In this document: in pieces, positions 1 through 64,000 of the stretch | Numbering within the stretch: the stretch's first letter is position 1 | Layout of the letters: the number at the start of each line of letters is the position of its first letter | DNA from: Nitrospirota bacterium | GTDB lineage: Bacteria > Nitrospirota > UBA9217 | Length of the DNA stretch: 64,000 bases | Assembly: GCA_963741205.1 (NCBI GenBank) | Contig: CAVUHW010000034.1 | Span: forward strand, 145,710-209,709 | Direction: 5' to 3' | The notes under the pieces: model-generated | Databases searched by the model: none | Seen by the model: only the letters and a program-made list of their open reading frames with translations | What the model was told of the DNA's origin: nothing | Position numbers and translations under genes: made by a program

Positions 1-357
1 TCATGATCGTGATCTCGATCATGGGAATCCTCATCGCGATCGCCGCGCCGAACCTCAAAGTGTCCATTATCAGGGCGCGCGAGGCCGTGCTCAGGGAAGA
101 CCTGTTCCAGATGCGCGAAGCCATCGACCAGTACTATGCTGACAACGGCAAATTCCCCCCGACGCTCAAGGACCTGATCAATGCCCAGGATCGGACGAGA
201 AGCTACCTGCGCGACATCCCCAAAGACCCCTTTACGGGCGCAGACGACTGGATCACAGTGGCGCCGGAAGGAACGGACGCGGAAGGCGGCGTCTTCGACG
301 TGCACAGCGCGAGCCCGCTTCTTGGCCGTGGACGGCACTGCGTACAATACCTGGTGA
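1..357 (+). CDS. Type II secretion pseudopilin (GspG/PulG-like), 5' truncated by the window edge, with a frameshift near the 3' end
   Basis: Pilin-type hydrophobic N-terminus (MIVISIMGILIAIAAP), AREAVLREDL..MREAIDQYYAD.GKFP, YLRDIPKDPFT. The typical C-terminus DGTAYNTW* lies in another frame and ends at 357. Confidence 0.8.
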
Positions 358-530
358 TTGTTCCCCACGCCCTACTTCGTCGCAAAAAACGAACGTTTCC
401 CGGGGATGACCATCAGCTCCGGTTTGTGAAGTATATTATTTATCATGGTAACCCGGCCACCCGGTTTTTTCTCCCCTGTTGCGTAAACTGACCAAAATTA
501 TAGATATCCTTCAGTGGCATAGTAATTGAA

Positions 531-1194
531 ATGTGCTTTGCTTATAAAAAGAAGGCAGGACGGCAGTCTGTCTGGATTACTAGCGAGCTATTCAGGTTCG
601 TTCCTACTGGAGGCTCAAAACAGCGGCAAGACAAAACTATATATGAGCACCGGCTGATGCTTGGCACAAAGTCGGTCGATCTGGGCGAACTTAAGTTCAA
701 AGCTCATGATGAGTACGAGGTTCCGGCGGCTATCACCATTTCCCGGGAGTCCGAGAAATGGTATGTCTCCTTCTCCTATGAGAAGCAAGGCGCGGTTTTA
801 AGCGAGCAGGAACTTCTCGAGCTTTACGGCGGCATGTCAACAGAGAGTCTTAATACCGTTACCTTGGGAATGGACCGAGGGGTTGATAATCCCGCTGGCA
901 ACGAGCGACGGATTTATGTATGACTTCTCCGGCATACAAAAGGAGCGTCTGGCAAAAAAGGATGCCGGAAGAAGAGATATCAGAGCAAATGGCAAGCGGA
1001 TCAGTGACCGCCCGCATAAGCAAGCTGCAGCGAAATCAGCCGGTGCCAGGCTTATGCTGCCAATGTGAGGCATGATTTCGCGCATAAGGCCAGCCGCAGC
1101 TCGCGGATTCACCCGCGGAGGTGTTCGTCTTCGAGGACCGCAAGGTCAAGAACATGACCAGAGTGCCAAAACCTAGGAAGTCAGCCGGCGGGAC
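531..1194 (+). pseudogene. tnpB: IS200/IS605-family TnpB remnant, 5' part (frameshifted, interrupted by IS110)
   Basis: WYVSFSYE, RuvC-I LGMDRGV, IPLATSDG, then HKAS and RuvC-II VFEDRKVKNMTRVPKP spread across several frames. Confidence 0.8.
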
Positions 1195-1336
1195 ATCCTA
1201 TAATGCCCCTGTCAAGTACAAGTTCAGCACACTGATCTTTCAACACGATGGCAAACGGCACTTAAGCAGGGCGTAGTTCGCCATATAACCCGCGATGGGC
1301 ATTCGTGCTTTTCTTCGACGATTCTCTCACTGAAGC

Positions 1337-1531
1337 GAACTTGCTCTCTCAGCGTTATATTATCCGGCGTGCCGTTGCCGCCAAGCATCCCTTATCCAGA
1401 TTCCAAGTTCTATGAGAGGCCCTGCATTGTCCCGCACGAGGTCATTTGCCTCAACGTATTGTCTCGGGCTCTCTACGTCGAAATATAATTTTCAGGGCTT
1501 CTTGCTCGGAAAACGCACGAGCAGGAAGCCC
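1337..1531 (-). ncRNA. Candidate IS110 bridge/seek RNA in the 3' non-coding end
   Basis: 5' hairpin at 1495-1531. A loop closed by the 1414-1422/1466-1473 stem carries target matches (1454-1459, 1429-1435). A loop closed by GAACTTG/CAAGTTC (1337-1343/1404-1410) carries donor matches (1386-1390, 1354-1360). Confidence 0.75.
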
Positions 1532-1555
1532 GTATTTGAGTCCTCTCGATCTAGC

Positions 1556-2846
1556 CTATGCCTTGCTATCCCCCTGGTTGAGGTATTTGGGGTCGTACGG
1601 CTCCTTCTTTTTCATCAGGGTCCAGGCAATGATCAGAAGCTTCGCTGCAAGTTTCACCCGCATCTTGGTGCCGATCCCTTTCTCCCGCTCCCGTCCCCGG
1701 ATCTTGTTCGTGTGGTAAATGATAAACTCTTTGTTGTTGAGCGAGCAGATGATCGCCGCCGGATATAGTGCATAGCGAAGATCGCCTTTCCCATGTTTGG
1801 AGATCACGGCGTGGCGCTCTGTGACGTCTTCCCGCTTCGGCTCGCGCATAGGTCGAAGCCGGCCATCTTCAAGACCTGTTTGCCGGCCGTAAAGCGCTTG
1901 GGGTCTCCAATGGCGGCGAGGACCTTGGCTGACACATCCGGACCAAACCCCGGGATCGTGAGAAGGAACGAGTACTCCGGAAACTTCAGGCAGATGTCCA
2001 CGATCTTGTCTTCAAGGTTCTTCATCGTCTCTCGGACGCGATGGAGAGCCGCCACCATGATCTGTGCCTCCACGGACACTGCTTCTCCGACGATACAGCC
2101 TATGGACTGCTTGGCAGCCCGCCATATCTGCGTAAGCCGACCTGCTGAGGCAAACTCACCTTGCCGGGCGAGACGGTCCGGCAGAATTCATCGTACTCCA
2201 TGACCGAGATCAGCGAAGGGTCCAGACAGCGGCTTACCACGTTCAGACTCGCCACTGACCCGAAGTGCTGGTCCATCTCCGGGAAGTACTGGGCCAAAAG
2301 CTGATTGCGGATGCGGACCCGAAGGCCGTGCTCCTCCTTCTTGAGCCGTTTCTTTAAGGACAACAGGCCCCGCAGGGACCGAAGATCCTCTCCCGGGCAG
2401 TCGTAGTACAGGCATTTCCCTTGGGCTATCAGGTCGGCGACATTGGCGGAATCCTTCGTGTCGTGCTTATCCCACCGGCCGTCCAGAAGCTCCCGGTTCT
2501 TTGACGTGGCCGCCGCAGATACCAGAACCACCAAGTGCCCCCCCTTGATAAGATACTCTCCCAAGGGCTTGTGGTAGTTGGCCGTGGGCTCCAAGCCGAA
2601 GACCACCTTCCGGTGGCCGTGCTGCACCTTGAGGGCGTCCGTCTGGATCAAAAGCTTCTGAAAGCCCTCATAGGTATTGTCAAAGAACATTCCTTTGTGC
2701 AGCGTCTTGCCGGCGGCCGTGCCGAAGAAAGCGTTGTGCCGTTCCTTGGCGATGTCCAGGCCGATAATCAAATACTCCGTTGAACCTCGAATCTCCTTTT
2801 GGAATCGACAAAACTGCTCGCGTCTGCTATCATTGAAATCATTCAC
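1556..2846 (-). CDS. IS110-family DEDD transposase/recombinase (two frameshifts; probable GTG start at 2846)
   Basis: IIGLDIAKERH, FGLEPTANYH, KHDTKDSANVADL, LLTIPGFGPDVSAKVLAAIGDPKRF, SRSGK, ISKHGKGDLRYALY, KLAAKLLIIAWTLMK in ORFs 2100..2864, 1804..2079 and 1556..1849. AGGAGG precedes the GTG. Confidence 0.92.
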
Positions 2847-2907
2847 AGAAACCTCCTGCCTCAAGAATTTAGTTCCCGCATGAACTTATTCTTAGCAGGA
2901 GGTTTCT
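2847..2907 (-). promoter_or_regulatory. Long hairpin covering the transposase ribosome-binding site
   Basis: Perfect 13-bp arms agaaacctcctgc (2847-2859) and gcaggaggtttct (2895-2907), with further inner pairing. Confidence 0.6.
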
Positions 2908-2984
2908 ATTTTGGATAGATTGAAAAAGAACTTCCTCTATGATTTACTGGGGAAGATCAACCTCATGCTCTATCCATATATAAC

Positions 2985-3040
2985 GTATATCCCGAACGGA
3001 TCAAAGGCCAAGGCCGGTCTCAACAAGTCCATAATTGAAG
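2985..3040 (+). pseudogene. tnpB: TnpB remnant, 3' part after the IS110 insertion
   Basis: YIPNGSKAKAGLNKSII matches the NG..AK.GLN..I motif that follows RuvC-II in TnpB. No zinc finger or RuvC-III is seen downstream. Confidence 0.75.
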
Positions 3041-3164
3041 TGATGCGGAATATCGCGTGGCGACGGATGCTATTAAACCTCTTCCTATCGAGAGTGTCTC
3101 ATTCCATTGACGGACTCCGCATATCGGAGAGGGGCGGAGATTATCCATTTCGGGAGGGAATCAT

Positions 3165-4793
3165 ATGATGTTCAGAAGGCATCTTGCCTGGGTTTTGGTT
3201 TTACTGGCTGTAGCAGCGTTGCAGGCGTGCGGAAATAACTCGAGTTCATCGGAAAGCGGGACAACTTCTCAGACAGGCGTCGTAGCAATAAAACTTACGG
3301 ACGCGCCGGGAGATTTCGATCATGTGTATATTACGGTGAAGGACATCTGGTTCCATACGAGCGACGCGGCCGATCCGCGTACGGGAGCCTGGCTCAAGTA
3401 TCCGCTCACGCAACCCGTCATCGTTGATCTCCTGGCTCTCTCGAGCGGGAACATGCAGTCCCTCTGGAACAACATCCAGCTCCCGGCAGGCACGTACCGG
3501 CAGATCAGACTGTTTTTGGAACCTACCAATCCGACCGCCGTCAACCCCGCCCCGACAGGCCACACGTATTTCAACGAGGTTGTCATCGGTTCAACGACCT
3601 CTCCCCTGTATATACCGGACGCCGACCACGGCATCATGCTGACCGGCGCGTTCGGCGTGACGGCCGGAGGCACGCTCAATCTTGCCATTGACCTCGACGC
3701 CGGCCACGACATCGTGGAATTCCACGAAGGAACGGACTTCGTCTTAAAACCGAGGCTCAACTACTTCGACCTTGACCATGTGGGCGCCATTATCGGCAAG
3801 CTCTCCACCGGCGGATCACTAACGGCCCCCCGTTTCGTGATCAAGGCCGAGCGTCTCTCCACGGAGAAGGAAATGGAAGACGCCGGCGCGGTGAGCCCTT
3901 TCCATGTGGTGAGACGCTGGACTGTTCCCAGGGCCGACGGTACGTTTATTCTCTATCCCGTATCGACGCTGGTCACCAGCACGTGGGATGTCGTGATCCG
4001 GGGCTTGAACACGGAGACCATGATCATTAAAGGGGTGCCGGTCACAAAAGGCACGACCACGGCGAACGGCACGGACCTCGCCGTCATCAGCACGACTCCG
4101 ACGAGTACCAATGACTACGCGGTCGACGGAACGATCCAGTCGCCCACGGGCGCATGGGTGCAGTTCTACCAAACCCTTCCGGGGGCCGGGGAGTACCCCT
4201 ATGAGATCCGGTTCCGCCATTTCAATCCGCTCACGGGAGGTTTCAGGAACTTCCCATTGAACAACGATCAGATCCAGGTGGCGAATTTCGTGAGCAGCGG
4301 GGCAACACTTACGTTCACGCCGGAGACCCCTGCCGGCGGCGCCGGCAATTATGGCGCCGTGGCCGACGCAATTCTGTTCAAACACAGCGACCCCATACCG
4401 GTCACTTCATCGACGACGACCGTCGCGTTCACAACGCCGCTTCAGGTGGTGTCTCCCTATAAGGGAAACAGCGTGACCGGCACGATCACCATGAACAATC
4501 CGTTAAGGATGAACAATAAGATGGACAGGGGCCGGCTCTTCGCGGTGCACGGCGGAATGATCGTCAATGCCGTCGATGTCAGCAGTCAGATGACGGGGAC
4601 GACCACCAATGCATACAGCATCGATCTGCCCGGCGGCGATGCGGCAACACCGCTTCCCGGCGCCTTCTACGGGATCGATGCGGTCGGTTGGTCCTCGACG
4701 AGCCCCCTGTTCAAGGCGATAGCGATTCCTCAGATCGTGGATGTCCGCACAGGGAACGATATTGCCACGGTGGATATGCTGCCGCTCTGGTAG
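3165..4793 (+). CDS. DUF4382-domain lipoprotein
   Basis: Lipobox LQAC, IKLTDAPGDFDHVYITV, VDLLAL..G, LPAGTYRQIRLFL. Intact 542-aa ORF with a GGAGG RBS. Confidence 0.8.
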   Translation: MMFRRHLAWVLVLLAVAALQACGNNSSSSESGTTSQTGVVAIKLTDAPGDFDHVYITVKDIWFHTSDAADPRTGAWLKYPLTQPVIVDLLALSSGNMQSLWNNIQLPAGTYRQIRLFLEPTNPTAVNPAPTGHTYFNEVVIGSTTSPLYIPDADHGIMLTGAFGVTAGGTLNLAIDLDAGHDIVEFHEGTDFVLKPRLNYFDLDHVGAIIGKLSTGGSLTAPRFVIKAERLSTEKEMEDAGAVSPFHVVRRWTVPRADGTFILYPVSTLVTSTWDVVIRGLNTETMIIKGVPVTKGTTTANGTDLAVISTTPTSTNDYAVDGTIQSPTGAWVQFYQTLPGAGEYPYEIRFRHFNPLTGGFRNFPLNNDQIQVANFVSSGATLTFTPETPAGGAGNYGAVADAILFKHSDPIPVTSSTTTVAFTTPLQVVSPYKGNSVTGTITMNNPLRMNNKMDRGRLFAVHGGMIVNAVDVSSQMTGTTTNAYSIDLPGGDAATPLPGAFYGIDAVGWSSTSPLFKAIAIPQIVDVRTGNDIATVDMLPLW

Positions 4794-4812
4794 ACGGAGC
4801 TCGTTCTCCTCG

Positions 4813-4844
4813 AAAAGGCCTTCCCGCTCCCGGAAGGCCTTTTT
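4813..4844 (+). terminator. Rho-independent terminator (probably bidirectional)
   Basis: aaaaggccttcc-cgctccc-ggaaggcctttt hairpin with a T tail. Confidence 0.8.
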
Positions 4845-4927
4845 CTTTACGCGCGGACGACGGCGTCTTCATTCCTCGCAGGAAAAAAAGCTTGCAACCT
4901 CCCGGCAAAATCAGTAATATTACAAAC

Positions 4928-5557
4928 GTGAAAAAAATCAGGGTTTTTTTTAAAAAATATTTTATCACCGGCCTGCTCGTCCTCCTGCCGATCTGGGCTA
5001 CGTACTATGTTCTGACCGCGCTTCTAGGCGTGATCGACGGCATCCTGGCAGACCTTCCCGCGCAGTTTTTCGGACACCGGATTCCCGGCATGGGCATCAT
5101 CACCCTGATCCTCTTCGTAGTGTTCGTCGGCATGCTCTCCGCCAACTATCTCGGAAGCCGGATCGTCAAGACGAGCGACGAGCTGTTGCAGAGGGTCCCG
5201 CTCGTGCGCGGCGTTTACTTCACCGTCAAGCAGGTCATGGAGACCTTCTCCATGAAGCACCAGTTTCACGGCGTGGCCCTGGTCGAGTATCCGCGGAAGG
5301 GCTGTTACAGCGTCGGTTTCATGACCGGCGAGATGCAGGGAAGCACTGTCGGCATGTCCGGCAAGTTCGTGACGGTCTTCGTTCCTACTACGCCGAATCC
5401 TACGGCGGGGTTCCTCCTCATTCTGCCCGAGGCGGAGGTGTCCAAGCTCGGTATATCGGTGGAAGAGGGGATGAAATTCATCATATCGCTGGGCCTGGTT
5501 CCCTTAAGCGAGTTCCAGGCGAACAAATTGAAACAAACGGCGCAGGAGGTGCGGTAA
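4928..5557 (+). CDS. DUF502 family membrane protein
   Basis: YFITGLLVLLPIWAT, RVPLVRGVY, VALVEYPRKG, VFVPTTPNPTAGFL. GTG start at 4928. Confidence 0.88.
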   Translation: MKKIRVFFKKYFITGLLVLLPIWATYYVLTALLGVIDGILADLPAQFFGHRIPGMGIITLILFVVFVGMLSANYLGSRIVKTSDELLQRVPLVRGVYFTVKQVMETFSMKHQFHGVALVEYPRKGCYSVGFMTGEMQGSTVGMSGKFVTVFVPTTPNPTAGFLLILPEAEVSKLGISVEEGMKFIISLGLVPLSEFQANKLKQTAQEVR

Positions 5558-6947
5558 GTGAGACCGACGGTCGTTATTCTCGCGGCCGGTCTCGGCACGC
5601 GGATGAAATCCGGGATTGCCAAGGCCCTCCATCCGCTCGCGGGAATGCCGCTCATCCGTCACGTCCTGAACACCGTGGCGGACCTCGACCCTGAGAAGAC
5701 CATCCTCGTTCTGGGGCACCAGGCTGACAAAGTGAGGAACGCGGTCGGCAATTACGGCGTCGAGATCGTGCTTCAGGCCGAACAGCTCGGTACGGGACAC
5801 GCTGTTCTGCAGGCGAGAGAGGCTTTCTCCGGCGCGTCCGGTCCGGTCATGATCCTGTGCGCCGATACGCCGCTTCTTACGGGCGAAACACTCAGGGCGG
5901 TCATGGAACTCCACCGGAAGTCCCGCGCCGCGGTTACGCTCATCACCGCCCGAGCTTGCGAACCCCTTCGGGTACGGGAGGGTCGTGCGCGCCGGGGCCG
6001 GGGTATCGCGCGTGGTGGAAGAGAAAGACGCGACCGCCGCGCAGAAGAAAATCAAAGAGGTGAACGCGGGGATTTACTGTTTTGACCCGAAGTTTCTGCT
6101 TGCATCCCTTGACCTGCTCGGCAAAGACAATGCGCAAGGCGAGTACTACCTGCCCGACATGATCGAACTCGCAAAAAAGAAAAAACGGACCGTGGCCGCG
6201 CTGGTGTGCGGCGATCCGGAAGAGGTCATGGGCGTGAATTCACGCAACGACCTCTCACGGGCCGAAGCGGTCATACGCCGGCGGACCAACGGGCGCTGGA
6301 TGGCCGAGGGTGTGACCATGTTTGACCCTGAAACCACCTTTGTGGGAACCGAGGTTTCGCTGGGTCGCGATGTTGTACTTTATCCCAACGTCCGGATCGA
6401 AGGAAAATCGAAGCTCGGCGACGCCTGCGTGATCTATCCCGGCTCGCGGATCATAGACAGCATAATCGCGGGCACCGTGACCGTGAAGGACTGCTCGGTC
6501 ATCGAGGAAAGCGACATTGCGGCCGGTGCGACGGTCGGGCCCTTCGCGCACCTGCGGCCGGGCTCGGTCATCGGCGAAAGGGCGAAGATCGGGAACTTTG
6601 TCGAGGTAAAGAAATCGGAGATCGGAGCGGGGAGCAAGGCCAACCACCTCTCCTATATCGGTGACGCAACGATCGGCAGGGACGTGAATATCGGCGCCGG
6701 TGTCATTACCTGCAATTACGACGGATACGAAAAGCACCGCACCGTGATCGAGGACGGCGTGTTCGTGGGCAGCGATGCGCAGCTCGTTGCACCCGTTACG
6801 ATCGGCAAGGGCGCGCTTGTCGCCGCGGGCGCCACGATCACCCGCAATGTCCCGGCGGATGCCCTTGCCATCAGCCGCGTGCCGCAGGTAATCCGCGAGG
6901 GGTTCGCGAGCCGCCGGAGAAGATTGAAGCAGAAAAGCAAAAAATAA
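5558..6947 (+). CDS. glmU: Bifunctional GlcNAc-1-P uridyltransferase/acetyltransferase (frameshift near 5960)
   Basis: VILAAGLGTRMKS, EQLGTGHAV, NAQGEYYL, GPFAHLRP, GNFVEVKK, HLSYIGDA, TCNYDG. Confidence 0.96.
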
Positions 6948-7070
6948 TTGGAACAATTGTACAAATTGCGAAAATTAGGCATCAATGTGCAGCGAACATT
7001 GAAGGAAGTTGGAATTGCCATTTCCAATTTGAAATAGTTGCAAATTTACAATTTCCAATTTGAAATGGAG
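6948..7070. repeat. Degenerate heptamer array with inverted halves (aaattg/caattt type)
   Basis: Repeated aattgt/aattgc units followed by caattt units between glmU and glmS. Confidence 0.55.
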
Positions 7071-7081
7071 CGTAGCGACTT

Positions 7082-8911
<1,830 letters not shown>

Positions 8912-8919
8912 CAATTTAC

Positions 8920-9218
8920 GTTCTTCAGGGAATAAAGAGATAGCAAAAGCCACGCTTTAACGAAAGAATGGTTGACGAAGCTTCCTTATCTCGATATGAA
9001 CAAAGAAATTCATCTTGCTGCGGCATCACTGTACCGCTCACAACGGGCAAAGGGAATAACAGTACATCCGCATACACCTCGATAGCAGCACTTGCGACCC
9101 TCAATAACATTCCGCTTTATACTAAAGACGATCACTTCCACATTATCGCAAAACATACTAAACTCGATCTCTATTCAAAAAACATCAATTAAATCGACAA
9201 GCATTTACAGGCATGATC
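8920..9218 (+). pseudogene. Diverged partial duplicate of the vapC 3' two-thirds and downstream bases (copy of about 9820-10118)
   Basis: Near-identical to 9820-10118, same C-terminus ...KDDHFHIIAKHTKLDLYSKNIN, with substitutions and indels. Confidence 0.88.
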
Positions 9219-9407
9219 AAAGACTTGAAGAAGTCCATAGCGCATTCCACCCTTGCTAGGGCGAAGGATCGGGAGTGAAAAGGGACTGTTGAATTTGTTC
9301 CGGAAAATGAGCCAAATTGATTGCCCTTCAGTATTTAGTGTTGTATTCTCTGTCGATTCTTCGTTGTAGTAGAACATTCCCTCGATATACTCTCGGACTG
9401 CTTCAAG

Positions 9408-9452
9408 TGATATCAAAATACTATTGAAATGATATCATCTTTATGATAAAGT
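9408..9452 (+). promoter_or_regulatory. vapBC promoter with twin TGATATCA palindromes (probable autorepression operators)
   Basis: TGATATCA at 9408-9415 and 9430-9437 flank TTGAAA (9424-9429); TAAAGT lies 17 bp downstream of it. Confidence 0.55.
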
Positions 9453-9494
9453 AATAATCTGGTTAATGGGCTATAGATGACAAGGAGGCTGATT

Positions 9495-9704
9495 ATGTCA
9501 CGTACAGTAATAGACATTCAAGATGATCTTCTGCGAAAAGCGCAGAAGATGACGGGTATTAGCAAGAAAGTGGATATCGTCAACTATGCTCTTAAGCGAC
9601 TTCTCGAACAAAAGGAGTTTGAACAGGTTCTGGAGTTGAGGGGGAAGGTGAAATGGGAAGGCAACCTTGATGAGATGAGAAAGGACCGTCGTGGTTCTCA
9701 TTGA
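9495..9704 (+). CDS. vapB: VapB family antitoxin
   Basis: MSRTVIDIQDDLLRKA....GISKKVDIVNYAL...LRGKVKWEGNLDEMR. AGGAGG RBS; overlaps vapC. Confidence 0.9.
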   Translation: MSRTVIDIQDDLLRKAQKMTGISKKVDIVNYALKRLLEQKEFEQVLELRGKVKWEGNLDEMRKDRRGSH

Positions 9705-10092
9705 CACTTCCATATGGATTGATTTTTTCCAGAATCCGGTATCACCGCAAGCCGCAGAGCTAGAAGACCTCATCAGGGAGCATAATCGGGCTGTTCTCTG
9801 CGGTATTATTCTCCAAGAGGTTCTCCAGGGAATAAGAGATAACAAAAGCCACGCTGTAACGAAAGAACGGTTGACGAAGCTTCCTTATCTCGATATGAGC
9901 AAAGAAATTCATCTTGCTGCGGCATCACTGTACCGCTCACTGCGGGCAAAGGGAATAACAGTACCATCCGCATACACCTCGATAGCAGCACTTGCGATTC
10001 TCAATAATATTCCGCTTTATACTAAAGACGATCATTTCCACATTATCGCAAAACATACTAAACTCGATCTTTATTCAAAAAACATCAATTAA
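9691..10092 (+). CDS. vapC: VapC PIN-domain ribonuclease toxin
   Basis: VLIDTSIWIDFF, ILQEVLQG, LRAKGITV, LYTKDDHF. Confidence 0.92.
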   Translation: MVLIDTSIWIDFFQNPVSPQAAELEDLIREHNRAVLCGIILQEVLQGIRDNKSHAVTKERLTKLPYLDMSKEIHLAAASLYRSLRAKGITVPSAYTSIAALAILNNIPLYTKDDHFHIIAKHTKLDLYSKNIN

Positions 10093-10244
10093 ATCGACTA
10101 ACACTTACAGGTATGATCTTTGAACAAAGTGTTGAAAAACGAGAGGCGGGATAGGAGTATATTCCTCTCGCAAAATCTGAGGGTCAGGTCCATACACATC
10201 GCCCACTTGACGATATTCGCACGGCTGTCGGTATGCAAGTGCAC

Positions 10245-10709
10245 TTATTCCAGAGGTTTGGAAAACACGTAATCGGAGTCTTTGGCCGCCATGTGGCAGG
10301 CGAAACAGGCGGTCTTTTCGTCCTTCTTTATGAACCTCCCGTCAGGGGAGAAGACAGCAAATATCCAGCCGCCTGTTTCTTTCGCAGACAGGTCCTTCCT
10401 CATATAGGAATAGCGCAGCATCTTCCCCTCGGTCATGCCGACTATAGGAGATGTCACGACCTCGTACACCTTGCCCACGATGATCGTGCCCTCGGGGTAG
10501 GGGGCCCCCGTCTTGAACGCCGCCAGCCCTTTTTTGTTCATATAGTAATGGAAAAACCCGAAGAGCGGGCTGTTCTTATCGGGGATGACGAGGGAACCGG
10601 TGTATGCATACGAATCCAAGTCCCTGGGCAGCGCTTCCTCGCCGGCCCACACGGTGATCGCCGACGCCAAAATAGACAATACTATGACAACACTTGCCAT
10701 CTTTTTCAT
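10245..10709 (-). CDS. Cytochrome P460 / c'-beta family periplasmic heme protein
   Basis: Signal peptide, PYPEGTIIV, TGGWIFAVF, C-terminal CFACH and DYVFS. Confidence 0.82.
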   Translation of the reverse strand: MKKMASVVIVLSILASAITVWAGEEALPRDLDSYAYTGSLVIPDKNSPLFGFFHYYMNKKGLAAFKTGAPYPEGTIIVGKVYEVVTSPIVGMTEGKMLRYSYMRKDLSAKETGGWIFAVFSPDGRFIKKDEKTACFACHMAAKDSDYVFSKPLE

Positions 10710-11017
10710 GCTGTTCCTCCCGGTCGTGATGATGTTTATTAAGAGTTTACCCTATAAAATTGGAAAAGCAACCTTGGACTGTGGTGTGTAGGAACATCTG
10801 AGGGGCCAGGTCCGTACTGTTGGACTGGTATTTAAAACCGGCGTAAGACCATCGAATGCTTGAATATGAATTGCCCGCCTCTATAGTGCAGGCTAAAGAC
10901 TGGGGCTACGCTCGCGGAGACCTCCTGCCTGAAGCATGACATCCTCCAAAACTAATCTTGCAATTTACGTGGTTGTTCTGTAAAATACGCAATCTGCAAG
11001 GGCTATTTTGATATTCC

Positions 11018-13264
11018 ATGGACTATTTTGAACAATTAAATCCCCCCCAGCGCGAAGCCGTGCTGTACGGCGACGGTCCGCTTTTGATCCTTGCGGGCGC
11101 GGGCAGCGGGAAGACCCGCGTGATCACCTGCAGGATCGCGCACCTGATACGCGAGCGGGGGGTCGACCCCGGCAACGTTCTGGCGGTGACCTTTACGAAC
11201 AAGGCCGCGAATGAAATGAGGGAGCGGCTCGAGCGGATGCTCGATATGTCCCTCGGACGCGGCATCGGGTACGGCGGGCTCTGGATCAGTACGTTCCACT
11301 CGGCCTGCGTCAGGATACTCAGGCAGCATATCGACAAGCTCGGATACAAGCGCTCGTTCGTGATCTACGACGAGACGGACCGCTCGTCGCTTGTGAAGGC
11401 CTGCGTTGCGGACCTGCGGATCGACGCCGAACGGTACCAGCCCCGGGCGATTGCGGCGAAAATCAGCGCGCTCAAGAACAACCTGACCGGCGCCGAAGAG
11501 TTCGTGAAAACGAGCTCCCCCTTCGGTTTCGATGAGGCGGTCGGCCGCGTCTATTCCCTGTACGAGGAGAAGCTCAGGGAATCGGACGGGCTCGATTTCG
11601 ACGATCTGCTGATGCTCACGGTGCGGCTCTTCGAGCGGCATCAGGACGTGCTCGCGTATTATCAGGGCATGTTCCACCACATTTTGATCGACGAGTATCA
11701 GGATACGAACCGCGCCCAGTACCGGCTCGTGCGGCTTCTTACGATGAAGAGGCAGAACCTCTGCGTCGTGGGAGACGACGACCAGAGCATCTACAAATTC
11801 CGCGGGGCGGACATCTCGAACATCCTGAACTTTGAAAAGGACTATCCCGCGGCCAAAGTCATCAAGCTTGAGCAGAACTACCGTTCGACGCAAAACATCC
11901 TGGGTGCCGCGGGGGCGGTGGTCGCGCGAAACCTCGGAAGAAAACCCAAGGAACTCTGGACCGAAAGACGCGGCGGCGACAAGATCGCGTGCTACAAGGC
12001 CGTTGATGAGAAAGATGAGGCGCGCTACATCTCCCGGTGCATCCAGAAGGAAGTGGACGAGGGCAGGAGCCTCAGGCAGATCGCGGTGCTCTATCGCACC
12101 AACGCACAGTCCCGCGCGCTGGAAGACGCGCTCCGGAACTGGGGAACGCCGTACCGCATCTTCGGAGGCCTGCGGTTCTATGACCGCAAGGAGATCAAGG
12201 ACGTCATCGCGTATCTCCGGGTGCTGCAGAACCCTTCGGATATCGTGAGCCTGCGCAGGATCATCAACGTGCCGGCGCGCGGCATCGGCGACACGACAAT
12301 CGACAAACTGGAGACGGCAGCGGCCCGGGCCGGCGCCGGACTCTATCAGATCGCGATGAATCCGGAGAATGCCGACATCGCGACCGGCGCCAGAAAAAAA
12401 CTCCGGGACTTCACGGGCATGATGGAGCGGCTGCGGGCCGATCTCGGGAAAACCGAAATCACCGAGCTGGTCCGCCGCGTGATCCATGAATCAGGATACG
12501 GACAAGCGCTTGAGCAGGAAAAGAACGTGGAAGCCCGGATCCGGCTCGAAAATCTGAACGAGCTTCTGACCGCAACCGAGGATTTTCAGGAACAGAACCG
12601 GGACGCATCGCTGGCCGCGTTTTTGGACCAGGTTGCGCTCATTACGGACTCGGAGCAGCAGATCTCGGCTGAAGGCAGGAGGGGCAGCTCCGACACGGTT
12701 ACGTTAATGACGCTTCATAACGCCAAGGGGCTCGAGTTCTCGGTGGTCTTCATGGCCGGTATGGAGGAAGGCCTCTTCCCGCATTCCCGGTCCGCGGAGA
12801 GCGAGGAAGAACTCGAAGAGGAGCGCAGGCTCTGCTACGTGGGCATTACGCGGGCCAAGGAACGGCTCGTCATCACCCACGCGGCTGAACGCCGGCTTTA
12901 TGGATACCCCCAGGCGAACCTTGTCTCCCGGTTCGTGCAGGAGATCCCGGATGAGGCGATGGAGCACGTCGGGGCGGATCGAGCGACGGCGTATTCCTTT
13001 CAGGACCGGGCAACCTGGGAAAGGACGACATTCGGCGCGGACCGGAAAGGGATACCGGAACTTCACAGCGCAGCCCCTCAGACGGCGAAGTCCGGTCCCG
13101 CTGACCGGTACTATAAGGGCGCCGTGGTGCGCCATGCGAAGTTCGGACTCGGCACCGTGCAGCGTTCCGAAGGGTCGGGTGATGACCGCAAACTCAGCGT
13201 AAGTTTTCCGGGTCACGGCGTCAAGACGCTCGCGGTGAAGTATGCAAACCTGGAAGTGATTTAA
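11018..13264 (+). CDS. pcrA: ATP-dependent DNA helicase PcrA/UvrD
   Basis: LAGAGSGKT, TFTNKAA, DEYQDTN, VVGDDDQSIY, LEQNYRST, TLHNAKGLEF, EERRLCYVGITRA, C-terminal Tudor-like domain. Confidence 0.97.
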   Translation: MDYFEQLNPPQREAVLYGDGPLLILAGAGSGKTRVITCRIAHLIRERGVDPGNVLAVTFTNKAANEMRERLERMLDMSLGRGIGYGGLWISTFHSACVRILRQHIDKLGYKRSFVIYDETDRSSLVKACVADLRIDAERYQPRAIAAKISALKNNLTGAEEFVKTSSPFGFDEAVGRVYSLYEEKLRESDGLDFDDLLMLTVRLFERHQDVLAYYQGMFHHILIDEYQDTNRAQYRLVRLLTMKRQNLCVVGDDDQSIYKFRGADISNILNFEKDYPAAKVIKLEQNYRSTQNILGAAGAVVARNLGRKPKELWTERRGGDKIACYKAVDEKDEARYISRCIQKEVDEGRSLRQIAVLYRTNAQSRALEDALRNWGTPYRIFGGLRFYDRKEIKDVIAYLRVLQNPSDIVSLRRIINVPARGIGDTTIDKLETAAARAGAGLYQIAMNPENADIATGARKKLRDFTGMMERLRADLGKTEITELVRRVIHESGYGQALEQEKNVEARIRLENLNELLTATEDFQEQNRDASLAAFLDQVALITDSEQQISAEGRRGSSDTVTLMTLHNAKGLEFSVVFMAGMEEGLFPHSRSAESEEELEEERRLCYVGITRAKERLVITHAAERRLYGYPQANLVSRFVQEIPDEAMEHVGADRATAYSFQDRATWERTTFGADRKGIPELHSAAPQTAKSGPADRYYKGAVVRHAKFGLGTVQRSEGSGDDRKLSVSFPGHGVKTLAVKYANLEVI

Positions 13265-13300
13265 AGCCAGGAATCAGTAATCAGGAAACGAGAATAACGA

Positions 13301-13588
13301 ATGAAAATCACGAGACAGGAAGTAGAACATGTTGCGAAGCTCGCCAGGCTGGAACTGTCGGACCAGGAAAAGGAAAAGCTGACCGATCAGCTCTCGAACA
13401 TCCTCACCTATGTTGAAAAGCTGAACGAGCTCGACACCAAAGGAGTGGAACCCACCGCCCACGTGCTGGACATCAACAACGTCATGCGGAGCGACGTGCC
13501 GGAGGAGAGCCTGACGCAGGAACGCGCCCTGGCCAATGCCCCGGAAAAGGCCGCGGGTCATTACAAAGTGCCGAAGATCATAGAATAA
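13301..13588 (+). CDS. gatC: Asp/Glu-tRNA amidotransferase subunit C
   Basis: EVEHVAKLARLEL...VEPT...ALANAP....YKVPKII. Confidence 0.97.
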   Translation: MKITRQEVEHVAKLARLELSDQEKEKLTDQLSNILTYVEKLNELDTKGVEPTAHVLDINNVMRSDVPEESLTQERALANAPEKAAGHYKVPKIIE

Positions 13589-13605
13589 GGCAGATATGGA
13601 CCGGC

Positions 13606-13691
13606 CGATTCCGGCATGATCGGCGTGAATCCAGGAAGTATAATCTCAACCGATCATGAACCTGGATCCCGATAGCAGCATCGGAATGACG
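13606..13691. repeat. REP/REPIN-like palindromic element, family A (degenerate left arm)
   Basis: attccggc...gaatccagg ... ctggatcccgat...atcggaatgac. Confidence 0.6.
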
Positions 13692-13723
13692 AAACAGTTC
13701 CAGCATCCAAAAAAGGATAATTC

Positions 13724-14077
13724 ATGTTTAGACTGATGCTGCGATCGAAAATACACCGCGCGACCGTGACGGACGCGAACCTCGAGTACGAGGGAAGCCT
13801 GACCGTCGATCCCGTGCTCCTTGAGGCGGCGAGCATTCTGCCCTATGAGCAGGTTCATGTGTCGAACCTGAACAACGGAGAGCGGTTCGAGACCTACGTC
13901 ATTCCCGGCAAACGCGGTTCGGGCGAAATGGTGCTGAACGGTCCCACCGCACGGCGGGGCGTCAAGTCGGACAAGATCATCGTTTTCTGCTACGAATATT
14001 TCAATGAAGAAGAGCTCAAGACCTTTAAGCCCAAGATAGTTCTCGTGGATGAAAACAACCGGGTGAAGGAGAAATAA
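13724..14077 (+). CDS. panD: Aspartate 1-decarboxylase proenzyme
   Basis: [17 protein letters not shown]|SLTVD self-cleavage site, [15 protein letters not shown]. Confidence 0.96.
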
Positions 14078-15540
14078 TGGAGTTCTCTCAGTTGACGATT
14101 CATGAACTGCATGACATGCTGAAAAAGGGCGAGACCACGTCGGAAGCCGTAACCGAGTCGGTCCTCGGCAGAATCAGGGCCGTGGACGGGAAGGTCAAGG
14201 CGTATATCACCGTGACGGAGGACATCGCCCGGGCGCAGGCGAAAGAAGCTGACAGGCGGATCAGGGCCGGAGATACATCGTCGCCGCTTCTCGGGATCCC
14301 GATCGCGGTCAAAGATAACATGTGTATCGAGGGAATCAAGACCACCTGCGCTTCGAAGATACTCGCAAACTTTGTGCCTCCCTATGACGCGACCGTTGTG
14401 CAGAAACCTGAAAAAGGCCGGCTATGTGCTCTGCGGCAAGCCGAACATGGATGAATTCGCCATGGGGTCCTCTACGGAAAACTCGGGATTCTTCATCACG
14501 AAAAATCCCTGGGACCTTGAACGGATCCCCGGGGGCTCGAGCGGCGGTTCGGCGGCGGCGGTGGCAGCGGGAGAATGCATCGGCTCGTTGGGTTCGGACA
14601 CGGGAGGATCGATCCGGCAGCCGGCGGCATGCTGCGGCGTCGTCGGCTTGAAACCGACCTACGGAAGGGTATCGCGGTTCGGCCTCGTAGCGTTCGCGTC
14701 ATCGCTGGACCAGATAGGCCCGATCACCAAGGACGTGACCGATTCGGCGCTCCTCATGAACGTCATAGCCGGCCACGATGCGAAGGATTCCACCTCGGCA
14801 AACATTCCTGCCCCTGATTTTACGAAGGCCCTCAAGAAAGACGTAAAAGGAATGAAGATCGGCCTGCCCGAAGGAGTATTTCATCGAGGGGATGGATCCG
14901 GAGGTGGAGAAAGCTGTCAGGGATGCAGTGAAAACGCTTGAGGGGCTCGGTGCAACGGTCGTGGAAGTCTCGCTTCCCCACACGGACTATGCCGTCGCTA
15001 CGTACTATATCCTCGCCACTTCCGAGGCGAGCTCGAACCTTGCCCGTTACGACGGCATCAAGTACGGGTTCCGCGCCGAAGGGGCGAAGGACCTCCTGGA
15101 CCTCTATATGAAATCGCGCAGCCAGGGTTTCGGTCCGGAGGTAAAACGCAGGATCATGCTCGGGACGTATGCGCTGTCCGCTGGTTACTACGACGCCTAT
15201 TATAAAAAAGGGCAGCAGGCCAGGACGCTGATCAAGCGGGATTTTGACGAGGCCTTCAAAAAGGTCGATGTCATTGCCACGCCGACGGCGCCGACCGCCG
15301 CTTTCAAGATCGGGGAGAAATCCTCCGACCCGCTCCAGATGTACCTTTCGGACATTTTTACGATCAGCGTGAACCTCGCAGGTATCCCGGGCATGTCGCT
15401 TCCCTGCGGGTTTACGAAAACGAATCTCCCTATCGGTTTGCAGCTCCTCGGCAAGCACTTCGACGAGGAACGCGATCCTTCATGCGGCCTTTGCCTACGA
15501 GCAGGCGACGGAGTGGCACACGAGAAGGGCGAAGCTGTAA
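14077..15540 (+). CDS. gatA: Asp/Glu-tRNA amidotransferase subunit A (several frameshifts)
   Basis: [57 protein letters not shown]. The natural C-terminus ends at TAA 15538-15540. Confidence 0.96.
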
Positions 15541-15620
15541 TATGGAGCGAGCCATCCGTGATGGCGTGAATCACGGCAGCACGGTTGCCGTGGTCAAAAA
15601 TACGAAGAGGGAAGTCAACC

Positions 15621-17077
15621 ATGAAATACGAGGCAGTCATCGGGCTTGAGGTGCATGCCCAGCTCCAGACCAACACGAAGATCTTCTGCGGGTGCGAGAC
15701 GCGTTTCGGCGAAGAGGCGAACACGCGCACCTGCCCGGTCTGCATCGGTATGCCGGGCGTGCTGCCGGTGCTGAACAAAAAGGCAATTGAATACATCATC
15801 AAGACCGGGGTCGCCACGCATTGTTCGATTAGTCCCTACAGCCGGTTCGCGCGGAAAAACTATTTCTATCCCGACCTTCCCAAGGGCTACCAGATATCGC
15901 AGTATGAACTGCCGGTCTGCGAACACGGGTATGTTGAAATCGTGGCCGACGGGAAGATCAAGCGCGTCGGCATCACGCGGATCCATCTTGAGGAGGACGC
16001 GGGCAAGAACCTGCACCAGGCCGAAAGCGGGGCCAGTCTCGTGGACCTGAACCGCGCCGGGACGCCGCTCATGGAGATCGTGTCCGAGCCGGACATTCGG
16101 ACCCCGGAAGAAGCGTCGGAATATCTGAAAAAGCTCCGCTCCATCCTTCGCTATATCGAGGTGTCCGACGCCGATATGGAAAAGGGGAACTTCCGCTGCG
16201 ACGCCAATGTCTCGATTCGGCCGATTGGATCCAGTGAGTTCGGCACGCGGGCCGAGATCAAGAACGTGAATTCCTTCAAGTTCGTGCAGAAGGCGATCGA
16301 GTACGAGATCAAGCGCCAGGCGCAGGTCCTCGACGACGGAGGCAAGGTCCTCCAGGAGACCCGCCTCTTCGACTCGGCCAAGGGCGTCACCTTCTCCATG
16401 CGGAGCAAGGAAGAGGCCCACGACTACCGCTATTTCCCCGAACCGGACCTCGTGCCGGTCGTCGTTTCGAAAGAGACGGTCGAGAACATCGGCAGGACTA
16501 TTCCCGAACTTCCCGACGCCAAGCGGGAGCGGTTCGTGAAGGAGTATGCCTTGCCTGAATATGATGCGGATACGCTGACGCTGACAAGGGCAACGGCCGC
16601 CTACTATGAGGAAACGGCAGGGGCGTCAACCAAGCTGTCGATCAATGTCTCCGATTATCCCAAGGTGGTCTCGAATTGGATGATGGGTGAGTTGACGCGT
16701 CTTTTAAACGCTGAGGGAAAAGGAGATTGAGGATTGTCCGATAAAACCGGACAGGCTGGCCGGCATGATCAAGATGATCAGTGACGGCGTGATCAGCACC
16801 AAGATCGCGAAGACCGTGCTTCGAGGAGATGTACAAGTCCGGTAAGGACGCTGAAACGGTCGTCAGGGAAAAGGGGCTGGTCCAGGTTTCGGACACCGGC
16901 GAGATCGAAAAGATCATAGATGAGGTGATCAAGGCGAACCCGGCACAACACGCCGATTATAAAACCGGCAAAGAGAAACTCTTCGGGTTCTTCGTGGGCC
17001 AGGTGATGAAGGCGAGCAAGGGGAAGGCGAACCCGGAGCTTGTGAACCAGCTGCTCAAGAAGAAATTAAGTGAATAA
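15621..17077 (+). CDS. gatB: Asp/Glu-tRNA amidotransferase subunit B (frameshifts near the 3' end)
   Basis: [61 protein letters not shown]. Confidence 0.97.
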
Positions 17078-17103
17078 CATGAAGCACTGCGGATTTCCCT
17101 TCA

Positions 17104-17147
17104 ACCTACCCTCTCCCCTCAGGGGAGAGGACAAGAGGAGAGGGGTG
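17104..17147. repeat. Palindromic repeat, family B (CCCTCTCCC...GGGAGAGG), followed by cgcaatc heptamers to about 17184
   Basis: ccctctcccctcaggggagagg; related copies at 29246 and 30517. Confidence 0.65.
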
Positions 17148-17202
17148 GTTTCATTCCGCAATCGGCAATCCGCAATCCGAAATTAAACGAGGGGGAATCA
17201 CC

Positions 17203-17895
17203 ATGATTGAATGGATTCGAAAGCACATGGGCTGGATGATGTGGATCATCGTGGGGCTGGTGACGGTCACGTTCCTTTTTTTCGGGATCTATCCGTCGTC
17301 ACAGGGCAAGGGGGCCGTGGCCAAGGTCGGCGATACGGTTATCACGTCGGAAGAGCTGAACATGGCCTACCGGAACCTGTATGAAAATTACCGGGAAATT
17401 TTAAAAGGCCAGCTTAATGAGTCCTTCACGAAGGGCCTCAGAAATCAGGCGCTGCAGGAATTGATCGTGAACCGCTTGCTCCTCGACGAGGCCGAACGCG
17501 AAGGGCTCAGGGTCAGCGATGAGGAACTGCAGGCGTCCATCATGAGGATGCCCGCCTTCATGCAGAACGGAAGATTCAACAAGCAGATCTATGAGCGTAC
17601 CCTCGACCGAATCAATATGACGCCAGCGGTGTTCGAAAACGGTCAGCGCGAGTATCTGCTGCGTCAGAAGCTGGAACACCTCGTGAAAGACAGCGTGGTC
17701 GTGGGAGACGCCGAGCTCAGCTCCGCCTATATGCGGAAAAATCCCAACGCGAAACCGGGGGATTTTGAGAAGAATAAGGAAGGCTTCAGACAGACGTATC
17801 TCGCGGAGAAACAGCGCGACGCCCTGACTGCGTTTATCCGGAACATTCAGACCCGGATTCCGGTAAAGATCGAGGACAAGGCGCTGGCGTCATAA
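17203..17895 (+). CDS. SurA N-terminal domain protein (PpiD-like chaperone without a PPIase domain)
   Basis: N-terminal TM helix, VAKVGDTVITSEE, ALQELIVNRLLLDEA...GLRVSDEEL...I..MPAF..NGRF. Confidence 0.85.
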   Translation: MIEWIRKHMGWMMWIIVGLVTVTFLFFGIYPSSQGKGAVAKVGDTVITSEELNMAYRNLYENYREILKGQLNESFTKGLRNQALQELIVNRLLLDEAEREGLRVSDEELQASIMRMPAFMQNGRFNKQIYERTLDRINMTPAVFENGQREYLLRQKLEHLVKDSVVVGDAELSSAYMRKNPNAKPGDFEKNKEGFRQTYLAEKQRDALTAFIRNIQTRIPVKIEDKALAS

Positions 17896-17937
17896 CACTT
17901 TTCATGCTTCAGAGTCCGCGGTCAACCTTACCGAACG

Positions 17938-19326
17938 TCAGGCGGCCAGTTCCGCGAAAAGATGGATGAGGCTCTTGCAGCCTTTTTCCCAGTCCGCGAT
18001 GAGAAGACTTTCATTCTCAGAATGGGCCGCTGAATAAGGATCGCCGACGCCGAAGAGCAAGGCCGGCACGCCGCCAAGAGCGCCGGTGATGGTCTGCACG
18101 AAAGGGATCGATCCCCCCGCTCCCGCTACCACCGGTTTATTCCCGTAACCCTTTTCGAGGGCGCGCATCGCGGCCTCAAATACCGGTCCTTCTGTTTCCA
18201 TCTTCCACCACGGCGAGGGTGTTTCCGGTTGAACGGTCACCTGCACGCCCCAGGGCGCATGTTTCTTCAGGTGGTCCGTGAGCAGCGCGAGCGTTTCGGA
18301 CGGGTCCATATCGGGGACGATGCGGACGCCGATCCGCGCCCATGCCGAATCATTGATGATGTTTGCGGCCTGTTTGCGGCTGCTCGCTTCGATGGCATTG
18401 ACGGCAATGGACGGACGGTGCCACATCTTTTGATAGACCGTTCCCTCGCCGCCGATCACCCGGACACCGTCAAGAAGTTTCACCTGTCTCCGGTACAGGG
18501 ATTCGTTGAAGGGCAGCGCATCGAGAGCTGCCTGGTCTTTCGGGGACAACGTCCTCACCCTGTCGAGGAGACCGGGAACGGCGGGCCTGCCCTCGTCATC
18601 CACGAGGCCGGAGATCATCTTCGCCAGGGCGATGACCGGATCGGGCAGGGGGCCGCCCCAGGTGCCCGAATGGACGCTCGACGCGAGCGAGCGCACTTCG
18701 ACATTGACCGTTACGATGCCGCGGAGCGACGCGGTGAGCGTGGGAACGCCGCTGTAGAAGTTTTCACTGTCGGCGATGAGCACCGCGTCCGCGGAAAGGA
18801 GGTCGAGGTTCCGCTTCAGGATTTCGTTGAGGTTCGTTGAACCCACTTCCTCTTCTCCCTCGATCAGGACCTTCACATTGACCGGAAGAGAGCGCGCAGC
18901 CTTGAGGTAGGACCGTACTGCGACGGCGTGCATCACCACTCCCGCCTTGTCGTCCGAGGCCCCGCGGCCGTAGAGCCTTCCGTTCCGCTCGGCGGGTTCG
19001 AAAGGCGGTGTGGTCCAGAGCTCTTCCCTGCCGATGGGCTGGACATCGCAATGCGCATACAGCAGGATGGTGGGTTTCCCCGGCGCCCCGGTCCACTGGC
19101 CGAATACGGAAGGGTGGCCCTTGCCCGTTTCAAGGAGGTGTACGTCGTCCAAGCCGCTTTCCCGGAGGAGAGCAGCAACGGCCTCGGCGCACTGCCGCAC
19201 CGGTTTGGGATCAAATCCCGGAAAACTGATGCTCGGGATGGCGATGAGCTTCTTAAGGTCGCTCAGAAAATCCGGCCTGTTATTGTTGTAGTATTCCAGC
19301 GCCGAACGTGCGGTATCTCCAGCCAT
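17938..19326 (-). CDS. M20 family metallo-dipeptidase
   Basis: LLYAHCDVQP, LYGRGASDDKAG, IEGEEEVGS, HSGTWGG, GGSIPF, AHSENES. Confidence 0.92.
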   Translation of the reverse strand: MAGDTARSALEYYNNNRPDFLSDLKKLIAIPSISFPGFDPKPVRQCAEAVAALLRESGLDDVHLLETGKGHPSVFGQWTGAPGKPTILLYAHCDVQPIGREELWTTPPFEPAERNGRLYGRGASDDKAGVVMHAVAVRSYLKAARSLPVNVKVLIEGEEEVGSTNLNEILKRNLDLLSADAVLIADSENFYSGVPTLTASLRGIVTVNVEVRSLASSVHSGTWGGPLPDPVIALAKMISGLVDDEGRPAVPGLLDRVRTLSPKDQAALDALPFNESLYRRQVKLLDGVRVIGGEGTVYQKMWHRPSIAVNAIEASSRKQAANIINDSAWARIGVRIVPDMDPSETLALLTDHLKKHAPWGVQVTVQPETPSPWWKMETEGPVFEAAMRALEKGYGNKPVVAGAGGSIPFVQTITGALGGVPALLFGVGDPYSAAHSENESLLIADWEKGCKSLIHLFAELAA

Positions 19327-19590
19327 GGTGGGCCTCCTTCTTTGCATAAGCAAAAAATTGATTCATTCCAATTCTAGTTGAATCCATCTGCAAAATCAAC
19401 ATCACCGCATCAATCCCCGGTCCGTTCGAAGATAGCAAACCACCTTCCTTAAGTAAAATCAGCAACATCTCATGCTACAATATTTGTATTCGCTTGTTAA
19501 CGGAAATGAATCGACGGCCATAGAGCCATATGAAGAGATACGCTGCATTGGGACAGGGATGGGAACTGTCTGAAGCCTGAGGAGGTCTGC

Positions 19591-20637
19591 ATGGGGAACC
19601 TGGTCTTTGAGAAAACATCTTCTGCATTTACGATCCTGAACCCGTTTAATAACTTTGCTCCCGAAGAACATCGCGTGGAGGTGAGAAAGGACCCGCTCCT
19701 CGGAGATACGAGCGTCCACAATCCCTTTCTGAAGGACAAGGCCCGCGTATTTTTCGGTGAGAACGACCCGGGATTGATAAAAAAGCTTGCGGAAGAAAGC
19801 GCCGGGAACTGCATTTTCTGCGGCCAGAATGTTGCCAGCAAGACCGCCCGCTATCCTTCCGACCTTGTGTCCGAAGGACGGATCCGGAGAGGCGATGCAG
19901 TCCTGTTTTCCAACCTATTTTCCGTCGGGGCATATCACCCCGTGATCGCGCTCGGCGCCCACTTCTTGAAACTCTCGGAATTCAGTCCCCGCATCATTGC
20001 CGACGGTTTCGGTGCGGCGCAGGAGTTTTTGCGGCGCGTGTACGGGAGGGACGAGTCCGCGGTCTTTTCGGCGGTCTGCCAGAACTATCTCCTTCCGGCG
20101 GGCGCAAGCCTCGTGCATCCCCATCTGCAGATGCTGGTGACTCCTATGGCGTATTCTTATCATGCGCGGATGCTGGACGCCGCGCGGAAGTACCATGAAA
20201 AGCACGGCTCATCCTATTACGACGACCTGGTAAGTGAAGAGAAGAGAATCGGCGAACGCTACGTTGTCCGACAAAACCGCTGGCATTGGCTTGCCGCCTT
20301 TTCCCCTCTGGGTAGCAATGAAATCACGGCAATCCACGACAGTGATACCGACCTGGACAGACTTTCGCAGGCGGATCTCGAAGACCTTGCCTACGGCATC
20401 TCAAGGGTCCTTTTTTTGTACGAACGTCTCGGACATATGAGTTTCAACTATACGCTTTATTCAGTACGGCAAACCGTCCGGGACAAAGGTCACCGATGCC
20501 TGTTCAAGATCATCAGCCGCCAGAACCTCTATCCCAACTACCGCAATGACGATTACTTTCTTCAAAAGATGCTGCAGACGGAATTGATCTTCAATCTGCC
20601 GGAGGAGCTTGCCGGGCGGTTGAGAGAAATATTCTGA
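19591..20637 (+). CDS. Galactose-1-phosphate uridylyltransferase-like (GalT/HIT superfamily) protein
   Basis: EVRKDPLLG, CIFC zinc motif, NYLLPAGASLVHPHLQ (HxHxQ). Confidence 0.82.
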   Translation: MGNLVFEKTSSAFTILNPFNNFAPEEHRVEVRKDPLLGDTSVHNPFLKDKARVFFGENDPGLIKKLAEESAGNCIFCGQNVASKTARYPSDLVSEGRIRRGDAVLFSNLFSVGAYHPVIALGAHFLKLSEFSPRIIADGFGAAQEFLRRVYGRDESAVFSAVCQNYLLPAGASLVHPHLQMLVTPMAYSYHARMLDAARKYHEKHGSSYYDDLVSEEKRIGERYVVRQNRWHWLAAFSPLGSNEITAIHDSDTDLDRLSQADLEDLAYGISRVLFLYERLGHMSFNYTLYSVRQTVRDKGHRCLFKIISRQNLYPNYRNDDYFLQKMLQTELIFNLPEELAGRLREIF

Positions 20638-20810
20638 AATAATACTTTTCCCGATTGCACCAGCTTCATTCTCATGAAGGATCGGGAGATGGGTTCTTTG
20701 AACAGGCCCCCTCAAGCGTCCCAGCTCAGGTAATGGTTTTCGCAATAATTAATGTAAAACGTATTCTTTGGATGATTTATATGTAAATTATCCCAATAGA
20801 GGAGCGTATT

Positions 20811-21137
20811 TTAATCATTATGATTCTCCTTTGCTTTCGTAGACTTTATTTTTTGCAGTCTGTGTTTATATATATCATAGGCAATGGCGCAAAGAATTAT
20901 AAGAGCAATCGTTGACGCAAAAAATGGATTATTATTAACGAAAAACGATATACCTGAGGTGATGGGCTTGATTGATTTAAAAAACCATCCACGGCCTAGA
21001 AATAGCACTAACAGGATGGCTGCGATAATAATTATTGTAATTGCACTGATGGTAAAAATGCTCAAGATTGCGCGTGTCGAATCATTGGAAAGCACAAGAA
21101 TTAGCAGGAGCAGAACGACTATATAAAGCATACACAT
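20811..21137 (-). CDS. AT-rich hypothetical membrane protein
   Basis: 108-aa ORF with three hydrophobic segments, next to an integrase remnant. Confidence 0.55.
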   Translation of the reverse strand: MCMLYIVVLLLLILVLSNDSTRAILSIFTISAITIIIIAAILLVLFLGRGWFFKSIKPITSGISFFVNNNPFFASTIALIILCAIAYDIYKHRLQKIKSTKAKENHND

Positions 21138-21269
21138 TCTCTCTTTCTAGGTAGCTAAACCATTATGCAGTGTCAATCAGTATAATGCTGTGAACATCTA
21201 TTGTAAAGGCCTCTTGGCAATAGGGGGAAAGACCCTATAACAAGGACTAGACTGAAAAGGGGTGGGACA

Positions 21270-21720
21270 AGACGAAGATAGGGGGATGGCGAGAGATACC
21301 GATCAATAACACGCTCAGGGAGACGCTGAATAAACTCTCTCGCAATTATACCGGTGAGAAGGAAGATAGGCAGCTTGTCCGTATGTGTTCCATGATCCGA
21401 AGACGTTCAATCCTTATGGCTCGGGAAGCACAGGTTCAATACTGCCGTCAAGAATGCCGGGATCAGATATTTACACTTCCACGACCTGAGACACACCTTT
21501 GCGAGTCTCGCTATGATGTCAGGCAAGATCGACATAGTGACGCTCTCGAAAATCCTGGGTCACAAGATCCTCAAGCAGACCATGAAGTACGCCCACCTTG
21601 CACCGGCACACTTACAGAAAGCAGTTTTTGTAATGGACGACGTGTACCGCGTGTCAACTGACACAAAACTGGCACAGTCAAATGAAAAAGGGTCAGTCAA
21701 TAATGACCAACCCTTTGAAA
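21270..21720 (+). pseudogene. Tyrosine recombinase/integrase C-terminal remnant
   Basis: KTKIGGWREIPINNTLRETL, then FHDLRHTFAS and LSKILGHKILKQTMKYAHL (HxxR, H and Y catalytic motifs) in broken frames. Confidence 0.88.
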
Positions 21721-21722
21721 AC

Positions 21723-21741
21723 TTGGTGGAGCTGAGGGGGA
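21723..21741 (-). repeat. att-like direct repeat of the tRNA-Ala 3' end
   Basis: ttggtggagctgaggggga is identical to 21891-21909. Confidence 0.85.
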
Positions 21742-21891
21742 AATCTCCTGCGCTTCGCTCCACGAGGGGACTGGTCCCCTCGTGTGCTCCCCTAAATCAT
21801 GAGGGAAATCCTTTCCCTCACACTCCCTTGGTTCGATCCCCCTCATGAAAATAAAAAAGGCCGGTCATGAATGACCAGCCTTTGTTTATTT

Positions 21892-21967
21892 TGGTGGAGC
21901 TGAGGGGGATCGAACCCCTGACCCCAAGACTGCCAGCCTTGTGCTCTCCCAGCTGAGCTACAGCCCC
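21892..21967 (-). tRNA. tRNA-Ala(GGC)
   Basis: GGGGCTG acceptor, anticodon arm CAAGG-CTGGCAG-TCTTG, TTCGA T-loop, encoded CCA. Confidence 0.97.
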
Positions 21968-22312
21968 GAAAACTATCGTAAAACAGGAGCTTAATGTAAC
22001 ATCACGAACTGTCGTTGTCAAGAAAAAAGACAGGTTTCGTGCGTTCATGTACAGCCTTTCCTGGAGTAGACACAGTCGCAATGAAGCAATCACGAGACAC
22101 AAAGGGGCAGGAACGGATGAACATCTGAGTGAGAGGGAAAATATTTCATGTGCTCCATCGGTTTCTATTCTAGTAGCAGCAGATGATGTTGTAAAGGTAT
22201 TTGTGTATCTTCATGATGGGCCTTGCAGAAAATCTATTTTGCAAAATAATGAATTTATGCTATAAAACCATGACCCGGGAAAGAGAACACGGATCGACCG
22301 GTCAGGAGGATT

Positions 22313-22891
22313 ATGATGAAAGTCATCGCATTCAACGGTAGCGCCCGCAAAGAGGGGAACACGGCCATCCTCTTGAACCTGGTGCTCGGCGAACTCAAGG
22401 CGGAGGGCATCGGGACCGAGCTGTATTCGCTCGCCGGAAAGCCGGTCCAGGGCTGCATTGCCTGCATGAAGTGTTTTGAAAAGAAAGACCGGCGCTGCGC
22501 CGTGGAAAAGGACGTCATCAATGAATGCATCGAGAAAATGGCCGAGGCCGACGGTATCCTGCTCGGATCGCCGACCTACTTTGCCGACGTGTCCGCGAGC
22601 ATGAAGGCGCTGATCGAGCGGTGCGGCATGGTGGGAAAGGCGAACAACGACCTGTACAAGCGCAAGGTCGGGGCGGCCGTCGTGGCGGTCAGGCGCGCGG
22701 GCGGCATCCACGTCTTCAATTCGCTCAATTATTTTTTCTCCATCAATGAGATGATCATTCCGGGATCGAGCTACTGGAACCTCGGAATCGGCCGCCAGCC
22801 AGGCGAGGTGAACAGCGACGCGGAAGGCGTGCAGACCATGAAGGACCTTGGCAAGAATATGGCGTGGCTGATGAAGAAACTGCATGGATGA
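22313..22891 (+). CDS. Iron-sulfur flavoprotein (flavodoxin-like, Isf family)
   Basis: FNGSARKEGNT, CIACMKC.....C, GSPTYF, RRAGG, IIPGSSYWN. Confidence 0.9.
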   Translation: MMKVIAFNGSARKEGNTAILLNLVLGELKAEGIGTELYSLAGKPVQGCIACMKCFEKKDRRCAVEKDVINECIEKMAEADGILLGSPTYFADVSASMKALIERCGMVGKANNDLYKRKVGAAVVAVRRAGGIHVFNSLNYFFSINEMIIPGSSYWNLGIGRQPGEVNSDAEGVQTMKDLGKNMAWLMKKLHG

Positions 22892-23110
22892 CCGGCAGGC
22901 GGGTCGGCATCATTCCACCTTGAACTCGCGCTGAAAGAGTTGACTTTGACCGATAAATAGGGTTTAATAGGGGTGATCGCGTTTTATTTTCTTGACCCGA
23001 TATCGTAACGCATTTCAGGAAAGCGTTCTCAATAGTGTCGGAAAGCGACGTCGCGAGGCTTCCTGGAACGCGTATTTCCGGCAGACCCGGTGAAGGGGGG
23101 AAATATTACA

Positions 23111-23905
23111 ATGAAGCGAACACTCTTGTTCATGATTGTCATTCTTATGGTGGCCGGCGCCGCCATGGGTCAGACGGGCGTCAAAAAGAAGAGGCAGCTC
23201 CCGTCTGATTACGGCAAGGTCGTCCTGAATAATTATTCGGAAAAAGCGGGCCTCGCCCCGGTCGTGTTCGATCATTGGCTTCATCGGTCGAGATTCACCT
23301 GCAGGCTCTGCCACGTGGACATCGCGTTTGGCATGAAGGCGGGCACCACGGGCATCACCGCCGCGGACAACATGAGCGGCGTCTACTGCGGGGCCTGCCA
23401 TAACGGCAAGAACACGTTCGAAGGCAAGAAGATCTTTGAAGCGTGCTCAAAAACGCATCCGAAGGAAGACACCAAAAGATGCGAACGGTGCCACTCGCTG
23501 GGGAAAAACGTTAAGCGGGAGTACGATTTCGCAAAGTTTACGGAACGGTTTCCAAAAGAGCGTTTCGGCAACGGGATAAACTGGGAAAAGGCCGAGGAAG
23601 ACGGGATCATCAAACTCATGGACTTCCTGGAGGGAGTATCAGTCCGCAGAAAAAGTCTCGCTTCTCCGAAAGACCTGGCCGTCAAGCCCAAGCAGGCGGA
23701 GATGCCCGAAATCATTTTCTCCCACACGAAGCACGCCGTCTGGAACGGATGCGAACTTTGTCACCCGGATATCTTCGGTATTAAAACAGGGGCGACCAAA
23801 TATTCTATGACTGAGATTTTCGAAGGCCGGTACTGCGGCGCCTGCCATGACAAAGTAGCCTTTCCCAATCTCGATTGTCAGAGATGTCATACCAAACCCG
23901 TTTAG
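23111..23905 (+). CDS. Periplasmic hexaheme cytochrome c (two c7-type triheme domains)
   Basis: Signal peptide; CRLCH, CGACH, CERCH, CELCH, CGACH, CQRCH; FDHWLH and FSHTKH axial His motifs. Confidence 0.9.
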   Translation: MKRTLLFMIVILMVAGAAMGQTGVKKKRQLPSDYGKVVLNNYSEKAGLAPVVFDHWLHRSRFTCRLCHVDIAFGMKAGTTGITAADNMSGVYCGACHNGKNTFEGKKIFEACSKTHPKEDTKRCERCHSLGKNVKREYDFAKFTERFPKERFGNGINWEKAEEDGIIKLMDFLEGVSVRRKSLASPKDLAVKPKQAEMPEIIFSHTKHAVWNGCELCHPDIFGIKTGATKYSMTEIFEGRYCGACHDKVAFPNLDCQRCHTKPV

Positions 23906-23976
23906 GCTGTGTTAAGGCGGGATGTCGGGAAGCAATGACTATGTCTGCTTTCCCGGTTTTAGAGAAAGGAGCCGTC

Positions 23977-24306
23977 GTGAACAATAACTTGTTTCGTTCA
24001 GTCGTTATCTTCGTTGCCATCTTTGCATCTGCCGCACTCCTGATGTCCGGGAACGCGCCGTCTTTGTCGCCGGGATCGGCGTATGCGCAAGATGACTGGC
24101 GGAAGGAATTTGACGACGTCTGCGCGAGAACCCAGGACGCCGATGCGTTCAGCACCGAGGAGCTGAAGGAAATTATCGACCGGTGCGATGCGTTAAAACC
24201 CCGCATCGAAAAAATTGAGGAGTCGCAGCGCAAGGTGGCGCTGAAAAGGCTCAAGATGTGCAGGGACCTGTATGTCTTTGTACTGCAGGCAAAGGAGAAC
24301 CATTGA
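23977..24306 (+). CDS. Small exported helical protein with three Cys
   Basis: Signal peptide (AYA), WRKEFDDVCA..D, RCD.L, KMCRDLY. AAGGAG RBS. Confidence 0.7.
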   Translation: MNNNLFRSVVIFVAIFASAALLMSGNAPSLSPGSAYAQDDWRKEFDDVCARTQDADAFSTEELKEIIDRCDALKPRIEKIEESQRKVALKRLKMCRDLYVFVLQAKENH

Positions 24307-24309
24307 CCG

Positions 24310-25117
24310 ATGCGGAACATCGTACTCTTGACGCTGCTGGCCTTCTTGTTTCTGGTACGCGCCGTTCCGTCGGCGGCATGGGTCATGCCGGCGCCGCAGG
24401 ACTACGGCCTGGTGATCATTGACAACTTTTCCGGTAAGGCCGGGCTTGCGCCGGTGCGTTTCGATCACTGGCTCCACCGGGCGATCTACACCTGCAGGCT
24501 TTGCCATGTCGACATCGGTTTCGCGATGGAGGCGAACGGAACAAAGATCACGGCCGATGCGAACAGCAAGGGATTTTACTGCGGGGCATGCCACGACGGA
24601 ACGCGGATCTATAACGACAAGAAGATCTTCGCCTCCTGCACGGCGGGCCCGGCAAAACCCGGAGAGGCAGAAACGTGCATACGATGCCATTTCGTCGGTA
24701 AAAAAGACGGAGAAAAACAAGAGTACGACTACGCGACGTTCACGGCGAAATTTCCTAAACGAAACTTCGGGAAACTCATTGACTGGGAAAAAGCCGAGTC
24801 CGAGCGGCTTATTCAGCCCGTTGATTTCCTCGAAGGAGTGTCCTTCCAGCGGCGTGCGCTCAAGGCACAGAAAGATTTTTCCATCACGTCAAAGAGCACG
24901 TGGATGCCGGACATTATCTTCTCCCATAAGAAGCATGTTATTTGGAACGGCTGCGAGGTATGCCACCCCGATATTTTCCCCAGCGTCAAGAAAGGGGCGG
25001 TCAAATATACCATGCTTGAAATAGTCAGGGGGCCAGTACTGCGGCGTCTGCCACAACCGCGTCGCCTTTCCCTTGGATGACTGCGACCGGTGCCATAGAA
25101 ACCCCGTCGTGAAGTAG
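24310..25117 (+). CDS. Second hexaheme c7-type cytochrome, paralog of 23111-23905 (3' frameshift)
   Basis: CRLCH, CGACH, CIRCH, CEVCH, then CGVCH and CDRCH in the shifted frame ending at TAG 25117. Confidence 0.88.
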
Positions 25118-25203
25118 CTTTCCTGTCGCAGAGACTTCCGCGGCAAAAAGTGCTTGACTTCATCGCGGCAGTTAGAGTATTGTAACATGCGTTACGGCAA
25201 TTC

Positions 25204-25323
25204 TCTTTAAGTCTGGTCCTGTGAGGCCAGGAAGGGTTTAGGATGAAAAACTTAACAGCGGAAACACGCTTATCATGTTTACACGGACCTTCTTTCCGAA
25301 ATTACGGGAAGAAGGTTTTTTTG
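25204..25323 (+). promoter_or_regulatory. PyrR-binding RNA and attenuator terminator of the pyr operon
   Basis: ctttaa-gtctggTCCTGTGAGGccaggaagg matches the PyrR loop. Terminator accttctttccg-aaatta-cgggaagaaggt-tttttt at about 25288-25322. Confidence 0.88.
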
Positions 25324-25367
25324 CGTCTTTCGCAGGCAAATGCTCGGTGAATACAGGAGTTTATGAA

Positions 25368-25910
25368 ATGAGTATCAAAGAAAAGGCCCTGATCCTGGAC
25401 AAGGCCGGAATCGACAGGGCGCTCACCAGGATCGCGCACGAAATTCTGGAAAAGAACAAGGGAGCGAAAGACATCGTGCTTGTCGGCATCCAGCGGGGCG
25501 GCGTACACCTGGCAAAGCGCATTGCTGCACGGATCAGGGAGATAGAAGGCGCGGAGCCGCCGATGGGCAGCCTTGACATTACCATGTACCGGGACGACCT
25601 GGCGACGCGCAAGTCCCAGGCCGCGCCGCAGGCCACGGACATCGTTTTCGATATCCAGGAGAAGATCATGGTGCTCGTGGACGATGTCCTCTTTACCGGC
25701 AGGACCATACGGGCGGCGCTGAACAGCATCATGGATTACGGCAGGCCGCGCAGCATCCAGCTCGCGGTCCTCGTGGACCGCGGACACCGGGAGCTCCCGA
25801 TCCGCGCCGATTATGTCGGTAAAAACCTTCCGACCTCGGCAAAAGAAAAGGTGGAAGTGATGCTTGCCGAGGACGGCAGGGAAGAGAAGGTTGTTATCCT
25901 GGGAGAGTGA
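25368..25910 (+). CDS. pyrR: Pyrimidine operon regulator / uracil phosphoribosyltransferase
   Basis: [53 protein letters not shown]. Confidence 0.97.
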
Positions 25911-25924
25911 ATCGAAGAGGAATA

Positions 25925-26017
25925 CGCATTGATGCAGAAGCGCAATAGAGCATACGGCATGCAGCAAGGAAAGTGCATGAACGTAACGCTATGCGCTTAG
26001 CGCCATGCTCTTCTGCG
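25925..26017. repeat. Inverted heptamer array (gcatag/ctatgc type)
   Basis: gcaatagagcatacggcatg ... gctatgcgcttagcgccatgc; same type at 26996-27058 and 40876-41000. Confidence 0.65.
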
Positions 26018-26031
26018 AGTTAGGTACAATC

Positions 26032-26962
26032 ATGGCTTTAGCCTCCAAAGACCTGCTCGGCATAAAAGATATGACTGCCGATGAGATCACGCTCATCCTC
26101 GATACGGCGGCGACATTCAAGGACGTTTCGGAGCGGGACATCAAGAAGGTGCCGACGCTCCGCGGCAAGACCGTGATCAACCTGTTTTATGAAGCGAGCA
26201 CGCGGACGCGGACGTCGTTCGAACTTGCGGGCAAGCGGTTATCCGCCGACGTGATCAACATCTCGACCTCAACCAGCAGCGCGACAAAAGGCGAAACGCT
26301 GCTCGATACAGCCAGGAATATTGAAGCCATGAAAAGCGATATGATCATCGTCCGCCACTCCTGTTCGGGCGCTCCGGAGTACCTTGCCACGAAAGCTCAA
26401 GAGCTCGGTGATCAACGCGGGTGACGGTTTCCACGAGCACCCGACCCAGGCGCTCCTCGATATGTTCACGATCCGCGAAAAGCTCGGCAGGATAGAAGGG
26501 CTCAAAGTCGCGATCATCGGGGACATCCTGCACAGCCGCGTGGCCCGGTCGAACATCCACGGGCTAACGACCATGGGCGCGAAGGTGCGCGTCTGCGGAC
26601 CGCCGACCATGATCCCGCCGGGCATCGAATGCATGGGCGCAGAGGTCACGTACGACATGGACGCGGCAGTCGAGGGCGCCGATGTGGTCATGATGCTCCG
26701 GCTTCAGCTCGAGCGGCAGGCGGCCGGGCTCTTCCCGGGCGTCCGGGAGTACGCGAGTCTGTACGGGCTGAGCCGGGCACGCGTGGCGAAGGCCGCGGAC
26801 CATGCGCTCGTGATGCATCCGGGACCGATGAATAGAGGAGTTGAAATATCGTCCGACGTAGCCGACAGCACTCCGGTCATCCTCGATCAGGTCACGAACG
26901 GCGTGGCGGTCAGGATGGCGGTGATGTTCCTGCTGGCGGGGGGAACGAAGGCTGAGGCGTGA
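26032..26962 (+). CDS. pyrB: Aspartate carbamoyltransferase catalytic subunit (one frameshift)
   Basis: [52 protein letters not shown]. Confidence 0.97.
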
Positions 26963-27080
26963 AAGTTCGAATGCGGAATGCGGATTGCGCAATGAATACG
27001 CAAAGCGCATAGAGCATAGAGGTTAATCGCTTTGCGCTATGCACCATGCCCTATGAGCGGCGGGCTGAGTGGGATGCACT

Positions 27081-28343
27081 ATGAATATTCTCATTAAAAA
27101 CGGTCACGTGATCGATCCGGCGAACAAGGTTGACGGCAAGATCGACATCCTCGTATCCGGCGGGAAGATAGCCGAGCTCGGAAAGCCGGGCACGATCTCA
27201 GGCGATGGCGCCGAGATTATCGACGCCTCGGGGAAAATCATTGTTCCCGGCCTCATCGATATGCACGTGCATCTGCGCGAGCCCGGCTTTGAATATAAAG
27301 AGACGATTGCAACCGGAGCGGCCGCTGCAAAGGCGGGCGGGTTCACCGCGGTCTGCTGCATGCCGAACACGCAGCCGGTTAACGATAACCGGTCGGTCAC
27401 CGAATTCATCCTCGCCCAGGCCTCGAAAGCGGAAGCACTGGTATACCCTATCGGCGCCATCACCAAGGGGTCCATGGGCGAGGAACTATCCGAGATCGGC
27501 GAACTGTACGCCGCGGGATGTCGCGCGATTTCCGACGACGGCAAGCCTGTCACGAACTCGGCCGTCATGCGCCGTGCGCTGGAATACGCGAAGATATTCG
27601 ATATGCTCATTATCTCCCACTGCGAGGACGGCGCGCTCGCGGCAAAGGGCGTGATGAACGAAGGTGTCGTCTCGACTGAACTGGGGCTTCGGGGCATCCC
27701 CCGGGCCGCGGAGGACGTGATGACGGCGCGGGACATCTTTCTCGCCGAACTGACGGGCGGGAGGCTGCATATCGCCCATGTGAGCACGGCAGGCTCAGTC
27801 AGGCTTGTCCGAGACGCGAAGTCCCGCGGGGTACGGGTCACGGCGGAGACCTGCCCGCACTACTTTTCTTTGACCGAAGAGGCCGTACGGGGTTACAATA
27901 CCATGGCGAAAATGAACCCCCCGCTTAGGACCGCGGAAGACGTGGACGCGGTAAAAGAAGGCCTGCGGGACGGGACAATCGATGTGATCGCCACGGACCA
28001 TGCGCCCCATGCCCTTGATGAAAAGTCAGGCGAGTTCGACTATGCGCCCTTCGGGATCGTCGGACTGGAAACCGCCCTGGGCCTTACGTTCAAGCTCGTG
28101 GAGGAAGGTGTGCTGACGTTTGCCGAAGCGATCCGGAAAATGAGCATCAATCCGGCATCGATCCTCAAAATAAGCAAGGGCATGCTCTCCGAAGGATCGG
28201 ATGCGGACATCACGATCGTTGATCCGGATGCCGAATGGGTTGTGGATGCGTCTCAATTCAAGTCAAAATCGAAGAACACGCCGTTCCATGGATGGAAGCT
28301 CAAAGGGAGAGCGGTGAGGACGATCGTGGGGGGGCGGCTTTAG
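27081..28343 (+). CDS. pyrC: Dihydroorotase
   Basis: [43 protein letters not shown]. Confidence 0.96.
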
Positions 28344-29230
28344 TGCGGATTCCGGATTTCGGAGTGCGGAGTACTAAATTTGTTGTCATTGTTTCCCTCG
28401 TCCTGTTACTGGCGTCGGCTGCCTTCGCCGCTCAGGACCAGCAGATCCAGCAGAAGCTTGCGGCGCTCGGAAATATCCAGGGAAAGTTCAGCTTCATTGT
28501 CATCGGCGACAACCGGTCGGGCGATGAGGTCTACAAAAAGCTTGTTTCCATGATCGCGGAACGAAAACCGGACCTCGTCGTAAACACCGGCGACATGATC
28601 AAGACCCCGGGCAACAAACAGGAATGGGAAAAATTCTGGGAAATGTCGAAGCCCGTCACGGCGCCGTACTTCCTGACCGTCGGAAACCACGACGCATATG
28701 CGAAGGTGCCGCAGAGCGAGAAGATATACAAGCAGGAGGTCGACCTTCCCGGAAACGAACTGTATTACTCGTTCACAGTGGGAAACTCGCTTTTTATCGT
28801 TCTCGACTCTTATATTGCGGGCGAGGAAAGAAAGATCGCCGGCGAACAACTTGCATTGGCTTGAAGGGGTTCTCGCAAATTCCAACCGGAAGCACAACTT
28901 TGTCTTTCTTCATCATCCCCTCTATACCGATCCGGCGAAGGGCCATCACGCAAACGACAGCCTCGACAAGTATCCGGAAAGCCGGGACGAGCTTGGAGAC
29001 GCTCCTGGCGAAGTCGCAAGGTGGATGCGGTGTTCGCCGGCCATGAACATTATTATCAAAAAACGACCGTTGACGGCATCCTGCACATCATCACCGGCGG
29101 CGGCGGGGCCCCGATGTATGACCGGGAAGAGGATGGCGGATTCAATCACTTTGTCAGGGTGACGGTGGACGGGGACCGGGTGAGCGGGGAAGTCATAGAT
29201 ATAAACGGAAAGGTAAGGGACAGGTTTTGA
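28343..29230 (+). CDS. Exported calcineurin-like metallophosphoesterase (frameshifts)
   Basis: Signal peptide; GDNR, NTGD, GNHD, HHPLY, FAGHEH, ITGGGGAP. Confidence 0.88.
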
Positions 29231-29245
29231 ACGCGATTGCGGACC

Positions 29246-29329
29246 ACCCCTCACCCAGCCCTCTCCCCTGAGAGGAGAGGGTGAACAAACGCTTCCTCTC
29301 CCCTTGGGAGAGGATCGAGGTGAGGGGGA
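29246..29329. repeat. Palindromic repeat, family B
   Basis: cccctcacccagccctctcccctgagaggagaggg ... cctctccccttgggagaggatcgaggtgaggggg. Confidence 0.78.
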
Positions 29330-29355
29330 GTCATCGAATGGGAGAGATGGCTGAT

Positions 29356-30501
29356 ATGAAAAAAGCGGTTCTTGCATTGGCTGACGGATTGGTGTTCGAA
29401 GGGGATTCCTTCGGGGCCGAGGGAGAGACTTCCGGCGAGATCGTATTCAATACGAGCATGACGGGGTACCAGGAGATCCTGACGGACCCTTCCTACAAAG
29501 GCCAGATCGTCACCATGACCTACCCCCAGATCGGCAATTACGGCGTGAACGACGAGGACGTGGAGTCAGGCAGACCTTATGTCGAGGGGTTCATCGTCAA
29601 GGAATATCTCGATATCCCGAGCAACTGGCGCATGAAAAAAACACTCCATCAGTATCTGGCGGAACACGGCATCGTCGGGCATCCAGGGGATCGATACCCG
29701 GGCGCTTACCCGTCACCTTCGCGATTTCGGCGCACAGCCGGGAGTGATCTCGACCAAAGACATCGAAACCGGAGAGCCTGGTGGCCAAGGCGCAAGCCCT
29801 CCCGAAGATGAGCGGCCTCGATCTTGCGAAGGACGTGACCTGCAAAGAGCCCTACCACTGGGACCAGGGAGACTGGGACATTGCCTGCGGCTACGGGTAG
29901 AAGCCTTCGTCCCGCTACAAGGTCGTGGCCTATGATTACGGCATCAAGCGAAACATCCTCCGGCTCCTGACCCAGGCATGCTGCGATGTGACCGTCGTGC
30001 CCGCGACCATGCCGGCCGAAGAGGTCCTCAAGATGAACCCCGACGGAGTGTTCCTGTCGAACGGGCCCGGGGACCCCGAGCCGGTGACCTATGCCAGTAG
30101 AGAACATCAGGAAGATCCTGGGCAAGAAGCCCGTCTTCGGGATCTGCCTCGGCCAGCAGCTCCTGGGCCTGGCGCTCGGCGGGAGGACCTACAAACTCAA
30201 ATTCGGCCATCACGGCGGGAACCAGCCGATCATGGACCTGACAACACGCAAGGTCGAGATCGCTGCTGAAAACCACGGGTTTGCCGTGGACATGGAGACC
30301 GTGAAGGACCAGGTCGTCTTGACCCACGTTAACCTGAACGACAACACCTGCGAGGGGTTCCAGCACAAGACCCTGCCGGCGTTTTCGGTGCAGTACCATC
30401 CCGAGGCGTCGCCCGGACCGCACGACAGCAGGTATTTGTTCCAGCGCTTCATCGATATGATGGAGAAACATAAGACATTAACCACGGAGACACTAAGATA
30501 A
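29356..30501 (+). CDS. carA: Carbamoyl-phosphate synthase small subunit (frameshifts and one in-frame TAG)
   Basis: [56 protein letters not shown]. Confidence 0.96.
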
Positions 30502-30516
30502 ATACAATGAGGTTAG

Positions 30517-30598
30517 ACCCATCCCCCTCTCAATCTCGCCCTTGAAGGGGCAGTGAAATTTTCCGTCCCCTTCAAGGGATGGTAAGGGTGAGGATGGG
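30517..30598. repeat. Palindromic repeat, family B variant
   Basis: cccatccccctc...cccttgaagggg ... ccccttcaaggg...ggtgaggatggg. Confidence 0.7.
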
Positions 30599-30614
30599 TA
30601 TTGAGCGGTTTTAC

Positions 30615-31570
30615 ATGGTTTCAACGCTTTCAAACACAGAATTACAGAATCGCATCGACGCGGCCTATAAACTGCTCGAATCCTGCCGCGTCTGCCCCCG
30701 CGAGTGCGGGGTGAACCGCTTGCAAAACGACAAGCTCGGTTTCTGCAGGTCCGGCCTGAACCCGATCGTATCGAGCGCGAGTCCCCATCACGGCGAAGAG
30801 CCGCCGCTCTCGGGAACGAAAGGCTCCGGCACGATCTTCTTCACCAACTGCAATCTGCGGTGCGTGTACTGCCAGAACTATCCGATCAGTCAGACTCGGG
30901 AACGGCGCGGAGCGGACCCCGGCGGAGCTTGCCTGCCAGATGCTCTGGCTGCAGGAACAGGGATGCCACAATCTGAACCTCGTGACCCCGACGCATTTTA
31001 TGCCTCAGATACTGAAGGCGCTCGGCATCGCGCGGGAGCGCAGCTTCAACCTGCCCATCGTGTATAACACGAGCGGATACGAATCACTCGAGGCGCTCCG
31101 ATTGCTCGACGGGATCGTGGACATCTATATGCCGGACATGCGGTACTCGGAGGGCGGTATCGCCCGCCGGTACTCCGCGGCACCCGATTATCCTGATGCA
31201 AACCGTGCGGCGATCAAGGAAATGTACCGGCAGGTCGGCAACCTGGTTGTCGATAAACACGGCATTGCGAAGCGCGGTCTTATCATCCGCCACCTTGTCC
31301 TGCCCAACGGCCTGTCGGGCACTGAGAGTATTATGAAGTTCCTGGCTGAAGAGATTTCGAAAGATGTTTACATCAGCCTCATGTCCCAGTACTTCCCGGC
31401 ATACAAAGCGACTGACGATGAAAGAATTGTCGCGCAGGGTCACGGCAGAGGAGTATGAAGAGGCGTGCCGGATCATGCAGAAGTACGGGTTCGAAAACGG
31501 ATGGGTGCAGGAGCTACGACAGCTGACGCCGATTGCAAATTGTAAATTGAAATTGAATTGCATATTGTAA
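30615..31570 (+). CDS. Radical SAM protein, PflX-like (frameshifts)
   Basis: CRVCPRECGVNR, HHGEEPPLSG..GSGTIFF, CNLRCVYCQN (CxxxCxxC), NLVTPTH, IRHLVLP, SLMSQYFP. Confidence 0.88.
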
Positions 31571-31587
31571 AGTTGAGGAAGGGATAG

Positions 31588-34500
31588 ATGCCGAAACGGA
31601 CAGACATTAAAAAAATCCTCATCATCGGCGCGGGGCCGATCGTGATCGGACAGGCCTGCGAGTTCGACTACTCGGGCGTGCAGGCGTGCAAGGTGCTCAA
31701 GGAGGAAGGGTACGAGATCGTGCTGGTCAACTCGAACCCGGCCACGATCATGACGGACCCGGAGATGGCGCACCGGACCTACATCGAGCCGATCACTCCG
31801 GCGGTGGTCGAAAAGATCATCGAACGGGAACGGCCCGACGCGCTGCTTCCGACCATGGGCGGCCAGACGGCCCTGAACACGGCCGTGGCGCTCGCGGAGT
31901 CGGGCGTTCTGGAAAAATACAAGGTCGAGCTGATCGGTGCGAAGCTGCCTGCCATCAAAAAGGCGGAAGACCGCGAGCTGTTCAAAAAGGCGATGGAAGC
32001 AATCGGCCTCGATGTGCCGAAGAGCGGTTTTGCCACGAGCAGGGAGCAGGCCTATGAGATCCTTGAAAAGGTCGGTTTTCCCGCGATCCTGCGCCCGGCC
32101 TTCACCCTGGGCGGCACCGGCGGCGGCATCGCCTATAATAAGGAAGAATTCACAGACCTGATCATGCGCGGTCTCGATGCGAGCCCGGTCCACCAGGTGC
32201 TGATCGAGGAGTCAATGGTCGGCTGGAAAGAGTATGAACTCGAGGTGATGCGGGACGGGAAAGACAACGTCGTGATCGTCTGTTCCATCGAAAATCTCGA
32301 CCCCATGGGCATCCACACCGGCGACAGCATCACCGTGGCGCCGGCGCAGACCCTGACCGACAAGGAATACCAGATCATGCGCGACGCCTCGCTCAAAATC
32401 ATCCGCGAGATCGGCGTGGATACCGGAGGGTCGAACATCCAGTTCGCCGTCGATCCCGCGAACGGCAGGATGATCGTGATCGAGATGAACCCCCGCGTGT
32501 CGCGCAGTTCCGCGCTCGCGTCCAAGGCCACGGGGTTTCCCATCGCGAAGTTCGCGGCCAAACTCGCCGTCGGGTATACCCTGGACGAGATTACGAACGA
32601 CATCACGAAGGCCACGCCGGCGTGCTTCGAGCCGACCATCGATTACGTGGTTGTGAAATTCCCGCGCTTCGCCTTCGAAAAGTTTCCGCAGGCGGACGCG
32701 ACCTTGACGACGCAGATGAAGTCCGTGGGTGAGGCCATGTCCATCGGCAGGACCTTTAAGGAGGCGCTCCAGAAGGCGCTTCGCTCCCTGGAGATCGACC
32801 GTTATGGGTTAGAGTCCCGCCGTGACCGCGACGGAGACGCAGAGCGCAGAGGCGACGACGATATCCGACAGAGGATCAGCGTGCCGAACTGGGAGCGCAT
32901 CTGGTACATAGCGGACGGGTTCCGCGCGGGAATGAGCGTTGAGGAAATTTTCACGCTTTCGAAGATCGACCCCTGGTATCTGCACCAGGTCAAGCAGATC
33001 GTCGACATGGAGAAGGACCTGAAGGAGCAGGGGACCCGCGTCCTGGACACTGCTTCCTCCGGGATCGATCATCCTCTCCGGCGCGCGAAGGAATACGGTT
33101 TTTCGGACCGCCGGATCGCGAGGCTGCTCACGACCACGGAAGACGCGGTGCGCAAGGCCCGATACGGGCTCGGCATCACGCCTGTCTTCAAGATGGTGGA
33201 CACCTGCGCCGCGGAGTTCGAGGCCCACACGCCGTATCTCTATTCGACGTATGAAAAACCCTTCTATAAAATCGGGAGTCAGGAGTCAGGAGCCAGGAAC
33301 TGGAAGGCGGAGTGCGAGGCGAACCCGACGGACCGAAAAAAAATCGTGATCCTGGGCGGCGGGCCGAACCGGATCGGGCAGGGCATCGAGTTCGATTACT
33401 GCTGCGTCCATGCCGCCTTTGCCCTCAAGGAAGACGACTTTGAGACGATCATGGTAAACTGCAACCCGGAGACGGTCAGCACGGATTACGATACCTCGGA
33501 CAGGCTTTATTTTGAACCCTTGACACTGGAAGACGTTTTACATATTATACACCGGGAAAAGCCTGTGGGCGTAATCGTGCAGTTCGGAGGTCAGACGCCG
33601 CTCAAGCTCGCGGTGCCTCTTGAGAAAGAGGGCGTGCGCATCCTCGGGACGACGCCCGACAGCATCGACCGGGCCGAAGACCGGAAGCGTTTCAAGGAAC
33701 TGCTGGACAAACTCGGGCTGCTCCAGGCCGAGAGCGGTACGGCGGTCTCCTGCGATGAAGCGGTGGAGGTCGCGAACCGCATCGGTTACCCGGTCATGGT
33801 CCGGCCGTCTTATGTACTCGGCGGCAGGGCCATGGAGATCATCTACGACGAGGAGAGCGTCCGGAGCTACATGTCCAGGGCGGTCAAGGCCTCGCCGGAG
33901 CGGCCGGTGCTCGTTGACAAATATCTGGAGGACGCTATCGAGATCGACGTGGACGCGATTTCGGATGGAGCGGCGGTGGTCGTAGCGGGCATCATGGAGC
34001 ACATCGAAGAGGCTGGAGTGCACTCCGGAGATTCGGCATGTTCGCTGCCGCCGTTCTCGCTCTCGCCGGATGTCATCAGGGAAATCGACCATCAGGCCCG
34101 GGCGCTCGCCCTGGAACTCGGCGTGATCGGTCTCATGAACATCCAGTTCGCAGTCAAGGAGGGCCGGATCTACGTGCTTGAGGTGAACCCCCGGGCGTCC
34201 CGGACCGTCCCCTTCGTGAGCAAGGCCATCGGCGTACCGCTCGCCAAGCTCGCCGCCCGCGTCATGGCGGGCAAGACGCTCGCGGAGCTCGGCTTTACCA
34301 AAGAGATCGTCATCAAGCATATCGCGGTCAAGGAAGCCGTGTTTCCCTTTGCGAAGTTTCCGGGCGTGGACACACTCCTGGGCCCGGAGATGAAGTCGAC
34401 GGGCGAGGTCATGGGCATCGATACGGACTTCGGCATGTCGTTCGCCAAGTCCCAGATAGCGGCCGGCAATCCCATGCCGGTGTCGGGCCGCGTCTTTTTG

Positions 34501-34881
34501 AGCGTCAAGGACAAGGACAAGCCGGGCCTGCTCGAAGTGGCGCAGGGACTGGAAAAAACGGGGTTCACCATCGTCGCGACCCGGGGCACGGCAGAGTACC
34601 TCAAGAAACGGGGCATCGCTGTCGAGACCGTGAACAAGGTGACCGAGGGCCGTCCGCACATCGTGGACCAGATCACCGACATGCAGATCGATTTTGTCAT
34701 CAACACGGTCCACGGCGCCCAGGCGCAAAAGGATTCCTATTCGATCCGGCGAACGACCCTGATCAAGGGGATTCCCTATTTTACGACGATCTCTGCCGCG
34801 AAGGCGGCGGTACGGGGCATTTCGGCAATCAAAACACGACCACTTCAGGTCAAGACCATTCAGGAGTACCACGCATCATGA
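31588..34881 (+). CDS. carB: Carbamoyl-phosphate synthase large subunit
   Basis: [48 protein letters not shown] domain. Intact 1097-aa ORF. Confidence 0.99.
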
Positions 34882-35360
34882 CGCAGAAAATACCCATGAC
34901 CAAAGAAGGCTACGAAAAGCTCAAAGCCGAGCTCGACCGCATCGTGAAGGTGGAACGGGCGAAGAACATCAAGGACATCGAGGAGGCCCGGGCCCACGGC
35001 GACCTTTCGGAGAACGCGGAATATCACGCGGCCAAGGAGCGGCAGGGCCATCTCGACGCCAAGAAGCGCGAGTTGGAGCATAAGCTTGCCCACGCCCAGA
35101 TCATCGATATTTCCAAGCTCTCGAATGAAAAGGTGGTCTTCGGAGCCACGGTGACTCTTTCGGACACTGATTCCGGCGATAGGAAAAAATATATGCTCGT
35201 AGGCCAGGAAGAGGCGGACTTGAAAAAGGGGAAAATATCGATCCAGTCGCCCGTTGGCAAGGCGCTCATCGGCCACAAGGTGGGCGATGTCGTGACGATC
35301 AAGACACCGGCCAAAACCGTGGAATATGAAATCCAGGAGATCCAGATTGCCTTTGAATAG
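34878..35360 (+). CDS. greA: Transcription elongation factor GreA
   Basis: [31 protein letters not shown]. Confidence 0.97.
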
Positions 35361-36171
35361 GCTTCACCGGGCAGCCATTCTGAGCAACAAACCCGCGGGA
35401 AGGGGTTACCATCGCCTCGTGCTTAGGGCGCCGGAAGTCGCGGCCGCGGCAATCCCCGGCCAGTTCGTGATGCTCAGGGTGTCCGAGAACAGAGACCCCC
35501 TCCTCGCCCGTCCCTTCGGAATATCTTCTCTTCCCTCCCGGTCATCCATCGAACTCATTTACCGCGTAGTCGGCCGCGGGACCTTGCTTTTGACCGGCAT
35601 GGAAGCGGGGCATTCGCTGGGCCTCCTCGGCCCGATCGGCAACGGTTTCCCGGTGCCGGAACCGGGTGCGGCGCCGGTGCTCATTGCCGGCGGGAGCGGG
35701 TTCCCGCCGCTCTACTTCTTCTCCCTGCGCCATGGAACGTCGGCGCACGTTTTCCTCGGGGCCAGAAACCGGGAATGCCTGCCGCCATCAGGCATTGTGA
35801 AGAGTTTCCGGGAAGCCGCGGCCGGGGTGCACATCTCCACGGAAGACGGAAGCGCGGGGAAAAAAGGTATGACCACGGACCTCCTGAATGCGTTCCTTGC
35901 CCGGAGGGAACAAAAAACGCGGCTTGTCGTCTACGCCTGCGGTCCCCACGCGATGCTCGCGGCGGTAAGCAAGAGCGCGGCTGACCATGCCGTACCCTGC
36001 TTTGTATCCCTGGAAGAGCGCATGGCTTGCGGACTCGGAGCGTGCATGGGCTGCTCTGTGGGCATGAAGGCGGGAGGATACAAGCGCGTCTGCAAAGAGG
36101 GGCCGGTGTTCGATTCGAGGGAGATCGAGTGGAGCGAGCAGATACGCATAGCGATTCCCCGTAAAAAATAA
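35353..36171 (+). CDS. pyrK: Dihydroorotate dehydrogenase electron transfer subunit
   Basis: PGQFVML, RPFGI, GPIGNGF, ACGP, EERMACGLGACMGC...VCKEGPVF. Confidence 0.93.
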   Translation: MNRLHRAAILSNKPAGRGYHRLVLRAPEVAAAAIPGQFVMLRVSENRDPLLARPFGISSLPSRSSIELIYRVVGRGTLLLTGMEAGHSLGLLGPIGNGFPVPEPGAAPVLIAGGSGFPPLYFFSLRHGTSAHVFLGARNRECLPPSGIVKSFREAAAGVHISTEDGSAGKKGMTTDLLNAFLARREQKTRLVVYACGPHAMLAAVSKSAADHAVPCFVSLEERMACGLGACMGCSVGMKAGGYKRVCKEGPVFDSREIEWSEQIRIAIPRKK

Positions 36172-36233
36172 GAAACGTGAATGAGACAAGCAAGCTTCGC
36201 GGTAAACGTTCTTCGATTCGGTTTTCGTTTATT

Positions 36234-37170
36234 ATGGAAAAGACAAAAATAATAAAAAAAACCGACCTCTCCGTCGACTTCGCCGGTATCGGCTGAAGAA
36301 CCCGGTGCTCACCGCGTCCGGCACGTTCGGATACGGTGAGGAGTACGCCGAGTTCGTCGACTTGAACAGGCTTGGCGGCGTGATCGTGAAGGGCGTGTCC
36401 CTGAAGCCGATGAAGGGTAATCCTCCCCCGCGCATCTGGGAAACTCCGTCCGGCATGCTCAATGCCATCGGCCTTGAAAATCCCGGCGTAGAGGTATTCT
36501 TAAAGGAAAAACTGCCCTACCTCAGAAAGTTCGATACCGCCGTCATCGTGAATGTGTTCGGGTACAGTCTCGAGGACTATGTCGGCGTTGTCGAACGGCT
36601 TGACGGCGCTTCGGGCATCGCCGGCCTCGAAGTGAATATATCATGCCCCAACGTGAAGGCGGGGGGGATCGTTTTCGGGACGAACCAAAAGTCGGCGTTC
36701 GAACTCCTGTCGGCCGTGCGAAAAGCCACGAAGCTTCCCGTTATCGCAAAGCTGTCGCCGAACGTGACGGATATCACCGAATTCGCCCGGACCGCCCGGG
36801 ATGCCGGGTGTGACGGACTATCGCTCATCAATACACTCCTCGGCATGGCGATCGACGTGCGTTGCAGGAGGCCGCGGCTCGCAAACTGCACGGGGGGCTC
36901 TCCGGCCCGGCGATCAGACCGGTAGCCGTCCGCATGGTCTGGCAGGCGGCAAAGGCGGTGAAGCTTCCGATCATCGGCATGGGGGGGATCGTGACGGGCG
37001 AGGACGCGCTGGAGTTCATCCTCGCGGGCGCGTCGGCCGTGGCCGTCGGCACGGCGAATTTCATGGACCCGCGCGCAACGCTCGGGGTGCTTGACGGCAT
37101 GGAGGCCATCCTGGCTGAGCAGGGGACCGCGAGGCTCGCCGATCTTATCGGGAAGGTGGACGCCGGATGA
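36234..37170 (+). CDS. pyrD: Dihydroorotate dehydrogenase type 1B catalytic subunit (frameshifts)
   Basis: [58 protein letters not shown]. Confidence 0.95.
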
Positions 37171-38676
37171 AGATCGTTTCCAGCCTCATGAGCAAGATCA
37201 TCATCGCGGTCTCCGCTATCCTGGCGGTAACGATCGGCCTGGGCACGTGGATCAACATCGGGTATCAACGGGCGCAGATGGAAGACTCGCTCGAAGACAA
37301 TGTCCTGATCATTTCGAACACTATCGAAAGCAGCCTGGCCAACGCCATGGTGGACGGGAAGAGCAAGGAGGTGCAGCACATCCTGGAGGCCGTCGGCGGA
37401 TACCACAACCTCCGGGAAGTGAAGATCTTCAGTCCGAACGGCGTCATTTTGAAATCCTCAAAAAGCTGGATGATCGGGAGGCAAGTGGACTCCCAAACGC
37501 AAAAATGGTTTCTTGCCGGAACAGTTCAGTAAACCGATCAAGCGCAGGGAAGAAGGCATCTTATCGGTGCTTGTCCCCATCGAGAACGACGAGCGCTGTT
37601 TTCATTGCCACGGTTCCAAGATAAAGCTGAACGGCATACTGGCGGTCGACGTGTCCATGGCGCAGACCCAGGCGAAGGTGCGGGAACTCAGCAAGACCAT
37701 GTTCCTCTGGGCACTGGAAGTCACCGCGATCCTGGCAGTGTCTCTCTCCCTTTTACTGACGCACCTGGTCACGAACCCCATCCAGAAACTGATCGGCACC
37801 ATGGAGCGCGCCGAGCGGGGGCTTGAAGCCCGTGCTAATATAAGGAGTTCGGACGACATCGGAAGGCTGGGCCAGGCCTTCAATTCCCTCCTTTCCAAAC
37901 TGGAACGCGCCCGCGGCGAGGTGGAACGCTATCACTATGAACAGATGAAGCGGGCCGACCGGCTCGCATCCATCGGCGAAATGGCGGCCGGCATCGCCCA
38001 TGAAATCAAGAATCCGCTCGCCGGCATCGCGGGGGTGATCCAGGTCATCAAGAACGAACATGCCCTGGGCGACCAGAAACGGGTTATCCTCGATGAAGTC
38101 CTCTCGCAGGTGGAGCGCATGGACAAGGCGGTACGGAACCTCCTTTCCTTTGCGAGGCCTCCGGAACCGAAGATGACGTCCGCCGACATCAATGAACTCA
38201 TCGGCAAACTCCTCGATTTTCTCGCGCCGCAGTTCGCCAAAAACTCGATCAAGACCGAACGAAAACTGGCGCCGGGGCTGCCGAGGGTGACGCTCGACCC
38301 GGACCTGATCCAGCAGGCGTTCATTAACATCGCCCTGAACGCGATCCAGGCGATGCCTGGGGGCGGCACAATGTTCATCGAAACAAGGGCGGCAAAACAG
38401 AACGGTCAAGACAAGGACTCCATCGAGATCGTCTTCACCGACTCCGGAAAGGGCATCCTGCCGGAAGATCTGAGCAGGATATTCAGCCCCTTTTTTACAA
38501 CACGGCTGCAGGGCACGGGGCTGGGCCTGTCGATTACCCAACGGATCATCGAACAGCATGGCGGGGAAATCAGCGTGACGAGCACCCCCGGCAAAGGAAC
38601 GACCTTTACCATCACCTTCCCCTATCCGCAGAAAGACGCTTCAGAGCAAAATGCGAGGGACCCATGGCAGCTATGA
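37167..38676 (+). CDS. Sensor histidine kinase with a heme c-binding periplasmic domain and HAMP (one frameshift)
   Basis: Two TM helices flanking NDERCFHCH; [15 protein letters not shown]; H-box AHEIKNPL; N, G1 (DSGKG), F (PFFTT) and G2 (GTGLGL) boxes. Confidence 0.9.
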
Positions 38677-38902
38677 TCTCCGCAAAAAAAACGTATTGAT
38701 GCATTCGATTGTTGATGGATTTAAAGGAGGCAGCTCCCGTAAATCTATTTTTATTCGGCACCTCTTTTTATCGGGTCAGCGATTCTTGTTCACGGCGGCC
38801 GAGACAGAAGGCCCTCGTTAGGCAACACTGTTCATCGCGAAGCAAATTTAATCATGAATAACCTGACCCTTATGATTTTCCCGGGGCACAGGGGGAGGGG
38901 TT

Positions 38903-39818
38903 ATGGAACGACAGGACGGCACAGGCAGCGAAGCGCTTCTCGACTGTATAGTCATCGGGGCGGGCCCGGGAGGCCTGCAGGCCTGCATCCACCTCGGCCG
39001 CTACAACTTCCGCGTCGTGCTGTTCCACACTCCCGGGGGGCGGACCGGCTATGCAAAACACATCGAGAACTATCTCGGCCTTCGTGCCGTCTCAGGCCCG
39101 GACCTCCTGAAAATCGGTCTCGAGCAGGCGGAGAGTTTCGGCATCACCATCGAGCGCGCCAAGGTGGAGCGCCTCACGGCCCGGGAGGGGCACTTCGAGG
39201 TGCAGGCCGCGGGGAAGACCTATCGCTCCCGTTTCGTCATCGCTGCCTCAGGGGCCCGGGAGGCCCTCGCCCCCTTCAAGAACCTTTCGCGTTTTTTCGG
39301 CATCTCCTACTTCACCTGCATGATCTGCGACGGCTATCGCACAACCGGCAAGAAGCTGCTCGTCATTGACCGCACTATCAACGGGGTGCGCCTCAGCGTC
39401 GGCATGAAGCAGATGTTCACCAGCGATGTGACCTTTCTCGCCCACGGCTTCTCCCTGGCCCCGGTGTACAGGGCGCTCCTCGAGGAGGAGGGGATCGGCC
39501 TGGTCGAGGGGCGGCCGGAAGAGCTTCTCGGCGAGAAAAACCTTGAGGGGGTGCGGCTCGCTGATGGTCGCGTCATCCCCTGCGAGGTCATCTTGGGGTG
39601 GGGCGGGATATCCCTCAACGATGAGTACCTCGAGGGCCTCCCCCTGGAACGCGACGCCGAGGGATTCAAGATCATGACCAAGGGCGCGAGCGAGTCGAGC
39701 ATCCCCGGCCTCTTCGTCCTCGGGCGCACTCCGCCACGGCCACTCCCAAGCGATCATCTCTGCCGGCCAGGGTGCCGAGGCAGCGATCGAAATCAGCACA
39801 AGGATCGTTGAACTCTAG
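38903..39818 (+). CDS. Thioredoxin reductase-like FAD oxidoreductase (3' frameshift)
   Basis: VIGAGPGG, IENYLG, IAASG, CMICDG, SSIPGLF; shifted tail QAIISAGQGAEAA ends at TAG 39818. Confidence 0.85.
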
Positions 39819-39992
39819 AAGAAGATCTTTTGAAAATACAACGTACGGAACCGGCAAAAGCGATACGTCATTGCCGGACGAAGTTCTACCTGCCGATTTC
39901 CACTTCACGATCGTCCCTCTTCAATTTCTTGCTTTTTCGGTGCTTCTGACATAGAATCAAATCAGGGCCGCCTTGGTCCCCTCAAATTCCTC

Positions 39993-40874
39993 ATGGACGA
40001 CGAACTCCTGAAGCAATTTCTCAATTATCTTACCGTTGAAAAGGGACTGGCGGAAAACACCGTCGAATCCTACGAACGGGACCTGCGCAAATACCAGGAG
40101 AGGATGAAGACCAAGAATCCGGACGATATCACGGAGTCTGACATTGTCTCCTTTCTCAGCCGCCTGTCCGGGGAGGGAATGTCCGCGCCGTCCGTGTCGC
40201 GAAGCCTGTCCGCGATCAGGGGGTTCCATAAATATCTCCTGACCGACGGCCTCGCGACTGTGGACCCGACGGTGAATCTCGAAACTCCCCGCGGATGGAA
40301 ACGGCTGCCGAAAGCGCTTTCCCGGAGGGACGTCGATGCGCTGCTTGAAGGTCCCGACCCCATGACGCCGGTCGGTCTCCGGGACAAGGCCATGCTTGAA
40401 CTCTTGTACGCCACCGGGCTCCGCGTAAGCGAACTGGTGGGCCTCAAACTTGGAGATCTGAATCTCGAACGGGGCTTTCTCGTCGTCATCGGCAAGGGGT
40501 CTAAAGAGCGTGCGGTGCCCATGGGAGAGGCGGCCATGGCCGTTATCCAGGAGTATCTGGACCGCGCGCGCCATACGCTGCTCGGGGGCTCCGAGTCGAA
40601 TCACCTCTTCATCAGCTCGAAGCGCCGGGGTATCACCCGGCAGATGTTCTGGGCACGGATAAAGTTTTACGCCCGAAAGACCGGAATCTCCGGCTCGGTC
40701 TCGCCGCACACCCTGCGCCATTCCTTTGCGACGCACCTCCTGGACAATGGCGCCGACCTTCGCGCTGTCCAGGCCATGCTCGGCCACTCGGACATCTCCA
40801 CGACGCAGATCTACACCCAGGTGTCCCGGGAGCGGCTCCGGCAGATCCATGAGAAGTACCATCCGAGACGGTAG
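39993..40874 (+). CDS. xerD: Site-specific tyrosine recombinase XerD
   Basis: LTVEKGLAENT, RDKAMLELLYATGLRVSEL, GKGSKER, SPHTLRHSFATHLL, LGHSDISTTQIYT, HPR. Confidence 0.95.
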   Translation: MDDELLKQFLNYLTVEKGLAENTVESYERDLRKYQERMKTKNPDDITESDIVSFLSRLSGEGMSAPSVSRSLSAIRGFHKYLLTDGLATVDPTVNLETPRGWKRLPKALSRRDVDALLEGPDPMTPVGLRDKAMLELLYATGLRVSELVGLKLGDLNLERGFLVVIGKGSKERAVPMGEAAMAVIQEYLDRARHTLLGGSESNHLFISSKRRGITRQMFWARIKFYARKTGISGSVSPHTLRHSFATHLLDNGADLRAVQAMLGHSDISTTQIYTQVSRERLRQIHEKYHPRR

Positions 40875-40875
40875 G

Positions 40876-41000
40876 ACAAAGCGCATGGCGCAGAGCGCAA
40901 AGCGTCAGAGCGGAAATCGCATAGTGCATAGAGCAAAGCGCATAGCGAAGAAACTTGTCATCTGCCTCTGCATCATGCCCTCTGCGCTATGCTCTCTGCG
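40876..41000. repeat. Inverted heptamer array (gcgcaga/tctgcgc type)
   Basis: gcgcatg-gcgcaga-gcgcaaa ... catgccc-tctgcgc-tatgctc-tctgcg. Confidence 0.75.
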
Positions 41001-41011
41001 TGTTTAATATT

Positions 41012-43631
41012 ATGGAAATCATCACCAGTCATACGAACGCCGATTTCGACGCCCTCGCCTCCATGGTCGCGGCGAAGAAGCTCTATCCCGACGCGAAGCT
41101 GGTGTTCCCGGGTTCGCAGGAAAAGAGCATGCGGGACTTTTTCCTCGAGTCCATGTTCTACGCCCTGGAGGTGGAACGGCTCAAAAACATCGACGTGGAC
41201 AGCATTGCCCGGCTCATCATCGTGGACAACCGGAATCCCGCCCGGCTCGGCAAACTAGCCGCGGCCCTGCAGCGGCCCGGCGTCTCGGTGCACATCTACG
41301 ACCATCATCCGGCGGCGGCGGGAGACGTCCGCGGGGAAAAGGAAATCATAGAAGAGATCGGCGCAACGACCACGATCATGGTAGAGCTCTTGAAGGAACG
41401 GGGGATCCCGATCAGCCCGATCGAGGCGACGGTCTTCGCCCTGGGCATCTACGAGGAAACGGGCTCCCTCACCTTCGTCTCGACGACCGTGCGCGACATC
41501 GAGGCCGCGGCATACCTCCTGAAGCAGGGCGCCATGCTCAATATCGTCGCCGATTTCGTTTCCCGGGAGCTGACGGCCGAACAGGTCGCGATCCTCAGCA
41601 GCCTCATCGAATCCGCGAAAAGCTACGACATCAACGGAGTGCGCGTGGTGATCTCTTCCCTGGCGATCCCGCACTTCGTGCCGGACCTCGCCAACCTGGC
41701 GCATAAGATCAGGGACATGGAGGGTCTGGACGTGCTCTTCCTTGTGGTCCAGATCGCCGACAAGACCCATGTGATCGCACGGTGCAGGATCCCCGAGGTG
41801 AACGCAGGACTCGTGATGGAGGAACTGGGCGGGGGCGGGCACGCCACGGCCGCGTCGGCGGTGGTCAGGGACATGACCTACCTCCAGGCGCGAGAGCGTC
41901 TCATCGACGTATTGAGGCGTCATATCAAGCCGGGCCCCGTGGCCCGCGAGCTTATGACCTCGCCGGTCAAGACCATTGCCTCGGGCAGCTCTATCGAGGA
42001 TGCGGGCGAAGCCATGACCCGGTTCAGCGTGAACGTGCTGCCGGTCCTGCGCGGAGACGCCTACGAGGGCATCATCACGCGCGAGGTCGTGCAGAAGGCC
42101 CTCTTCCACGGCCTGGGCAAGCAGAACGTGGAGGAGTTCATGACCACCGGCGGGGCGATCGCCGATCCGGACATGCCCATGGCCCAGGTGGAGCGGGTCA
42201 TGATCGAGGAGCACCAGCGCTTCGTTCCCGTGATCGACCGGGAGGGGAAGCTTGCGGGGGCGATCACCCGGACCGACCTCTTGCGCTCGCTCCATGAGGA
42301 GCGGCTTGCGGAGGTCCCCGAGTTTGACGAGGCGGCGCCCCGTTCCGTCAGGACCGTTAAGGGACTGATCGAGGAGCGGGTGCCGCAGGAAGTGCGCGAA
42401 GCGCTCCATCTCGTCGGCGAGGTCGCGGATAAAAGCGGTTTCCCGGTCTATCTCGTGGGGGGGATCGTCCGCGACCTCTTTCTGCGTGTTACGAACACTG
42501 GACATCGACATCGTGGTAGAAGGGGACGGCATCACCTTCGCGGGGATGCTGGTCAAGAAGGCCGGCGGCCGCATGAAGACGCACCTGAAATTCGGCACTG
42601 CCGTGGTCGTGCTGCCCTCTGGCTTGAAGCTCGACATAGCCACGGCCAGGCTCGAGTACTACGAATCTCCCGCTGCCCTGCCCACGGTGGAGCTTTCGTC
42701 CATCAAGAAGGACCTCTATCGCCGGGACTTCACGATCAACACGCTTGCCGTACGCCTGAACAGGAGACGGTACGGCGAACTCATCGATTTTTTCGCGGGC
42801 TTGCGGGACATCAAGGACAAGACCATCCGGGTCCTGCACAGCCTCTCGTTCGTCGAGGACCCCACCCGGGTGCTGCGTGCGATCCGCTTCGAACAGCGCT
42901 TCGGTTTCCGTCTCAGCAAACACACGCAAAACCTGATCCAGTCGGCGGTGAACATGAAGCTCTTCAACCGCCTGACCGGAGAGCGGATCTATACGGAGCT
43001 CGTTCTCATGTTCTCCGAGGCGGAGCCGCAGAAGATGCTCAGGCGGATGAAAGACTTCGAGCTCCTGAAATTCATCCACCCAGCGCTGAAAGGCTCCGGA
43101 GACCTCGATCGTCTCTTCGGGTCCATCTCCGATACGCTCACCTGGTTTAAGCTGCTCTACCTGGACCTCAAGGCGGAAAAATGGTTCGTCTATTTTCTCG
43201 GCCTCCTGGACCGGATGAAGGACGCGTCCGCGGCCGAAGCGCTCGAACGGCTGGCCGTCCCGCTGCGCATCAGGCAGCGGGTTCAGCAGGCGCGCACGCG
43301 CGCTCGTGACGTCCTCTATCTGTTCTACAAGGAACAGCAGCTTCCCCAGAGCCGTATCTACGATCTTCTCGCCCCTCTCGATACCGAGGCGATCCTCCTC
43401 ATGATGGCGAAGGCCAGGCAGGAGCGGGCCAAGAAATACATCTCTCTGTACCTCACGCACCTGAGAAACGTCAAGATCACGCTTACGGGCGACGACCTCA
43501 AGAAACTCGGCATCCCGCCGGGGCCGCGGTACCGGAAGATCCTCACGGAACTGCTCGACGCCAAACTCGATGGCGTGGTCAGGACCCACGATGACGAGAT
43601 CGAGTTCGTGAAAAGGGCGGCGAAAAAATAA
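41012..43631 (+). CDS. DHH-CBS-nucleotidyltransferase, probable A-adding tRNA nucleotidyltransferase (one frameshift)
   Basis: HTNADFDA, YDHH, GGGGHATAASA, CBS pair, VGGIVRD..DIDIV, RRDFTIN, EDPTR. Confidence 0.9.
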
Positions 43632-43700
43632 TTCGCCGGAACGCGGGCGAATCTGGCGTGTTCCCGGGAAGAAAGTATACTTTCAGGAGGAGAAAGCGCG

Positions 43701-44526
43701 ATGTCGAAGTCGTGTGTATTGGTACTTCTTTGTGCGATCATGCTGTTTATCTGCCGTCCCCCCGCATATGCGGACACGGCAACGGCCATCTCCGAGGTCT
43801 ACCTTGACAACGGCCTGCCGGTCTGGGAGCAGCCGGTGCAGGCAGGCCTGTACGGGATCCTCGGCGCAGGGTATTTCAGAGGCACCCGGATCACCGGCGA
43901 TCCGCGCCTCAGGACGGTTTTTCTACCAGTCGTTCTGCTGGCCTGGGAGAACAAGGCGTTCTGGAGCATAACAGGGGGCGGCGTGTGGCTGTACCACTCC
44001 AGACACCAGCCGTTCAAGCTCGGGATAGGCTTGAAAGTTCACCCGGGGTACGACCCCGACGGCGATCCGAACCTCATCGGCATGCAACAGCGGTACACCT
44101 CGATCGATGGCTCCGTGAACGCCCTCTGGGAAACATGGCTTGTCAATATCGGCGCATCGTATTACCATGATATCAGCCACGTGACCCGACGGTGAATCCG
44201 GCACGATCAGGCTTTCGCACCATATCCAGATAACGCCGAAACTCACGGTCACGCCCCGTGCCGGCCTTGAATACGAGGACGCCAGGCTCGTGGGCTATTA
44301 CTACGGCGTGCAGCCGTCCGAAGCCCTTCCGGACCGTCCCGCCTACAGCGGTCATCATACGGTGAATTACGGCATTGGCGCTATAGCCGTCTACCGTCTC
44401 AGCCGGTCGTGGTCTCTCGTGGGGGGCTTCTTCGCGAACCACCTGAGCAACGGCATTTCGGACAGCCCCATCGTGTTGCAGCGGCACACGAAGGTGGCGT
44501 TCTTGAGCGCTGGCTGGACGTTCTAG
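43701..44526 (+). CDS. MipA/OmpV family outer-membrane protein (one frameshift)
   Basis: Signal peptide, GYYYGV...EA...RPAY, ISDSPIV, C-terminal aromatic WTF. Confidence 0.82.
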
Positions 44527-44552
44527 GGTCCCAAAAGATTCTTTCCTTTTGA

Positions 44553-44618
44553 TGTCATTCCGGGCTTGACCCGGAATCCATTTTTATCCAATGGATTCCC
44601 GCTTTCGCGGGAATGACA
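44553..44618. repeat. REP/REPIN-like element, family A
   Basis: gtcattccgggcttgacccggaatcca ... tggattcccgctttcgcgggaatgac. Confidence 0.85.
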
Positions 44619-44706
44619 GCCTGGGAGCGAGTGTAAAGAAGTGTCAGGGACATTACACTAACAGTTTCCCGTTGACGAACAGCGAAAAATTAGGCATAGT
44701 AGCCCC

Positions 44707-46349
44707 ATGATCTTCGTGAGCCTCTTCGGCGGCGTCCTGCTCCTCCTCTACGGCATAAAGCTCCTGAACGACGGCCTGCAGAACGCTGCCGGGTCGAAGA
44801 TCCGCTCCCTGCTCCGCTCGCTCACGAGCAACCGGCTTTCAGCGGTGGGCGGCGGGGCATTCATCACCGGCCTCATCCAGTCCTCGAGCGCGACATCGGT
44901 CATGCTCGTCGGGTTCGTCTCCGCCGGACTCATGAGCTTCCGCCAGACGCTCGCCGTGATCCTCGGCGCCGACATCGGCGCCACCGTCACGGTGCAGCTC
45001 ATCGCCTTTCACATTTACGACTACGCCCTCCTCCTGATCGGGATCGGGCTCTGCTTCATGCTCTTCGCCCGGAAGATGCAATTCCGGAACGTGGGACAGG
45101 GGGTGCTCGGTTTCGGCTTCGTGTTCCTCTCCCTCAGGATCATGACCGACGCCATGACGCCGCTCCAGGGAAACGAGCTGTTCCGGGAGGTGTTTGTCGC
45201 GCTCACCGGCACGCCTTTCGCGGGCATCGCGCTTTCGGCCGGCGTCACCGCGCTCATCCACTCAAGCGCGGCGACCATGGGCATTGCGCTCGTCCTCGCC
45301 AAGAGCGGCCTGATCCCGCTTCATACCGCCCTGTACATCATTCTCGGCGCGAACATCGGCACCTGCGCCACCGCCTTCCTCGCGGGTATGCGTTCTCCGA
45401 CCGAGGCGCAGCGGGTGGCCTGGGCGCACCTGCTTTTTAAAGTCTTCGGGGTCATCCTGTTTCTGCCCTTTCTCGGCCCCTTTGAACAGCTCGTCACCGC
45501 AACGACCCCGGACCTTTCGCGCCAGATCGCGAACGCCCATACCCTGTTCAACGTGATAATCGCCCTCCTGTTCCTGCCGTTCACCGGGTTGTTCTCGAAA
45601 CTGATCATGTGGCTGGTGCCGGAGAAGGCGGAAGAGAAGAAGTTCGGACCCATGTACCTGGACGACCACGTTCTCGGCACGCCCGCCTTGGCGCTCGGGC
45701 AGGCCACGCGCGAGGCGCTCCGTGAATCGGACATCGTCCGGGAGATGCTCGCAGAAGTCGTCCATGCCTTTCAAACAGACGACCAGTCCTCCATTGATTC
45801 GAGATTAAGAACAAGGACAACCTGATCGACGTGCTGGACCGCCAGATCCGGCTTTACATAACCCGGCTGTCGTCCTCGCATCTTACCGAATCCCAGTCCC
45901 GCCGCGCGATGACCGTCCTTGAGATCGCCCGAAACCTCGAAAGCATCGGGGACATCATCGACAGGAACATCATGCCCCTGGCGATGAAGCGGATCACCAA
46001 GGGGTTCACCTTTTCCCAGGAGGGGATGGATGAAATCGAAGCGTTCCACAAAAGGGTCCTCGATAATTTCGATACGGCCATTTCCGCTTTTGCGGGAAAC
46101 GACCGCGACCTCGCCGACCGGGTTCTGCGGAACAAGGAAGAGCTCGGCATCATGGAACGCGAACTCATTCAGGCCCACCTGGACCGGCTCCGCAGGGGAT
46201 TCCGGGAATCCATCGAGACGAGCCACATCCATCTGGACGTCATCGGCAACCTGGCGCGCATCAATTCCCTCATCACGCACATCATCTATCCGATCGTGGA
46301 GGAGAAGCGGGCAAGGGGACGAGAGGACGTGGGGATAGAGGAGCGGTGA
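44707..46349 (+). CDS. Na/Pi cotransporter with PhoU domains (one frameshift)
   Basis: LIQSSSATSV, GADIGAT, IHSSAA, GANIGT, IANAHTLFN, LESIGD, SIETSHIHLD. Confidence 0.93.
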
Positions 46350-46351
46350 GG

Positions 46352-46440
46352 CAAGGTACAAGTAGCCAGTAGCGAGTTGCAAGGAATGGAAGCATCACAA
46401 GCGTCTTACCCTTGCCCCATGACCCTTGCTACTTGACTCT
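46352..46440. repeat. Inverted heptamer array (caagtag/ctacttg type)
   Basis: caagtag-ccagtag-cgagttg ... ccttgct-acttgac; same type at 48070-48128. Confidence 0.7.
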
Positions 46441-46458
46441 ATCTTTTTGGAGGTTACT

Positions 46459-46859
46459 ATGATCAAACAGCTCAGGGTGAAGACGAATTCCAGGACGGAG
46501 CTGGTGGACATCACGCAGGGAGTTCAGCGTCTCGTGGCTGAGAGCGGCGTTCGCTCGGGCGTCTGCTACGTCTATGTGCCGCATACGACCGCCGGCGGTC
46601 ACAATCAACGAGAACTCGGACCCGAACGTGGGGCGCGACATCCTGAAGGAATTGAACAAGGTCATCCCCTTCGATGATGCTTACGGCCATACCGAAGGGA
46701 ATTCGGCGGCCCACATCAAGTCGAGCATCATCGGGGTGTCCAGAGACAGTGATCGTGGAAGAAGGCCGGCTCGCGCTCGGCACCTGGCAGGCTATATTTT
46801 TTTGCGAGTTCGACGGTCCCCGCGACCGAAGGGTGATGGTGAAGGTGATGAAGGACTGA
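46459..46859 (+). CDS. YjbQ/UPF0047 family protein (frameshifts)
   Basis: [44 protein letters not shown]. Confidence 0.9.
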
Positions 46860-46928
46860 CAGAAAGATACATGCGTTCGAGTAAGGGGTGTTATCATACG
46901 TTCGAGACTATCGATAAGAGTATCTTTC

Positions 46929-48061
46929 ATGAAGATTCGTATCAAGCGTGTTCGCGATTTATATCGCCGTTCTGATTATCATGCCGTTTCTCTGCAATGC
47001 CGGCTATTCAGGAACGACGGAACAGAACACGTATTTGCGCCATGTTCAAAACGGAATGAGCAGTATGAAGAGCGGCGATTATCAGTCGGCGCGGGACTCC
47101 TTCGAAGAGGCGCTCCGTTATGACGATGCCGGTGTGGAAGCGCACCTCGGACTCGGCATGGTGTATTATCATCAGGGGGACGACCGGTATGCGGAACGGG
47201 AACTGAAGCGGGTCCTGGAGCTTGATCCCAGGATCGTTCCGGCCTATGAAGTACTGGGCGAGATCTCTTACCGCAAAGACGACCTCGAGACAGCGATTTC
47301 GTACTGGGAGAAGACCGTGGAACTGGACCCGTCTCCGCAATATATCGAGATAGGCTTGCCCGCGTCAGAAAGGAACAGAAGACGGAAAAGGATTTCAACC
47401 ATGATGTCACGGTCATTTTCTCACGAAGTACGAAGGCAGGGAGAGGATCGAGACCGGCAGGATCATTCTCAGAATCCTCGAGGACGCATATGGAGAGGTC
47501 GGCCGCGCCCTGTCTTACTATCCCGACCGCGAGATACAGGTCGTACTGTATTCCGGTGAACAATTCAAGGAAGTGACCGACGCGCCGGGGTGGAGCGCAG
47601 GCGTCTACGACGGGAAGATCCGGATTCCCGTCGGCGGCATCGAGCAGGAGACGCCGGGGCTCCGGAAGATCCTCTACCATGAATATACCCATGCTGTCGT
47701 ACGCGCCATCACTCCCCGCTGTCCATCCTGGCTGAACGAAGGGCTGGCCCAGTATTTTGAGGGGAGGGACATCGATTCCCGGCAGCGGGCTGCTCTCAAG
47801 CGGATCACCCAGGAGGGAAAGCTGCCGCCCCTCTCGAAAATGGAAGGATCGTTCACCGGCTTGGGCGCCGACCAGGCTGCATTCACCTACCTGGTCAGCC
47901 TCTCGGCGGTGCGGTATATGATAGATTCATTCGGGCTGTATCGCGTAAAGTACGTACTTGAGGAACTGGCTGCGGGAGCGGACGTGAACAAAGCGCTCAC
48001 CACCGGCCTTGCGCTGTCCTCCGATGAGTTCGAACGCGGTTGGAAAAGGGCGCTGGAATAG
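46929..48061 (+). CDS. TPR-containing zinc metallopeptidase (MA clan-like; frameshifts)
   Basis: TPR repeats, WSAGVYDGKIRIP, HEYTH, WLNEGLAQY. Confidence 0.85.
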
Positions 48062-48203
48062 ATGGTACGCAAGTAGCAAAGTAGCATGTAGTCAAGGTTT
48101 TGATTCCCTTGCCCTTGCTGACTTGACACCTGCCCCCCCTTCAGTATCAACCCGTGACAGCTTTTGGTTGCAGTCATGGGCCGCGCCATGTTATTATCCC
48201 GCC

Positions 48204-49249
48204 ATGAACGTACCCGCCGCTGAGCAGCTCAGGCTTTCCGATTTCGATTACGACCTTCCCGAAGAACGCATCGCGCAGGAGCCTGCTCCGGAGCGCGACC
48301 GATCACGCCTCATGGTCATGGACCGCGCGTCGGGCGCCGTCCAGCACCGGATCTTTTCGGACATCGACGCCTATCTGAGGCCCGGAGACCTGCTGGTCAT
48401 GAACAATACGAAGGTATTTCCGTGCAGACTTGCGGCGACAAAACAGGGCGGCGGCAAGGCCGAGATATTTCTCCTCGCCGAGCGGGAGCTCAATTGCTGG
48501 CATGCGCTGGTGAAAGGCGGCCCGGGTGCGGGGAAAAGGCTTTCTCTTGCAGCGGGAGGGGAGGCTGAGGTTGTTCAAGAGCATGCCGACGGGTCCAGGA
48601 TGGTCCGTTTTTACGGCGTTCAGTGATATTCGAGAACTTCTGAACGAGATCGGCAGCGTCCCGCTCCCTCCCTATATCAAGCGGCCTCCTTCAGCGCTCG
48701 GACCGGGAACGCTATCAGACCGTATATGCATCGCAGGAAGGCGCTGTAGCGGCGCCGACCGCGGGCCTCCACTTCACGAAGGCGCTGCTGGCGAGACTGG
48801 CGGCGAAGCGGGTTAGGCATGCCGCTGTAACGCTTCACGTGGGGCCGGGCACGTTCCAGCCCGTCCGCTCCGAGACCATCTCAGAACACAAAATGCTGCC
48901 GGAACGGTTTGCGATCTCCGAGGCAGCAGCAGGAGACATCAACCGCGCGAGATCGGAAGGCAGAAGGGTGATAGCCGTCGGAACGACGAGCATGCGAACG
49001 ATTGAAACCGCGGCGCAAACGAGCGGGGTTGTCGCCCCTGGCGAAGGGACATCCGAGCTGTTCATCTATCCGGGCTACCGGTTTCGGGTGACCGACGGAA
49101 TCATCACCAATTTCCATTTACCGAAGTCGACGCTTCTCATGCTGGTGTCCGCTTTTGCGGGCAGGGAGCGGGTGCTTGAGGCCTACCGGACTGCAGTAGC
49201 GGAGCAATACCGGTTCTACAGCTACGGGGACGCGATGCTGATTGTGTAG
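48204..49249 (+). CDS. queA: S-adenosylmethionine:tRNA ribosyltransferase-isomerase (frameshifts)
   Basis: [64 protein letters not shown]. Confidence 0.96.
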
Positions 49250-49324
49250 CATGATTGGAAATTGGAAACAGCGGATTAGAAATAAAGACACTAAACGTTT
49301 AAAATGCCACCACGCCGCTGCAGA

Positions 49325-49400
49325 CTCGCGAAAGCGGATATCCATTGCTTTATCTAGCGTCTCGAATTCAGAATGGATTCCCGCTTTCGCGGGAATGACA
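49325..49400. repeat. REP/REPIN-like element, family A
   Basis: ctcgcgaaagcggatatcca ... tggattcccgctttcgcgggaatgaca. Confidence 0.75.
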
Positions 49401-49448
49401 AATAAGTAGGCCGTAGTATTAGAAAATGGCGGAAGAACGGAGCATGTT

Positions 49449-50148
49449 TTGAACAACGAACGCGGCGGCATCATATCCAAGCTGTTCATCATCCCGGCAG
49501 TTGTTGCCCTCGTGGCCGGGGTATTCATTATCGGATACTACCTGGGACGACATCAGGGCAAGTCAGAAGTCTCCGGTGAAGGCCTAACGCCGCTCCCCGA
49601 GATCGTAGCCAAGAACCCACCCAAGCCGGAGGAATACACTTTTTACAAGACGCTGACCGAGAAGGAAGACAAGACGGTTTCGATCGATCTCCGTCCCAAG
49701 TCCGCGACCACGCAAGGGACGGCAGAGAAGAAGCAGGCGGACAATCCGCAGAAGGAAACAGTTCTCCAGACGCCGAAAGTGAAGGAGACATCGATCAGGA
49801 GCGAGAAGAAAACCACTGCCCCGGAGCCGGCCAAGGCGAACGCCGTCAGAAAAGCTCCCGCGCAGGAGAAGAAAGAGGTCCCGGCCAAACAGGCGGCGTC
49901 CTCAAAACTGCGCTACACGGTTCAGCTATCGTCGCATCAGGAAAAACAGACGGCAGACCTTGAAATGAAAAAAATGAAGCATCAGGGGTTCGCGGCATTC
50001 ATCGTTGCATACGGAAGTCTCGGGCAAGGGCACATGGTACCGCGTGCGGCTCGGCAGTTTCACGAACAAGGCGGCGGCGGAGAAACTTCAGAAAGAGGTC
50101 CGCGCGAAAGCGGGGGTCTCACCGATTGTGGTGATGGAGCAAATGTAA
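49449..50148 (+). CDS. SPOR-domain membrane protein (FtsN/DedD-like; frameshift)
   Basis: N-terminal TM helix, YTFYKTL, Lys/Ala-rich linker, YTVQLSS, shifted WYRVRLGSF. Confidence 0.85.
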
Positions 50149-50149
50149 G

Positions 50150-50255
50150 GCAAGTAAGAAGTAAGAAGTGAAGGAGAGAAGAAGAAAAGAAGACAGGCTG
50201 GAAGTCCGGCTTTCATACTCCATCCCGCCACTTTACTTCTTAATTCTTACTTCGT
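50150..50255. repeat. Inverted heptamer array (aagtaag/cttactt type) between convergent genes
   Basis: aagtaag-aagtaag-aagtgaa ... tttactt-cttaatt-cttactt. Confidence 0.7.
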
Positions 50256-50260
50256 TATTT

Positions 50261-50670
50261 TTAATGCACCGTCTGTTCGGTCACCATCTGGACCACGAGG
50301 GGTGTCATTCCGGCACGCTCACCGTCTATGAGCATTTCTATCCAGTACGTGCCGGGGACTTTGAATGTTGTATTGTACCGGACCGAGATATCACGGTGCC
50401 GCTGCGTTTCATTAAAGAGGGAAAGCTTCGATTCGGATTCCGAGAGCACCTGTTCCTGGTCGGACGCGAGGAGCCTGATCCTGACCGAGAATTCGCCCCT
50501 GCCCCCCGTCCATTCGTTCACAACCGCAAAACGATGATGCAGGCAGGGAACGTGGTCGCATAGATGCTCTCGAACAGCCCCATGAGGCTGAATTTGCCGC
50601 CCATTTCCTGACGAACATCATCGCAAATGAGAGTGTAGCTTAACCTCGGTTTGATCTTCGTACCGGCCAT
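50261..50670 (-). CDS. DUF6941-like hypothetical protein (frameshift)
   Basis: MAGTKIKPRLSYTLICDDVRQEMGGKFSLMGLFE...FKVPGTYWIEMLIDGE. Confidence 0.7.
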
Positions 50671-50757
50671 GGACGCACCTTATCACACCTTTCCGCTGCC
50701 AGTCAATCTGTTTTTTCTTGACAAAAATTTCAATCAACGTAATCTTATCCGCATCTT

Positions 50758-52324
50758 ATGGCCGCAAATGACCTCATAAAACTGCTTGAAAGCCTTCATC
50801 CGCTCGAAAGCAAGGTGCTCCTCTGTTTCAATCAGGGCGATGCCTTGTCCGCATCCGATATCCTGAAATTCTCCGGTCTCGACGAGTCGCGCCTGGACAT
50901 GGCCTCGGGCTGGCTTCAGACGAAGGGCCTGCTCGAGGTCAAAGACGAGTCGGTCACATCCCTGGTCAGCCTCACGGAAACCGGCAGGGAATACCTCGAA
51001 AAAGGCACTCCGGAGATGCGGATCATCAATGCGCTCCGGGAGGGAAAGCAGTTTACGGTGAAGGACGTGATCCAGTCCTGGGGCATGGACCCGACTGAAG
51101 TGAGTTCCGCGACGGTGCGCTCAAGGCGAGCGGAGTAATCAGAATCGTTCAGGGAGGCATGCTTGAGCTCAATCCTGAGGCTGATTCCGGTACATATGAA
51201 TTATGTCGGAAGGTCATCAAGATGTTGCTGCAAGGGCCGTCGCTCGACCTATCGGGACTTCCTGCAGAAGAACAGGACGTTATTCAAGCCAATTTTCACA
51301 AACGTGGAAAGTCGAAAGGCATTTTCCGGATCACGGAAAAAAAGAACCGATCCTATAGGCTTACAGCCGACGGGCAAGGAACTTCTCCGCTTGATCAATG
51401 AGCGCGGCGCGGTTGCTGAAGAGGCGTCAGCGCTCACGACTGAGATGCTGAAGACAGGGACGTGGAAGAACAAGAAGTTCCGCGCCTATAATATCGCCCT
51501 TAACCCTCCGCGCCAGGGCATCGGCAGGAAACATCCTTATAAGGAATTTCTCGACTTCGTGAAGTACAAGTTCATCGGCATGGGGTTCGAGGAGATGCGC
51601 GGGCCCCTTGTCGAGAATGAGTTCTGGGACATGGACGCCCTGTTCATGCCGCAGTTCCACCCGGCCAGGAACATCCATGACGTGTACTTCGTGAAGGAGC
51701 CCACGGGCTGCAAAGAGATCGAGCAGCCTTTTGCCAGGCAGGTTGCGGCGGCGCACAAGGACGGCGGGAAAACGGGTTCCACGGGCTGGCGGTATCAATT
51801 CGACCTCGAGCGCGCAAAACGGCTGATCCTCCGGAGCCAGGGCACGGCCGTGTCGGCGCGGACCCTGGCATCGGGCCCCAAGATACCGGGAAAATATTTT
51901 TCGATCGCCCGCTGCTTCCGCTATGACGCGGTGGACGCCACGCATGCCCCCGATTTTTACCAGGTCGAGGGCATCGTGCTCGGTGACGGATATCAACTTC
52001 AAGACGCTGCTCGGGCTTTTAAAGCTCTTCGGCCAGGAGATCGCCAAGGCAGGGGAGTTCCAGTTCAGGCCCGCATACTTCCCGTTCACCGAACCGTCGG
52101 TGGAACTTCATGTAAAACATCCCGAGCTCGGGTGGATGGAACTCGGCGGGGCGGGGATCTTCAGACCCGAGGTGACGAAGCCGCTCGGCGTGGACGTGCC
52201 GGTCATTGCCTGGGGCCTGGGACTCGACCGCATGGCCATGGTGGCCCTGGGGATCCAGGATATTCGCGATTTGTTTTCGAGGGATTTGGATTTTATCAGG
52301 ACGAAAAAAATACAACTGGGATAA
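50758..52324 (+). CDS. pheS: Phenylalanine--tRNA ligase alpha subunit, archaeal/eukaryotic type (frameshifts)
   Basis: About 520 codons; N-terminal [15 protein letters not shown] and [18 protein letters not shown]; [51 protein letters not shown]. Confidence 0.93.
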
Positions 52325-52361
52325 TCCATAGCGGCCTCTGGCCGCAACCTGTAAAATAAGC

Positions 52362-52458
52362 CGTCATTCCGGCAAGGTTCCAGCCGGAATCCAGGGCCTT
52401 TGCTTTTTGCATGCGATTGGTAAAACTGGATTCCCGATAGAATCATTCGGGAATGACG
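52362..52458. repeat. REP/REPIN-like element, family A, between pheS and pheT
   Basis: cgtcattccggc...gccggaatccag ... ctggattcccga...tcgggaatgacg. Confidence 0.85.
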
Positions 52459-52512
52459 AAATAAATGCCGCTGTACTTATCCGGCTTTAGACTCTGACTC
52501 TGTACTTTACTT

Positions 52513-54235
52513 ATGCCTACCATCGACATAAAAAAACGCGACCTCGACGGCCTTATCGGCAAGAAGCTCTCCCTTGACGTCCTTGAGAAGAAGCTGATGC
52601 TCGCGAAGGCGGAGCTCAAGGAGTACAACGCCGAGACCGACGATCTCAAGGTGGAACTGTCGGACAGCAACCGGCCGGACCTCTGGTCGGCCGAGGGCGT
52701 CGCGCGCCAGATACGGACGGCCCTGTCCGGCAGTCCGGAACCGTATACGTTCTTCCAGCACGGGAGAAAGGCCACGCGGGAGATCACGGTGGCAGAGGGA
52801 GATGAAGTCCGTGCGGCCCTACATCGCCGCCTGCACCGCGACCGGCATTCGCATGAACGACGACGTCCTGGCGCAGATGATCCAGAGCCAGGACAAGCTC
52901 GCGGAGATCTTCGGCAGAAAGAGGACCACGGTATCGATCGGCATCTACGAGCTCGACCGCATCGTTTTCCCGGTTGCGTACCGGCTGGCGGAGCCATCGT
53001 CGGTGTCTTTCATGCCTCTCGGGATGGAAGAAAAGCTTACGCTCAGCTGAGATCCTCGAACGCCATCCCAAGGGCATCGCCTACGGCGGCATCGTAAAGC
53101 CCTTTCCCCGGTATCCGGTCCTGACCGACAGCCTGGGTCGCGTGCTCTCATTCCCGCCGATCATCAACAGCAGGGAAATCGGCGAAGTAAAACCGCAGAC
53201 GAGGAATGTGCTGGTCGAGGTGACGGGGACGGACCTGCGAATGACGGCGCTTACCTTGAACATCCTCGCAACGAGCTTTTATGACCGCGGCGCCGAGATA
53301 GAACCCGTGCTCGTGTCCTATCCCTATGCTACGGAATTCGGGAAGACGTGTTGCGTTCCCCGTGGATACGACGGGGAAATTCAGGATACCGCTCGCGAAA
53401 TTCTCCGCCGGACTGGGAGAGGACGTGGCGCTTGCGGAGGTGAAGAAATATCTCGCGTCCTACGGCCATGCGGTCGCGGCAACGCGCGGGATGATCACCG
53501 TCAGCGTCCCGCCCTACCGGGACGATATCATGCATCCCATGGACCTCGTCGAGGATTTTGCGATCAGCAGGGGGTACGAATCGTTCGAGCCGGTCATGCC
53601 GCGGCAGTCTACGGTGGGTTCCCTTTCACGCCTGGAACTTCTCTCGGACAACGTCCGCGGCGCCATGGTCGGCGCCGGCTTCCAGGAGATCATGTCCAAC
53701 ATCCTCTGCTCACGGGAGGAACTCGCCTACGCCATGCCGGAAGGGGAGAGACTGGTCGAGGTCGACAACGTCATGTCGCTCGCCTATTCCGTGCTCCGGA
53801 ACCGGGTCATCCCGTCGCTTTTGACCGTGGAGACGGCGAGCTCGAAGGCCTTCTATCCCCATCGCATTTTTGAAGTGGGAGAAGTCGCCCTGTTTGATGA
53901 GGGCGAAAACATGGGGTCGCGCACGGAACTGAACCTCGGCGCGCTCATTGCGCATCCCGGCGCGAACTTTTCGGAAATGCATTCAACGCTCGACATCCTG
54001 CTCTACTATCTCGGCGTGGACTATCAACTGGTTCCCGCCGCGCACCCGCTCTTTATGCAGGGCCGCTGCGGGGCGATCATCGCGTCCGGCACGGAGCTTG
54101 GGCCATATCGGCGAGGTCCGTCCCGAGGCGCTCGAACGAACGCAGATCACCATGCCCTGCGCGGCCTTCGAAATATCGCTGAACGCCGTTATGCGTCTCC
54201 TGGGACACGCGGAGCAACAGGAAATTCCAAAATAA
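52513..54235 (+). CDS. pheT: Phenylalanine--tRNA ligase beta subunit, archaeal/eukaryotic type (frameshifts)
   Basis: About 570 codons; MPTIDI, SNRPDLWSAEGVAR, VRPYIA, QDKL....GRKR...SIGIY, VLSFPPIINS, VPPYRDDIMHPMDLVED, GEVRPE. No B2 OB-fold or B8 domain. Confidence 0.92.
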
Positions 54236-54260
54236 TATTAACTTCAAATCTGCTACAAAT

Positions 54261-54348
54261 TAGTTTGTCATCCCCGAATGCCTCTATCGGGGGTCCATTG
54301 TTCAATGATAAAAATGGATTCCCGCTCAGAAGCGTTGCGGGAATGACA
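54261..54348. repeat. REP/REPIN-like element, family A; near-identical inverted copy of 55997-56084
   Basis: tagtttgtcatccccgaatg...atcggggg.cca ... atggattcccgctcagaagcgttgcgggaatgaca. Confidence 0.88.
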
Positions 54349-54447
54349 TATTTTTATTATATTGTTATTATTTCTTTGGCGCTTGTTATTGATGCTTTTC
54401 TAACGAGGCCCCTGCTACTTCGACGTCCCTTGCGCTGTCTTGTCGAT

Positions 54448-55335
54448 CTACTTCGAAATCAAATCCAACTCGATGCGGCGGTTCTTCATCCTTCCTTTTT
54501 CGGTGTCCTTTGACGCAACAGGCCTGTATTCGGAATAACCGCAGTCGCTCAAAAGGCCGGTATTGATCCCCTTGTCCTGCAGATACCGCGCCACGGTCGT
54601 GGCGCGGGCAGCAGAGAGTTCCCAGTTTGTCGGAGACTTTTCCCTGATACGGTACCCGATGGGCACGTTGTCAGTGTGAACCGCAGCCCGGACCTGCTTG
54701 TCCGTGACCTTTACGATGATTTCCGCGACACGGTCGAGGACTTTTTTACCTTTTTTGTTAATTTCCGCGCTCCCGGAATCGAAGAGGATTCTCTCGAGAA
54801 AGGTGACGGACAATTTGTCCATGCGCTGGGTGATGGTGATTTCTTCCCATCTGATCTCCGGCTTCATTTCACCCATGAGGCTGTCATAGGTCTTCTTCAT
54901 CTCCACGATAGACCTTTCCTTTAACGCGGACTCTTTGTCCTGGCCGACGGCGGCTATCTGCTTCTTGAGCGATACAATCTCGGTATTTTTCGCGTTAACT
55001 TCCTTTTCTTTATCAGACAACCTTACCCGGAGTTCACTGATGTTCATGCTCAGTTCATCCTTCTTCGCTTTCAGCAGCTTGTCCAGGTCCGTGTTGTCAT
55101 CCTGGAGCGCCTTGTTCTGCTTTTTCAGCTCTTCGAGCTCTGTTTGAAGTCCGGCCGCCTCCGCCTGGGATGCGGCTTTTTCGGACTCCGTCTGTTTCAG
55201 CTTCTCTTCCAGCGATGAGACGTTACCTTTGAGCCCATCGATGTCAGCAAGCCGGGCGTTGTACTCCTTGGTCGTCACGCATCCGAACAGAGTACCAGTG
55301 ATAATGACTGAAATTATTCCCCTGAATATAGCCAT
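54448..55335 (-). CDS. OmpA/MotB-domain coiled-coil lipoprotein
   Basis: Lipobox LFGC, long coiled coil, ILFDSGSAEI, HTDNVPI, NWELSAARA, NRRIEL. Confidence 0.9.
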   Translation of the reverse strand: MAIFRGIISVIITGTLFGCVTTKEYNARLADIDGLKGNVSSLEEKLKQTESEKAASQAEAAGLQTELEELKKQNKALQDDNTDLDKLLKAKKDELSMNISELRVRLSDKEKEVNAKNTEIVSLKKQIAAVGQDKESALKERSIVEMKKTYDSLMGEMKPEIRWEEITITQRMDKLSVTFLERILFDSGSAEINKKGKKVLDRVAEIIVKVTDKQVRAAVHTDNVPIGYRIREKSPTNWELSAARATTVARYLQDKGINTGLLSDCGYSEYRPVASKDTEKGRMKNRRIELDLISK

Positions 55336-55595
55336 GAAAAGACTTCTCCTTTGAGGTTGAAGTTCCGAAATTAACTCGCCTGCTCCCGGATAATGCGGAG
55401 AAAGCTGTTGATGCGGGCTTCGTATCGCGCCTGAGAGCTGTCCGCCTCCGGCGATGCTGCTATTATAACAATTATTGCCACGCCTGTCAGGAGTGATGCA
55501 GATCACTTTATCCGTTGTGACAAAAAATAAGTATCATGATATAATAATCCACATTGATTTGATGATGGAATAAGGCATGAAAGGAGGTGAACACA

Positions 55596-55979
55596 ATGCG
55601 GACAAAATCTTTCTTCAAACTGCTTTCGCTCTATCTGGCAATCGCGATGGTCCTTCTTACCCTTCCTGCGCAGGGCTGGGCCATGTTCCTTCCTGCCGGC
55701 CAGGACGCTTCGCTGAGACAGGCGGACATGTTGACCATCCAAAAAACGCTCGAAACATCAGTGGTCAAGCAGCGGCTCAGGGATTTGGGGCTGTCCCCGG
55801 ACGAGGCCCTGGCCCGGATCGGCAGTCTATCGGATACTCAGGTTCACCAGTTCGCCGGGAACCTGGACTCGCTTCAGGCCGGGGCTGACGGAGTTGACCT
55901 CTTGATCTTTCTCGTCATAGTGGCGATCCTCGTCGTCGTGATTCTCCAATTGACAGGGCACAAAGTCATTGTTAGGTAA
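55596..55979 (+). CDS. PA2779 family protein (copy 1)
   Basis: Signal peptide (GWA), LE..VVKQRLRDLGLSPDEALARIGSLSDTQVHQ, QAGA, then a hydrophobic C-terminal helix and basic end. Confidence 0.85.
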   Translation: MRTKSFFKLLSLYLAIAMVLLTLPAQGWAMFLPAGQDASLRQADMLTIQKTLETSVVKQRLRDLGLSPDEALARIGSLSDTQVHQFAGNLDSLQAGADGVDLLIFLVIVAILVVVILQLTGHKVIVR

Positions 55980-55996
55980 AAGTATAAACAGCTTTT

Positions 55997-56084
55997 TGTC
56001 ATTCCCGCAACGCTTCTGAGCGGGAATCCATTTATATCACGTCAAAATGGATCCCCGATAGAGCCATTCGGGGATGACAAACTA
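55997..56084. repeat. REP/REPIN-like element, family A; inverted copy of 54261-54348
   Basis: tgtcattcccgcaacgcttctgagcgggaatccat ... ggatccccgatagagccattcggggatgacaaacta. Confidence 0.88.
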
Positions 56085-56150
56085 TAGTATACGAATTTAG
56101 GTAGCTGTTTTTTTAAGACCTGAATGATAGCACCAAAGGAGACCGATATC

Positions 56151-56573
56151 ATGAAGCCCATACTAACGTCCTTTTATACAAAGCCACTGGTTGCCTATCT
56201 GATCGTGGCGTTGATCGCTCTCTCGACCTTCGCGGGACCGGCCGAGGCCATGTTTATGCCTGTCGCGCCTCATCAAGACGCGGGTGAGACAACAGCGTCG
56301 GCAGTCAGGACGGGAGACCTGGCAAAGATCCAGACAGCGCTCGAATCCAAAGTGCTCCGGCAAAAGCTTATGGACTACGGGCTATCACCCGATGAGACAA
56401 TGTCCCGTGTGAGCAAGCTCTCCGACGAACAGATCCATCAGCTTGCCGCGCACACGGATTCCATCCAGGCGGGCGGCGAGGGAGGCTTTATTATCGGCCT
56501 GTTGATTCTTGTTCTTTTGGTCATTCTTCTTGTCTTCTTGATTCAGGGCCGAATCGAGATACGCAGCAAATGA
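56151..56573 (+). CDS. PA2779 family protein (copy 2)
   Basis: Signal peptide (AEA), LESKVLRQKLMDYGLSPDETMSRVSKLSDEQIHQ, QAGG, hydrophobic tail. Confidence 0.85.
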   Translation: MKPILTSFYTKPLVAYLIVALIALSTFAGPAEAMFMPVAPHQDAGETTASAVRTGDLAKIQTALESKVLRQKLMDYGLSPDETMSRVSKLSDEQIHQLAAHTDSIQAGGEGGFIIGLLILVLLVILLVFLIQGRIEIRSK

Positions 56574-57196
56574 CGGCTGTTCGCAAGCAAGTAGCCGCGG
56601 ACATGATCCTGTGTGGCCGCGGCCTTTTTTTGTGCGCCGCGATCTTGGCACTCGTGCCCGCTTTTATTTCGGGGTGCGCCGGCAAAGACTTTGCGGCTAT
56701 TCGGCCCGGCATAGAAGCCCGGGGCGCCTACATCGAAGGGGTCCCTTTTTATCGCCAGACCGAATCCACCTGCGGCCCGGCCGCGCTTGCGGGCGTATTC
56801 TCATTCTGGGGCCGTCCCTTACCCATAGAGCAGATCACCGCCGGCGTCTACCTTCCGAAACTCCGCGGCACATTGCCGATGGACATGGAAAATTTTGCGC
56901 GGGAACAAGGATTCGAAACCTCGTCTTCGCAGGGAACCTTGGAGGAACTGAAGGTATATCTTCGAAAAGGTATGCCGGTCATTTGCCTCCTCGACCTCGG
57001 GTTCGGCTTGTTTCGTCAGCCGCACTACATTACCGCTATAGGTTTTGACGACGTGAATGCCGTAATCATCGCACATGACGGATTGAAAGCCAACAGCCTG
57101 CTTCAGTATGATACCTTTCAAAAACAATGGCTCCGTGCAGGCCGATGGATGCTTGTCATCAAACCGAAAGACGCCGAGACTAAGCATGAGTCATAG
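56570..57196 (+). CDS. C39-like cysteine peptidase lipoprotein (PA2778-like)
   Basis: Lipobox ISGC; VPFYRQTESTCGPAAL (Gln, Cys), QPHY (His), AHDG (Asp), VYLPKLRGTL. Confidence 0.88.
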   Translation: MTAVRKQVAADMILCGRGLFLCAAILALVPAFISGCAGKDFAAIRPGIEARGAYIEGVPFYRQTESTCGPAALAGVFSFWGRPLPIEQITAGVYLPKLRGTLPMDMENFAREQGFETSSSQGTLEELKVYLRKGMPVICLLDLGFGLFRQPHYITAIGFDDVNAVIIAHDGLKANSLLQYDTFQKQWLRAGRWMLVIKPKDAETKHES

Positions 57197-57244
57197 TTAC
57201 TCCCTTCCGCACTCTCAAAACCGCTGATCTTCTCTTCATTCGTC

Positions 57245-57841
57245 GTGATGATCTTTCTTTTCGGCTGCTCGCTACCCAGGATCGTTGTCCTCAACGATCC
57301 ACTCTCCGCTGAGGAGCACGATAAACTCGGCGCCATCTACGAATCTCAGGGGAAGTTCGAGCTTGCCGCACAGCAGTACCGGGAGGCACTCGGGAAAGAT
57401 CCGAAGTATGTATCTTCACTCCTTCATCTGGGAGATCTCTCATTCCGGACTAAAAATTATAGAGAGGCCGAGGCCTCTTACAAAAAGGCCATTAAGCTGC
57501 AGCCGGATAACGGAGACATCTATAATAATCTCTGCTGGGTCTACCTGGAGCAAAATACCGGGATAGAGAAAGCCGAGGAACTCATTACAAAGGCCTTGAC
57601 GATAACCCCAGAACATCGCGCATATTATCTCGACACCATGGGAGTGGTTTTTCTGAAGCAGGGAAGAATTGCGGAGTCCATAGCTGCGCTGAATGAGTCG
57701 ATAGAACTGCTGCCGAAAGACAATGCCGCTTTGTTGGCCGAAGCATACGACCATCTGGCGGAAGCATACCGAACGGCGGGGGATTCGGCAAAAGCCGCAG
57801 AGGCTGAAAAGTCGGCTGCAAAATATCGTGAACAACAATGA
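57245..57841 (+). CDS. TPR lipoprotein
   Basis: LFGC lipobox, DPLSAEEH..LG.IYE, TPR repeats, YNNL.W.Y, YLDTMG. Confidence 0.85.
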   Translation: MMIFLFGCSLPRIVVLNDPLSAEEHDKLGAIYESQGKFELAAQQYREALGKDPKYVSSLLHLGDLSFRTKNYREAEASYKKAIKLQPDNGDIYNNLCWVYLEQNTGIEKAEELITKALTITPEHRAYYLDTMGVVFLKQGRIAESIAALNESIELLPKDNAALLAEAYDHLAEAYRTAGDSAKAAEAEKSAAKYREQQ

Positions 57842-58056
57842 CACGATGGACTATACGCCTGCGCTTGATATCCCACGCATCAATTCAAACAGTCATCTAC
57901 CGGCTGTCTCGAATAATCGTTGTAATGCCAACTTGACAAGAATCGAGTCTACTGCTCGACTACATTCGAATAATAAATTAATATATTAATATTAATGAAA
58001 TCGTTTGTATTTGGACTGATGAATCAAGCTCAATCATTAAAATTGAAAGGAGTAAA

Positions 58057-58548
58057 ATGATGATAAAAATACCCAGAAAATTAAGGTTGTTAACTGTTGT
58101 CATTTTATTATTGTTCGTTGTATCTCTAGCAGGTTGTGCATCGCAGTACACCACCGTTGCGCTTCGGCCTCCAGAAAAATACGAACAAATTAGGCCATGC
58201 GAGTGGATCAGCTACGGGCTCTCTTGGGTTATTAGCAACATTATACTATTTTATTCCACTGGGTCTTAATGAACGTGCTGGAATTGCCTATGAGCGCGCT
58301 TTGCAAAGTGTCACCTGGACGGCAACATGCACTCATAAATGTAACGGCGGATATGAGCCGAATCGTATGCCGGATTAGGTTGGGTCACTCTTGGGACAAC
58401 AGCCCGCACCGTTACTATTTCCGGTGATGCAATAAGGGAGCGTGCCAAAATGAAATCCTCATATAGGGATAGACTTTTAATGGCAGCCATAATTATCACT
58501 ATATTATTTGTTGGTTGTGCAAGGCCAGCCAATAAGAGTTGGATTTGA
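58057..58548 (+). pseudogene. AT-rich small lipoprotein gene (frameshifted) followed by a truncated second lipoprotein start
   Basis: LAGC lipobox, LGHASGSATG..., AYERALQ, VTISGDAI; then MKSSYRDRLLMAAIIITILFVGC from 58450, stopping at 58548. Confidence 0.5.
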
Positions 58549-59294
58549 GTGATCAAAGAATGGATTCCATTGATTTTACGAGAGGACGACACATTTCAGC
58601 TGAGGCCACGTGGTTTCCAATTGACCGGCCTGATTATTCATCCCAATAAGCGTCAATGATCGCCAAGCTGAGTAGCCTTATGAAAGATTGAAGGGTCAGG
58701 CCTGAACACCGATTATATCACAGATGTCAAAATCAAAGAATCCTGAGACCTATGCTGTTGTAGGTACAATTTATGACAACTACGCTGAGAGGCCATGGCA
58801 TACCCCCGAATTCCACAGAGAAATTAGCGTCGTTGGATCTTTGCATTTGACGATTTTACGTAATATTTTATTACAGCCGCTCGTTTTTGCCCGCGGCTTA
58901 TAATTTGCATGGTGACTTCTCATTTGCGCCTCGGTATCGTCGGCGGTCACGCCTAGGCGTACTTCAAGGGTGCACAGCACCATGCCCTTCGTATGATCCG
59001 AACCCCGTTGTCTAACAGGTCGATTGAGATGTAATCGGTGGCCTTGTTCTGAAAACTCCGGTTAAAGCCCTTCATGCCTTCTTCAACGCCAGCTTTGATA
59101 TCTTTCATGACTGTTTAATGGAGAGGTCTTCATCGCAGCATCCGATATTCGTTCCATTTAATTGACAAACCATGCATTTTCCTGTATCTTGAGGTGGTTT
59201 TTCAGGGATGGCTGGCGCCGCAACGAGGGGCGAAAAGACCTCGCTGGTAAATATCGTGTGAGGCGCGAGGTCCAGGGACGAACGGAGTGCAAGC

Positions 59295-59990
59295 GTGATC
59301 CCTTTACGAGATATCAACCCGACGGAACGCTTTGCAGTCGTTACCTTCGTCCTGATCGCACTGAACGTCGTGGTCTTCATTTATGAATTGACGCTCGGGA
59401 CCAGGTCAAGCGCTTTGTTTCTTGGGTCATTCGCCCTCGTTCCTGCGAGGCTGTTCAGTCCGGAACCTGCGGCCGCCGGCACTGTTCCCGCCGCTGCAAC
59501 GCTTGTCACGTCGATGTTCCTGCATGGCGGTTTTCTCCACATCGCAGGCAATATGCTCTATCTCTGGATCTTCGGTAACAACGTCGAGGATTCGATGGGA
59601 AGGGTGCGGTACATTCTGTTCTACGCGCTCTGCGGTTGTGCCGCCGCCTACGCCCATGCTCTTGCAAACCGGTATTCAGTGACGCCCATGATAGGAGCCA
59701 GCGGCGCTGTTTCGGGGGTATTGGGCGCCTACTTGCTCCTCTATCCCCGGGCACGGGTCATGACGCTTGTATTTTTAGGATTTTTCGTGAGGACCGTGGA
59801 GATCCCGGCCATGATCGTTTTGGGCTTCTGGTTCGCGCTCCAGTTCCTGAACGCCCTGTTCGAGAGCGGCGCCGGCGGCGTTGCGTGGTACGCGCACGTC
59901 GCGGGTTTCGTATCGGGCATGCTCTTGATCGGGCTCTTTAAGCGCAGGGACGTATCGTTCGGGGGAGGGGGGAGATTTCGATATCCATGA
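59295..59990 (+). CDS. Rhomboid intramembrane serine protease
   Basis: IPLRDINP, SMFLHGG..HIAGNMLYLWIFGNNVED, GASGA, VAWYAHVAGF. Confidence 0.94.
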   Translation: MIPLRDINPTERFAVVTFVLIALNVVVFIYELTLGTRSSALFLGSFALVPARLFSPEPAAAGTVPAAATLVTSMFLHGGFLHIAGNMLYLWIFGNNVEDSMGRVRYILFYALCGCAAAYAHALANRYSVTPMIGASGAVSGVLGAYLLLYPRARVMTLVFLGFFVRTVEIPAMIVLGFWFALQFLNALFESGAGGVAWYAHVAGFVSGMLLIGLFKRRDVSFGGGGRFRYP

Positions 59991-61066
59991 TCGTTTCGTG
60001 TGATTGCGGGGCAAAACTGAAAATCGATGACGCGAAGATCGCCGGCAGGAAGGTGAAGATCAGGTGTCCGCGGTGCGGCAATGTGATACCGCTGCAACAG
60101 GCCCAGCCGGCGGCACCCGCGCCGGTTAAGGGAAAAACACCGCCTCTGTCCGCCTCCGAGGCCCCGCTCGTTTTGATCGCTCATGACAGCGATGTTATCA
60201 GAACCATGGTCTCCGACGTTTTGACCGACGAAGGCTTCCGCGTTGAGACTGCCTCCGACGGCGTCGAAGCGCTCAGAAAGGCGACCGAGCTCGGACCCAG
60301 CGGTCTGGTGCTCGACGTCGGATTGCCGGGCATCTATGGTTTCGAACTCTGCGAACGGTTAAAAGGAGACCCCTCAACCGACTCCATAAAGATCGTCCTC
60401 CTTTCGTCCGTTTACGACATGAGGCGCTACAAGCGTACGCCGGCCAGCCTCTACGGCGCCGATGATTATATCGAGAAACACCATATCCCGGACTTCCTCG
60501 CAGTCAAGCTGCGCAAGCTCATTTTCCCGGAAGCAGCTGCCTGTGCGGCGCCCCCCGGCGCGGCTTCGCCGCACAACGCACTTCCGGAAATGTCCCGTCC
60601 GCCGGCGCGGGAATTCGAGTCGTCGCTTCTCAGCCGGGAGCCGCAGCCGCCCGTTGAACGGGCGGTCCCCGGCCAGCCGCCGCAGCCTTCCACGGGCTTT
60701 CGGACGCAGCAGGCGGACGGCTCCGATACGACGGCCATTCTTCCGGAATCGATCAGCCTCGAGGCATCCATATTTCAAAAAGAAGAATGCGATATTCCCC
60801 GGGTCCGTGAAGAAGACCCGAAGGCGGTGGAAAAGGCGCGGCGCTTCGCCCGGATCATCGTGTCCGATGTCGCGCTCTACAATCAAGAAGCGGTCATTGA
60901 GGGAATCAGGAACGGGAACTTTTACGAGCTGCTCAAGACCGACATACAGGAAGGACGGGAGTTATACGAGAAGCGGGTCCCGGCTGTAATCAGGGCGAAA
61001 AAGGACTATTATCAGGAGGCATTCGATAATTTTATTGCCATGGCAAGACGCAGAAATCGCCCGTGA
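59987..61066 (+). CDS. Zinc-ribbon (MJ0042-type) response regulator with a helical C-terminal domain
   Basis: CDCG...KIRCPRCG; REC domain (LVLDVGLPG..GFELC, GADDYIEK); Pro-rich linker; ARRFARIIVSDVALYN. Confidence 0.85.
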   Translation: MIVSCDCGAKLKIDDAKIAGRKVKIRCPRCGNVIPLQQAQPAAPAPVKGKTPPLSASEAPLVLIAHDSDVIRTMVSDVLTDEGFRVETASDGVEALRKATELGPSGLVLDVGLPGIYGFELCERLKGDPSTDSIKIVLLSSVYDMRRYKRTPASLYGADDYIEKHHIPDFLAVKLRKLIFPEAAACAAPPGAASPHNALPEMSRPPAREFESSLLSREPQPPVERAVPGQPPQPSTGFRTQQADGSDTTAILPESISLEASIFQKEECDIPRVREEDPKAVEKARRFARIIVSDVALYNQEAVIEGIRNGNFYELLKTDIQEGRELYEKRVPAVIRAKKDYYQEAFDNFIAMARRRNRP

Positions 61067-61212
61067 ACTATGTCTGCCAAGGGTGATAAAAGTCGACATT
61101 CGTCTGCTTTTCGGTCATCACCCCCACCCCCGGTTTAATCATTCGGGGACAGGCTCTAAAATTCGGATTTCGTTGACATGCGGTATCAGTTCTAGTATAT
61201 TATACAAACTCG

Positions 61213-61290
<78 letters not shown>

Positions 61291-61486
61291 TATTTTCCCA
61301 GACTCCTGCATGACGCGGAGTGGGAAGGGGCATCTCCCCTGGTAGCGTAGCAGTATGCGGGAAACGGCAGGTATTTATCAGTCTGGTTGAACAAGCGGAC
61401 AACGGGGACGGACCGACCACCCGTCGTGATCGGCAAACCGGGACTTCGGTTCGACCTTTAGTTTTTCCCTGCCCAACGAGGTGTGC

Positions 61487-62471
61487 ATGAGTGAGAGGGA
61501 GCGGTCCGTTGATGACCTGATGGGCGCCGGGCCCTACGGGGGCGGGACCGATGAGAACAATGAGGAAAAAGAAGAAAAGGTAAGCACTGCCGAGGACTCT
61601 TCTGAAGGCGCGTCCGATTCCGGAAGCGCCGCGAGCCAGAAGGGCCTCGATGCCATCAAGTATTACCTCAAGGAAATCCGGAAAACCCCCCTTCTTACCT
61701 TTGATCAGGAACAGGAACTTGCGAAACGCATCGCGCAAGGCGATCAGGAAGCCCGCGCGAAGATGATCGAGGCGAACCTGCGCCTCGTTGTCGCCATCGG
61801 CAAAAAATATATCAACCGCGGTCTGCAGTTCTCCGACATCATCGAAGAAGGCAACCTCGGCCTGATCCGGGCCGTGGAAAAATTTCAGTACCAGCGCGGC
61901 TTCAAGTTCAGCACCTACGCGTCGTGGTGGATCAAACAGGCCATCGAGCGGGCGATCGTCAACCAGACGAGGACCATCCGGCTTCCCGTCCACATCGCCG
62001 AGATCGTCAACTCGTACCTGCGCGCCTCGCGCCAGCTCACGCAGAGTCTGGGGCGGGAGCCTTCAGATCGAAGAAATCGCCAAGAAGATGAAGGTAACCG
62101 TGGAGAAGGTGAGGAGCATTTCGCAGGTGGTCCGCGAAACATACTCGCTGGACATGCTGATCGGAGACCAGGAAGAGGACACCCTAAAGGACATCCTCCA
62201 GGACAACAACGCCCTGTCCCCGGCCAGTTTCTCCGATGAAATTCGCCGTCGGGAGCACATCGACGAATGGCTCCAGCAGCTCTCGGTGAGCGAGCGAAAA
62301 GTCATCGAGATGAGGTTCGGGTTGATCGACGGAGAACCCAGGACCCTCGATAATATCGGCAAAGAATTCGGGATCACGCGCGAGCGCGTACGGCAGATCG
62401 AGACCCAGGCCCTGAACAAGCTCAGGGCCATCACCAAACGGAAGAAGATCGATCTGGAGGGAATGCTGTAA
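61487..62471 (+). CDS. Group 2 sigma-70 factor, RpoS-like (one frameshift)
   Basis: [71 protein letters not shown]. Lacks region 1.1. Confidence 0.9.
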
Positions 62472-62550
62472 AAATATTGGATTTAGGTCCAGTTGAGTCG
62501 AATTTTGATTTTCATTCCGCAATCCGCAATCAAAAATCCGCAATTGACAG

Positions 62551-62627
62551 GCCCCTGTAGCTCAGGTGGATAGAGCAGCGGTTTCCTAAACCGCGTGCCG
62601 GGTGTTCGAGTCACCCCAGGGGCACCA
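62551..62627 (+). tRNA. tRNA-Arg(CCT)
   Basis: GCCCCTG acceptor, anticodon arm GCGGT-TTCCTAA-ACCGC, TTCGAGT, CCA. Confidence 0.97.
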
Positions 62628-62642
62628 TATAATCAATGAGTT

Positions 62643-62675
62643 AAGGCCTATTCACGATTGAATAGGCCTTTTTTT
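62643..62675 (+). terminator. Rho-independent terminator after tRNA-Arg
   Basis: aaggcctattc-acgatt-gaataggcctt followed by a T tail. Confidence 0.85.
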
Positions 62676-62894
62676 CGGCCAGTAATGTGGCAGAAACTGC
62701 CGAGATATCAATAAAATTGCATTCAAATTCTGTATAATATCAATAATATAAAGCATGAGGAACGCGGTTGTAAGACCGCAGGCCGGGTATTAGAATCAAC
62801 CTGGTGCATCGATAGCGTCTATCTTCTTTCACCTCCAATCGCCAGCCCTCAATAAACTCTTGACATCCGTCATACAATGTCATACGATAAAGAT

Positions 62895-63392
62895 GTGATA
62901 ATCTTTGATGCATCTACACTCATTCTCCTTGCGCGTATTGGCCTTCTTGATCTGTTTCTTGCGAGTTTTGAAGGAACGATTATCATACCCGAAAAAGTCA
63001 GATCAGAGGTAATAAGATTGGACAAAGAGGATGCCGAATCGATTAACAGATGCATCGAAAACAAAAAGATCGACATTGTGAAGGTGAAGAGTGCAGCTCT
63101 TGTGAAAAAGCTTATGGAGGATTTCAGCATTGATGTCGGTGAAGCAGAGGCAATAACATTGGCTAGTGAGGAAAAAGCCGGTGTCGTAGCGACCGATGAT
63201 AGAAATGCAATTCGTGCGTGCAAGTTATTAAAACTGGAATTTGTTACGGCCGTTTCTTTTTTAGTGCGAGCCGTGGAAAAAGGGATGATATCAAGAGATG
63301 AAGGCATCATTAAGCTGGATAAGCTGCAATCGATCGGTAGATACAGCAGACAGATCGTGGATGATGCTGCGCGGCAGATACGGGGAGGGTAG
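62895..63392 (+). CDS. PIN-domain protein (DUF3368-like), probable GTG start
   Basis: IIFDASTLILL, IIIPEKVRSEV, IDVGEAEAITLA, VATDDRNA. Confidence 0.85.
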   Translation: MIIFDASTLILLARIGLLDLFLASFEGTIIIPEKVRSEVIRLDKEDAESINRCIENKKIDIVKVKSAALVKKLMEDFSIDVGEAEAITLASEEKAGVVATDDRNAIRACKLLKLEFVTAVSFLVRAVEKGMISRDEGIIKLDKLQSIGRYSRQIVDDAARQIRGG

Positions 63393-63396
63393 AAGA

Positions 63397-63699
63397 ATGG
63401 CGACAAAAACATTGAGCATACGTATTGATGACAAGGATTATAAGTTTCTTTCTTCTCTGGCCAAGGAAGAGCAGGGCGATATGTCAACAGCCGTTCGCGA
63501 ACTTGTTGATCTCGGAAGGATCATGCTTGCCGTTGAAAAGTACAAGAGTTCCGACGCATCCCTTGAAAAGGCGGCGCGATTGGCTGGGGTATCGCTTTCA
63601 AAAATGATGGATATTCTTGCGGAGTACGGTGTGGAAGCAAAGTTAGAATACGAAGATTATCTTAAGGGCCTAAGGACCATCAGAAAGATTTGGGTATGA
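63397..63699 (+). CDS. UPF0175 family antitoxin-like protein (RHH N-terminus)
   Basis: KTLSIRID, STAVREL, SLEKAARLAGVS...MMDIL...GV. GGAGG RBS. Confidence 0.85.
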   Translation: MATKTLSIRIDDKDYKFLSSLAKEEQGDMSTAVRELVDLGRIMLAVEKYKSSDASLEKAARLAGVSLSKMMDILAEYGVEAKLEYEDYLKGLRTIRKIWV

Positions 63700-64000
63700 G
63701 GCTGTGGAAACCTATTAAGGCCTCTTAATTATCTGCCCCGGGGAAAAGGGAAGGTGGACAAGAGGCGAAACGTGGATAACCGACTTGACTCATTTTCATT
63801 GGACTCGGAGGGCCGGGAGGATGAAGGGCCCGTATGGAAACGTTATCGCTGTCGAAATATTTGAAGTTGTAAATCGACGAAAACCTTTTGGTCATCATCG
63901 GTTTGTTCGAGCTTCGACCCGGTTGCAAAATATCCCTAAAACATAGATATTCGAGCTATATCCTCGATCTGTGATGGATCGATAGACAGCCGAGCGTTTA

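Follow-up and report, generated by a model that had tools for sequence, protein, structure and literature searches.

How an IS110-family element came to lie inside a tnpB gene, and whether it was directed to that gene, is the question raised by one locus in a 64,000-nucleotide stretch of the genome of a Nitrospirota bacterium (the window). At positions 1195-2984 of the window, codon T326 of tnpB is interrupted by such an element, as can be read directly from the sequence. Very probably, an insertion sequence (IS) of about 1.79 kb was inserted here by bridge-RNA-guided recombination into a copy of an IS that carries tnpB only. In the proposed mechanism, the element would encode an RNA of about 170 nt with two internal loops. 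The guides of the target loop would together specify ATAC-GT-CCCGC, the opposite-strand reading of the tnpB codons G325-T326-Y327; the donor loop would match the abutted ends of the element itself, and recombination at the GT core would leave a copy of the core at either side, with nothing longer duplicated. This reading is supported directly by the exact junctions and the lone core in paralogs, by the domains of the proteins, by the conservation of the predicted RNA fold, and by the covariation of guides and flanks in relatives.

Both junctions were read directly. The upstream tnpB frame stops with ...AAG TCA GCC GGC GGG AC at position 1194, and the downstream piece restarts with G TAT ATC CCG AAC GGA... 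at position 2985. The core dinucleotide AC, which is GT on the strand of the IS, is present at 1193-1194 and again at 2983-2984, and paralogs contain a single AC. When the flanks were compared by BLAST with the uninterrupted tnpB paralogs of the same genome, the left piece (up to 1194) and the right piece (from 2985 onward) abutted with one AC in 17 of 17 cases, the left-flank and right-flank matches overlapping by 2 bp. The ends of the IS are therefore known to the base, except for the ambiguity of the 2-bp core, and no target duplication longer than the core is present. In a tblastn comparison with the intact TnpB paralog of 480 aa (L047:1187-2629) as query, residues 294-345 span the junction of the joined flanks, which aligned without a gap there (46/63 identical). 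The first-pass annotation had proposed a precise insertion of an IS110 element into tnpB with a 2-bp core instead of a long target duplication, and had expected the joined flanks to be contiguous with TnpB; the AC on both sides, the empty paralogs, and the gap-free alignment bear this out.

The annotation had missed that the tnpB copy of the window is an internal fragment only and that both genes are broken in the assembly. The 5' piece of the remnant (539..1194, plus strand) corresponds to approximately residues 106-326 of the 480-aa paralog according to BLAST, tblastn, and the profile NF040570, and the 3' piece (2985..3039, plus strand) to residues 327-345, the homology to paralogs ending at 3039. 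Within the 5' piece, residues 106-293 align in tblastn with 138 of 188 positions identical; three stops and one change of frame interrupt this alignment, and the NF040570 match of the remnant contains two TGA and one TAA. The tnpB-only IS has about 13 complete copies in this genome, along with several partial ones, at 90-97% identity, and 17 paralogs match the window copy from 539 onward at 90-93% identity (BLAST). The window copy comprises about positions 503-1221 of the 1654-bp element, is cut off at 539 and 3039, and is without the last approximately 430 bp; the guide (omega) RNA of TnpB elements sits at the 3' end of the element. Neither a shared sequence nor a second IS end was found at 539, at 3039, or in four other truncated copies, all flanks being unique. 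The intact paralog passes NF040570 (guided_TnpB) with 217.2 bits (cut-off 100) over profile positions 1-389 of 389, and it also passes the Pfam models OrfB_IS605, Cas12f1-like_TNB, and HTH_OrfB_IS605; the window fragment fails NF040570 (at least 100 bits) with 17.2 bits, or 27.5 bits if the stops are read through. The window carries a remnant of a TnpB gene and no TnpB gene proper, and the host copy of the insertion is now a dead fragment. In 60 related genomes, tnpB relatives were found in seven genomes and were only 65-70% identical, and none of the five candidates scored per genome was broken at this site.

The body of the IS110-family element (1195..2982, minus strand) comprises 1788 bp between the core copies and is absent at the 17 paralogous sites. 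Its ends are kept in relatives as GT/TATATATGG... and ...TTGACAG..TATAGGAT/GT, the left terminus GT/TATATATGG (on the IS strand; the second core copy, 2983-2984, is part of it) being located at 2974..2984 on the minus strand. The motif TTGACA near the right end (1210..1215, minus strand; direct read) is kept in the 14 relatives in which the right end was aligned. Together with the core and the TATATA of the left end, it would form a sigma-70-like promoter with a 17-bp spacer on the circularised element only. A promoter created by the circle junction is described for this family in PMC11187229. Among the short-read contigs listed, no back-joint of a circle was present. The longest inverted match between the 80-bp ends has 7 bp and lies at unequal distances from the two ends.

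The IS110-family transposase gene (1556..2864, minus strand) is split into three frame pieces in this assembly (2864-2100, 2079-1804, and 1849-1556). The domain DEDD_Tnp_IS110 (PF01548) is recognized in it with 70.7 bits (cut-off 29) over profile positions 1-155 of 155, and Transposase_20 (PF02371) with 44.4 bits (cut-off 21.3) on the middle piece, the remainder of this domain being found on the third piece with 13.8 bits owing to the frame split. Against NF033542, which has an equivalog cut-off of 140 bits, the three pieces, scored separately, reached 68.7, 47.2, and 23.7 bits. An intact relative transposase of 435 aa (L055:1639-2946) reached 150.2 bits over profile positions 1-342 of 343 and matches the IS621 transposase 8wt6 with an E value of 1.6e-17. 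A sister copy with 85% identity is located at G000:C6:163634-165205 (the C6 copy). Compared with the C6 copy, the window transposase is one base short at 2141/2142 and at 1807/1808, and the short-read contigs have an additional base at 2141 and at 1806, i.e., at both frame breaks. Two frame breaks in the window version of the gene mean that this copy of the element may be inactive.

In the non-coding region 3' of the transposase, a bridge RNA (seekRNA) of about 170 nt is predicted by RNAalifold (1315..1483, minus strand). Its predicted fold consists of an outer stem and two arms with an internal loop in each. Across 12 relatives the fold contains 43 pairs, seven of which show compensatory changes, and 97.5% of the alignment cells are paired, compared with 34-46% when the partners are slid; the covariation score was reached by none of 500 shuffles, the covariation coming mostly from two clades of the 12-sequence alignment. 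The stems on either side of the target loop are invariant across the alignment. No Rfam family matched positions 1-3400 of the window (E up to 1), and the RNA prediction therefore rests on the alignment of the 12 related sequences. We infer that the RNA is produced and bound and that the insertion took place by this route.

The target loop is predicted to contain a left guide, ATACGT (1454..1459, minus strand), which equals the left target ATAC plus the core GT and, in relatives, varies together with the left flank, and a right guide, GCGGGAC (1429..1435, minus strand), which equals the reverse complement of the core GT plus the right target CCCGC and covaries with the right flank. The predicted loop and the site ATAC-GT-CCCGC match at 11 of 11 positions. 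A putative left donor guide, GGGATGC (1385..1391, minus strand), includes GGAT, which matches the bases that close the right end, and in relatives the difference between TAGGAT and TAGTAT at the right end tracks that between GGGATG and GGTATT in the loop. This putative guide is unpaired with the second core base, and its support is weaker than that of the target guides. A putative right donor guide, ATATAAC (1354..1360, minus strand), was read from the sequence as the reverse complement of the core GT plus the left-end TATAT; ATAAC or TAAC is retained in 11 of the 12 aligned sequences, and L053 has ATATC. A non-coding RNA with loops complementary to the target and to the donor ends is predicted for the element from sequence and covariation.

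The covariation of guides and flanks was followed through the relatives. When the right target guide was compared with the flank (core plus 5 nt), 10 of 12 elements matched at at least four of five positions, with seven different sequences: CCCGC in the window element, ATTTT in L076, AATC in L053, CCCC in L055, L074, and L058, AGGTG in L056 and L059, CGCAC in L078, and AGTTG in L090. The two misfits are L052 (0/5) and L062 (3/5). The left target is ATAC in the window element, CAAC in the C6 copy, L055, and L054, CTAC in L074 and L082, GCTA in L075, ATGGG in L076 with L087, and ACCAG in L052; the left guide of L056 disagrees with its own flank. In the genome collection, the right-end motif had 111 matches, and most right flanks of the 80 loci examined start with CCCC or CCCT; a target loop was picked up by the regular expression in only one of these 80 loci.

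The element belongs to the IS110 family sensu lato and therein to a subgroup with a long non-coding region 3' of the transposase. With IS621 and ISEc21 it shares the DEDD_Tnp_IS110 and Transposase_20 domains, a 2-bp core at each junction, an RNA (here predicted) in which one loop serves the target and another the donor, and a promoter predicted over the circle junction. It also agrees with the guide order and the strand rules of these two elements as given in PMC11208160 and PMC11187229: the left guide equals left target plus core, the right guide the reverse complement of core plus right target, and the bottom-strand match precedes the top-strand match in the 5' to 3' direction of the RNA. 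Unlike in IS621 and ISEc21, the predicted RNA of the window element is located downstream and not upstream of the transposase; the core of the window element is GT, and the transposase is longer than that of IS621 (435 aa in the intact relative versus 328 aa in the IS621 chain). Since PMC11187229 already mentions members of the IS110 family whose non-coding region lies 3' of the gene, the layout is not new. A long non-coding region and a guide RNA 3' of the transposase are likewise described there for the IS1111 group (ISEc11, ISKpn4, ISPa11). Membership in this group was considered and rejected on three grounds. Elements of the IS1111 group have inverted repeats of about 11-13 bp in subterminal position, placed 7 bp inside the left end and 3 bp inside the right one (PMC11187229), and no such repeats were found at the expected places of the window IS ends. 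In IS1111 seekRNAs, read 5' to 3', the top-strand match comes before the bottom-strand match (PMC11187229), whereas in the minus-strand RNA of the window the bottom-strand match (1454-1459) comes first and the top-strand match (1429-1435) follows. Finally, the transposase has 435 aa compared with 330-350 aa in that group (PMC11187229).

Before the history of the insertion is considered, it must be asked whether the contig falsely joins a tnpB repeat to the IS. Repeats assemble poorly, tnpB copies lie at contig ends elsewhere (C17, C35, C47), and the IS differs by single bases from the short-read contigs. Such an artefact is nevertheless scarcely credible, as both junctions fall at one tnpB position with the 2-bp core typical of the family, the predicted guide fits the site, and a contig built from the short reads of run X1 (record 5, 1146-1981) spans the junction between tnpB and the right end of the IS. 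No piece bridging the junction at 2984 is among the short-read contigs listed, so only the right-end junction is confirmed in this way, and run X1 is perhaps the sample from which the window was assembled, so that its contig is not fully independent. Short-read cover is absent at 300-507. One run X1 contig joins 1192 to 2983, and it was considered as the empty allele or excision product of this locus. This was rejected: loose contig ends at 3033 continue into full-length tnpB sequence, which is absent at the window locus, and the joined form is therefore taken as a paralog.

With a guided insertion into tnpB as the preferred reading, it can be asked for which target the guides evolved. The 4.27-Mb genome holds 16 occurrences of the 11-mer ATAC-GT-CCCGC, all of them empty, of which 14 fall within tnpB copies and two outside tnpB. 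The chances are about even that the landing was fortuitous, a guide that evolved for another target having met a tnpB gene that happens to hold the 11-mer, with a one-off insertion kept as the gene is dispensable; a chance match of this kind was the alternative offered in the first-pass annotation. Consistent with this, one occupied site is known, about two occurrences of an 11-mer are expected by chance in 8.5 Mb of two-strand sequence and two non-tnpB ones exist, and the right guide GCGGGAC is also found in L062, a relative from another genus, outside tnpB. However, no other ATAC-GT-CCCGC target was found occupied, both non-tnpB occurrences being empty, and what separates this reading from the main explanation is a matter of history, with one genome to judge from. 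A dedicated hyperparasitism, in which the IS lineage was re-programmed with the amplified tnpB as habitual landing pad and tnpB is a preferred harbour for IS110-family elements, appears unlikely. It would account for the share of 11-mers within tnpB, for window guides that differ from the common ones of the relatives (CAAC or CTAC; CCCC), as expected after re-programming, and for an in-frame version of the IS at the same junction in short-read contigs. Furthermore, a second, unrelated IS110-family element with the core AG lies at a different position in a tnpB copy of the same family (G000:C20:166142-167761), so that 2 of the 13 IS110-family loci of the genome fall within a family estimated at about 0.7% of its DNA. 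This enrichment, however, presumes uniform insertion and ignores the purging of hits in essential genes, and for the guides of the C20 element several 6-8-nt matches were found, none of them convincing.

The occupancy data also speak against such a habit. Of the 15 perfect tnpB sites just one is filled, and the C6 copy, the sole other copy in the genome, is located elsewhere, upstream of a uvrA-like gene, with a different left guide and left flank (its right end is lost at a contig end). In tblastn searches with the paralog TnpB, tnpB was found near none of 39 loci of related IS from 60 related genomes, none of the 80 loci examined among the 111 right-end-motif matches of the genome collection, and none of 10 metagenome loci, and the exact guide pair had no match in metagenomes. 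A 19-mer across the right-end/tnpB junction had 10 matches in metagenomes, which were discarded as chance matches, since none had an IS end upstream or similarity to IS or TnpB. The suggestion in the first-pass annotation that the target loop is programmed for tnpB holds in the narrow sense (11/11 positions; 14/16 11-mers), whereas a wider targeting habit is not supported by the counts: the other insertions counted for enrichment in tnpB, i.e., the C6 copy and 129 related loci examined, all lie outside this tnpB family. It is doubtful that the lineage was naturally re-programmed (left CAAC/CTAC to ATAC, right CCCC to CCCGC) and now seeks out a conserved site within the coding region of a recently amplified tnpB-only element, with tnpB copies as a recurrent harbour for unrelated bridge-recombinase elements. 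If this were true, one class of RNA-guided mobile elements would parasitise another, with two nested cases and an IS110-family gene next to an IS607-type tnpB. The guide fits the site, yet the evidence falls short of a lineage dedicated to tnpB. What is present is a nested insertion in a multi-copy dispensable sequence, as known for the family; antagonism between the elements is not demonstrated.

According to PMC11208160, PMC11187229, and works cited there, IS4321 and IS5075 land in the terminal repeats of Tn21-family transposons, ISKpn4 and ISPst6 in integron attC sites, and ISPa11, ISPpu9, and IS621 in REP sequences. Like these elements, the window element sits at a defined point within some other mobile or repeated sequence; unlike theirs, its target lies within the tnpB coding sequence, and a single occupied site is known. 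The targeting of repeats and other mobile elements by IS110-family elements is thus already known, and knowledge of either family is unchanged. In the titles and abstracts surveyed, no report of an IS110-family insertion in tnpB was found. New here is the predicted bridge RNA of about 170 nt 3' of the transposase, with a target loop that agrees with the site at all 11 positions. As the empty site is known to the base, this predicted loop can be compared with it directly, which makes the locus a clean natural example. With 17 paralogous empty sites in one genome and at least seven right-target sequences that track the guides in relatives, the clade is useful, as a natural series, for working out how guides pair with targets in IS110 elements whose non-coding region lies 3' of the transposase, a subgroup that has received less study than IS621. 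Amplified tnpB elements can supply many identical landing sites to such elements. As a separate observation, one IS110-family gene of this genome directly adjoins an IS607-type tnpB element.

The window occupies G000:C34:145710-209709. A tnpB-like frame read from its plus strand (~539-1194, resuming at 2985) is interrupted by an insert of 1790 bases between 1194 and 2985, which carries a transposase gene on the minus strand that was assigned to the IS110 family by Pfam and NCBIfam matches (PF01548, 70.7 bits; PF02371, 44.4 bits; NF033542 for all three frame pieces into which the gene is split). The dinucleotide AC is found at 1193-1194 and again at 2983-2984. The precise insertion with a 2-bp core that the first-pass annotation had proposed is borne out by the paralogs of the source genome (G000, 4.27 Mb): in all 17 copies spanning the insertion point, the left part (to 1194) and the right part (from 2985) abut with a single AC. 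When joined, the window flanks align to residues 106-345 of a paralogous TnpB (locus L047, 1187-2629), and the junction, located inside codon T326, is free of gaps.

The host gene belongs to a tnpB-only element family of 1654 bp, represented in G000 by ~13 full-length and several partial copies with 90-97% identity. The 480-aa paralog of L047 covers the entire NF040570 profile (guided_TnpB, 217.2 bits) and also matches the Pfam domains OrfB_IS605, Cas12f1-like_TNB, and HTH_OrfB_IS605. The frame is open in five of 13 full copies and broken in eight; copies noted for their frame state lie on contigs C4, C17 (10556), C20 (220719), C28 (two copies), C30, C34 (55739), and C47. The window copy comprises only element positions ~503-1221, with homology starting at 539 and ending at 3039 and unique sequence beyond, and contains three internal stops and a frame change. 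It lacks ~105 codons at the start, ~135 at the end, and the termini of the element on both sides, and is therefore a dead remnant. The partial copies of G000 have varied truncation points and unique flanks. Of the 61 genomes searched, only G000 was seen to carry the family at >90% identity, which suggests that it amplified in a recent burst and then decayed.

Relatives of the inserted IS with 68-72% identity are present in same-genus and same-family genomes (60 related genomes searched), and an intact relative encodes a transposase of 435 aa that passes NF033542 and matches the structure entry of the IS621 transposase (E 1.6e-17). The non-coding ends of the IS measure ~130 bp (left) and ~360 bp (right); a 3' non-coding region has already been noted for some IS110-family members (PMC11187229, section 6). 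[quoted passage not shown] Membership in that group was rejected, because subterminal inverted repeats of the IS1111 type are absent from the ends of the window element, the guide order is reversed, and the transposase is too long. Guide order and strand rules match those published for IS621 and ISEc21 (PMC11208160, PMC11187229).

On the transposase strand, the right non-coding end contains ATACGT, i.e., the left target ATAC plus the core GT, and 18 nt apart from it, with a short hairpin in between, GCGGGAC, the reverse complement of the core GT plus the right target CCCGC. Twelve distinct right-end regions, when aligned, are predicted to fold into an outer stem and two arms with an internal loop in each. 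Seven of the 43 predicted pairs show compensatory changes, the covariation coming mostly from two clades and the stems adjoining the target loop being invariant; 97.5% of the cells are paired versus 34-46% with partners slid, and the covariation score was reached by none of 500 shuffles. The guide positions vary in step with the flanks on both sides. Right guide and right flank agree at no fewer than four of five positions in 10 of the 12 elements, with seven different sequences, the exceptions being L052 (0/5) and L062 (3/5). Left guide and flank read ATAC in the window, CAAC in L055, L054, and the C6 copy, CTAC in L074 and L082 (one mismatch in L081), GCTA in L075 (sister copies: three GCTT, one GATA), ATGGG in L076 with L087, and ACCAG in L052, and disagree in L056. 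The second loop contains ATATAAC, the reverse complement of GT plus TATAT from the element's own left end, and GGAT, the final bases of the right end, where a G/T difference is mirrored in the loop. This donor-loop match to the IS's own ends is weaker evidence than that on the target side. The abutted ends read TTGACA, 17 bp, TATATA, a motif that would fit the promoter reported at the circle junction of the IS110 family (PMC11187229).

From the sequence match we conclude that the guide fits the tnpB site and would account for the insertion, so that the programmed target loop of the first-pass annotation stands to this extent. Whether the IS lineage has adapted to tnpB is a separate question. 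Such an adaptation may be indicated by the guide-specified 11-mer, 14 of whose 16 genomic occurrences lie in tnpB copies, by a second, unrelated IS110-family element in another tnpB copy at another position (G000:C20:166142-167761), and by two of the 13 IS110-family loci of G000 falling in this tnpB family, which makes up ~0.7% of the genome. However, none of the other 14 perfect sites is occupied, and the only other copy in G000 (on C6), near a uvrA-like gene, differs in both left guide and left flank. Same-family tnpB was not found near 39 relative loci, 80 genome-collection loci, or 10 metagenome loci, and the high-identity family was itself seen in G000 only, out of 61 genomes searched. 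A scan of the metagenome collection gave no hit for the guide pair ATACGT/GCGGGAC. Alternatively, the IS may simply have encountered a multi-copy sequence that matched its guide and was harmless.

Insertion at a single defined position within repeated or mobile sequence is a known habit of the IS110 family, with REP sequences, attC sites, and the terminal repeats of Tn21-type transposons as examples (PMC11208160, PMC11187229). The tnpB case is a fresh instance of this known kind; insertions within tnpB coding sequence were not found in the titles and abstracts of the literature searched. A useful by-product is an IS clade with readable guide-target pairs. Among MAGs labelled Nitrospirota, Thermodesulfobacteriota/Deltaproteobacteria, and others, 111 stretches contain its right-end motif. 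Members of the clade seem to share a conserved target, because most right flanks begin with CCCC or CCCT and CCCCAAAGT recurs in several of them (loci L091-L170, 80 of the 111 stretches).

Outside the window, the element on C20 (L213; 1620 bp, with a transposase split into several frame pieces) interrupts its tnpB copy at element position ~411 with a 2-bp AG core; its abutted ends read TTGACA-17 bp-TATATT, no guides were identified in this C20 element, and a relative with 69% identity lies at C14:37975-39514. In locus L212 (G000:C32:1-3735), an IS607-type element with a serine recombinase and a 538-aa TnpB-like gene (paralogs on C8, C2, C15, and C20) ends at 2190, where homology to a C12 copy begins; it is followed by an IS110-family gene that is intact, encodes 370 aa, and starts at 2294, and then by a short repeat at ~3733-3864, which may reflect adjacency or nesting. 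One IS relative, present in two parts ~3 kb apart in a related genome (G001:C7:13327-13904, L087; 16912-17718, L076), seems to have been interrupted by an insertion in its turn, because its left guide, ATGGG, agrees with the sequence flanking the left part. G000:C4:12633-12897 may represent an isolated right end or the remains of a guide RNA.

Compared with the C6 copy (85% identity, truncated where its contig ends, one in-frame TAG), the window transposase gene lacks one base at 2141/2142 and another at 1807/1808. Contigs from soil-metagenome short-read runs of one study, ~98.6% identical to the window, contain one additional base precisely at 2141 (X1, X2, X4) and at 1806 (X1, X4), and a third at 1330; the first two positions coincide with the transposase frame breaks, and 1330 falls within the predicted bridge RNA. 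The breaks therefore stem either from assembly errors within repeat sequence or from a strain or copy difference. An X1 contig (record 5) crosses the tnpB/right-end junction (1146-1981), and that soil environment harbours an in-frame version of the IS at this very junction. Uncorrected single-base deletions may be present in repeats of this assembly; breaks are not widespread in the remainder of the window, 82% of which falls within frames of 120 codons or more. A pilin-like gene at 3-491 (T2SS protein G, weak Pfam match) shows an apparent frame change near 320, and its frame 181-357 ends in DGTAYNTW, which we take to resemble a natural C-terminus.

Follow-up and report, generated by a model that had tools for sequence, protein, structure and literature searches.

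Bridge and seek RNAs were discovered only recently, and to our knowledge only a few orthologues have been tested, namely IS621, ISCro4, ISEc21 and some IS1111 types. In the accounts of IS621 (Durrant 2024, Hiraizumi 2024), a DEDD recombinase with a PF02371 C-terminal domain is combined with an RNA of ~177 nt in which a target loop is followed by a donor loop, the 2-nt core is included in the guides, and the joined ends of the circle could form a promoter. For IS110 bridge RNAs, the part of Durrant (2024) that deals with guide lengths gives 8-9 nt for the 5′ guide and 4-7 nt for the 3′ guide. Here we describe an insertion element that, by its sequence, would resemble IS621 in each of the former respects. 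It lies in a window of 64,000 nt, the whole stretch of DNA that was analysed, on contig CAVUHW010000034.1 of a Nitrospirota bacterium (assembly GCA_963741205.1), and all positions below are those of the window.

The IS110-family element is 1788 bp long and occupies 1195-2982 on the minus strand, with the left end TATATATGG... and the right end ...TATAGGAT. Its borders were defined by copies of the host repeat without an insertion in the same genome, which join exactly at GT, with the flank matches overlapping by 2 nt at both junctions. The left junction reads ...GGATATAC-GT-TATATATGG, with the core dinucleotide at 2983-2984, and the right junction reads ...TATAGGAT-GT-CCCGCC, with the core at 1193-1194 (both minus strand). 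The element ends are kept in relatives, where GT also flanks both ends. Insertion was site-specific, with no target duplication beyond the shared core dinucleotide, and the target was ATAC-GT-CCCGC within a tnpB gene of which the genome has many copies, one of them interrupted by the element. This pre-insertion target had been reconstructed in a preliminary description of the same DNA, and the empty repeat copies joining at GT show that it is real.

The interrupted tnpB copy consists of a 5′ part at 539-1194 on the plus strand, to which 17 other copies are 90-93% identical, and a continuation of 57 nt at 2983-3039 (plus strand), after which the similarity to other copies ends. The repeat to which both flanks belong has about 18 other, uninterrupted copies in this genome, and the empty target site was read directly in one of these, copy L005, which scored 66.7 bits for PF07282 and gave no Rfam match at E up to 1. 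Sixteen exact target sites were still unoccupied in the genome, 14 of them in tnpB copies, and the tnpB family had received a single full insertion. A joint of 1192 to 2983 was present in contigs of all four metagenome DNA runs. Because this joint differs from the window at many other places as well, it was read as other, empty tnpB copies, and excision of the window copy was rejected as its source. Targeting of tnpB by the whole clade was also rejected, as tblastn of two L005 tnpB ORFs against all 80 related loci gave 0 matches.

The DEDD recombinase (transposase) gene is located at 1556-2846 on the minus strand, with a GTG start at 2846 and a TAG stop at 1558-1556, and has two 1-nt deletions (near 2142 and 1807) when compared with a second copy of the element in this genome (copy 2). 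The translated pieces matched PF01548 and PF02371 in Pfam at 70.7 and 44.4 bits, respectively, and the catalytic motifs GLDIAKE, GLEPT, DKHDTKD and RSGK were intact. Among 15 relatives, G339 of the SG motif was invariant and S338 nearly so. From its sequence, the protein has a DEDD RuvC-like N-terminal domain and a PF02371 C-terminal domain with the SG motif. The proteins of relatives are intact and 427-438 aa long, mostly 430, in agreement with an earlier estimate of about 430 aa. One of them (P0002, intact, 430 aa) scored 154.7 bits against NF033542, 'IS110 family RNA-guided transposase', with a cut-off of 140, and matched the IS621 transposase (E = 5.5e-17) and the ISCro4 transposase (E = 1.6e-14) in the PDB. 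The best plasmid-borne relatives had an identity of at most about 29% and IS621 was a distant match, so the earlier term 'uncharacterised clade' was fair. A perfect 13-bp hairpin at 2847-2907 on the minus strand (2907-2895 with 2859-2847; pair I8, 13 nt, 100% complementary), whose arms are kept in relatives, may be functional in pairing the GGAGG ribosome-binding site just ahead of the start codon.

The preliminary description had placed a bridge RNA in the 3′ end of the element, downstream of the recombinase gene. This reading was strongly supported by conservation and covariation. A covariance model (R1) matched a conserved RNA core of 177 nt at 1312-1488 on the minus strand, 68-244 nt downstream of the recombinase stop codon, and matched behind the recombinase gene in 72/80 related loci. 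Six of the 8 loci that were missed had merely 0-93 nt of downstream DNA. The window copy scored 178.6 bits, which is within the range of relatives with intact genes (161-201.6 bits). A single MAFFT alignment of all 73 downstream regions was too gappy and was replaced by a close subset, followed by the covariance model. In an alignment that was fitted to this model, as was also the case for the counts on the long-range helix described below, 94.7% of the cells in the consensus structure were paired compared to 32-48% when the partners were slid, and 20/37 pairs had changes on both sides; any of these measures was reached by 0/500 shuffles. The closing helix, P1, and both inner hairpins were recovered again on a MAFFT alignment that was not fitted to the model. 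G-U pairs were frequent, for example in 64/69 sequences at columns 127-254, and are compatible with a single strand that has this polarity. The single-sequence fold of the reverse complement of 1195-1555, which had been suggested earlier as a check of the structure, was unexceptional over the whole 361-nt end (z = -1.06), and it was the covariance model from homologues that supported the structure. On this comparative evidence, the long non-coding end contains a structured non-coding RNA with two internal loops. Positions 1-4000 of the window had no Rfam match at E up to 1, so there was no curated model for comparison, and this RNA seems to be missed by all models in Rfam 15. Terminator-like matches (3, with a shuffle mean of 1.5) were not in excess over shuffles.

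In the predicted fold, all on the minus strand, P1 is formed by CGACG (1480-1476) and CGTCG (1320-1316), and all 5 of its pairs are changed on both sides. The first arm is closed by the target-loop stem, in which GAGAGCCC (1473-1466) pairs with GGGCCTCTC (1422-1414), and contains an inner hairpin, TGAGGC ... GACCTCG (1453-1437), that was found in the consensus fold, by covariation and on the MAFFT alignment. The earlier proposal of this closing stem held for the CCC/GGG part, which is secure with nearly invariant pairs, but the basal half, GAGAG/CTCTC, is contested by a competing covarying partner. This is a long-range helix between TCTCATA (1417-1411) and AGTGAGA (1331-1325), with 94.1% of the cells paired and 5/7 pairs changed on both sides in columns that are unpaired in the model. 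The outer stem of the donor arm pairs GAACTTG (1410-1404) with CAAGTTC (1343-1337), also with 5/7 pairs changed on both sides, and the donor-loop inner hairpin, GGCGGC ... GCACGCC (1382-1366), had 4/6 such pairs and was again found on the MAFFT alignment. A further hairpin, located after the stop codon and ahead of the RNA core at 1531-1495 (1531-1518/1508-1495; pair I5, 14 nt, 93% complementary), is present where it had been reported but is lineage-specific and outside the conserved RNA. It was found only in close Nitrospirota relatives, was deleted in L013 and L014 and was missing from most other relatives; in most relatives without it, the RNA core begins 4-17 nt after the stop codon. As a counterpart of the IS621 5′ stem-loop it was rejected as a family feature.

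The preliminary description had also named four short motifs in the loops as guides, two for the target and two for the donor, and the positions that it gave for these and for the stems were all correct. The motifs go beyond chance: when the 361-nt end was shuffled 200,000 times, they occurred together twice and in no case in the right order, although this test is a rough guide since the motif lengths were picked after the fact. The decisive support for the proposed guide matches comes from covariation in relatives. The left target guide (LTG) is at 1463-1454, within which ATACGT (1459-1454) equals the left target plus the core, and the right target guide (RTG), GCGGGAC (1435-1429), is the reverse complement of GT-CCCGC. 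Before guides and flanks were compared, insertions resembling each other in their outer flanks were removed; guide lineages were still shared. Two loci with left junctions without GT, L025 and L028, were left out of the left-flank test. For 49 independent insertions, the LTG matched its own left flank at positions -1 to -8 in 49, 43, 39, 43, 31, 38, 27 and 30 cases, whereas the shuffled means were 40, 27.6, 20.7, 19.3, 13.3, 24.1, 14.6 and 18.8. The total was 300 matches versus 178.4 when shuffled (sd 8.8) and was reached by 0/5000 shuffles, a test that overstates independence because the relatives are kin. The same applies to the RTG, which in 60 independent insertions matched its own right flank at positions +1 to +4 in 58, 59, 56 and 33 cases, with shuffled means of 47.1, 47.2, 43.8 and 22.5, and the observed values were reached by 0, 0, 0 and 4 of 5000 shuffles. 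In L028, the RTG and the right flank disagree. In this comparison with other insertions, of the kind that had been suggested earlier, both sides of the predicted target loop vary together with the target, one with its left flank (bottom strand) and the other with its right flank (top strand). The guides are asymmetric in the manner described for IS110 bridge RNAs. The 5′ guide is long, reaching 8 nt besides the core in relatives, and the 3′ guide is short, with covariation in support of the core plus 3-4 nt.

In the donor arm, the left donor guide (LDG), GGATG (1390-1386), equals the GGAT of the right-end terminus plus the first core base. The variable LDG base was the same as base -3 of the right end in 68/68 elements (56 G, 6 T, 5 A and 1 C). 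The second core base is mismatched, as GGATG is followed by C or A where the donor has GT. The right donor guide (RDG) had been read as ATATAAC (1360-1354). The match is present, but only the last five of the seven bases (ATAAC; family pattern [G/A]TAAC) are conserved, so it is not a 7-nt guide. Beyond this pattern the RDG bases vary freely among relatives, and the left end of the element is invariant, so that covariation of the RDG has nothing to track. The donor guide lengths are 4 nt for the LDG and, for the putative RDG, 3 nt plus the core. These results supported the proposed layout of a target loop followed by a donor loop, with helices that covary, an LTG and RTG that track the flanks and an LDG that tracks the right end.

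Copy 2 gave a second reading of the guides within the same genome. It is 85% identical to the window copy and starts at the same base, and most of the differences between the two fall in the guide columns. The LTG of copy 2, CAACGT, is identical to the flank of that copy, CAAC-GT, and from its RTG a right flank starting with GT-CTCCAC is expected; the contig of copy 2 ends inside the RNA, and the rest was not found on any other contig of the genome. The intergenic part of its left flank was unconserved in the other 40 genomes (genus- to phylum-level relatives), with matches only up to query base 142.

The best explanation, which we hold with high confidence, is that the 3′ non-coding end of the element encodes a bridge RNA of ~177 nt (1488-1312). 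Once produced, this RNA would be closed by the 5-bp helix CGACG/CGTCG and carry two arms. The first would be the target-binding loop, where the LTG (...ATACGT) on the 5′ side is the top-strand sequence of the left target plus the GT core and so would pair with the bottom strand. The second would be the donor-binding loop, in which the LDG (GGATG) on the 5′ side matches the right terminus and [G/A]TAAC on the 3′ side would pair with the core and the start of the left end. If the mechanism is that of the homologous IS621 and ISEc21, the element would be excised as a circle, and the junction ...TATAGGAT-GT-TATATA... would be the donor. The same junction could also act as a sigma-70 promoter, a role suggested by the IS621 and ISEc21 papers. 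TTGACA in the right end (1210-1215, minus strand) would be placed 17 nt, namely 15 nt of right end and the GT, upstream of TATATA in the left end (2982-2977), with a TG one base before the -10 hexamer. TTGACA (or TTGACG) is kept at the same place in most relatives, as is the TATATA box. The recombinase, through its DEDD RuvC-like domain and its C-terminal domain with the SG motif, would bind the RNA, which would bring donor and target together for strand exchange at GT without duplication. The window copy would in this way have landed in a tnpB gene matched by its own guides.

A genuine element with a genuine RNA gene may still be represented here by a dead relic, whose guides record its last jump, and we give this only slightly less than an even chance. 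The recombinase gene of the window copy is broken by the two 1-nt deletions noted above, that of copy 2 contains an in-frame TAG, and a third, truncated element remnant is found on contig C30. The many empty target sites beside a single full insertion into the tnpB family point the same way. However, contigs of three of the four metagenome runs have an extra G behind 2141, the first frameshift position, so the first break would reflect either variation among strains or an error of assembly in a short run of G. The intact catalytic motifs and the RNA score inside the range of relatives with intact genes also speak against a relic. The earlier expression 'potentially reprogrammable recombinase' is one that we infer from the family, and the gene of the window copy is frameshifted in the assembly.

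A second alternative is that the element is of the IS1111 type and carries a seekRNA. The RNA is downstream of the gene, as it is for the IS1111 group in the relevant parts of Durrant (2024) and Siddiquee (2024), and the long non-coding end is the right end, with 361 nt compared to about 136 nt on the left. The trait of an RNA in the left end, upstream of the gene, which belongs to the IS110 group, is absent. Nevertheless, we consider this assignment unlikely. No subterminal inverted repeat of 7-17 bp, a trait of the IS1111 group, was found between the termini at seed 7, which bears out the earlier remark that there are no obvious subterminal inverted repeats. A 28-nt imperfect inverted repeat (I1, 71%) was rejected as such a repeat because its left arm is an arm of the ribosome-binding-site hairpin, 75-100 nt inside the element. 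The protein has 430 aa, whereas the account of IS1111-family transposases in Siddiquee (2024) gives 330-350 aa. The bottom-strand guide (the LTG, in the sense of the left flank) precedes the top-strand guide (the RTG, the reverse complement of the right flank) in the 5′ to 3′ direction, which in the same account is the IS110 order and the reverse of IS1111; that account also mentions some IS110-family groups with a downstream non-coding region. The layout is therefore IS110-type in its 430-aa protein, its lack of long subterminal repeats and its bottom-strand guide in first position, yet the RNA is 3′ of the gene.

Least of all, and with very little probability in our view, the conserved 3′ end could act as DNA, in the form of recombinase-binding sites or single-strand DNA hairpins, with a similarity to the target that would arise from the need of site-specific recombination for ends and targets that are alike: none of the listed sequencing runs holding the stretch is on record as RNA, no promoter-like site was found on the minus strand within the linear element, and the guides are 160-270 nt from the right terminus in what older work would name a non-coding end, but six helices are kept by compensatory changes and their frequent G-U pairs would turn into A-C mismatches on the opposite strand, guide segments occur within loops and in both orientations (5′ side in the same sense, 3′ side as reverse complement), which is needless for a double-stranded protein site, and the same architecture acts as RNA in the experiments on IS621 and ISEc21 presented in Durrant (2024) and Siddiquee (2024).

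The bridge RNA of this element is of a kind that is already known, and the branch to which it belongs is unstudied. The known mechanism is unchanged, so the value of the locus lies in a well-documented new orthologue family and not in a new principle. The clade is remote from all tested orthologues and offers dozens of natural retargeting events that can be read like a programming table, and its mix of the features by which IS110 and IS1111 groups are told apart is relevant to the movement of the RNA between element ends. For the host genome, it means a bridge-RNA element aimed at a conserved site within a multicopy tnpB gene. A literature search found no paper that links bridge RNAs with Nitrospirota elements; relatives may be listed in Supplementary Table 5 of Durrant (2024) and in Supplementary Fig. 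2 or the 'green group' of Fig. 1b of Siddiquee (2024). A joint reading, which we put forward tentatively as possible rather than probable, is that a distinct, unstudied IS110-type clade (Nitrospirota, Desulfobacterota and others) has an IS621-like RNA, with the bottom-strand guide first, no long subterminal repeats and a long recombinase, that moved 3′ of the gene independently of the IS1111 group. The RNA, starting 4-17 nt after the stop codon in most members, would then be cut from the tail of the recombinase mRNA, and the competing long-range helix may switch the target loop between closed and open. The window copy would be a natural reprogramming onto tnpB, with one RNA-guided mobile element parasitising another.

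Compared to IS621, the RNA of the element is 3′ of the gene and not in the left end, the closing helix P1 surrounds both arms, and a 5′ stem-loop like that of IS621 is not conserved in the family. The protein is ~100 aa longer, with the extra length between the two domains, and the similarity is remote, consisting of two partial matches at E = 5.5e-17. The core is GT in the element and CT in IS621. As described in the sections of Siddiquee (2024) on IS1111-family elements, ISEc11, ISPa11 and ISKpn4 have subterminal inverted repeats and transposases of 330-350 aa, neither of which is found here, and their top-strand match is 5′ of the bottom-strand match, the opposite of this element. ISPpu9 with the Ssr9 small RNA (Pseudomonas putida; NAR 2025), likened here by its description only, is an IS110-family element with a small-RNA gene downstream of the transposase gene and inserts into repeated sequences, as this element does, although the hosts and the targets (REP sequences) differ. 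The ISEc21 seekRNA (IS110 family), in the part of Siddiquee (2024) devoted to it, is defined as 58-74 nt and the target-binding part only, and ISEc21 has its non-coding region upstream of the gene and a transposase of 358 aa, all unlike the element. In that same account, a circle-junction promoter, which we propose here, was shown for ISEc21, and the bottom-strand match is 5′ of the top-strand match, as in the element. Both also target the transposase gene of another insertion sequence, IS3-family in the case of ISEc21 and tnpB in the case of the element described here.

The IS110-family element occupies 1788 bp on the minus strand (2982 to 1195), which was read directly. Its gene matched the Pfam families DEDD_Tnp_IS110 (PF01548, 70.7 bits) and Transposase_20 (PF02371, 44.4 bits). 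With copy 2, a second copy on contig C6 of the same genome with 85% identity to the window element, as reference, two 1-nt deletions near 2142 and 1807 split the recombinase gene in the assembly. Copy 2 itself has an in-frame TAG in the gene and is cut by the contig end inside the RNA, and another contig, C30, carries a short element remnant. Contigs of three of four soil-metagenome runs have one more G behind 2141, where the first frameshift lies, so this frameshift is not found throughout and may have arisen in assembly; some single-base deletions of this assembly may be errors in short homopolymers. A perfect 13-bp hairpin (2847-2907, minus strand) in which the recombinase gene's ribosome-binding site is base-paired is kept across relatives and may restrict translation of the recombinase.

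Both flanks of the element are parts of one repeat, of which about 18 further, element-free copies are present in the genome. In these copies the left- and right-flank matches share exactly two nucleotides, GT, and the empty site on the element's strand reads ...GGGATATAC-GT-CCCGCC.... The pre-insertion target and circle junction of the preliminary description are correct because the empty copies overlap at exactly GT. The repeat is a tnpB gene with PF07282 (Cas12f1-like TNB domain), scoring 66.7 bits in the uninterrupted copy at locus L005 of the same genome; the window's plus-strand copy is interrupted into 539-1194 and 2983-3039. Exact unoccupied ATACGTCCCGC sites numbered 16 in the genome, 14 of them within tnpB copies. 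The tnpB copies are 90-93% identical among themselves, and in the window's copy the similarity ends 57 nt beyond the insertion site. The L005 copy (597-1968) consists of two overlapping ORFs, for which a frameshift or an assembly error could account. A literature search, judged by titles, returned none that concerned tnpB genes as insertion sites of IS110 elements.

Intact relatives are numerous, with 5197 homologous proteins at E ≤ 0.001 and a length of mostly 430 aa among the matches listed; the few source names given were 'IS110 family transposase', from Nitrospirota. An intact relative, P0002, scored above the cut-off of NCBIfam NF033542, 'IS110 family RNA-guided transposase' (154.7 versus 140 bits). 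In a search of 72,556 plasmids the top matches reached at most about 29% identity. Scanning one genome per species gave 80 loci with a homologous gene, hosted by Nitrospirota, Thermodesulfovibrionales, Desulfobacterota and a few others. Close relatives could be aligned across the entire 3' end, and all of them terminate in ...TATAGGAT|GT and begin with GT|TATATA. In a Desulfatiglandales subgroup, a 320-aa ORF (L048, 2860-3822) separates the bridge RNA from the recombinase gene, about 1.1 kb away, and L049, L050, L053, L057 and L059 share this arrangement. The ORF has Toprim_2 (53.3 bits) and DUF3991 (28.9 bits) domains in L048 and resembles a passenger gene carried by the element.

Every motif of the proposed bridge RNA was found on the minus strand where it had been described. 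Shuffling the 361-nt end 200,000 times brought the four guide motifs together twice, and never in order; this test was post hoc, and weight was placed on the relatives instead. A covariance model of the 177-nt RNA core (1488-1312), built from homologous elements as had been proposed, gave 178.6 bits for the window and found the core at 72 of the 80 loci, in each case downstream of the gene and on the same strand. Six of the eight misses (L036, L040, L074, L082, L083 and L087) have merely 0-93 nt of downstream DNA; L052 and L066 gave no match despite 1500 nt. L060 gave a further, weak match (1431-1544, 22.2 bits) immediately ahead of its full RNA, possibly a copy of part of the target arm.

The consensus fold comprises a closing helix (P1), a target arm (stem GAGAGCCC/GGGCCTCTC, internal loop and inner hairpin) and a donor arm (outer stem GAACTTG/CAAGTTC, a second short stem, internal loop and inner hairpin). 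In the 75-row model alignment, 94.7% of cells were paired, versus 32-48% with partners slid, and double-sided changes were seen in 20 of 37 pairs; none of 500 shuffles reached any of these measures. This alignment was fitted to the model, so 39 diverse members were also aligned with MAFFT alone and folded, and P1 and both inner hairpins reappeared with compensatory changes. On the MAFFT alignment, RNAalifold paired TCTCACT (1417-1411) with AGTGAGA (1331-1325) and not with the upstream GAGAG. This long-range helix, whose 3' columns (1331-1325) are unpaired in the model, is 94.1% paired in the model alignment. The base of the target-loop stem is uncertain, because GAGAG/CTCTC never covaries (double-sided changes in 0 of 5 pairs), whereas the long-range helix does (5 of 7 pairs), and because L067 and L071 break two GAGAG/CTCTC pairs while keeping the long-range helix. 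Both the long-range helix (1411-1417/1325-1331) and the target-loop stem use CTCTC, and the RNA may have two alternative conformations, a switch; alternatively, the target loop could be closed solely by CCC/GGG.

The proposed 5' hairpin (inverted-repeat pair I5) is genuine, but it is restricted to close Nitrospirota relatives and is not a family-wide part of the RNA. It is deleted in L013 and L014, and it is not the counterpart of the conserved 5' stem-loop of IS621. In the majority of the remaining members, the RNA core starts 4-17 nt past the stop codon.

The target guides were compared with the flanks of 74 elements with an RNA (72 loci, the window and copy 2). Junctions were found by pattern on 60 left and 63 right sides; 14 left sides (including L025 and L028, with junctions without GT) and 11 right sides were dropped for want of a junction, and a further 11 left and 3 right because their outer 20 nt of flank shared 60% identity or more with an earlier row. 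The left target guide (LTG) matched its own left flank at -1 to -8 in 49, 43, 39, 43, 31, 38, 27 and 30 of 49 elements, versus means of 40, 27.6, 20.7, 19.3, 13.3, 24.1, 14.6 and 18.8 in 5000 shuffles; the total of 300, versus 178.4 (sd 8.8), was reached by none of them. The right target guide (RTG) matched its own right flank at +1 to +4 in 58, 59, 56 and 33 of 60 elements, versus shuffled means of 47.1, 47.2, 43.8 and 22.5, counts reached by 0, 0, 0 and 4 of 5000 shuffles, and was at chance level at +5 to +8 (n = 60). The loop segments thus covary with the flanks of other insertions, as proposed. The window's LTG matches at -1 to -4 and -8, and its RTG at +1 to +5. Within the same genome, the LTG of copy 2, CAACGT, equals its own flank CAAC-GT, as ATACGT of the window copy equals ATAC-GT. 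All 10 flank bases equal the LTG in L068, L075, L049, L061, L088, L080 and L029, and the RTG match in L020 extends to GT plus 7. The RTG of L028 did not match its own right flank, which counts against the guide reading. In the L025/L028 sublineage the LTG ends in AT, not GT. The right junction retains GT there, but at the left junction TATATAT is preceded by GA or AG; a core that is shifted or mismatched could be the cause.

L020, L021 and L022, three copies in one genome, share the same flank sequence with a palindrome, GTTATTCCGC...GCGGAATAAC, which suggests a REP-like repeated target. The right flanks of L038, L043, L063 and L090 carry a target-like GTCCCC plus a few bases, directly repeated once or twice, and their preferred targets may themselves be short tandem repeats. 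L018 has a second, solitary right-end copy (TTGACAGGAGACACTATAGGATGT then CCCTAA) about 258 nt past the RNA's end and about 160 nt beyond the right end of the element itself, which looks like a remnant of another insertion at a similar neighbouring site.

The right end of the element varies at one base, and the left donor guide (LDG) agrees with it in 68 of 68 elements: TAGGAT with GGATG (56 elements), TAGTAT with GGTAT (6), TAGAAT with GGAAT (5) and TAGCAT with GGCAT (1), representing at least three separate changes. This bears out GGATG as the left donor. The left end, GT-TATATA, is invariant. Conservation in the right donor guide (RDG) is limited to [G/A]TAAC, with free variation 5' of this pattern, so five bases of the proposed 7-nt match ATATAAC are supported and the other two may be chance.

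No promoter-like sites were found on the minus strand inside the element, and none of the sequencing runs listed as containing the stretch is recorded as RNA. With the ends joined, TTGACA (1215-1210) would precede TATATA (2982-2977) at a spacing of 17 nt, and a TG would sit one base ahead of the -10 hexamer; both boxes are kept in most relatives. Promoters at the end-joining junction were shown for IS621 (Durrant et al. 2024, PMC11208160) and ISEc21 (Siddiquee et al. 2024, PMC11187229). Because the core begins so near the stop codon in most members, we infer that the bridge RNA may be processed from the recombinase mRNA.

The locus is very probably a genuine bridge RNA gene, and the preliminary description holds with corrections to the 5' hairpin, the RDG length and the base of the target-loop stem. 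Its value is as a natural family of orthologues, well supported, oddly arranged and with a guide code that can be read, but not as a new principle. A literature search for bridge RNA and Nitrospirota gave no relevant paper, its single match being an unrelated review, and the clade may already be catalogued.

Durrant et al. 2024 (PMC11208160) place the bridge RNA in the left end in the IS110 group and in the right end in the IS1111 group, define the IS1111 group by subterminal inverted repeats of 7-17 bp, and describe base pairing of the 5' side of a loop with the bottom strand over 8-9 nt and of the 3' side with the top strand over 4-7 nt. According to Siddiquee et al. 2024 (PMC11187229), IS1111 transposases have 330-350 aa and the top-strand match comes first, whereas IS110 transposases have 315-450 aa and the bottom-strand match comes first. 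The same authors describe a downstream non-coding region in some IS110-family groups, and a conserved site within IS3-family transposase genes as the target of ISEc21. The window element resembles the IS110 group in guide order, guide length asymmetry and its 430-aa protein, but differs in one positional criterion, its RNA lying downstream of the gene. No long subterminal repeats were found in the element, and it departs from the IS1111 group in three of four criteria. In the PDB, P0002 had only remote matches, to the IS621 and ISCro4 transposases, from which it differs by about 100 additional residues between its two domains. Assigned by its features, the element is a further IS110-family bridge-RNA system, whose putative working mode would, by homology, be like that of IS621 and ISEc21.
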